From contig CAVWCX010000012.1 of NCBI GenBank assembly GCA_963753595.1, forward strand, positions 1-38,664: a stretch of 38,664 nucleotides of DNA, given 5' to 3'. A program made the translations under genes and the position numbers. This DNA comes from Candidatus Methanoperedenaceae archaeon. GTDB lineage: Archaea > Halobacteriota > Methanosarcinia > Methanosarcinales > Methanoperedenaceae. The notes below the pieces were generated by a model. It was not told the origin of the DNA and did not search any database. It worked only from the letters and a program-made list of their open reading frames with translations. This document shows positions 1-38,664 of this stretch, in pieces; within the stretch, counting starts at the first letter, position 1; every line of letters starts with the position of its first letter.

Positions 1-921
1 TGACATAACCACACGAGGAAGTTCTTTCACAATAAGAAGGTTCAAACAATATCCTTAATCCCATCCACCTATAAATTTCAAACACATTATCCATAGAACA
101 GATGGCTTATCTATGGATAGCAGTAGAAAATAATAAGAGCCTCCGATAGCGGGCGGAACAGCTTCTGGCAAGACATCGACACTCAATTCCATATCATTAT
201 TCATTCCACCAGTGTCTAAGGTTGTGACTATAGAGATACACGAGAACGCAACTTTGTATCATTAGAACTATAGCAGGAGTAACCAGGGAACCCTTTGCAA
301 AAGGTGAAGCGAGATTGTTGAACAGTGTTCGAGCCTGCTAAAAGTAGCATTGCGCCAGAGACACGAATATATAATCGTGGTCGAAGAGCCAGGGGTAGCG
401 AAGGAAAACCCGTTCCAGGCCATGAGTAACGGGGCACACTACATTCTATAATACATGCAGGATGTCCAGGACGTAATAAGCAGGCTGGAAAATGAACCAA
501 TATAAACTTCTCCCACGCGATGTTAAAGGCGCTTGATATAATTACAGTCCAGATACAAATTATAGTAAAAGGGAAAAAAAGCAGGAGATGCAAGCAAATA
601 GTAGAGATCACAGGTCTTGAATCCCGCACAGGAATATCAGGATCAAATAAATATATTCAAATGGAATCGCTGGATAACAGTTTTGAAAAAGCGGCTGAAT
701 CGAGTAATGATCAATATCATGCTACAATGAGCAAGGGCTGGGGAATGGATCAGTTACTTGATGAGATCGACAATAGAAAAGCAATACTTCAGTATATGGT
801 AAAAAACAATATCCGCATTACAAGAGTTTCGCAAATATCATCCGAGACAGACTGTATCGATCCGAAAGAGGTCATAACAAACATGAAAAATGACCGATTA
901 AAAGAGTTTGTAAAATCATGA
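1..921 (+). pseudogene. Type II/IV secretion (TadA/FlaI/VirB11-family) ATPase, C-terminal part; runs off the window edge, multiply frameshifted (probably sequencing error)
   Basis: Walker [11 protein letters not shown] at 149-178, followed in shifting frames by TIE(D)TRE, LRQR..YIIVG and FQAMS.GH-like motifs. ORF 520-921 supplies the C-terminus (KALDIITVQ...RRCKQIVEI). Confidence 0.8.
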
Positions 922-2725
922 TAAATTCAGAGACCGGGTATCTTTCGGAAAATTTGTATATCTGAGAAACTTACTGATGAGCTAAGGGGAAGTATAAGAA
1001 AGGCGCATATAGCTAGAAATGTGCATAGTTGATGCTCAGTTCTTTATTGTACTGGACTCATTGCAGCCTTGATATCTCTTGTTTTTGGATTTATTATAGC
1101 ACCGTATCTAACGAAAATAGCTTCACAATCATCCTGATCACTGCAATTTGGGCAATGATCGGGGGATATGCTACATATCTGTTATTGATCTCTTATCCGG
1201 CAATTCCAAAGCTAAAAACCGGTCGTATCTTATAGACCGTTCCATGCCTCATGCTGTAACTTACCTTTATGTGCTTGAGCAGGGGCGGGATAGAACTAAC
1301 CGATATGTTCAAAACCCTGGGTCATATGATCCATATCTATGGCGGCACTGCAGAAAAATTGCCTGATTGTCCGGGATATGGAATATTTGACGGGATGGAC
1401 ATAGTAGCAGCTCTTCATAATGAACATGAGGACACCTTCGAGGAAGTTTAAGGATTTATCATAATCTCATCTCTGTAATAAACACGGCGGTAGTACTTGA
1501 GTCTGTTTTTTAAAAACAGGTCTGGAATTTTATCAGGAGATCAGCTGCCCAGGACCAAAGGTTTTTCCTTGAAACGCTGGGCCTTTTTGGGAGGTCTATG
1601 TCACGCATGGTTGTAGGACCATTGATTCGTATTTGTAGAATAGTTGTTCTGGGATTACGAAAGGCGGATAGAATAGAGAAATTCTTATTGCATCAATAAT
1701 ATATACGTGATTTCGGTTGGCACTGCTCTTTATCTGTTCTTATAGACATTATTTCTGGGATTTCTGAGAAGAAATGCCTGTCATTTATACCAGAGTCAAA
1801 AGCCCGGAGGTTTTTAAAGATGTTCCACAATTTAAGGTGAACAGTCCCGTGAATCCTGGGATATGAAGAAACTGGAACATTACGAAAAACTATCTAAAAT
1901 AAAGCTTTCGTTTAATCCCCTGAAAATGTTCATGGAAAAACCGGCAATAACATTCTTCATAACAGTACCCATTTCTATAATATATCTATTTTTCAATACC
2001 AGGGCTTATATTTCAGTAGAAAACCATTTTTTAATGGGCGATCCTTTTTTGTCATTACCCCATTTACTGTTTTTTTTGATTTTAATATGCAGGATAAGAA
2101 AATTTGAAGACAGAATGCCTGATTTCCTGAAACGGTTGCCGGATAAACTAGGCTGGATCACGCTCACCCAGGCCATCGAGCACGGCCGAATAAAACCTGG
2201 ATTACTTACTTATGAGATAAAAAAGGTAAGCTGCGACTATCGAATGGGGGACGATAACCACAAGTGCGTCACAGAAAATTGAAAAACGCATTGAATCGAG
2301 CAAATTTCAAGGGTAATCACTTTGATCGAAGAGCTAGCGAATCATAAAGCGATATTCGAAAGAACTTTCAATTGCAGCCAAAGATGCAGATATTGGGAAG
2401 CGATTGAAATATGAAGGGTTCGTAGCCTGTTTATATATGTACTGATCGTCTATCTTTCATTTTTTGTATTTTTATATATAATCGTGGTCCTCCTGGCATA
2501 TACCTTGGAAAATGCCCACTAGCGGTGCGGTCTCAGTGTTAGATTTCCAGTCTCGCAAATATAAAAACACTTTTTTCCTCATGCCTACTGCTGCAAGGCT
2601 TGTTTTCAGGACTGGTGGCTGGACAGATGGGTGAGGGAAATCCGCGGGCAGGATTGAAACATTCTATAGTGATGCTTGTCATTGCATATGTCTTATTTAC
2701 ATATTTCCTGCAGGGAGTTGGATGA
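918..2725 (+). pseudogene. Type II secretion system F-domain (TadC/FlaJ-like) membrane platform protein, fragmented by frameshifts
   Basis: Fragments IDRSMPHAVTYLY, FEDRMPDFLKRL and C-terminal GLFSGLVAGQMGEGNPRAGLKHSIVML are typical of archaeal GspF-type proteins. ATG at 918 overlaps the ATPase stop; TGA at 2723-2725 overlaps the next ATG. Confidence 0.72.
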
Positions 2726-5700
2726 TCCTGGCTAAAAAAATATTTAGAAATTTTTTAAATTGTGAATCAGCAGTAAGTGAGATCATTGCCTCTATAATGC
2801 TTCTGGCAATTGCTGTTTCTGTTATAGCGCTGGTCCAGACAGAGTCTGTACCCGAATGGAATAAAAAGGTGGAAATGGATCATTCTGATGTTGTTTACGA
2901 TGATTTCCTGAAAATGAGATCTGATATTGAAACAGCTGCCCTGTTCCAGTTCCCGAAGTCGGGCGTGATCCACATGGGCGCCCACTATCCGGGAAGGTTG
3001 ATTTTTATCAATCCTGCTCACACATCAGGTACCCTGATTCTACAAATGTTACCTGGATAAATGTGAGTTATAAGCCTTTCAATCAGACTCCCACGTATTT
3101 TAATAATTCATCAACGAGTATAAAATTTGTGCCGAATTACAACTATTATTCCAATGCGCCTTCGTTTGTATATGGACACGGGCTGGTTATTAAAGATTTC
3201 ACAATTGACAATTAGAATTATACCGATACCAGCGAGGCTATTTTTGGCAATAGAGAATATCAATGTCTTTATGCTCGCTTATCCTCAGGAATCTGTGTCT
3301 TCTTCAGGAATAGATGCTCTGAATTATAATCTTCAATCAAAAAACAGCACAGGGAACAATACTAATGTAACAGTCACATTTTATACCAATTATCCCCAGC
3401 TCTGGAATGCGTCTTTAAGAAAATATAATTTAAATCCAATTGTGTCTGGTAACATTGTAACAGTTGATTATCCGGGTAATATTACTATTAATTTTTACAC
3501 TTTCAACGGGTCAATTGATTCAGGTATAGGTGTATCTGCAATAACAGCAACTCCAGCGCCGAATATTACACCCACCCCCAATGAATTCAACTATGTATTT
3601 GATTTCCTGAATATAACAGGCATTGTGACTGATTTCGAGAATGCTCGAAATGCCAGCGATGGGGCGGTTTCGACATTTTCCGAAGTTCTGGTAGGAGAAA
3701 ACAAGAGCAACATAAGTAGGAACCCGGTTAAAACTATAATCACAGGCACTCAATCAGGCACATATAATTCAAGCTATCTTGATTCCGTAGATGGTAATAT
3801 CGATATAACCAGGCCAAATCTAAGACAAATTAAGACCGTGGTCTATTACATGGGGCAGCGGGAATCTGCTACTGATCTGGCTTCCGGCACCAACTTTACT
3901 ACCGACCTGTGAGTGTTTATCTACCGAACAGGGTGTGGTTGTAAAGCAGGCATGGCTTGAACTCTGGCAGTTGAGCGGAACAACCACAACAGCCGATGTG
4001 ACTGCGCTAAATATGTACCTGAACGGCATGGATTACTCTGCACATAACAGGCGGTACATACCAGGCTGAGACTGGCGAGTCGTTAATCACAGTGGCAAGG
4101 GCAAACGTTACACCAGCTTTTTCGGCATTTATAAATCCAACGACATTTACTGCTGCGGTCAAAACAGGTAAAGCGGCCAGTAATGCGCAGGCGCTCATGC
4201 TTTATATTACCTATGAATATGACTCCAATTCGCCTGCACAGTTAAAGACCGTGAGATACCCGCTTGATACAAATACAGGATTGCGGTCCGCAGGAAGTAC
4301 GACGACGTTCAACTACAACGTATCAATTCCTGAAGCCGCAACAATCAGAAGCTCATGGTTTGAAATCCGGGGTATGATAGACAGCGCCAGTACTAATGAC
4401 GCCACAATTAAAGCTAAGATTGAACCCAATGCCACGTTTAGCACAGGGGTAAGCCTCGATATGGCAGATAGTGATATTTATGGATTCTTGTACCTTTTTG
4501 ATACAACTTCACAATTTTCAGAAAATACACCGCAAACATTGACCGTCCAAAATCTTGCCCAGGCTGTTTATGCGCTCGGAGGCGAAGTTGTGGTGACATA
4601 TGAATATTCAAATAATGCGCCTGTCCAGCTTAAAACCGTGAAGTATTTTGTTGGACAGAAGACAGCCACAGGTGGAACGGCGCTGCTATCCGATTATACA
4701 ACGGTTTTCCTTCCGGAGCAGGATGTAAACGTCAAGAGTGTATGGGCAAGGGTGAGGTCAACTTACACTACTTCGACCGCCGGAACCCAGACAATAGCAG
4801 GCAAGATAGGCGGCACAACAACTATTTCTCATGCATTCACGCTTGACATGAACCAGAAATTGATCGGGGATTATATGATAATATATAATATGACAGAGGC
4901 CGCTTCTTCTCTGGTTAATAATACCCTGGTCTTCGTAAATAATACCTTTAATAATGCGGCGCATGGTCCTCCTGCAACTGAATTGTATATAACCTATTTG
5001 TATGACCCCAACTCAACAAAAGAATTAAAGACTGTAGAATATCTTGCAGGGCAGAGTCAGGTACAGGCATCCGCGAGAAATGATAACTTTAATATCACTA
5101 TTCCCGAGAGGGAAACCATAAGAAGGGACGCATATATCGATTATATTGTCATGAGTTCAGCCACTACGGATTTCTCCACTAACAGCGCCGTTGATACGTC
5201 ATTTTCAAGCAAAACAGTGAATATTGACGGTACTTCTGATGCTATTACTGCCGGCGTGCTGAACAATGATATACAAGAAAGGATAACAGCTTCAAGTAAC
5301 ATCTATGCAATCAACTATTCTACTGTTTCTCCTGCCTCTTTCTCCGGTATAGCCAGGCTTACCTACGGATTTAGTAAGACCTATGATCTTAATGTTACTT
5401 ACAGCTTTACCGAGAAAAACGCAAGCGTGACGTGGCAGAGTATAAGTGTAAACGACAACTCGTTTGGGGATGCGCTCACAGATGTCAGTATTCTGAATGT
5501 CACAAGCGGAGCATGGGAACCGATAAAAACAGCCTTGTTTGTCGGAGGAACCAGCCCTGGAGAACATGTTAATGTAACAATTGGAGCAAACGGCAATGCC
5601 AGAAGCTATAATGCAAGCGACAAAATAAAGCTCATGTACAACTGGACGGCAGCGGCAATGAACAACAGTCTTGGAATAGATCGGATAAATGTAACTGTAA

Positions 5701-6038
5701 ATTATATTATGTCTGGTACATACAAGCTCAATATCACAACAAATACTACAGACATACCCCAGACAAGTAATCACACATTGCAGCTAAGATACAATGTTTC
5801 AAGAGATAATTTCACATTGCAGCTCTGGAATGGATCATCCTGGAACAACAGGGCTACTCTAAACGATACTTCTTTGTCTTATCGCAACGTTACCCTGCTC
5901 CCTAACGAGTTGATTCTTTATAGTAATGCAGGAGGCATTAATAAATATTATTCACTTGTTCGCTATATGGACGTGAACGCAAGTGCAACACAGATGGGTA
6001 CCCTTTATCTTGATTATCAGAGAATTTACAATAATTAG
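2722..6038 (+). CDS. Large pilin-like/adhesin surface protein with class III signal peptide; probably one ~1100-aa gene broken by frameshifts near 3040, 3210-3250 and 3905-4030
   Basis: N-terminus ESAVSEIIASIMLLAIAVSVIALVQ...VPEWNKKVEMDH is an archaeal prepilin-like pattern. Downstream ORFs 3127-3912 and 4092-6038 are Asn/Thr/Ser-rich with many N-x-S/T sequons and share repeats across the frameshift. Confidence 0.7.
3820..5375 (+). repeat. Four tandem ~130-138-aa protein repeats in the pilin-like protein
   Basis: QIKTVVYYMGQ (~3825), QLKTVRYPLD (~4240), QLKTVKYFVGQ (~4626) and ELKTVEYLAGQ (~5022), each followed by a (V/I)x(L/I)PE..(W/Y) segment and ending in (L/V)xxTYxY-like motifs. Confidence 0.75.
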
Positions 6039-6113
6039 CGCAATTAATTCAGGAAAGCCATAAACTTATAAATGTTCCAGTTAATATTAACCGTATAATA
6101 TTTATGGTGGAAA

Positions 6114-6674
6114 ATGCAAAATTTTGAACAAGAATTAACCAATTTGCCGAAACATTTCATTATATTGGTCGTATCAAGTTCAGTTCATTATATGGAAAAC
6201 AACCTGGAAATACTTAAAATATTACTTAATGAAAAAAAAATGTCAGGTATATATATTAATGTCAGCAGGAGTTATGACAACATTTCAGAGATCATGACAT
6301 CAAAAAATATAGATATATCACGACTTTTTTTCATAGATTGCGTAAGTTTAAGTACCGGGATCAAACCTGTTAAAAAAGATTCGGTATTGTATGTGAACTC
6401 ACCATCCGACCTGACAGAAATTTCGATCGTTCTTGATCAACTTGTCCAGACAATCCCAATGCAAGAGAGGTTCCTTTTTTTAGATTCCCTTTCAGCGCTC
6501 CTGATCTATAACTCATCAAATATAACAAGCAAATTTGCACATTTCCTGACTGTCAAAATGAGGCAATGGAAAATCATAGGAATTTTGATAGCCCTTGAAA
6601 AAGAAACTGATGAGAAGTTAATTTCATTAATAAGCCAATTCGCTGACAAGATAATATTTGCAGATAAGGGGTGA
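6114..6674 (+). CDS. Degenerate RecA/KaiC-like (RAD55/DUF835-like) domain protein lacking Walker A
   Basis: GIYINVSRSY, LFFIDCVS and FLFLDSLSALLIYN (Walker B-like) motifs, ending QFADKII; no GxxxxGKT. Confidence 0.7.
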   Translation: MQNFEQELTNLPKHFIILVVSSSVHYMENNLEILKILLNEKKMSGIYINVSRSYDNISEIMTSKNIDISRLFFIDCVSLSTGIKPVKKDSVLYVNSPSDLTEISIVLDQLVQTIPMQERFLFLDSLSALLIYNSSNITSKFAHFLTVKMRQWKIIGILIALEKETDEKLISLISQFADKIIFADKG

Positions 6675-7909
6675 TGGTAATGGTAAATAAATCGCAGGAA
6701 AATATAGTACACGCTTTGATAGTTATACTGGGTATAGTTTTTTTTCTGATAATATACGTGATCGCCACAGAGAACAAAGAAGAAGTTAGAATTGAAGCTA
6801 AGAATGCTATTCTTTTAAAAGAGGTCTATGTGATATCAAATCAATTAGATAATTGGTTCATGCAGGGTCAGTCCGATACTTTTTTTTTAAGCCATGATGA
6901 AGATATCAGAATATACGCTGAAACATCCAATATCACTGCAATAGATGAATCAACAGATCTTTTTTTACAGTATGCAAAAGCCAAACAAAGATTTTATCAA
7001 TTACAATTTATAAACGAAACGGGACAGGAGCTGATACGGATATATTATGACCCGGAGGTTTCAGATTATGTAGCTATGCCAAATTACCAATTATCAAACG
7101 TAAGTAATTTTCCATATTTCAAAACAACAACAGGTTTTCCCGATAATGATTTATATGCATCTGAAATTCTTCATGTAAATACCTCCTCTCAGGGAATATC
7201 TAATGAAGTTATTATCATATATGCAACACCTGTGATCAATTCAACTGGCGTCATGAAAGGAATTGTAGTTGTTTGTCTGACGGTTGATAAGCTACTGGAT
7301 GATATACAAAAAAAATTGATCCGCAACATGGAAGAGCCAGAGTATTTCATAGTGGATCAAGATGGATATTATATTTATAATTACAAAAATAGTCACAAAG
7401 AATTTGCAAAGTACCATGGAATAGAAGAGAATCTCAGGAAAGATTATCCAAAAAGCTCCCCGGAAATGTTATCCGGGACAGATGGACAGATAATGGATAT
7501 TCAAATGGGTCTTGCTGATTTTCAAACATACCATTTTAATCCTGCCAATCTGTCGCAATACATTGTGATAATCGGTGTGAACAAATTCGCATTGATCTAT
7601 CAAATCCTTCTTGATGGCATTGTGATCAGTATTGGCGCATTTTCTTATATATTTCTTATTTATGCATACAGGAATTTCATAAAAGGTGATTTTAAAAAGC
7701 TGCTTAGCTTTATGATTTTAATATTGACGTTCATTGGTATTTACAAAACCCTTGAAATACTGGAATTATATTATCAATTCGAAGGATTATTTCTCATTGA
7801 GCAAACTGCATTGATCCTTAGCATACTGATGATCATAGGATTCGCCTGGCATCTCCTTGAATTCTCCAAAATGTACGGATTTGCTGACAAAAAAACATTC
7901 AAAAAATAG
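6671..7909 (+). CDS. Membrane sensor with extracellular dCache domain and C-terminal TM bundle, no cytoplasmic output domain
   Basis: N-terminal TM; Cache motifs QLQFINETGQELIR, YFKTT, IIYATPV, YFIVDQDGYYIY; about three C-terminal hydrophobic helices; GTGA overlap with the upstream gene. Confidence 0.75.
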   Translation: MMVMVNKSQENIVHALIVILGIVFFLIIYVIATENKEEVRIEAKNAILLKEVYVISNQLDNWFMQGQSDTFFLSHDEDIRIYAETSNITAIDESTDLFLQYAKAKQRFYQLQFINETGQELIRIYYDPEVSDYVAMPNYQLSNVSNFPYFKTTTGFPDNDLYASEILHVNTSSQGISNEVIIIYATPVINSTGVMKGIVVVCLTVDKLLDDIQKKLIRNMEEPEYFIVDQDGYYIYNYKNSHKEFAKYHGIEENLRKDYPKSSPEMLSGTDGQIMDIQMGLADFQTYHFNPANLSQYIVIIGVNKFALIYQILLDGIVISIGAFSYIFLIYAYRNFIKGDFKKLLSFMILILTFIGIYKTLEILELYYQFEGLFLIEQTALILSILMIIGFAWHLLEFSKMYGFADKKTFKK

Positions 7910-8055
7910 TAATGTTTTTATAAATACTAAAATCGCTATGCATTGAAGTGATAAGGTATATAAGGTATAAAAACAATCAGACCCCGAAGGTATTCAAAGA
8001 CTGAAGGCATGAAATTTGATTTAAAATTAGTTGAAAACGGGATAATTTTAAATAA

Positions 8056-10717
<2,662 letters not shown>

Positions 10718-10724
10718 AATTATT

Positions 10725-11045
10725 ATGCAGCCAATAACAGAAGAACTTATCAGGGAAATCAAAGACTGTATTGTCGGTACAGTCCATCCTGACAAGATTA
10801 TCATTTTTGGTTCATACGCTTATGGAACGCCCACGAAAGATAGCGATCTGGATTTACTCGTAATAATGCCATCGGATGAACCTATGCATAAGAGAGTGCT
10901 TCCAATAAGGAAGTTGCTTCGTGATTTTCATGTTCCTAAAGATATAATTGTTTATACTCCAGATGAAGTGGAGAAATGGAAAAATGTTACTAATGCATTT
11001 ATTACATCAATAATGAAAAAAGGAAAGGTCATATATGGATTATAA
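10725..11045 (+). CDS. Minimal nucleotidyltransferase (MNT), putative antitoxin
   Basis: IIIFGSYAYG...DSDLDLLVI (GS-x10-DxD) motif; 106 aa; ends GKVIY. Confidence 0.9.
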   Translation: MQPITEELIREIKDCIVGTVHPDKIIIFGSYAYGTPTKDSDLDLLVIMPSDEPMHKRVLPIRKLLRDFHVPKDIIVYTPDEVEKWKNVTNAFITSIMKKGKVIYGL

Positions 11046-11430
11046 AGATCTGGCAAAAAAATGGTTCAATAAAGGAAACAATGACCTTACAGCAGGAAAA
11101 TATCTTCTTTCCATGCCAAAGCCGCCTGCAGATATAATATGTTTTCATGGTCAACAAGCAGTTGAAAAATACATTAAGAGCTTCCTTGCATTGCATGGCA
11201 GAGAAATTCCAAGAATACATGATCTGGAAGAGGTAATCTCTCTATGTGAAGAAATTGATTCAGAATTTTTCGAATTATATGAAATATCCTCCGAATTATC
11301 AAGTTATGCGGTAGATGTCAGATATCCAACGGAAGGAGATTACGACGTATCGATTGAAGACGCACATAGAGCAATAGACATTGCCGAAAAAATCAAAAAA
11401 TTCATTTTAAACAAATTAAAATTGAGCTGA
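11035..11430 (+). CDS. HEPN domain protein, putative toxin partner of MNT
   Basis: CFHGQQAVEKYIK, PRIHDL and VRYP motifs; overlaps MNT by 11 nt. Confidence 0.9.
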   Translation: MDYKDLAKKWFNKGNNDLTAGKYLLSMPKPPADIICFHGQQAVEKYIKSFLALHGREIPRIHDLEEVISLCEEIDSEFFELYEISSELSSYAVDVRYPTEGDYDVSIEDAHRAIDIAEKIKKFILNKLKLS

Positions 11431-11435
11431 TACCC

Positions 11436-14400
11436 ATGCCAGAACCAGAATCCAAAGAACCAGAACAGCAAAGCCTTGTACCACAAAAGATCACCCTGGT
11501 AAACATCGAGGATGAAATGAAGCGCTCATATATCGATTATGCGATGAGCGTCATTGTTGGCCGCGCTCTTCCTGATGTCAGGGACGGCCTGAAGCCGGTA
11601 CACAGGCGCATCCTGTATGCGATGAACGAGCAGGGGATGACCCACGATAAGCCCTACAAGAAATCAGCAAGGATCGTGGGAGACGTTCTTGGTAAGTACC
11701 ACCCGCACGGCGATATCGCTGTTTACGATTCTCTCGTAAGGATGGTACAGGAGTTTTCTTTACGATATCCTTTGATAGATGGACAGGGAAACTTTGGCTG
11801 TTTTACAGGTGATACTAAGATCAAACTGTTAGATGGTACTGAAAAATCGTTTGAGGAACTTGCGAGTTTGAGCCCAGATGATATTTTTTATGTATATTCA
11901 GTTGACGATAAAGGGCATATCGTGATTGGGGAGGGCAAAAATGCCCGGATAACCCGCCATCAGGCAGAACTCTTAGAATTGACGATCGATAATGGTGAAA
12001 AGATACGCTGCACGCCAGACCACAGATTCATGCTGCGCGATGGCACATATAAAGAGGCGCAGGATCTCACTATCGATGATAGTCTTATGCCAGGATACTT
12101 TGATACTGCTCCGGTTAAAGAAGGGCTTAATGATTACCTGAGAGTGTTGCAGCCCAAATCCGGTGAATATGATTTTGTACACCATCTTGCTGATGATTTC
12201 AACTTCCTAAAAGGAATAGCAAAAGGAACCGGAGGACCATTCGTCCGGCATCACAAGAATTTTGATCGGATGGATAACCGTCCGACCAACATCGAACGCA
12301 TGGAATTTCTGGAACATCTGCATTTACATGCGGAATGTATCACAGAATTATGGGAAGATGATGAATTCCGCGAGAGACAAAAACAGGGTGTGAAGCGCTA
12401 TTACAATGAGCATCCGGAAGTACTTGAAGAACGCAGATCAAGATTCAAGAACCAGAATAAGGATGAAGAATTCCGCAAGGAAAATGCACTTCGCAGTTCA
12501 GTCGGGATGAAGAAATATTTCATTGAGAACCCCCACGCAGGCGCTGAAATTTCAAAGAGGATGAAAGCGTTATGGGAAGATGAGGATTATCGCGCTAGAA
12601 TGAAAATTGCGCTTGCCAATGTTGAGAAACGTGAGCTATCACCAGAAGAAAAAACAAGAGTAACGCAAATCATTTCTGAAAAAAGCAAGAAAATGTGGGA
12701 AAATGATGAAAAGCGCTCTGAAATTATTGAAGCTATTTCTCTCGCTTTGTCATCTGAAGAAGTTCGGGCAAAACTGAGCGAAAATTCCAGGCGCAATTGG
12801 CAGAATCCGGAATATCGAGCAAAGTATCCCAAAGATCACTTTTCTAAAATGGCTCAAAAATGCTGGGAAAAACCGGAAACACGAGCAATGCATCGAGAAA
12901 AAATCGCAGAACAGCGGCAAGACCAAGCTTTCCGTGATGCTCAAAGGAACGGTGTCATCCAAAGTAATGAGCTTCGAATGCAACAAAATCCCACAATGAT
13001 GTCAGACCTTGCAGCGCATGCGGCCTCCAAACTTGTTGAAAAATGGACTGAACCTGAATACAAGAACACGGTAATGCGCCAGAAGATCGCAGGATATGTC
13101 GCACAATTATTGAAAAAATATGAGGTGGTCACTCCAGAGGTTTATGATGCGAACAGGAATATGAATTGGATCCCTCGTATTGAAACAGCTCTAAAATATT
13201 TTAATGATTTCGATCATCTTTTGCATACAGCTAAAAACTACAACCATCGCATAATATCCAAACGGTTCTTAGATGAACGTGTTGATACATACGATATTTC
13301 CGTTGATAGATACCACAATTTCTTACTCGCATGTAACGTATTTGTTCACAATTCTATTGACGGGGACAGTGCCGCTGCAATGCGATACACTGAAGTACGG
13401 CTCGGAAAGATCGCAGATGAGATACTCGGTGACATCGATAAAGAAACCGTGGATTTCGTTCCAAACTATGATGATTCTTTAAAAGAGCCTTCTGTTCTTC
13501 CATGCAAGCTCCCGAATCTTCTAATCAATGGTTCCACAGGTATCGCCGTGGGCATGGCTACCAACATGCCTCCTCATAATCTTGGCGAAGTGATCGATGG
13601 AATAACAATGGTCATCGATAATCCTGCTGTGGAATGGAATGAACTCATGACCGCAGTCAAAGGACCTGATTTCCCAACGGCGGGTTTTATCTATGGCCGG
13701 CAGGGGATCCGGGATGCGTACTCCACAGGCCGCGGCTCGATAAAGATGCGCGCCCGCGCAATAATCGAGGAAGTAAAGAACAAGGAAACGATCATTATTA
13801 ATGAGCTTCCCTACCAGGTGAACAAAGCAAAAATGATCGAAGATATTGCAGGTCTTGTCCGGGATAAGAAGATCGCGGGGATAACCGATCTTCGCGATGA
13901 ATCCGATAAAGATGGCATCCGCGTCGTCATTGAGATATCACGACAGGCCCAGGCCAACATTATTTTGAACCAGCTTTACTCGCACACACAGCTTGAAACC
14001 ACTTTTGGCGTAATCAACCTGGCTCTTGTAGATGGGCGCCCGATGGTCCTGCCATTAAAAGAATTAATCACCAATTTTATTTCCCACAGGAAGCAGGTCA
14101 TAATACGAAGAAGCCAGTTCGAGCTCAAGAAAGCACAGGCGCGCGCCCATATACTCGAAGGATTGATAATCGCGCTTGACCATATCGATGAAGTCATCAA
14201 GCTCATAAGAGCCTCACAGACACCTGATGAAGCCCGCGATGGTCTTATGGCACAGTTCGGCTTGAGCCTTGAGCAGGCAAAGGCTATTCTTGACATGAGG
14301 CTCCAGAGGCTCACGGGTCTTGAGCGCGAGAAGATCGATGCCGAGTACGGGGAGCTCCAGAAGACAATAGCCTGGCTAATAGAACTCCTGGAAAGCGAAA

Positions 14401-15554
14401 TAAAAATACTTGCGCTTATAAAAGAAGAACTAGCAGATATCAAAGCCCGCTTTTCAAATAAGAGACGCACCGAAATAATTGACAGCACAGGCGACCGCGT
14501 GACTGAGGATTTGATCCCGAAAGAAGATGATGTTATCACAATAACCAATAGCGGTTACATCAAACGCATTGCAGTGGATTCATATAAACAACAACGCCGC
14601 GGAGGAAAGGGTGTAATAGGCATGGAGACCAAGGAAGAGGATTTCGTAAGCGACCTCTTTATAGGCAATACCCATGATTATCTCCTTTTCTTTACTGACA
14701 AAGGCAAAGTTTACTGGCTGAAAGTATATGGGATCCCTGAAGCCGGAAGGCAGGCACGGGGCACTGCCATCGTCAACCTGCTGCAACTTGAGCAGGATGA
14801 AAAGATCAACGCATATATTCCGATCAGCAAATTTGATGAGAAACACTACCTTTTGATGGTCACAAAGAAAGGTACAGCCAAGAAGACCGAGCTCACTGAT
14901 TTTGCAAATGTCAGGAAAACAGGTATTATCGCCATCTCTCTTGATGAAGGGGATAAACTTGTATCCGTAAAGCTCACGGATGGTACAAAGGAAATGGTGA
15001 TCGGCACAAAGCACGGGAAAGCCATCAGGTTCGATGAGAATGATGTGAGGGACATGGGACGAAGCGCTTACGGAGTAAGAGGTGTAAGGCTTGTAGGCGA
15101 AGATGAAGTCGTCAGCATGGCAGTCGTGGAGGAAGGCGCAACCCTTCTTACTGTGACCGAGAACGGTTTCGGGAAGCGCACAGTATTTGATGAATACCGA
15201 ACAAGCAACCGCGGCGGACAGGGTGTTATTACCATCGATGTCAATATCAGGAATGGAAATGTCGTGGATATAAGGACTGTCCGCGAGGATGAAGAGATCA
15301 TGATCACGACCTCGAACGGCATCATTATCCGTGTGCCTGCAAGCGGAATACGCGTGCAGGGCAGGAATACGCAGGGTGTGAAGATAATGAATGTCGGGGA
15401 TAAGGACAGGGTCGTGGGCGTGGCTACGCTTGCGAAGGAGGAGGAGGCTGCAAAGGAGGAAGGGGCCGCGGAGGAGGCGGCGCCGGTGCAGGTGACGCTG
15501 GAAGAAGCGGAAGCGCCTCCCAAGGATGAAAAAAAAGATAATAAAACAAATTAA
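11436..15554 (+). CDS. gyrA: DNA gyrase subunit A precursor with intein (854 aa after splicing)
   Basis: [22 protein letters not shown], catalytic AAMRYTE, GyrA-box QRRGGKG, beta-pinwheel repeats, acidic tail. Confidence 0.98.
11799..13352 (+). mobile_element. 518-aa intein with HNH homing endonuclease in GyrA
   Basis: Block A CFTGDTKI (Cys122), block [30 protein letters not shown], block F/G TYDISV..HNFLL..VFVHN, +1 Ser. Removal restores DGQGNFG-SIDGD. Confidence 0.96.
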
Positions 15555-15952
15555 ATGTAAAGGATAAGAAGGAATATCCTAACCAACAAGAATAGATGAT
15601 AATATACATTAAAAGTATTAGGGAATATAATATTATTTATTTTCTTATAGCGAAACTAGTTTAAGAGTTGAGTAAGATTAGATTGATTTTGTAGGTTGGG
15701 TTATGAAAATAGAAATATATAGAATTATAATTAATATAGAAGAGTAGAAATTATAGGAGTATAAAATAAAAGAGAATATATAAGTTATTTAAGTGCTTTA
15801 CTTGATGGCTTATCTCCTATATTTTGCGCCCTACCTCCGAATACGATGAATACAAGGGCGAGCAAAGAGCCGGCTATTGATCTAGGTTCAAAGTACGCTG
15901 GGATTCTAATTCGATAGTATCACGATCGGAATAGAAATTTGTCGGATCATGA

Positions 15953-16130
15953 CTATTTATGCAAAAGTTCATTAAATTCTTCCACGGTCAGCCCGGCTAT
16001 GTTTATAATCTAATCGCCTAGGGTTCTCAAAGTCCCGCGTGACAATCTCATTATGTAGTTTATAAAGTATGATAGATAACTTAAAGTCATTAATCAATAC
16101 ATATGCATCCTCTTAGATAGTCTTGGAAGG
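15953..16130 (-). pseudogene. HicA-family toxin remnant (C-terminus)
   Basis: Minus strand reads ...RGTLRT...IINIAGLTVEEFNELLHK* (stop 15953-15955), matching the HicA GTLRxIxxxAGLxxEEF end; 5' boundary uncertain. Confidence 0.55.
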
Positions 16131-16826
16131 TAGAATGAGACGGAGATTGTTTTTTCATATATTCATCTGGATTAATAAAAATATTATTTACTGCAACTAC
16201 TCCTTTTTGAGCAATATAATAACTAACCTTTTCCGATAACTTCTCTATCCAGAGAAAATATATAACCGAAACCTGGAGCAACAAGAAATAGTTTGATAGA
16301 TAAAAAAATATCCAATGTAGATAAAAGAAGATAAAGATATAAATAATAGATAAAAAAAAAGATTTTTTTTTAATTTTTAGTAAATAAATAGATTAGTTTA
16401 AGAAACTCACTAAGAAACTGTAAAATCGTTTGGAATTGTTAGAGCCTGTTTTTCAGGGATGTCTCAAATGGATATGCAAACTGCCTGTTTGACCACGAAT
16501 ATAATAAAAAACCTCATTTTAATCAGCGTTTTTATTACCTAAATAATTGACCTAACCAACAAGAAAAATAATTAATAGAAATAGATATATAATATACCTT
16601 GATGGCTTATAGAACGATTCCTATTATTTATATAATAAAGAAAAGATAATAAACTATATAAAATACTTTTTTCTACTGAAAAAGAAATATATAGAGCTTG
16701 TTATAATACAGCTATCTTCCTCTTCGCCACCATATGACGCAATAACGCTAACATGTGCAAAATTAAGGCGCGCCAAAGAGCCTGTGATCCTGGAATTTCC
16801 AAGCATTGAAATAGATGAATACTACC

Positions 16827-17171
16827 TTATCTTTTGACAAAGTGCTTTCTAATTAATGAAGCAAAGAAAGCTTGAGTGTAGTTTTTCCTGATCCCAACTC
16901 CATCAATGCCCAGAACCGTAGCACTTTGATTCGATTGAAAAAAAAGCGATGAAAGTGCCTTAGATACTAGGTAGAAATCAAATTTAGGAGTATCTGTAGG
17001 ACTATATTCTACATAAGTTAAATTCATCGTTCTTCCTCCGTCTAACATGTACACAGATCCCACGCGATAATTTTCATCAAGATAGGAAAATATTTCTGGA
17101 TATGCGTTAGCCAATTGTATATTCACTTCTTTCCTCCTGAGACAACTGGTAATTTGCTCATATAGAAGCAC
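16827..17171 (-). CDS. Hypothetical protein fragment
   Basis: 114-aa ORF with ordinary composition inside the degraded tract; no family recognised, probably 5'-truncated. Confidence 0.4.
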   Translation of the reverse strand: MLLYEQITSCLRRKEVNIQLANAYPEIFSYLDENYRVGSVYMLDGGRTMNLTYVEYSPTDTPKFDFYLVSKALSSLFFQSNQSATVLGIDGVGIRKNYTQAFFASLIRKHFVKR

Positions 17172-17688
17172 AGAAACTATTGTTTCTTTTATTCAACATG
17201 TGGGGATTAGAGCTAAGAATATATACTTCTCTTAGAGTTAGGGAACTAAACTAAGGAATGTTTCAATCAGATTAATTGATTGCCAAATCTCCCAAACTAC
17301 TGATACTTAGGACTAATAACATTATGTAAATTGGTAATATATCAGATGGATGATAAAATATTGTCGGATAATGATATTATATGCAAAAATACTGCAATAC
17401 TAGCAAATAAACAATTATATAAAAGAAATTTAGATCTATTCTCATACGCAGCTTCGTAACGAAGGATGGATGCCTCGTAAGATCAGAATACAGTGCATGG
17501 AGTTTTACATCTACTTCTTCTCTTGTTGGCGCAATAATCTCTGCATCTCTCTTGCATTTTTACCTCCCTGATAAGTTCCTACAGACGTTTGTAGAGTTGA
17601 TTTAGTTCGAATGAAAGTCTACCTACGAAAGAATCAAGTTGCTTCTCCATATCTACATTTCGTGTCAAAATACGCTCACGTAAATCAT

Positions 17689-18024
17689 TTACTTCTTGCT
17701 CAATCGCTTCACGTTGTGCTTTAAGTTCATTAATTTTTTCCACGGTTCAACACTCTGAGCAACTACGGTTTGCTTAAAAAGTTTTTCGCTTTGATCTAAA
17801 AGCTCCTGTAAATATGCATTGGTTGCATCTATATTCTTTTTTCCTCTCAGAGCAGTTTGTACATCGGTATCAATAATGGATATTGCATCACGTTTGTTAA
17901 GATCGAACCATAATATAGTGATTTGCATAACTGATTTTAGAATAGAAAGCAGTTCATCATCAACATTACTATCCGAAATGAAACAACCTATCACATTAGG
18001 GAACAATTTAGAAACTTGTTTCAT
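17689..18024 (-). CDS. Hypothetical protein, probably continuing past a frameshift toward ~17590
   Basis: 111-aa ATG-started ORF; another frame continues DLRERILTRNVDMEKQLDSFVGRLSFELNQLYKRL. Confidence 0.45.
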   Translation of the reverse strand: MKQVSKLFPNVIGCFISDSNVDDELLSILKSVMQITILWFDLNKRDAISIIDTDVQTALRGKKNIDATNAYLQELLDQSEKLFKQTVVAQSVEPWKKLMNLKHNVKRLSKK

Positions 18025-18289
18025 TTATTCTCGAAAAAACCTGCATGATAGAGCTTATAAATTGAATGAATGCCATCTTCCGCCAACATTTTAAATTATT
18101 AGAAGTAATAAAATAAAATAAATCGAATATTAGCAATGCAACCCTCTATGGCGTTTAACCTTATGTTTTCAAACTGGCGTCCTTAATGCAGCATTATGGT
18201 TTGGAATCGTTGACCTATTTCTTCGGAAAGTTCACGAATCCTCTCATTATTTAATGGTAGACTAATCCTTTTGAATCGCGAAAGAGCAC

Positions 18290-18420
18290 TCGACATATAA
18301 TAAGATTCTCCTTATATTTTAATTCCATTTTCTGTTTTGCCCTGAGATATACAACCGGGTAAAGCTGGCACTGTAGCCACATACCAGCCGTCTTCGTCCT
18401 TTATCCAATAGTTAATGAGA
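18290..18420 (-). pseudogene. HicB-family antitoxin remnant
   Basis: 18398->18330 reads DEDGWYVATVPALPGCISQGKTE, the HicB N-terminal signature; flanks are disrupted. Confidence 0.75.
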
Positions 18421-18639
18421 AAAAAGATATAGATAATAGCTCTGTGTATATAAAGATGAATAATGTATTGTAATAAGGATTAGTATTTGATTATAAGATA
18501 AATATTATATTAAGAGATTGAGATATGTGATATTTAGTTTGTTATTGTGAACTGTGTAATGAAGGGTGAAATGCTCAAGTTCATCTATCATAATAACAAA
18601 GGGAAAGCATAAATAACTGTAAATTGCGCATATAGAAAC

Positions 18640-18863
18640 AAGAAGATCGCCAGCATCGATTTCTTGGTTAGATATTTTAAAATTCGAACTCTATGGGGTT
18701 CCTCTGATTTGAATGCCTCATCTTTCAACCATCGAATTGATATATCAGAAGTCTCACACTATATGAGTCCAGTTAAAGCATTGCATACTTCTTCACTTGC
18801 TTCATGACAAATATCCTTAATAATACTTTAAAATTCATCAAAATGCCTCAATTGATGTCTATC
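18640..18863 (-). pseudogene. Helical protein remnant with in-frame stops
   Basis: One frame reads DRHQLRHFDEF*SIIKDICHEASEEVCNALTGLI*CETSDISIRWLKDEAFKSEEPHRVRILKYL. Confidence 0.3.
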
Positions 18864-20913
18864 AATAATATGTATTGAAGATTTGATTAAGTTTCTCTAA
18901 GAAGCTTTTCTAAGTTTTGCTTGAGATACTTAATGCTGGCATAAGTATAATGATTATATTTAGTATGAATAGCTACTTTAATTCGTGAATAATTTTTGTC
19001 TGGAACCACTTAACTGGATCTGCTTAGATACAGGATATACGAGAATAGATACATCTGGGAATGTCGAAGAAAATATTTATAGAAACTGAGCAGCTGTATC
19101 TAATAGAAGATGAGTTTTAACAGTAACATAATAGATCTTTACTGACACAATTAATGACTCAAATTTCAGAGTAGAGTTGATATTCTTATTGTTATACTGT
19201 TAATAAAATGTATAAGAGAGAGAGAGAAATAATAATAGATAAAGTAGGAATAGTAAATTTATAGATATTTATAGATTATTATTTTAATAGGATTACCGGA
19301 TAATCTGGAAACGAATATATATTAATATGATGAAAATTTATTTTAGTATTATTTTATAGTAATATAATATAAAATGAATTATATTATAATTTATATAATT
19401 ATAGGATATAGTAGAGATATAAAAATTTACATAGAGTTATTGAATTAGATAAATAAAGAATATATGTAATAATAAAAAGAGAATAAGAAATGTTATTGTT
19501 ATTCGATTATATATGATAAAAATAGATATAACTGAATATAGAATATCATATGCATCAAAAGGAAATAAACCAAAGCCGCTAGTAATAGCAAAACTGTTTT
19601 GCGTAATATTTCGATAAGACTTAAAAAAATGCAAATGCAAAATACGCTATAAGTGAGAGTGTCTATAAAGTAATAACTAGATGTATTGAACGAGAGAAAA
19701 AAGTAAAAATAAAATAGGATAGATTGTAAAGAGAAATAGAAAAATAATACGATAAATAAACTTATATAAAAATAAAATACTTTAGCTAAAATATATAAAA
19801 AAAATTGTAGATAAGTAGAAAACAGAAATAATTTGAATTAGTTTTATATTTAATCTATATATATATTTAATCAATTTATGACATTTGATAGATACTACTA
19901 TTAAAAATATTTTCTGCCATAGATAAAGAAAGATATACTATATTTTTTATTTAAAAAGTATAAAGTGAAGAATAATAAAAGATGATAGAGAAGTATAAAA
20001 TGTTATATAAGAAAAAAAAATGAGAAATATGAAAAAGAAGTATAAAGAAAATGATGTATTAATAAAATATATTTAAAGAGAAAAAAAGTATAAAAAATAA
20101 AAAAATAATGAATGAAATGGAACAGAATGTGAGAAATACATGGAAATAGATAAGGATAAAAATGAATATAAAGAGGTGATTAAGAAGATCTTATGTAATG
20201 AAAATTATCTCAACTAATACTATAATGACTTGACTTGAAAAGATATACTAGAAAACCGAAAAATTTAAAAAAATAAATAAAAAAAAAATATAAAAAAAAA
20301 AAATATAAATAAATAAAAAAAAAAAAGAGATAAAGTATTTATGGTATCAATTTAATTTTAATAGATATATATAACACCGATACATTAGGTAAATAAGATA
20401 TTTGATTCATTAATTCAATATATAGCTTATCTGAGATATTAATATAAGCTTTTATAGTTATGTGATCAATTTCAATGATTCATAAATATTATAAATAGAT
20501 TTATTTAATTGAAATAATAATTTTAATAAAGATATAAATAAAATGAGTGATAATAATTATATTACATATATAAAAATAAAAAAGAAAGATAAATAGAAAG
20601 ATATGGAATATATTATAAATCAAGGAGAAAAAAACAAAAATGAAATTAGATAAAAAGAAAGAAGGTAAGAAAATTTATATAGAATAAAATAGAATAGGTA
20701 TAATTAATAAGAATTGGAATAAAATAATTTTTCAGGCTAAGATTATAAAATAGATGAAAGTGTAGATAAGATATAAACAAGTATCAAAACCGTCTATAAT
20801 TTCTTATATATATTAAATATCTAAAAAGTACTATTTATTCATGAATTCAAATTAAAGCTCTCAATTAATTGAGTATATCTATATTGATAATGTATTAGAA
20901 GAGACTAAGAAAA

Positions 20914-22078
20914 TTATAAATTTAAATCTTGATAGTCTTTCCGAAGATATTTCTCTATCCTGTCCATTCCTTCTCTGATATTCTCAATACTATTGGCATA
21001 AGAAAACCGGATATACCCTTTTGCGCCATCCCCGAAATCGATCCCCGGTGTTACTGCCACTCCTGCTTCTTCAAGTATCCTGCGGCTTAATTCCAACGAA
21101 TCTTTACTGAATTTCCTTGCATTGGCAAGGACATAATAAGCGCCGTCAGGTTCATAATTTATCCCGAATCCGATATCTTTTAGCCTCCTGATCATGAATT
21201 TACGCCGCGTATTATATGTAGATACCATTTCCTTGACATGCTCCTGCGGGCCAATTAGCGCCGCAATGCCTGCATGCTGGACAAAGCTGTTGGCGCAGAT
21301 GAAAAAGTTCTGCTGGAGCTTTTGCAGCGGCCTGATATATTCCTGGGGCGCGATAAGATACCCGAGCCGCCAGCCAGTCATTGCATACAATTTGGAAAAG
21401 CCATTCAATACGAATGCATTGGAAGTATATTCCAGAATAGAATGGTCTTTTCCTTTATAGACGAGACCCTGGTATATTTCATCTGAAATGACAGGGATTT
21501 TCCCGGCAATTTCTGAAATGCTCCTCAAATTTCCAGGTGACATCACATGGCCTGTGGGATTGCATGGGGAATTTATCAATATGGCTTTTGTTTTTGAATG
21601 TTATCGCTGCGGCTACATCTTCAGGCTCCATCCTGAATCCACAGGATTCCCGCGTGTGAACAAAAACAGGTTTCCCGTCAAGATATTCCACAAAATTAGG
21701 ATAGCAGGCATAATATGGATTTGACATTATCACCTCATCTTTCCGTGCCAGGAGACTCATGAATACAAGAAGAAGGGCGGGACTCGTTCCTGAGGTTACA
21801 ATTATTTGCTGGGGGCTCAATTCAAGTTTGAATTTTTCATTGTAATAACTTGCTATAGCTTCACGAAGCGTTAGAAGGCCCAGGCTGTGGGTATATTTTG
21901 TTTCACCTGACCAGAGGGCAGATGATGCTGCCTGGCATATATGCGGCGCAGTTTGAAAATCAGGCTCCCCTATTTCAAGATGTATAATATTTTTTCCAAG
22001 GCTTTCAAGTTCCTGTGCCCTTTCGAGGACTTCCATAACATGAAATGGGGGGAGCTTTTTTGCTTTACCTGAGATCAT
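20914..22078 (-). CDS. Class I/II PLP-dependent aminotransferase (aspartate aminotransferase-like), split by one +1 frameshift near 21597
   Basis: LEIGEPDF, INSPCNPTG, SDEIY and GFSKLYAMTGWRLG (PLP lysine); deleting one base gives ITSKTKAILINSP. Confidence 0.9.
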
Positions 22079-23124
22079 ATATGATTCTTTTCATTATCTG
22101 TCCTGAGTATAATATATTCATGTATAATTGTCTGGACGACAACAAATATTATCGGGCCCAGAAGCAACCCTTTTGCTCCGAAAATAATAGGCCCCGAAAA
22201 AAAACCAATTAATAATGTAAGCTGGTTCACATCAGCCTGTCTGGATCCAAAATATGGCTGCAGGACAAAAGGTATAAAAGCATTTAGTATAACCACACCG
22301 AAAACCAGGATGCCTCCCGCTGCAAATGCATTACCTGTATAATACATATATGCTGCAGTAGGAGCATAGATCATCCATGTTCCAAAAACCGGGAGAAAAC
22401 CGAATAATCCTGTAATAATTCCAAGGAGAAATGCATGTGGCACTCCAAATATATAATATCCGATAAAAGAAAATGCTGATGTAATGAAGGCCATTCCTAT
22501 ATACGATATTATGAGCACATCAAAGCTTTTCTTCAGACCTTTTATGATACTTGTTATAAATGTTTCATCTTCGGGTGGGAGAGTTAAGGCATAGTCTTTA
22601 ACAGCACAAATGATTTCATGGCCATTTCGCATGAAATAATAAGTCGCAAAAAGGTATATTACGATATCGAGGAGCAAAATCGGTATAGATGTAACAAAAC
22701 CCGAAATAATCCCGATCGCAATTGATGTGAGTTTAGCTGTTATCTCCTTTGCTCCAAGAGGCAGATCGATGTAAGTTCCTAATCCCATTGATGAAATAGT
22801 ATCTGAAAACACAGAAATAAAAGATGTGATCTTCCCGCTAAGTCCGGTAATATCTCCAAATATCTGTCCAATATTTGTCGTTAAGTATGAGAACGCCAAT
22901 ACGATCGGAATTCCTATAAGGATCGTCAGGATTCCAAGCCCTATACTGGAAAATAGTTTATGTTCCTCCATCTTCTTGATTATTGGACTGAATATGTATG
23001 TTGTTATTGCAGCAAGGATCAGCGAAGTTATGAACGGGTATATCATTATTGCAGCTATGCCTATGGCGACAAGGAAAATAGCAGCAGGATGTGACCTTGA
23101 ATGAAGCCTGGAGGATAAAACCAT
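22075..23124 (-). CDS. AI-2E (PerM) family transporter; start placed at ATG 23124
   Basis: Multi-TM; FGFLPVFGTWMIYAP, LQPYF and GPIIFGAKGLLLGPII motifs. The longer start at 23301 would overlap the divergent gene. Confidence 0.88.
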   Translation of the reverse strand: MVLSSRLHSRSHPAAIFLVAIGIAAIMIYPFITSLILAAITTYIFSPIIKKMEEHKLFSSIGLGILTILIGIPIVLAFSYLTTNIGQIFGDITGLSGKITSFISVFSDTISSMGLGTYIDLPLGAKEITAKLTSIAIGIISGFVTSIPILLLDIVIYLFATYYFMRNGHEIICAVKDYALTLPPEDETFITSIIKGLKKSFDVLIISYIGMAFITSAFSFIGYYIFGVPHAFLLGIITGLFGFLPVFGTWMIYAPTAAYMYYTGNAFAAGGILVFGVVILNAFIPFVLQPYFGSRQADVNQLTLLIGFFSGPIIFGAKGLLLGPIIFVVVQTIIHEYIILRTDNEKNHI

Positions 23125-23260
23125 AATACCACAACACTGTTTTTGTTTGGTTGATATATATAAGTGCCTGTAGAAATAGTGAGACTGTTTATTGTGCAAA
23201 ACTTTATATTTGAACAAGGTTATGTATAGTATTGACAAAACCTTAATTGAGTAGATAATT

Positions 23261-26200
23261 ATGAACTCAAATAATCGTGAATATCTTGAAGAAAAATTCA
23301 AAACCCGTGTGACCTTTGACCCTGTAGAACGAATGCTCTATGGGCATGATCTTGCTGCAATTCCTGCGCTTGTCAGGCCTTTAATTGGAAATACAACGCC
23401 TGACGCAGTAGTGCAGCCTCAAAATGAGGAAGAACTTATTGACCTCGTAAAATGGGCAGTATCAAACAATGTGCCTCTGACACCAAGAGGCAAGGCTACT
23501 TCCGGCTACGGAGGAGCTATACCCGTCAATAAAGGTGTAGTTGTGGATTTTTACAGGATGAAAAAAGTCCTTGATATCGATGCTAATAACCTTATTGTCA
23601 CAGTCCAGCCCGGGATCACCTGGGAGAAGCTTGATGCGGAACTCAATAAACAAGATCTGACTATCAGGTTATATCCCACAAGTTATCCTTCATCAACTGT
23701 CGGGGGATGGCTGGCACAGGGCGGCGCAGGTATAGGGAGCTTCGAGTACGGGTATTTTCGTGAAAATGTGGTCAGTGCAAAAGTAGTATTACCATCAGGC
23801 GAGGTAAAGGATTTTGCAGGTGATGAACTTGAGTTAATAGCTGATGCGGAAGGCATAACAGGATTAATCGCAGAGGTTACACTTCGCATTCAACCCAGGG
23901 AAGAAACTGAGGTCGCAGGGCTTGCCTGCGCGGATGCAAATCATCTGCAGGAACTTGTGAATTCTATTATTGGATCAAAGCTTCCAATATGGTCAATGGT
24001 ATTTATCAATCCACAGATGGCGCAAATGAAAAACCGCGCTCCTGTTATGGAACACGGGGGCCTTAGAATGCAAGAGCGTGTAATGCTTCCTGCTAAATAT
24101 ATTCTTACACTTGCTTTTCGTAAAAAAGACAGTACAACTGTCAGGGCAGCACTTCCTGGTCTTGCAAATTCATTCGGAGCTGAGGTCCTGAGTGACAAAA
24201 TCGCAGGGCATGAATGGGAAAATCGTTTCAAACTCATGGTAGTAAAGAGGCTTGGCCCTTCACTTGTACCTTCTGAGGTAATAGTTCCGCTTTCAAGCCT
24301 TGGCGATGTTATGGGTGAGATCGGGAAAAAGATATCCCAGCCAGTTGTTAAGGAAGGCGTGATAATCCGTAACGGGATCAACGGTGAACCTGAAGTTGTC
24401 ATCCTGGGATTTATTCCCGGCGACCAGCGAAAATTCAGTTACAATTTCGTATTCGGTCTTGTGCTTTCAATTATGAAGATCGCACAAAAACATGGCGGGA
24501 GACCCTATGCTACAGGTTTATATTTCTCAAAAAAAGCTGATTCCGTATTAGGTAAAGAAAGAATTGATCGATTACGGACTTTTAAAAACAAGACCGATCC
24601 GAAAAATATAATGAATCCTGGAAAGGTCACAAGCAGCGGCCTTATGGGAATTGCCCTGGATGTGGCAGGCACTTTTGAGCCGATTATCCGTCCACTTGGA
24701 AATTCTGTTACTACTACTATTGGTGAAAGGCCGCTAAAACAGGTCAGGGATATCCCGGCAGATGTTGCATGGTATGCTTATAGCTGCTCCCAGTGCGGAT
24801 ACTGCATTGATGAATGCGACCAGTTCTACGGGCGCGGCTGGGAAAGCCAGAGTCCCAGAGGAAAATGGTACTGGCTGCGGGAATACATGGAAGGACGCGT
24901 TGAATGGGACCAGAAGATGGTTGACACGATCATTTCATGCACCACATGTGAGCTTTGTAACCTGCGCTGCTCTGCAGCATTGCCTATTGAGCCTTCATGG
25001 ATGAAACTGCGCGGTAAACTGATAAATGAAGATAAGAAAATGACTTTCCCGCCATTTGAGATGATGACAGAAGCGCTTGATTCCCAGGGAAATATCTGGG
25101 CAGGCTACAGGAAAGACCGCTCAAAATGGTTCCCTGAGGACCTTAAAGAAAAGCACGGGCCTATGCATAAAGCAAAGAATGTTTATTTTGCAGGCTGCAC
25201 AGCAAGTTTTGTTGAAAAAGACATAGGCATGGCAAGTGTGCGCCTGCTTGATGCGGCAAATGTTGATTTTACGTATCTTGGCGAGAAAGAGAACTGCTGT
25301 GCTACCCCAATGCTTGTTGCAGGTAAATGGGATGCGTTTGAAAAAACCATGAAAAAGAATATCAGCGCGGTTAAAGCAGCCGGAGCTGATACTGTAATTA
25401 CCTCATGCCCGGCATGTGATATGATGTGGCGGCATGTATATCCTGAATGGGCTGATAAACTTGGTATCGATTACACGATAAAGACAAAGCATTATAGTGA
25501 GGTCGTATCTGAAAAAATCAAATCCGGTGAGTTCAAATTCAAAAGTGGCATGGAAAAACCCGTTACTGTTACATTACACGACTCATGCCATATTGGACGC
25601 GCATCAGGCGTTTATGACCCTCCGCGTGATGTTATTAAGGCCATTCCAGGCGTTAAATTCGTTGAGATGAGCTCGAACAGGGAAAAAGCTCATTGCTGCG
25701 GCTCTGTGCTGACGCTCCTTAAAGAGCCGGATGCGGCAGCGGATATTGGAAAGATCCGGCTTGATGAAGCTGTTGAGGCAGGCGCGCAAAAGGTTCTTGC
25801 TCTTTGCCCGTGCTGCCAGTTCCAGCTAAGGGTAAGCGCGCAAGCAAGAAATATTCCAATTGAAGTAATTGACCTCGCAACATTTGCTTCATCAGCCCTG
25901 GGATATGATTTCCCGGATCCAAATCCTGAAGTACGGGCACAATGGGCAGTATTTGAGAAGATGATCGTCCTTATGACGCCCGGAGGATTTGCAGAACTTA
26001 TGGGAACCATGTGGCCTGAGCTTATCAATGCAATGCCTTATGGAATGGGGCCGATGATGCGGATGATGGGAAAAATCCCGGGCGCTCTTACTCTTATGAA
26101 GCCATTATTCCCTGTGCTATTCCCGATCCTTCTTCCCGGGATGATGCCAGGAGTAATGCCTGTGATGCTTGAAAGAGTTGGAAAGATGATCCCGATGCCT

Positions 26201-26329
26201 GCATATATGGCAGAGCAGATGCCTGAACTTTTGCCAAAAGTCATGGATAACCTGATGCCGCATATGATCGATGATGTGGTGCCGCTTGTTACACAGCCGA
26301 TGATCGATTATCTAACCGGGAGGAAGTGA
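23261..26329 (+). CDS. FAD-binding (GlcD/D-lactate dehydrogenase-like) oxidoreductase fused to 2x[4Fe-4S] and CCG (GlcF/HdrD-like) domains
   Basis: PRGKATSGYGG, STVGGWLAQGG, DPKNIMNPGK; CSQCGYCIDEC and CTTCELCNLRC; FAGC, ENCCA, SCPAC, HDSCH, HCCG, LCPCC. Confidence 0.9.
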   Translation: MNSNNREYLEEKFKTRVTFDPVERMLYGHDLAAIPALVRPLIGNTTPDAVVQPQNEEELIDLVKWAVSNNVPLTPRGKATSGYGGAIPVNKGVVVDFYRMKKVLDIDANNLIVTVQPGITWEKLDAELNKQDLTIRLYPTSYPSSTVGGWLAQGGAGIGSFEYGYFRENVVSAKVVLPSGEVKDFAGDELELIADAEGITGLIAEVTLRIQPREETEVAGLACADANHLQELVNSIIGSKLPIWSMVFINPQMAQMKNRAPVMEHGGLRMQERVMLPAKYILTLAFRKKDSTTVRAALPGLANSFGAEVLSDKIAGHEWENRFKLMVVKRLGPSLVPSEVIVPLSSLGDVMGEIGKKISQPVVKEGVIIRNGINGEPEVVILGFIPGDQRKFSYNFVFGLVLSIMKIAQKHGGRPYATGLYFSKKADSVLGKERIDRLRTFKNKTDPKNIMNPGKVTSSGLMGIALDVAGTFEPIIRPLGNSVTTTIGERPLKQVRDIPADVAWYAYSCSQCGYCIDECDQFYGRGWESQSPRGKWYWLREYMEGRVEWDQKMVDTIISCTTCELCNLRCSAALPIEPSWMKLRGKLINEDKKMTFPPFEMMTEALDSQGNIWAGYRKDRSKWFPEDLKEKHGPMHKAKNVYFAGCTASFVEKDIGMASVRLLDAANVDFTYLGEKENCCATPMLVAGKWDAFEKTMKKNISAVKAAGADTVITSCPACDMMWRHVYPEWADKLGIDYTIKTKHYSEVVSEKIKSGEFKFKSGMEKPVTVTLHDSCHIGRASGVYDPPRDVIKAIPGVKFVEMSSNREKAHCCGSVLTLLKEPDAAADIGKIRLDEAVEAGAQKVLALCPCCQFQLRVSAQARNIPIEVIDLATFASSALGYDFPDPNPEVRAQWAVFEKMIVLMTPGGFAELMGTMWPELINAMPYGMGPMMRMMGKIPGALTLMKPLFPVLFPILLPGMMPGVMPVMLERVGKMIPMPAYMAEQMPELLPKVMDNLMPHMIDDVVPLVTQPMIDYLTGRK

Positions 26330-26390
26330 CATGGATTGAACATATCCTCCCCAACTTTTTCCATATCAAAAATACTACTTTTTCTATATG

Positions 26391-27161
26391 TTAACAATCA
26401 TGCTTCTTGCACTCAAGGAGCATTTCCTCAAAAGTATAATTTTCGGGCATTACACCCACATTTACGCCAAACCCAAGCAATGTATCACAGGTAGGTTTAC
26501 CAATAGCTGCTACCATCTTTTGATTCATTATCCGGATAATCTCATCTTTTACTCCCGCCTCATCTGCCAGCTTCATGAAATTCCTGGCCATCATTGTGCT
26601 TGTGAATGCAAAAATATCCACTTCACCTGCAAGCGCCTTTTTTAAAAGCGCATCATGCCGCTCATCTTTAGGGGAGATTATCTGGTACACCTGCGTTTCA
26701 TTTACAACTGCCCCTTTTTCAAGAAGCCCTCTTACAAGTTCAGGCGCTCCATGGCTGCTCCTTGCTATTTCTATACTTGCCCCTTCAATTCCAGAAAGTT
26801 CTTTAACAAGACCTGAAGAACTATAAGAAGCAGGCATCATAGTGACATGAATTCCGTTTTTCAACAGTGCATCTCTTGTCTTCGGGCCGATCGCTATGAC
26901 ATTGGTTTCATTGAGCCGTTCAATAAATTCATCCGGGTATTTCATCTTCAATAAAGTGAACTCAACCCCGTTAGCGCTTGTGAATATGATATAATCTGCC
27001 TCTCCCCTCATAATACGATCCAAAAATCCTTTGAAATTTAAATCGGTCTTATCCATTACATCGATCATGGGTGCTGTTATGGTGGAAAAACCCATTGAAG
27101 TGGCAAGCCTGACCGACTCTGCCAGATATCCGGCAGGTCTCATAATAGCTATTACTTTCAT
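26391..27161 (-). CDS. hemD: Uroporphyrinogen-III synthase
   Basis: IIFTSANGV, AIGPKT, FTS, AAIGKPT; last gene of the hem operon. Confidence 0.92.
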   Translation of the reverse strand: MKVIAIMRPAGYLAESVRLATSMGFSTITAPMIDVMDKTDLNFKGFLDRIMRGEADYIIFTSANGVEFTLLKMKYPDEFIERLNETNVIAIGPKTRDALLKNGIHVTMMPASYSSSGLVKELSGIEGASIEIARSSHGAPELVRGLLEKGAVVNETQVYQIISPKDERHDALLKKALAGEVDIFAFTSTMMARNFMKLADEAGVKDEIIRIMNQKMVAAIGKPTCDTLLGFGVNVGVMPENYTFEEMLLECKKHDC

Positions 27162-27170
27162 TTCGATCTT

Positions 27171-27908
27171 TCAGGGAGCAAGCTCGTGATGCAATTTTAC
27201 AACATCACCTATCACGGTTATTGCCGGGGCTTTCACCTTTCGCTGTTTACAAAGACCTACAATATCAGCAAGCGTTCCAATGGTGACCCGCTGGTCAGGC
27301 CGTGTTCCTCTTTCAATAACAGCTACCGGGGTATCTGCAGATTTACCGTGTTTCATTAATTCTTTCACATTACGTTCAAGCATACTGACGCCCATCAGTA
27401 TAACAAGTGTTCCCTCAAATTTTGCAAGAAGTCCCCAGTCAAGAGCAGTTTCTTCCTTTTCAGGGTCTTCATGTCCTGTAATGAAAGTGACCATGGATGC
27501 ATAATCGCGATGCGTAATTGGAATTCCGGCATAAGCAGGAACTGCTATTGCTGAAGTGATCCCCGGCACAACTTCGACCTTGATACCTTCTGATGCAAGA
27601 GTCTGGGCTTCCTCGCCTCCGCGGCCGAAAAGATACGGGTCTCCGCCTTTTAAGCGCAGGACGATCTTTCCTTCTTTTGCCCTTTTGACAAGGAGCTCAT
27701 TTATCTGCCACTGGGAAAGCTTGTGATTCCCTGCATATTTACCAACATCGATCTTCTCTGCAGATTCCGGCAGCATGTCAAGTATAGCTTTACCCGGAAG
27801 CTGGTCATAAAGAATGACCTCGGCGCTCTCTATCAGTCTTTTTGCTTTGATCGTCAGAAGCTCCGGGTCACCTGGACCTGAGCCTACTAGATAAACTTTC
27901 CCTTTCAT
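27171..27908 (-). CDS. cobA: Uroporphyrinogen-III C-methyltransferase (SUMT)
   Basis: VYLVGSGPGDPELLT, RLKGGDPYLFGRGGEE, VPGITS. Confidence 0.96.
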   Translation of the reverse strand: MKGKVYLVGSGPGDPELLTIKAKRLIESAEVILYDQLPGKAILDMLPESAEKIDVGKYAGNHKLSQWQINELLVKRAKEGKIVLRLKGGDPYLFGRGGEEAQTLASEGIKVEVVPGITSAIAVPAYAGIPITHRDYASMVTFITGHEDPEKEETALDWGLLAKFEGTLVILMGVSMLERNVKELMKHGKSADTPVAVIERGTRPDQRVTIGTLADIVGLCKQRKVKAPAITVIGDVVKLHHELAP

Positions 27909-27910
27909 TA

Positions 27911-28852
27911 TTATCCTCTTTTGGCTGCAAACATTTTTACCGCCTCATCAACAAGTTTGCCGCCGCCTTTTTTATTTAACTCATTACCGATTCGCTCGGC
28001 TTCCTTTTCATACTCAGCGGGGTTTATAAATTCATCTATTTTTACGCACCGCTTCCCATCCACTGAGAGAACTTCAGTACGGACGTGTATTTCATTTCCC
28101 TCTGTTTGTGCAAAAGCGCCGATTGGAACAAGGCAGCCGCCGCCAAGAATCCCGATTATTATTCGTTCAATACGTGTTTCAAGCCGCGTCTGTTCGTCAT
28201 TTAAAACAAGGACTGCATTTTGCGCTTCCGAACCTTTCCTGGTAACTATGACCACTGTTCCCTGATTAGCGGATGGGACAAAATCGTCAGGATCAAGGCG
28301 TTCACCTGGCAGATCCCATTTCAGTCTCTCAAGTCCGGCTTGCGCAAGGAAAATACCGTCATATTGCCCTTCCTTAAGTTTACGAAGGCGTGTATCGATA
28401 TTACCGCGTAACTCCTTTATGTTGAAATCTGATCTGTATCTGGATAGCTGGGAGCGTCTTCTCAGGCTTGTAGTTCCAATGATCGAACCTTCAGGGAGGT
28501 CTTTTAATTTCGTATCGTTGCGCGTAAGCATGAAATCATAAGGTGAATCGCGTTTCATTACAGCGGCTATTGTAAGTTCCGGCGGCCTTTCCGTGGGAAC
28601 ATCCTTCATGCTATGCACAGCGATATCTATCTCACCCGCCAGCATCGAGTCGTCGATCTCACGCACAAAGACACCAAAACCCTGTACTTCATGCAGCGGC
28701 CTGTCAATGATCGCATCACCTGATGTTTTGATTATTATAATTTCCGTATCTACACCGTTTTTCAAAAGGAGATCTTTCACAAGGTTTGCCTGGGCAAGAG
28801 CCAGCTTGCTGCCCCTTGTTCCTATACGCAATGGTTTTTTGGGATTTTTCAT
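27911..28852 (-). CDS. hemC: Hydroxymethylbilane synthase (porphobilinogen deaminase)
   Basis: [46 protein letters not shown]. Confidence 0.97.
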
Positions 28853-30116
28853 TTCAGGTTCCTTTGGTAAGCTTTTAAGGTTTTATCCATGTCATCTTTC
28901 GAATGGGCAAGGGACAGGAAATTCGTCTCAAACTGCGAAGGCGGTAAAAATATCCCATCATCCAGCATTTTCTTGAAAAATACATTGAATTTAGCTGTAT
29001 CACATTTCAGGGCTTCCTGGTAATTAGAAGGCATATCCCCGAAGAATACCTTGAACATGCTCCCCACACCGCTCACGTTGTAATCAAGTCCAAGATCGGT
29101 TATGATATCAGATAGTCCTGACCGTAATGAATCCCCGGCATCATTTACTTTGTCATGGACTTTCTCTTTTTTGAGTGTTCTTATCATTGCAAGTCCTGCT
29201 GTCATCGAAACCGGGCTGCCATTGAATGTCCCTGCCTGGTAAACAGGTCCGGCGGGTGAAATTTTCTCCATTATTTCACGCTTTCCACCGATCACCCCGA
29301 TATGGAAACCGCCGCCAAGTATCTTTCCCAGGGTTGTCATATCAGGAGTTATACCGTAATATTCCTGCGCACCACCCATGGCAAGCCTGAATCCTGTAAT
29401 TACTTCATCGAAGATCAATACGACATCATTTTCTTTTGTTACTGCGCGGACCTCTTTCAGATACCCTTTTTTTGGTAATATCGGCCCGATATTTCCAAGT
29501 ACGGGTTCTATGATCACTGCCGCCACATCGTCTTTATAAGCAGCAATTGCTTCTGTCATGGCCTCGATATCGTTATATGGCACCTGGAGTGTATTCTTCG
29601 TGAAATCTTTCGGTACGCCTGCAGAGTCGGGTGTACCAAGTGTAGTTGCGCCAGAACCCTGCTTTTACCAGCACCGCTTCATGAGCGCCATGGAAGCCTC
29701 CTTCGATCTTGATGAATCTTGTTCTTTCCTGTGAAACCTCTTGCCGCACGCAGCGCTCCCATTGTCGCTTCTGTTCCTGTGGAGACAAATCGCACCATGT
29801 CAATGCTCTTGTATAATTTTATAATTTCATTTGCAAGAGACACTTCAAGTTCGCTCGGGGTTCCGTAAAGCCAGCCGTCATCAAGCTGTTTGATAATAGC
29901 TTCCTTTATCGCAGGATGGTTATGGCCTAAAAGCAATGGCCCATAACCCATTACGTAATCGATATATTCATTACCATCAATATCGGTTAACTTTGAACCG
30001 TTCGCTCTTTTTGTATAAAATGGATATGGTTTTATTGCTCTGACAGGGCTGCTTACGCCCCCGGGAAGTATTTTCCTGGCTTCATCGAATAATTTTCTTG
30101 ATTTCTCTGTTCCCAT
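28849..30116 (-). CDS. hemL: Glutamate-1-semialdehyde 2,1-aminomutase, interrupted by two +1 insertions (~29714, ~29658)
   Basis: [50 protein letters not shown] spread over three frames. Confidence 0.95.
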
Positions 30117-30162
30117 GGGTTACTCAAATTAGGGGATAAACTAATATAATTTGTGTTTTAGT

Positions 30163-30177
30163 AAAAAAAATAAAAAA
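30163..30177 (-). terminator. Oligo-T terminator after tRNA-Asp
   Basis: TTTTTTATTTTTTTT directly 3' of the tRNA on the minus strand. Confidence 0.6.
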
Positions 30178-30250
30178 CGTCCGGGCCGGGATTTGAACCC
30201 GGGTCGGAGACTCGACAGGCCTCCATGATAGGCCGCTACACTATCCGGAC
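30178..30250 (-). tRNA. tRNA-Asp(GTC), no intron, CCA not encoded
   Basis: GTCCGGATAGTGTAGCGGCCTATCATGGAGGCCTGTCGAGTCTCCGACCCGGGTTCAAATCCCGGCCCGGACG; anticodon loop CT-GTC-GA, T-loop GTTCAAATC, discriminator G; one A:C mismatch at acceptor pair 7. Confidence 0.95.
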
Positions 30251-30280
30251 TTTGGGGGGATTTTCCTTTATGGTTTAGAT

Positions 30281-30298
30281 GCATTTAAGCCTTTTGAT
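30281..30298 (-). promoter_or_regulatory. Putative BRE-TATA promoter of tRNA-Asp
   Basis: Minus strand AAAAGG-CTTAAAT about 33-45 nt upstream of the mature tRNA. Confidence 0.5.
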
Positions 30299-30327
30299 AA
30301 GGAAATCCAAAATGAGCTGAATAATAG

Positions 30328-31386
30328 TCATTGTGTCTTTATCTCATACCCATCAAACATCTTTCTCATAATTGTATCCTGGCATGTACCAAATCCTGGA
30401 GTTGCGATCTTTTGACCAGACAGGCCATCGATCGAAGTAATATTAGAATCCGCCCTGACGACAAGGGAAGTCCCTCCTGAATTCACACCACTTACGATAT
30501 GTATCCGCCCGTTTTCATTTATTTTATATCTTAAAAGCACGGAGGTCCCGGCTATTGCTGCATCGATTTCCTGGTGATTCAAGGCATCTGTTACTGCCCT
30601 GCCGCTTCTGTAACCTATTAACTGGAGATTCTTTCCGGTAACAAGCCCGACTTTCTCAAAATAACCCAGTTTCTGGGCTACATATATCGCAAAATAATGT
30701 GAATTTCCCTCTATGTATCCAAACCTGATGCTCTTATTAACGCGCGGAGGGACCCAATTCGGGTCATCGTCCAGGTTTTTTCTTACCTCATCGTAATATT
30801 TATTAATATATAATTTAGAGAGAAAATCATCAACATCCGTATATCCTAAGGAACTAATATTGTTCGTTAAAATACCGGTTTTACTCATAATGTCAATGGC
30901 TCTTTTTGTTTCGTTAAGGTCGGGATATTCTATATAAATAGTATTATTGATGACCGCTGAAGTCATATTTTCATTAATACCTGAGAATTCCTGTCCATAT
31001 TCCAGGACTATTTCCCGGTTTACCGGATTATTAATGAACCTTGTTCCTTTAACTTCTGCCCATACCAGGGCTTTTATCATATCTTCATCCTTCAGGTCTT
31101 CTGATATAGCAAGAACACAGGATGGATGGTTCTCCCAGATGTCCTTAGAATTTACAAGATACTTGCCATAACCCTCGGAAACTGCTTTTGAAGGGTTTGG
31201 TTCCCAGGAAATAAAACCCGCTATGGAATTATTCACAAGCGCCTTTGACATCTCATCTGCTGTCATCGATACGACATAAATTGATTTTTGATCGCTGGAT
31301 CTGGCAGTTTTATCAGATGTTTCATAAAACATGAATCCTGAGGCCACTACTAATACGATCGCACCCAATATAATATAATTCTTCAT
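30328..31386 (-). CDS. SsuA/NrtA/NMT1-like solute-binding protein, circularly permuted, N-terminal membrane anchor
   Basis: M..AL...IAGFISWEP...DIWENHPSCVL precedes IRFGY...VAQKLGYF...LVVRADSNITSIDGLSGQKIATPGFGTCQD, the reverse of the usual order. Confidence 0.85.
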   Translation of the reverse strand: MKNYIILGAIVLVVASGFMFYETSDKTARSSDQKSIYVVSMTADEMSKALVNNSIAGFISWEPNPSKAVSEGYGKYLVNSKDIWENHPSCVLAISEDLKDEDMIKALVWAEVKGTRFINNPVNREIVLEYGQEFSGINENMTSAVINNTIYIEYPDLNETKRAIDIMSKTGILTNNISSLGYTDVDDFLSKLYINKYYDEVRKNLDDDPNWVPPRVNKSIRFGYIEGNSHYFAIYVAQKLGYFEKVGLVTGKNLQLIGYRSGRAVTDALNHQEIDAAIAGTSVLLRYKINENGRIHIVSGVNSGGTSLVVRADSNITSIDGLSGQKIATPGFGTCQDTIMRKMFDGYEIKTQ

Positions 31387-31393
31387 ATTATGA

Positions 31394-33199
31394 TCAACCC
31401 TTTTTTAATTTGAAACTGAAAGTACTGCTCTTCCCGGGTTCACTTTCTACATGAATTACGCTTCCATGTGCCCTGATAATTCCGCTTGATATAGAAAGGC
31501 CGAGTCCGCATCCGCCAGTTTTTCTTCTTGAAGAACTGTCAACCTGATAAAACTTATCAAATATCTTTTCAAGTTTTTCTTTATCAATCCCGATACCTGT
31601 GTCTTTCATACTGACCTCTATCCCGTCCGCATCTTCTTTTGCGCTAAGGATAATAGTTCCGCCCGCAGGTGTAAATTTTACTGCGTTCTCAAAGAGATTA
31701 TTCAGCACAATAATAAGCTTTTCCATATCAGCCATAACAGGGGAAAGATCATCGGGAACATCCATTATTATAGATATATTTTTTGTAAGGGCAACCTGTT
31801 TTATGTTCTCATATGATGCATCCGCTATTTCTCTTATCCCGATAATATCCAGTTTGAGTTCTGTCTTTCCTGCTTCGATCTTCGAAAGGTCAAGAATATC
31901 ATTTATGAGCCTGGTCTGGCGGTCAATATTTCTCAGGATTATCTGAAGTATCTCTTTCCGGTCAGCAGGGGTGATATTTGCATCAGATTCCAGATACTCA
32001 GCCGATATCTTCATAGATGAGAGAGGTGTTTTCAATTCATGGGAAACAAGAGAAAGAAAATCAGATTTCAATTCATCTAATTTTTTCAATTCTTCATTTG
32101 CGGCGATCAGTTCTTTATTCTTTATTTCAAGGTCTTTATTTGCTATATCAATTTTCATTTCAAGCTTTTTCCTTATATCAAGGAGTTCACAAGCAGTTGA
32201 ATTGAATATCTCGGTCAGCCGACCGATCTCATTCCTTGATGAGACAGTTATAGGCTTGAAATTCCCGCGAAGCAGTCCAAGAGCCCCCCCTTCAAGAGAT
32301 TTGACGGGTCTTGTGATGTTACCCGAAACAACTAAAGCAAGAAAGACCACCCCCATTACTGCCAATATTGAAATACCCACCATCACACGTCCCAGTATCA
32401 GTACGCCAGCATAGGCCTCATCGATATTCTTTTCTGCTATGAGTCCCCATCTGTAAAGCGGCAGCCAGTAATAAGAGCCAAGCACATTTTCCCCGTTATA
32501 ATTGACATATTCGTTGATACCATTTTTTTCATATGTGACTTCCCTTACTGCGAAATTATTATCAATGTTATTGAGCAGGATAAGTGACTGGTTCTTATGG
32601 AATATTATCTCCCCCTTCTGGTTGACAATAAATACCTCACCTGATTTTCCAATGTCGATCTTTTCTATTATCCTGTACAGGTTATCAAGGCTTATTCGCG
32701 CTGCCAAAACTCCCACTATTTGCCCATTCTTCCATATTGGATTACTTATTATTATTTCAGGGATATCTGTGGTATTGGATTTATAAACATCCGATACATA
32801 TATTTTTCCTTTTAAAGCCTCGATAAAATAAATTTCTCTTCTTTCATTTCCTGTTCGGTTAATATTAGAGAAGATTATATTTCCATCAATGTCAAGTTTA
32901 TAGAATTCCCTGTATACGCCCTTGTGTTCGCGTTCAAAGGTGTCCAGGAACTCTTTGAAGTGTTCTTTTTCCGTTGTCAGGGTTACCCTGGATTGGGATA
33001 TTACACGAATATCATCTTTCCTTGCATCCATCCAGTTATCGATCACATTTCCGGTATTTTCGGTCGCCCCAAGCAGGTTGGACATCACCGAATCACGGAT
33101 AGCTAACTTACTATACTCATAAGATATGTAAACAACCGCGGATAAAGGTACTACTGATATGATCAAAAAAAAGATAATCAGTTCTGACCGTAATCTCAC
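31394..33199 (-). CDS. Membrane sensor histidine kinase (TM-dCache-TM-HAMP-HisKA-HATPase)
   Basis: H box VSHELKTPL, N box NLFENAVKFT, DTGIGI, GCGLGLSI; HAMP NEIGRL. Confidence 0.95.
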   Translation of the reverse strand: MRLRSELIIFFLIISVVPLSAVVYISYEYSKLAIRDSVMSNLLGATENTGNVIDNWMDARKDDIRVISQSRVTLTTEKEHFKEFLDTFEREHKGVYREFYKLDIDGNIIFSNINRTGNERREIYFIEALKGKIYVSDVYKSNTTDIPEIIISNPIWKNGQIVGVLAARISLDNLYRIIEKIDIGKSGEVFIVNQKGEIIFHKNQSLILLNNIDNNFAVREVTYEKNGINEYVNYNGENVLGSYYWLPLYRWGLIAEKNIDEAYAGVLILGRVMVGISILAVMGVVFLALVVSGNITRPVKSLEGGALGLLRGNFKPITVSSRNEIGRLTEIFNSTACELLDIRKKLEMKIDIANKDLEIKNKELIAANEELKKLDELKSDFLSLVSHELKTPLSSMKISAEYLESDANITPADRKEILQIILRNIDRQTRLINDILDLSKIEAGKTELKLDIIGIREIADASYENIKQVALTKNISIIMDVPDDLSPVMADMEKLIIVLNNLFENAVKFTPAGGTIILSAKEDADGIEVSMKDTGIGIDKEKLEKIFDKFYQVDSSSRRKTGGCGLGLSISSGIIRAHGSVIHVESEPGKSSTFSFKLKKG

Positions 33200-33220
33200 A
33201 CGTCCCTCTCAATATCATTT

Positions 33221-33733
33221 TTAATTTTTTGCCCTTCGAAGAACACTTTTTATGCGGGCTCTCAATTCATTAAGGTTGAAAGGTTTTGTCACATAATCAT
33301 CGGCGCCAATATCCAGGCCTTTAACTTTATCCCTGACTGCATCTTTCGCAGTAAGAATAATAACCGGAATATTTTTTGTCATGGGATCTTTTTTTAATTT
33401 TTCGCACACTTCATAGCCATCCATTTCAGGCATCATAAGGTCAAGGAGTATAATGTCAGGAATCTCGGTTTTAGCTTTAATAAGTGCCTCTTTTCCATTG
33501 CTTGCTCCAACGACAATGTAATCTTCGGCTTCAAGAGATCTCTTTAAAGGCAGAAGTGTATCGATCTCATCATCAACTAACAGGATCTTTGATCTTGTAT
33601 CTGAAAACCTTTCTATCCTTAGTGTCACTTCATCTTCAGGAATTCCAAGTACTATGGAAATCTCGGAATTGGATATTTTCTCATTTTTCTTTAATAATTC
33701 AATTATTTTATTATCTATAACATCTCCATTCAT
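33221..33733 (-). CDS. Response regulator with N-terminal AsnC/Lrp-like HTH and receiver domain
   Basis: IDNKIIELLKKNEKISNSEISIVLG...RIERF, then LLVDDE, LLDLMMPEMDG, LTAK, DDYVTKPF. Confidence 0.9.
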   Translation of the reverse strand: MNGDVIDNKIIELLKKNEKISNSEISIVLGIPEDEVTLRIERFSDTRSKILLVDDEIDTLLPLKRSLEAEDYIVVGASNGKEALIKAKTEIPDIILLDLMMPEMDGYEVCEKLKKDPMTKNIPVIILTAKDAVRDKVKGLDIGADDYVTKPFNLNELRARIKSVLRRAKN

Positions 33734-34035
33734 AGTTTTCCACCACCGTTCATAAGATGTTTCAGATCATCATTGATCTTTAGCAGGTATTTAGTCAGTT
33801 CGTTATCCATATTCAGCCTGAACACACGGATCTGTTTTCCCAGCGGTTTTTCGGTAATTACATTAATATCAAGGAGCGGCTCTATTACCCGTGATACAGT
33901 GGAATGGGAAAGGCCTGTAACTGCAGCGATCCCTGACAGGTATGTATCATTGTCCTTATTATCAAGCAAATGCTCAAGGACTACCAGCTGTGCTGTTTTG
34001 CCAAAGATTTTTTCAAGAAAATTGGGATTTTGCAT
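33730..34035 (-). CDS. Winged-helix DNA-binding protein; start placed at ATG 34035
   Basis: LSGIAAVTGLSHSTVSRVIEPL HTH and wing GKQIRVFRLN; ATGA overlap with the response regulator. Confidence 0.85.
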   Translation of the reverse strand: MQNPNFLEKIFGKTAQLVVLEHLLDNKDNDTYLSGIAAVTGLSHSTVSRVIEPLLDINVITEKPLGKQIRVFRLNMDNELTKYLLKINDDLKHLMNGGGKL

Positions 34036-34209
34036 AAATAAGATTAAGATTACCTTATTGTTATATAATAATATCCTTTTATTAGCACCCCTATATTTCA
34101 AAGTTTAAACCATAGTTTATATTTAAATTTATCACCATATTTATTACTACTTGAATTTGAATATGTGTGACTTAACCGTAAATGTTATATACAATATAAT
34201 ATATGTATA

Positions 34210-34367
34210 GACTTGTCGATGAATAGTCCAGAATGAAAATGGGTGGCTATCGGCGGGTTGGGAAGTGGGGGTATTAATAACCATATCGGGGTTTGAGATT
34301 GATGCCTCCAACTCAACCCCCCTTCCTTATTAATATTATCAGTTCTATCCTGACTATAGTCAAGTTC
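34210..34367 (+). ncRNA. Candidate structured RNA or structured 5' leader of uvrC
   Basis: GC-rich intergenic stretch with hand-found nested complementary segments, starting ~25 nt after TTATATA (34185-34191). Family not recognised. Confidence 0.3.
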
Positions 34368-34386
34368 GAAAAAAGCCAGAATATCC

Positions 34387-36147
34387 ATGACAAAAAATAT
34401 TGGCGATGCTAAGAAACTCCCTGTTTCCCCGGGCGTGTACATTATGAAAGACAGGGAAAACAAGGTGATCTATGTCGGGAAAGCCAATTCACTTCGAAGC
34501 AGGGTAAGCCAGTATTTCAGGGAGCAGGAATCACCTAAAAACCGCCTCCTTATGAAAAATATGGAGGATCTGGAGTATATTACTACAGGAAATGAGGTAG
34601 AAGCACTGGTTCTTGAATCAAATCTGATCAAAGAACACAGGCCGCGCTATAACGTAAAGCTGCGTGATGATAAAAATTATCCTTTTATCAAGATAACAAA
34701 TGAGAAATTCCCGCGCATTTGCATTTCCCGAAGACGTTTCAGGGACGGGGCGCAGTATTTCGGGCCCTATCCGGGTTCAAAATCAGTAAGGGAAGTGATA
34801 AAAATGGCTTCTGGCCTTGGTATAAGGAGATGCAAGAAGAAACTACCTTGTTCCCCATGCCTTAATTATCATATTAAGCAATGTGCTGCACCCTGTCTTG
34901 GTAATATTACGAAAGAAGAATATCTTAAAATAATAAATAATGTTACAACTTTCCTCAAAGGAAAACACGATCAGTTAATCCAATCACTTTATACGGAAAT
35001 GGACAGGCTTTCAGAAATACAGGATTATGAAAAAGCTGCGCGTATCCGCGACCAGGTAAATGCCTTGCTTGAACTTTCAGAAAAGCAGCGGGTGAACCTT
35101 CCAGGCAGGAAAGAACAGGATATTATCGCGTGTGCAGTTAAAGAAAGTTCTGGTAGTGTGCAGGTATTCCATGTAAGCGGGGGAATACTCAAAGGAAGGG
35201 AGACTTTTTCACTTGAAACTGCCGGATCCGAAGAGAAAGAGATCATTGCGAGCTTTATCAAACAATATTATCAGGATGTAGAACCCCCTGAAGAAATAAT
35301 AACCCCTGTGGATATAATAGATGAATCAATATCTCTCTGGCTTTCAGGAAAGGATTCATTGGTCAAGACCCCAAAAAACAAAGTTGAGAACGGATTGATG
35401 GATCTTGCCATGGAAAATGCCGGAATGCTCCTTAAACAGGAGATACTTTCAAAAAGTTCAGGGCCGAATGAGGCGCTTCCCAGCCTTAAGGATTCATTAT
35501 CACTTCCAGGTTTACCTTCATTAATAGAAGCCTTTGATATATCCAACATCAGTGGAACGAATGCAACAGGCTCTCTTGTTTCATTTGAGAATGGTATCCC
35601 GGTTAAAAAGAATTACCGCAGGTTCAAGATAAAAACAATTGAAGGTGCGGATGATTATGCCATGATCGGGGAAGTTACGGGAAGAGCATATTCGAGGCGA
35701 AAAGAAGAGGGAAAGCGGATGCCTGACCTGATCCTGATAGATGGGGGAAAGGGACAGTTAAATGCAGCTGCTGATGCTATTTCAAGACTTGGGCTGAAAT
35801 TGAATATTGCAGCCATCGCAAAGGAATTTGAATATATTTTTATTCCGGGCAGGGAATCACCGATTATCTTGCCTCATGAGTCACCGGGTCTTAAGTTGCT
35901 GCAAAGGATACGCGATGAAGCCCACAGGTTCGCACTTGCGTATCACAGGAAACTGCGTGGTAAAAAACTCAGCGAATCTTTGCTTGACAGGATCCCTGGA
36001 ATTGGCGTCAGGAAGAAGCAGGCGCTTTTAAAGTATTTCGGGTCAGTCGATGAATTAAGGAAAGCGGATATTACTCTTATAAAAAAGGCGCCCGGAATAA
36101 CAGTAAAAGATGCGGAAAATATTCAGAAGTTTTTGCAATCGGCTTAG
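34387..36147 (+). CDS. uvrC: Excinuclease ABC subunit C
   Basis: GIY-YIG PGVYIM...IYVGKA, YFGPY, UVR domain YEKAARIRD, FDISNISG, LIDGGKGQL, RDEAHRFA, C-terminal HhH. Confidence 0.97.
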   Translation: MTKNIGDAKKLPVSPGVYIMKDRENKVIYVGKANSLRSRVSQYFREQESPKNRLLMKNMEDLEYITTGNEVEALVLESNLIKEHRPRYNVKLRDDKNYPFIKITNEKFPRICISRRRFRDGAQYFGPYPGSKSVREVIKMASGLGIRRCKKKLPCSPCLNYHIKQCAAPCLGNITKEEYLKIINNVTTFLKGKHDQLIQSLYTEMDRLSEIQDYEKAARIRDQVNALLELSEKQRVNLPGRKEQDIIACAVKESSGSVQVFHVSGGILKGRETFSLETAGSEEKEIIASFIKQYYQDVEPPEEIITPVDIIDESISLWLSGKDSLVKTPKNKVENGLMDLAMENAGMLLKQEILSKSSGPNEALPSLKDSLSLPGLPSLIEAFDISNISGTNATGSLVSFENGIPVKKNYRRFKIKTIEGADDYAMIGEVTGRAYSRRKEEGKRMPDLILIDGGKGQLNAAADAISRLGLKLNIAAIAKEFEYIFIPGRESPIILPHESPGLKLLQRIRDEAHRFALAYHRKLRGKKLSESLLDRIPGIGVRKKQALLKYFGSVDELRKADITLIKKAPGITVKDAENIQKFLQSA

Positions 36148-36291
36148 AAACACAATTAAAACATTCAAATAACTCACCGGTTACATGCTAAAGTTACGGA
36201 TTGAACCAATATTTATTGTACAAACTATTATCACGAATAATCATGATAAGCTTTAAATAGAATGAATAATCATTATAGATAGGTGATTAAA

Positions 36292-36426
36292 ATGGAGACC
36301 TTAATACAACCAGACCTTGTAATGAAGAGGAAAATATGCGAGAATTGCGGTGAAGGTACTTTTGAATTTTGTGAAGATATGAGGTTGGGCACCTATCTCT
36401 GCCAGGATTGCTCAGTACCGGGATAG
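36292..36426 (+). CDS. 44-aa zinc-finger microprotein (CxxC...CxxC)
   Basis: METLIQPDLVMKRKICENCGEGTFEFCEDMRLGTYLCQDCSVPG; SD AGGTGA at 36281; TATA-like CTTTAAATA at 36251; T-tract downstream. Confidence 0.75.
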   Translation: METLIQPDLVMKRKICENCGEGTFEFCEDMRLGTYLCQDCSVPG

Positions 36427-36437
36427 CATTCCTCTAA

Positions 36438-36465
36438 CTTTTTTTTATTTCTTTTCATATTTTTA
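36438..36465 (+). terminator. Oligo-T terminator
   Basis: T10 run and further T-tracts just after the 36426 stop. Confidence 0.55.
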
Positions 36466-36540
36466 TATTGGAAAATCCCCCCATTCCAATCGTCAGTTTT
36501 AATATAGATTCCCGCAATTCAATGCTTATGGAGGTATTCT

Positions 36541-36699
36541 ATGGGATGCCAGCACTTTAATAAAACACGCTGTATGCTTGACCCGAAGTTTCATAAACCA
36601 TCACAAACAGAGATTGCCAGCTTCTGTGATACTGAAAATTATTCAGACTGTCCGGTTGTCATTAAATTCAGCGGGCTTGAATGCATGTCTTGCAGTTAA
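36541..36699 (+). CDS. 52-aa Cys-rich microprotein
   Basis: MGCQHFNKTRCMLDPKFHKPSQTEIASFCDTENYSDCPVVIKFSGLECMSCS; SD GGAGGT at 36530; TTTAATATA upstream. Confidence 0.7.
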   Translation: MGCQHFNKTRCMLDPKFHKPSQTEIASFCDTENYSDCPVVIKFSGLECMSCS

Positions 36700-36703
36700 A
36701 TAA

Positions 36704-37447
36704 TCATTGGATTTCTACTTTTTCAATGACGAATTTGCAATTATCATGCCCGGTACCGTAACATTCTGTTTCCTTTACCCTGAATCCCGATTTCAATTTA
36801 CTGGATAATACCCCTTCAATGATCCCCTCATCCATGGAACATAATGTTTTTCCCACATTTGGCATTTTGCCGCAATGATAACAGTCAATAACCGAAATTG
36901 CTGTCTGATCGCCATTTAATACGGTCATTTCCCCGAGTTCATGTTCCCCCCAAAAAACAGATAGGTCTTCAAGTATACCTCTTAAATTACAAGATTTCAG
37001 TTCCGGACAAATCCTTGTGCCAATATTGTTCCCAAGCGTTTTCAAAATCGGTTTTGGTTCTATTCCATATGCTTCCATTCCATAGCGAAGTGCGCAGAAG
37101 AGTTTTTCTTTAAATGAATCACCGTTCAACATTGAAATACAATCCATTTGTGTATTATAATGGTTATTTAAAGGTGCCTGTGAATATGCAAGATATATAG
37201 CATTCAAAACAAAAAATTTTTTCCGTTTATCATTCGAAAATGTTTTTTCCCGGATCAGGTCTAAATCCTTAAGATCGTTAAGGTGCACCGAAATCGTGGA
37301 TTTTGCCTTCATGGATTTTTCCACAAGTTCATCAAATGATGCAGTCCCGTTTTCAAGAATTTCCAGAATCCTTAATTTTACCGGACTGTCCAGCGCGATC
37401 ATACCGCGATCGGTAGATAAAATAGCTGTATTCCGGCCGTTTTCCAT
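36704..37447 (-). CDS. msvR: MsvR-like redox-sensing regulator (ArsR wHTH + V4R)
   Basis: KAKSTISVHLNDL HTH; V4R cysteines DCYHC...LCSMDEG...ETECYGTGHDNC. Confidence 0.82.
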   Translation of the reverse strand: MENGRNTAILSTDRGMIALDSPVKLRILEILENGTASFDELVEKSMKAKSTISVHLNDLKDLDLIREKTFSNDKRKKFFVLNAIYLAYSQAPLNNHYNTQMDCISMLNGDSFKEKLFCALRYGMEAYGIEPKPILKTLGNNIGTRICPELKSCNLRGILEDLSVFWGEHELGEMTVLNGDQTAISVIDCYHCGKMPNVGKTLCSMDEGIIEGVLSSKLKSGFRVKETECYGTGHDNCKFVIEKVEIQ

Positions 37448-37480
37448 AGTGTCTAAATTGTTTTAGTTGTATAAATAATG

Positions 37481-37543
37481 TTCGTTTATGTACGAAAGTA
37501 TATTTCCGGATAATGCAAAACTGATTTTTCGAAATTTTACGAA
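37481..37543. promoter_or_regulatory. Two MsvR-type operator boxes TTCG-N8-CGAA
   Basis: TTCGtttatgtaCGAA (37481-37496) and TTCGaaattttaCGAA (37528-37543) in the divergent promoter; as I recall, methanogen MsvR binds TTCG-N7-9-CGAA. Confidence 0.72.
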
Positions 37544-37587
37544 ATGTAGGTAACATAAATAAGAAAACATGGATATTATGACCTATC

Positions 37588-38607
37588 ATGACCCGTGATA
37601 AACGCACTATTAAATTCACAAAACCCATATATGCAAATAAAGAAGGGTTGCAGCTTTCAACCCCCGAAATTGTTGCAAAATATATAGCACAAAGGCTGAA
37701 GACAGATATAATCGCAGACCTGGGCTGCGGGATCGGGGGACAGGTTATTTTTTTTGCCAGGGAGTGCAGGAAAGTCTATGCGGTTGAAAGAAATCCTGAA
37801 AAGCTTGAGTATGCAAAAGAAAATTGCAGGTTATATGGTGTTGATAATGTTGAATTCATACTCGGTGATGCATTATCTTCTGAAATAAAAGAAAAAGTAT
37901 CTGATGCTGATATCATTTTTTCCGATCCTGCCAGGCCGCTATCGGAAAAAGAAAGGACTCTTGAGAATCTTGAGCCCCCTATCACTGAAATAATAAAAAT
38001 ATATTCTGATATTACACCCGACCTGGCATTCCATGCGCCGCCCCAGATGCCGCCTGAGCGGATCGTTCTTGATTGCGAGCGCGAGTACCTTTCTTTGAAC
38101 GGGCAGTTGAACAGGCTGACATTATATTCAGGTTCGTTAAAATCCTGTGAGAGAAGTGCAGTTGCGCTTCCCGGAGGTGTCAGGCTGGGTTCATCCGATG
38201 CGCTTCCTATAAAGAAAAGTCCGATTTGTGATTATGTTTATGAACCAGAGCCTTCTGTTGTTAAAGCAAAGCTACTGAATGAATTATCACAGAATCTGGC
38301 AAAAGAAAATAAAGATGTATTTTTCTATAAAGGAGATGAAAGGCGCACCCTTTTGACTTCACCAAAGCTTATTGGTTCCGATTTTTTCAAAGACAGTTAC
38401 CGGTTTTTGGCCAGTACAGAAAATGATATGTTAAAATTAAAAGATATATTAAAATCCCGGAAAGCAAAGAATGTTGTCCTGCGATTTGATATTGATCCTA
38501 AGAACTACTGGGAGATAAGGACAAAGCTTGAGGAAGGATTGGCCGGGACAAGGACGCTTCATGTTTTCGGATTCGGGAATGAGCTGATCGTGTGCGAAAA
38601 GATTTAG
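37588..38607 (+). CDS. SAM-dependent methyltransferase (Tgs1-like N-terminus, THUMP-like C-terminus), probably RNA-modifying
   Basis: STPEIVAKYIA, IADLGCGIGG, FSDPARP, YVYEPEPSVVKA. Confidence 0.8.
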   Translation: MTRDKRTIKFTKPIYANKEGLQLSTPEIVAKYIAQRLKTDIIADLGCGIGGQVIFFARECRKVYAVERNPEKLEYAKENCRLYGVDNVEFILGDALSSEIKEKVSDADIIFSDPARPLSEKERTLENLEPPITEIIKIYSDITPDLAFHAPPQMPPERIVLDCEREYLSLNGQLNRLTLYSGSLKSCERSAVALPGGVRLGSSDALPIKKSPICDYVYEPEPSVVKAKLLNELSQNLAKENKDVFFYKGDERRTLLTSPKLIGSDFFKDSYRFLASTENDMLKLKDILKSRKAKNVVLRFDIDPKNYWEIRTKLEEGLAGTRTLHVFGFGNELIVCEKI

Positions 38608-38664
38608 CAGTCCGTAAACCTGGCAGGATAACATGAATGGAACGCGGATGACGTGGATTTGACG

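Follow-up and report, generated by a model that had tools for sequence, protein, structure and literature searches.

Among archaeal two-component systems, DNA-binding regulators are rare, and an interaction of neighbouring response regulator and HTH genes is regarded as undemonstrated (PMC5847659). The closest described system is LtrK/LtrR of Methanococcoides burtonii (Mbur_0694/0695), for which H367 and D98 were shown to be essential, the cytoplasmic part of LtrK to be temperature-responsive, and the targets of LtrR are given as undetermined (PMC4823666). With regard to sensing, HptA/HptS, LuxP/LuxQ, TorT/TorS and AioX/AioS feature a binding-protein gene tied to signalling genes together with a Cache-type receptor (PMC8050422), and the same holds for the locus described here. 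The latter differs from these bacterial kinase co-receptors by its archaeal host, by a permuted binding protein of the NitT/TauT (NMT1) family and by a split output. The NMT1 family term is absent from the text of that review, and the archaeal cases in the table passages covered are the chemoreceptors BasB/BasT and CosB/CosT, not kinases (PMC8050422). A search of the main texts of openly accessible papers revealed nothing on the locus, its wHTH or its box; such neighbourhoods may be listed in the supplementary tables of PMC4823666 and PMC5847659.

The window, i.e., the whole analysed stretch of 38,664 nucleotides, originates from Ca. Methanoperedens, a methane-oxidising archaeon; an earlier note on this DNA had considered a nitrate- or metal-reducing methanotroph as a possible host. 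Four co-oriented minus-strand ORFs encode a wHTH protein, an HTH-REC protein, a kinase and a binding protein (Table 1). The first two genes overlap by 4 nt (33730-33733), followed by gaps of 21 nt to the kinase and 7 nt to the binding protein, and order, orientation and spacing are as described before. An ABC permease or ATPase is indeed missing from the cluster, with the tRNA and haem-synthesis genes on the 3' side and divergent uvrC on the 5' side. The cluster is kept beyond chance in other genomes, and its predicted promoter is conserved among uvrC-linked orthologues. In one RNA study, contigs from relatives of about 90% identity bridge all three gene junctions, which falls short of one transcript. 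The interval 34109-34275 was uncovered in three RNA runs and was set aside as non-probative; a comparison of the intergenic DNA with Rfam gave no match.

Table 1. Features of the locus in window coordinates.
Feature	Position	Strand	Basis
tRNA-Asp(GTC), 3' of the operon, its presence there not conserved	30178-30250	-	–
Circularly permuted NitT/TauT-family solute-binding protein, 352 aa	30328-31386	-	NMT1_2/NMT1 matches
Membrane sensor kinase, 601 aa: TM, dCache_1, TM, HAMP, HisKA, HATPase_c	31394-33199	-	Pfam
HTH-REC, LtrR-type response regulator, 170 aa	33221-33733	-	Pfam, LtrR comparison
Small winged-helix transcription factor (wHTH), 101 aa, ATG at 34035	33730-34035	-	Pfam MarR_2, weak
Predicted BRE/TATA promoter driving the four genes, ~26 nt upstream of the wHTH start	34061-34080	-	Sequence; inference
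TATA-like box oriented towards a conserved G-rich leader and uvrC, 27 nt ahead of the palindrome	34185-34192	+	Sequence
20-bp palindromic operator candidate, consensus CTTGWCKATWWATMGWCAAG	34212-34231	.	24.2 bits here

The cluster had been put forward as a new operon; its wHTH, HTH-REC and kinase core are instead the LtrK/LtrR module of the Methanosarcinales. The kinase cores of the window and LtrK are 47% identical, are reciprocal best hits and share the H-box VSHELKTPL. Likewise, the HTH-REC protein and the LtrR protein encoded at locus L210 share 55% identity over 170 aa, with Asp numbering as in PMC4823666 and D54, D55 and D98 common to both systems. A wHTH homologue (56%) also adjoins LtrK/LtrR, in divergent orientation there and co-oriented in the window. 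Both sensors are assigned to dCache_1 by Pfam, but show no significant BLAST similarity to each other, and the window kinase carries an additional HAMP domain. Moreover, the gene following the kinase encodes the solute-binding protein in the window, whereas an unrelated DUF3887 lipoprotein occupies this position beside the LtrK-type kinases of loci L209-L213. Judged from sequence comparison, the window features the LtrK/LtrR module with a previously unnoticed wHTH neighbour and a swapped sensor domain.

The binding protein belongs to a clade forming one side of a 100/100 branch with a stem of 0.80 (42 rows). A dCache-HAMP kinase lies within 600 nt at 43/48 clade loci and a permease within 2.5 kb at 0/48, which supports the description of the protein as an orphan linked to the kinase. 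For five clade copies, no intact kinase gene is adjacent; at two loci (L050, L051), the wHTH and REC genes are lost with kinase and binding protein still together. In addition, the window-type dCache-HAMP region (at least 58% identity) was found only in genomes with a clade protein. Outside the clade, 89/100 permuted copies adjoin NitT/TauT ABC permeases. The proximity to permeases, which the earlier note had counted against its own reading, is thus the rule in the wider family, and the permutation, being shared with ABC-linked relatives, is no signalling feature as such. In this context, the binding protein could serve an ABC permease encoded elsewhere, with the kinase adjacency reflecting co-regulation alone. 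The family is ancestrally ABC-linked, NitT permeases are present in 3/5 genomes tested, and the window's genome features three NitT-like ones; the closest of these (C23), however, has its own binding protein, and none was found in two genomes with a clade protein (G002, 99% complete; G044, 95%). As the predicted docking face towards the kinase moreover carries the clade-specific changes S40, R260, T266 and F332, service to a distant permease is highly improbable. Among the best 150 representatives, no fusion of binding protein and kinase core was found; the long hits inspected were tandem repeats, one copy extended by long repeats at its C-terminus, and a fusion to a permease. At locus L094, an in-frame join of Cache and binding protein looks like a deletion.

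The circular permutation itself proved to be real. Residues 33-127 correspond to the C-terminal half of NMT1_2 (profile 151-247) and residues 230-349 to the N-terminal half of NMT1 (profile 3-117) in Pfam, and alignments to CmpA, CmpC, NrtC and TauA reveal the same swapped order of halves. The protein bears an N-terminal hydrophobic anchor without lipobox, and its structure is modelled with confidence as two lobes (pLDDT 91.3). It shares fold and sequence family with CmpA, NrtA, TauA, SsuA, zinc-bound 3UN6 of S. aureus and the clade B CODH-associated SaoX, but differs from these NitT/TauT proteins by its permutation, the missing permease and a remodelled pocket, and stays below the NCBIfam cut-offs (73.7 vs 163.5 for SsuA_fam; 31.6 vs 300 for SaoX).

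One proposal holds that nitrate, bicarbonate or another anion of the electron-acceptor type is presented to the kinase and that the output tunes respiratory genes. Its basis is the NitT/TauT family membership, the best sequence matches among solved structures (CmpA, NrtA and CmpC/NrtC) and the top matches of a wide fold search, i.e., the oxyanion co-receptors of kinases AioX and ArrX (Z 9.8 and 9.4; rmsd 4.0 and 4.3; 176 and 181 aligned residues), which are tied with many others. This search returned generic binding-protein folds (Z at most 9.8) and Foldseek weak matches (best OpuAC, E 7e-6, TM 0.38); neither points to a particular ligand. In the pocket, C90 aligns with the HPxK lysine of the CmpC/NrtC domain, the basic residue used for nitrate thus being Cys here, and S89-C90 and H230 align with CmpA glutamates, with Cys in place of the HPEE glutamate and His in place of the first CmpA glutamate. 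These glutamates are presumably the Ca2+ ligands of CmpA, and in NrtA numbering C90 would fall at K269 and Q336 at H196. The cleft features neither the basic residues of NrtA (K269, H196) nor acidic Ca2+ ligands of the CmpA type. NrtA balances nitrate via K269 and H196, and CmpA requires Ca2+ (PMC8786288). Over 87 ABC-linked sequences, C89, C90 and H230 are invariant, resembling the site of two Cys and one His modelled to bind metal in CODH-associated NitT proteins (PMC13592312). In the kinase-linked clade, C89 is kept in only 2/48 sequences, C90 and H230 in 45/48, and a new C335 occurs in 30/48; the family-invariant C89, D228 and E304 are lost from the clade pocket. On this evidence, the latter is probably a derivative of a Cys/Cys/His metal-assisted site that has since been remodelled. 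Because of this pocket type and its remodelling, nitrate sensing is unlikely; nitrate and bicarbonate were rejected as misfits to the pocket residues, and a sulfonate-like or other anion is conceivable. Considering also that thermophilic archaea and Firmicutes commonly carry the family and that no respiratory gene follows any of the five strong operator sites of the genome (see below), the electron-acceptor proposal as a whole is very doubtful.

How the binding protein might reach the kinase was addressed by complex prediction. The sensor comprises dCache_1 (residues 33-255) upstream of the HisKA histidine H387; none of the solved dCache structures is close (best E 7e-7, chemoreceptors). The predicted complex of binding protein and sensor scored 0.69, with 0.35 for the best of three controls, a set that excludes the ABC-linked paralogue. 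The applied mark is reached by 116/157 solved complexes and 2/215 mismatched pairs, the calibration being rough here, and close cousins can also pass. At least 81% of contacts are shared between runs, and partner pLDDT is at least 88. The predicted docking site is the conserved membrane-proximal Cache module (kinase residues 219-225 and 245-250), which resembles the contact of HptA with its membrane-proximal Cache module (PMC8050422), and the modelled interface involves both lobes of the binding protein. Conservation is higher at the kinase residues of the interface than elsewhere in the sensor (0.90 vs 0.78; p=0.007; 71 rows), and the proximal Cache module exceeds the distal one (0.86 vs 0.71). 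The interface showed no significant excess of clade-specific residues (p 0.14-0.21), and mirror-tree distance correlations failed to discriminate (0.85 with dCache, 0.84 with the kinase core). As a prediction, the model agrees with the pairing of binding protein and kinase assumed in the earlier note.

Docking does not necessarily imply ligand sensing. The loss of pocket residues in the clade, with C90 and H230 also gone in 3/48 intact loci, suggests that ligand binding may be dispensable, and the binding protein could be a ligand-independent accessory subunit, acting as brake or scaffold, while the kinase senses via its distal Cache pocket, membrane state or temperature and still controls an envelope regulon. 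This would be compatible with the invariant R260 and F332 lying on the predicted interface and not necessarily in the pocket, with the unrelated DUF3887 lipoprotein that takes this place after LtrK-type kinases, with the conserved residues Y96, E98 and R168 retained by the distal module, and with the temperature response of LtrK (PMC4823666). Nevertheless, W61, E62, H87, G262, G280 and Q336 are kept in 48/48 clade sequences and N302 in 47/48, apart from the frequent retention of C90 and H230, and a two-lobe interface suits the sensing of lobe closure, making a mere accessory role rather unlikely.

On the output side, homologues of the wHTH protein (49-65% identical) occur in 81/201 class genomes and feature a near-invariant helix (T40-G41-L42-x-H44-S45-x-V47-x-R49-V50) and wing (G66-K67-Q68-I69-R70; 74 sequences). 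Only generic archaeal HTH clusters were found in the Atlas, and weak searches revealed neither wHTH-REC fusions nor longer wHTH forms. The HTH-REC protein combines an HTH_AsnC-type domain (4-42) with Response_reg (50-162; Pfam) and carries the receiver residues D54, D55, D98, T128 and K150, the first three being invariant over 55 sequences. Adjacency is the one line of evidence connecting both proteins.

The 20-bp palindrome is present in 37/41 upstream regions. A genome scan yielded five strong intergenic sites (24-28 bits; next 17.6), with 0-1 sites of at least 18 bits in shuffles. The box occurs at 14/14 Methanoperedens wHTH genes without adjacent REC and is absent at a locus with REC but without wHTH (L064); it appears to follow the wHTH, which likely binds it. 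Outside Methanoperedens, the box was found upstream of 0/21 wHTH genes, and genome G227 gave no match. The loose IUPAC pattern is noisy, and single matches were distrusted because it hits 113 sites compared to 30 for a reversed control. From 105 palindrome sites, 46 directly adjoin a TATA box, compared to 1.0 in shuffles, and at 22 a TATA box precedes the palindrome by 23-30 nt, compared to 4.0 in shuffles; the spacing of -27 recurs at 18/105. In the window, the palindrome would cover the start site served by the TATA-like box towards uvrC. This resembles TFB-RF1 of Pyrococcus furiosus, which recognizes a palindrome at fixed TATA distance and regulates the operon encoding it as well as an ABC exporter (PMC5937170), a comparison by function and not by sequence; motif and exporter type are different. 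However, TFB-RF1 binds upstream of a weak BRE and activates; boxes abutting the TATA box or lying downstream of it, over the start site, as seen here, suggest repression. Promoters with the box over BRE or start site include those of genes for secreted Ig-like proteins and MacB/FtsX exporters, and of S-layer and Yip1 genes. Judged against 16 references, 25/46 TATA-abutting sites precede envelope or export genes and 21/46 match none. A Yip1 protein and a MacB-like exporter are also combined in the Bacillus system YknWXYZ, which protects against a peptide toxin (PMC4887032), a functional analogy alone as this system is bacterial and includes a membrane-fusion protein. Since the box sits at envelope and export promoters and follows the wHTH, the output of the module is likely a cell-envelope regulon, and the formerly assumed link to electron acceptors is not reflected in the predicted targets.

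Stand-alone wHTH-plus-box units could work without a kinase. Accordingly, two separable circuits might share the locus, the wHTH and its box forming a one-component regulon and kinase and HTH-REC acting elsewhere via the HTH of the latter. Such a separation would explain the 14 wHTH loci without REC, the several wHTH copies away from any kinase in Methanosarcina-like genomes and the retention of R39 in 83% of 55 REC HTH sequences. It is at odds with the wHTH-REC adjacency over three families and two orientations, the translational overlap in the window and the acidic (mean net charge -2.3), less conserved HTH (0.64 vs 0.77 for the receiver), and is considered distinctly improbable.

The explanation favoured here, with about even chances of being correct, is an LtrK/LtrR-family module with a different dCache-HAMP sensor, predicted gating by a co-opted ABC-importer binding protein and likely envelope output via a 20-bp operator that is probably bound by the wHTH. 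The anchored binding protein is predicted to dock with both lobes on the membrane-proximal Cache module; ligand-driven lobe closure would shift the kinase/phosphatase balance via TM2 and HAMP, and phosphate would pass from H387 to D98 by homology to LtrK/LtrR. The wHTH would repress by covering BRE or start site, and phosphorylated HTH-REC, its own HTH being acidic, may relieve this repression through protein contact. Predicted targets comprise secreted Ig-like proteins with MacB/FtsX exporters, an S-layer protein, Yip1, DUF4386 and possibly uvrC. A more far-reaching version, which can be offered only tentatively, regards the binding protein as a dedicated co-receptor running an archaeal kinase, phosphorylated HTH-REC as wHTH anti-repressor and the palindrome as operator of the whole LtrK/LtrR family, governing an envelope-stress regulon of the Methanosarcinales.

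For the question of how archaeal two-component systems reach transcription, the locus supplies a concrete candidate operator, a candidate protein to bind it and a list of predicted targets, and the box is also found in culturable Methanosarcinaceae. Besides, it probably represents an archaeal example of a sensor kinase acted upon by a binding protein, the latter with an origin traceable to an ABC importer family. If true, the anti-repressor scheme would be a model for archaeal receivers reaching the basal transcription machinery. For Methanoperedens, the findings point to cell-surface regulation and not to nitrate respiration.

The four co-oriented minus-strand genes, with their 4-nt overlap and gaps of 21 and 7 nt, encode the domains which the earlier note had assigned to them, and no transporter gene is located nearby. 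Each gene junction is spanned by RNA contigs (relatives of ~90% identity; three runs of one study), which fits a single transcript without showing one. Against NitT/TauT profiles and solved proteins alike, the N-terminal half of the binding protein aligns to the C-terminal half, and vice versa, so that the circular permutation suspected from the sequence is genuine. As the cut is situated in a loop of one lobe, the new termini bear the membrane anchor; the AlphaFold2 model of the protein is confident (pLDDT 91.3). The close relatives bearing names are Ca. Methanoperedens.

The permutation is an old trait of the transporter family. A second permuted copy in the same genome (26% identical, collinear) heads a NitT ABC operon on contig C23, and permuted relatives were found in Archaeoglobi, Thermoplasmata, Methanomicrobia, Bathyarchaeia, and several bacteria. 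The same binding-protein family also contains tandem repeats and alternatively placed cuts (P0302, P0335, L190, L207, P0256, P0309, P0363), possible intermediates that are consistent with permutation by duplication. From 180 fetched best hits, a non-random sample, 165 deduplicated loci were classed on sequence only, including 148 full permuted proteins and 17 further rows (broken, cut, or with no score as permuted). In the 48 of the 148 close to the query, a kinase was located within 600 nt in 43 cases and a permease within 2.5 kb in none, whereas the other 100 had a permease in 89 (21/24 and 68/76) and such a kinase within 600 nt in none. Besides, a permuted protein of the ABC-linked type occurs without permease amid Cache-GAF and multi-GAF signalling genes at L071, L075, and L078, possibly a second, independent recruitment into signalling.

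A branch with 100/100 support and a long stem (0.80) sets the kinase-linked proteins apart in an unrooted tree of 42 rows chosen from 145, and the clade received an SH-aLRT of 100 in a larger tree (108 rows). Since finds of the clade are limited to two families of a single order, with ABC-linked copies across many phyla, we infer, the tree being unrooted, that the clade protein was recruited from an importer. Of the 53 genomes of the family, 35 carry this protein, often in the form of two paralogues, A adjoining uvrC (the type of the window) and B adjoining a MacB/FtsX exporter. Among 251 genomes, the dCache-HAMP sensor of the window type was found only in those carrying the clade protein, and two loci (L050, L051) lost wHTH and REC and retained kinase and binding protein. 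A lipobox was present in none of 47 clade proteins tested vs. 22 of 24 in the ABC-linked group of the second copy. A partnership with a transporter in trans is very improbable: in a five-genome test, NitT permeases were present in G009, G026, and G028 and not detectable in G002 and G044, both of which carry the clade protein.

Complex prediction with two sensor copies (residues 28-268) and the binding protein (31-352) yielded a score of 0.69 vs. 0.35 for the best of three controls. Among solved complexes, 116 of 157 attain the score mark, and among mismatched pairs 2 of 215, counts that are rough for this job. The runs share at least 81% of contacts with a partner pLDDT of at least 88. The predicted interface comprises 219-225 and 245-250 of the kinase's membrane-proximal module, and 38-40, 257-268, 331-333, and 351-352 of the binding protein. 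Its kinase residues show higher conservation than the sensor residues outside it (0.90 vs. 0.78, p = 0.007). The clade-marked residues S40, R260, T266, and F332 are placed on it, without significant enrichment (p 0.14-0.21). A search for a close solved structure of the sensor domain found none.

In ABC-linked sequences (n = 87), W61, E62, H87, C89, C90, H230, and Q336 are invariant. In the nitrate-binding CmpC/NrtC domain, the counterpart of C90 is a lysine; C90 also aligns to a CmpA glutamate, and H230 to a second CmpA glutamate. In NrtA, K269 presumably corresponds to this lysine, and H196 to the position of Q336. Given this cysteine at the lysine position, the nitrate-class ligand considered by the earlier note is not favoured, and nitrate-type sensing is very improbable despite the NitT/TauT fold. 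According to PMC8786288, NrtA relies on K269 and H196, and CmpA requires Ca2+. The two-Cys and His site resembles zinc-bound 3UN6 and CODH-associated proteins as described in PMC13592312 and PMC6344411. MtaA-, MtrH-, and AcsV-like genes are often near ABC-linked operons, and in Archaeoglobi and Thermincola beside ABC-linked permuted-protein genes, which hints at a thiol or methylated substrate of the ancestral importer. In the kinase clade, C89 (46/48), D228 (38/48), and E304 (48/48) are changed, R260 is gained, and C90 and H230 are lost in three intact loci; judged from these changes, its ligand would be either distinct from that of the transporter or dispensable. The latter would suit a binding protein acting as an accessory subunit of the kinase without any ligand, a reading we regard as rather unlikely beside that of a ligand-gated co-receptor, the predicted docking being compatible with both.

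The core of the operon is of the LtrK/LtrR type, described from Methanococcoides burtonii. At L210 (genome G130), the kinase with H367 and N-box 474 and the regulator with D54/D55/D98 match the published residues (PMC4823666) and were treated as this pair. Kinase cores of window and LtrK are reciprocal best hits (47%); the sensors have just the Pfam label in common. The best match of LtrR in the genome of the window is the REC protein of the operon (55%); the reverse search covered five genomes other than G130. A wHTH adjoining LtrK/LtrR is 56% identical to that of the window and 63% to that of the second operon copy, and the module there adjoins PF13796, PLDc_N, and MacB/FtsX genes.

A 20-bp palindrome precedes the wHTH gene in 37 of 41 Methanoperedens regions. 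The matrix scan of the genome revealed five strong intergenic sites, three of them outside the training set (see table). The box tracks the wHTH, being present at 14 of 14 loci without REC and missing at L064, L050, and L051; the recognition helix of the wHTH is near-invariant, while the HTH of the REC protein is acidic and variable. Such persistence without REC would fit a wHTH regulon running independently of the kinase, which is nonetheless improbable in view of the conserved gene neighbourhood. The loose pattern (113 sites vs. 30 for the reversed control) matches 33 of 35 genomes with clade protein vs. 6 of 18 without, kin not being independent. The box also precedes the MacB operon at LtrK/LtrR loci, though not in G227. 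Among 105 unique sites, 46 adjoin a TATA box (shuffles 1.0) and 22 are 23-30 nt past the TATA start (shuffles 4.0), placements suited to a repressor by established archaeal promoter logic (PMC5937170). The TATA-abutting sites are followed by 19 secreted Ig-like proteins, 4 MacB-type ATPases, 1 DUF4386, 1 beta-propeller, and 21 genes without reference match, while 20 start-site cases comprise 12 facing uvrC, 3 envelope genes, and 5 without reference match. Control of uvrC is uncertain due to a conserved G-rich leader between box and gene. Yip1 genes are further predicted targets and, together with the MacB-like exporter, resemble YknWXYZ as presented in PMC4887032.

Coordinates of the operon, box sites and neighbouring features (window unless a contig or locus is named)
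Feature	Position	Remark
wHTH	33730-34035	
HTH-REC	33221-33733	
Kinase	31394-33199	
Binding protein	30328-31386	
Box	34212-34231	
G-rich element	34232-34275	conserved right after box at uvrC-linked loci, also without uvrC (L057, L096); Rfam search without match; possible small RNA or leader
Strong site	C30:73084	precedes secreted-protein gene with MacB/FtsX and ATPase
Strong site	C23:76276	precedes S-layer protein gene (Pfam)
Strong site	C24:75343	precedes insertion-sequence-like gene
Second operon copy	G000:C30:92575-94371	decayed; kinase with internal deletion and truncated binding protein; box, wHTH, REC intact
ATPase of ABC operon	G000:C23:77836-78596	frameshifted in this assembly; intact in relatives
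Divergent HTH regulator	L072:3336-3854	very often upstream of ABC-linked permuted proteins (with related genes, 62 loci; single-linkage cluster)
DUF3887-type lipoprotein	L210:4199-4675	directly 3' of ltrK-type kinase in L209-L213 (Pfam run on L210 only); candidate accessory protein
hemL (aminotransferase class III)	28849-30116	two ORFs; probably frameshift or assembly error
Very A-rich low-complexity DNA	15554-20900	~5 kb without long ORF; Rfam search without match; may be poorly assembled or decayed
gyrA, with an intein	11436-15554	
Nucleotidyltransferase and HEPN pair	10725-11430	likely toxin-antitoxin module
KaiC-like/DUF7504 gene	6114-7909	overlaps gene with histidine-kinase-type sensor domain, without kinase domain

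The literature search, covering main texts, found no description of the locus, its wHTH or the box. Kinases stimulated by binding proteins are known from bacteria, and the archaeal cases in table passages of PMC8050422 are chemoreceptors, in contrast to the kinase partner proposed here. HTH-REC regulators with adjoining HTH genes were noted earlier without demonstrated interaction (PMC5847659, PMC11784639). To the complete chain we assign an even chance: the binding protein would act as a ligand-gated co-receptor of the LtrK-type kinase, whose signal would lead to phosphorylation of D98, and the repression by the wHTH would be lifted, switching on envelope and export genes.
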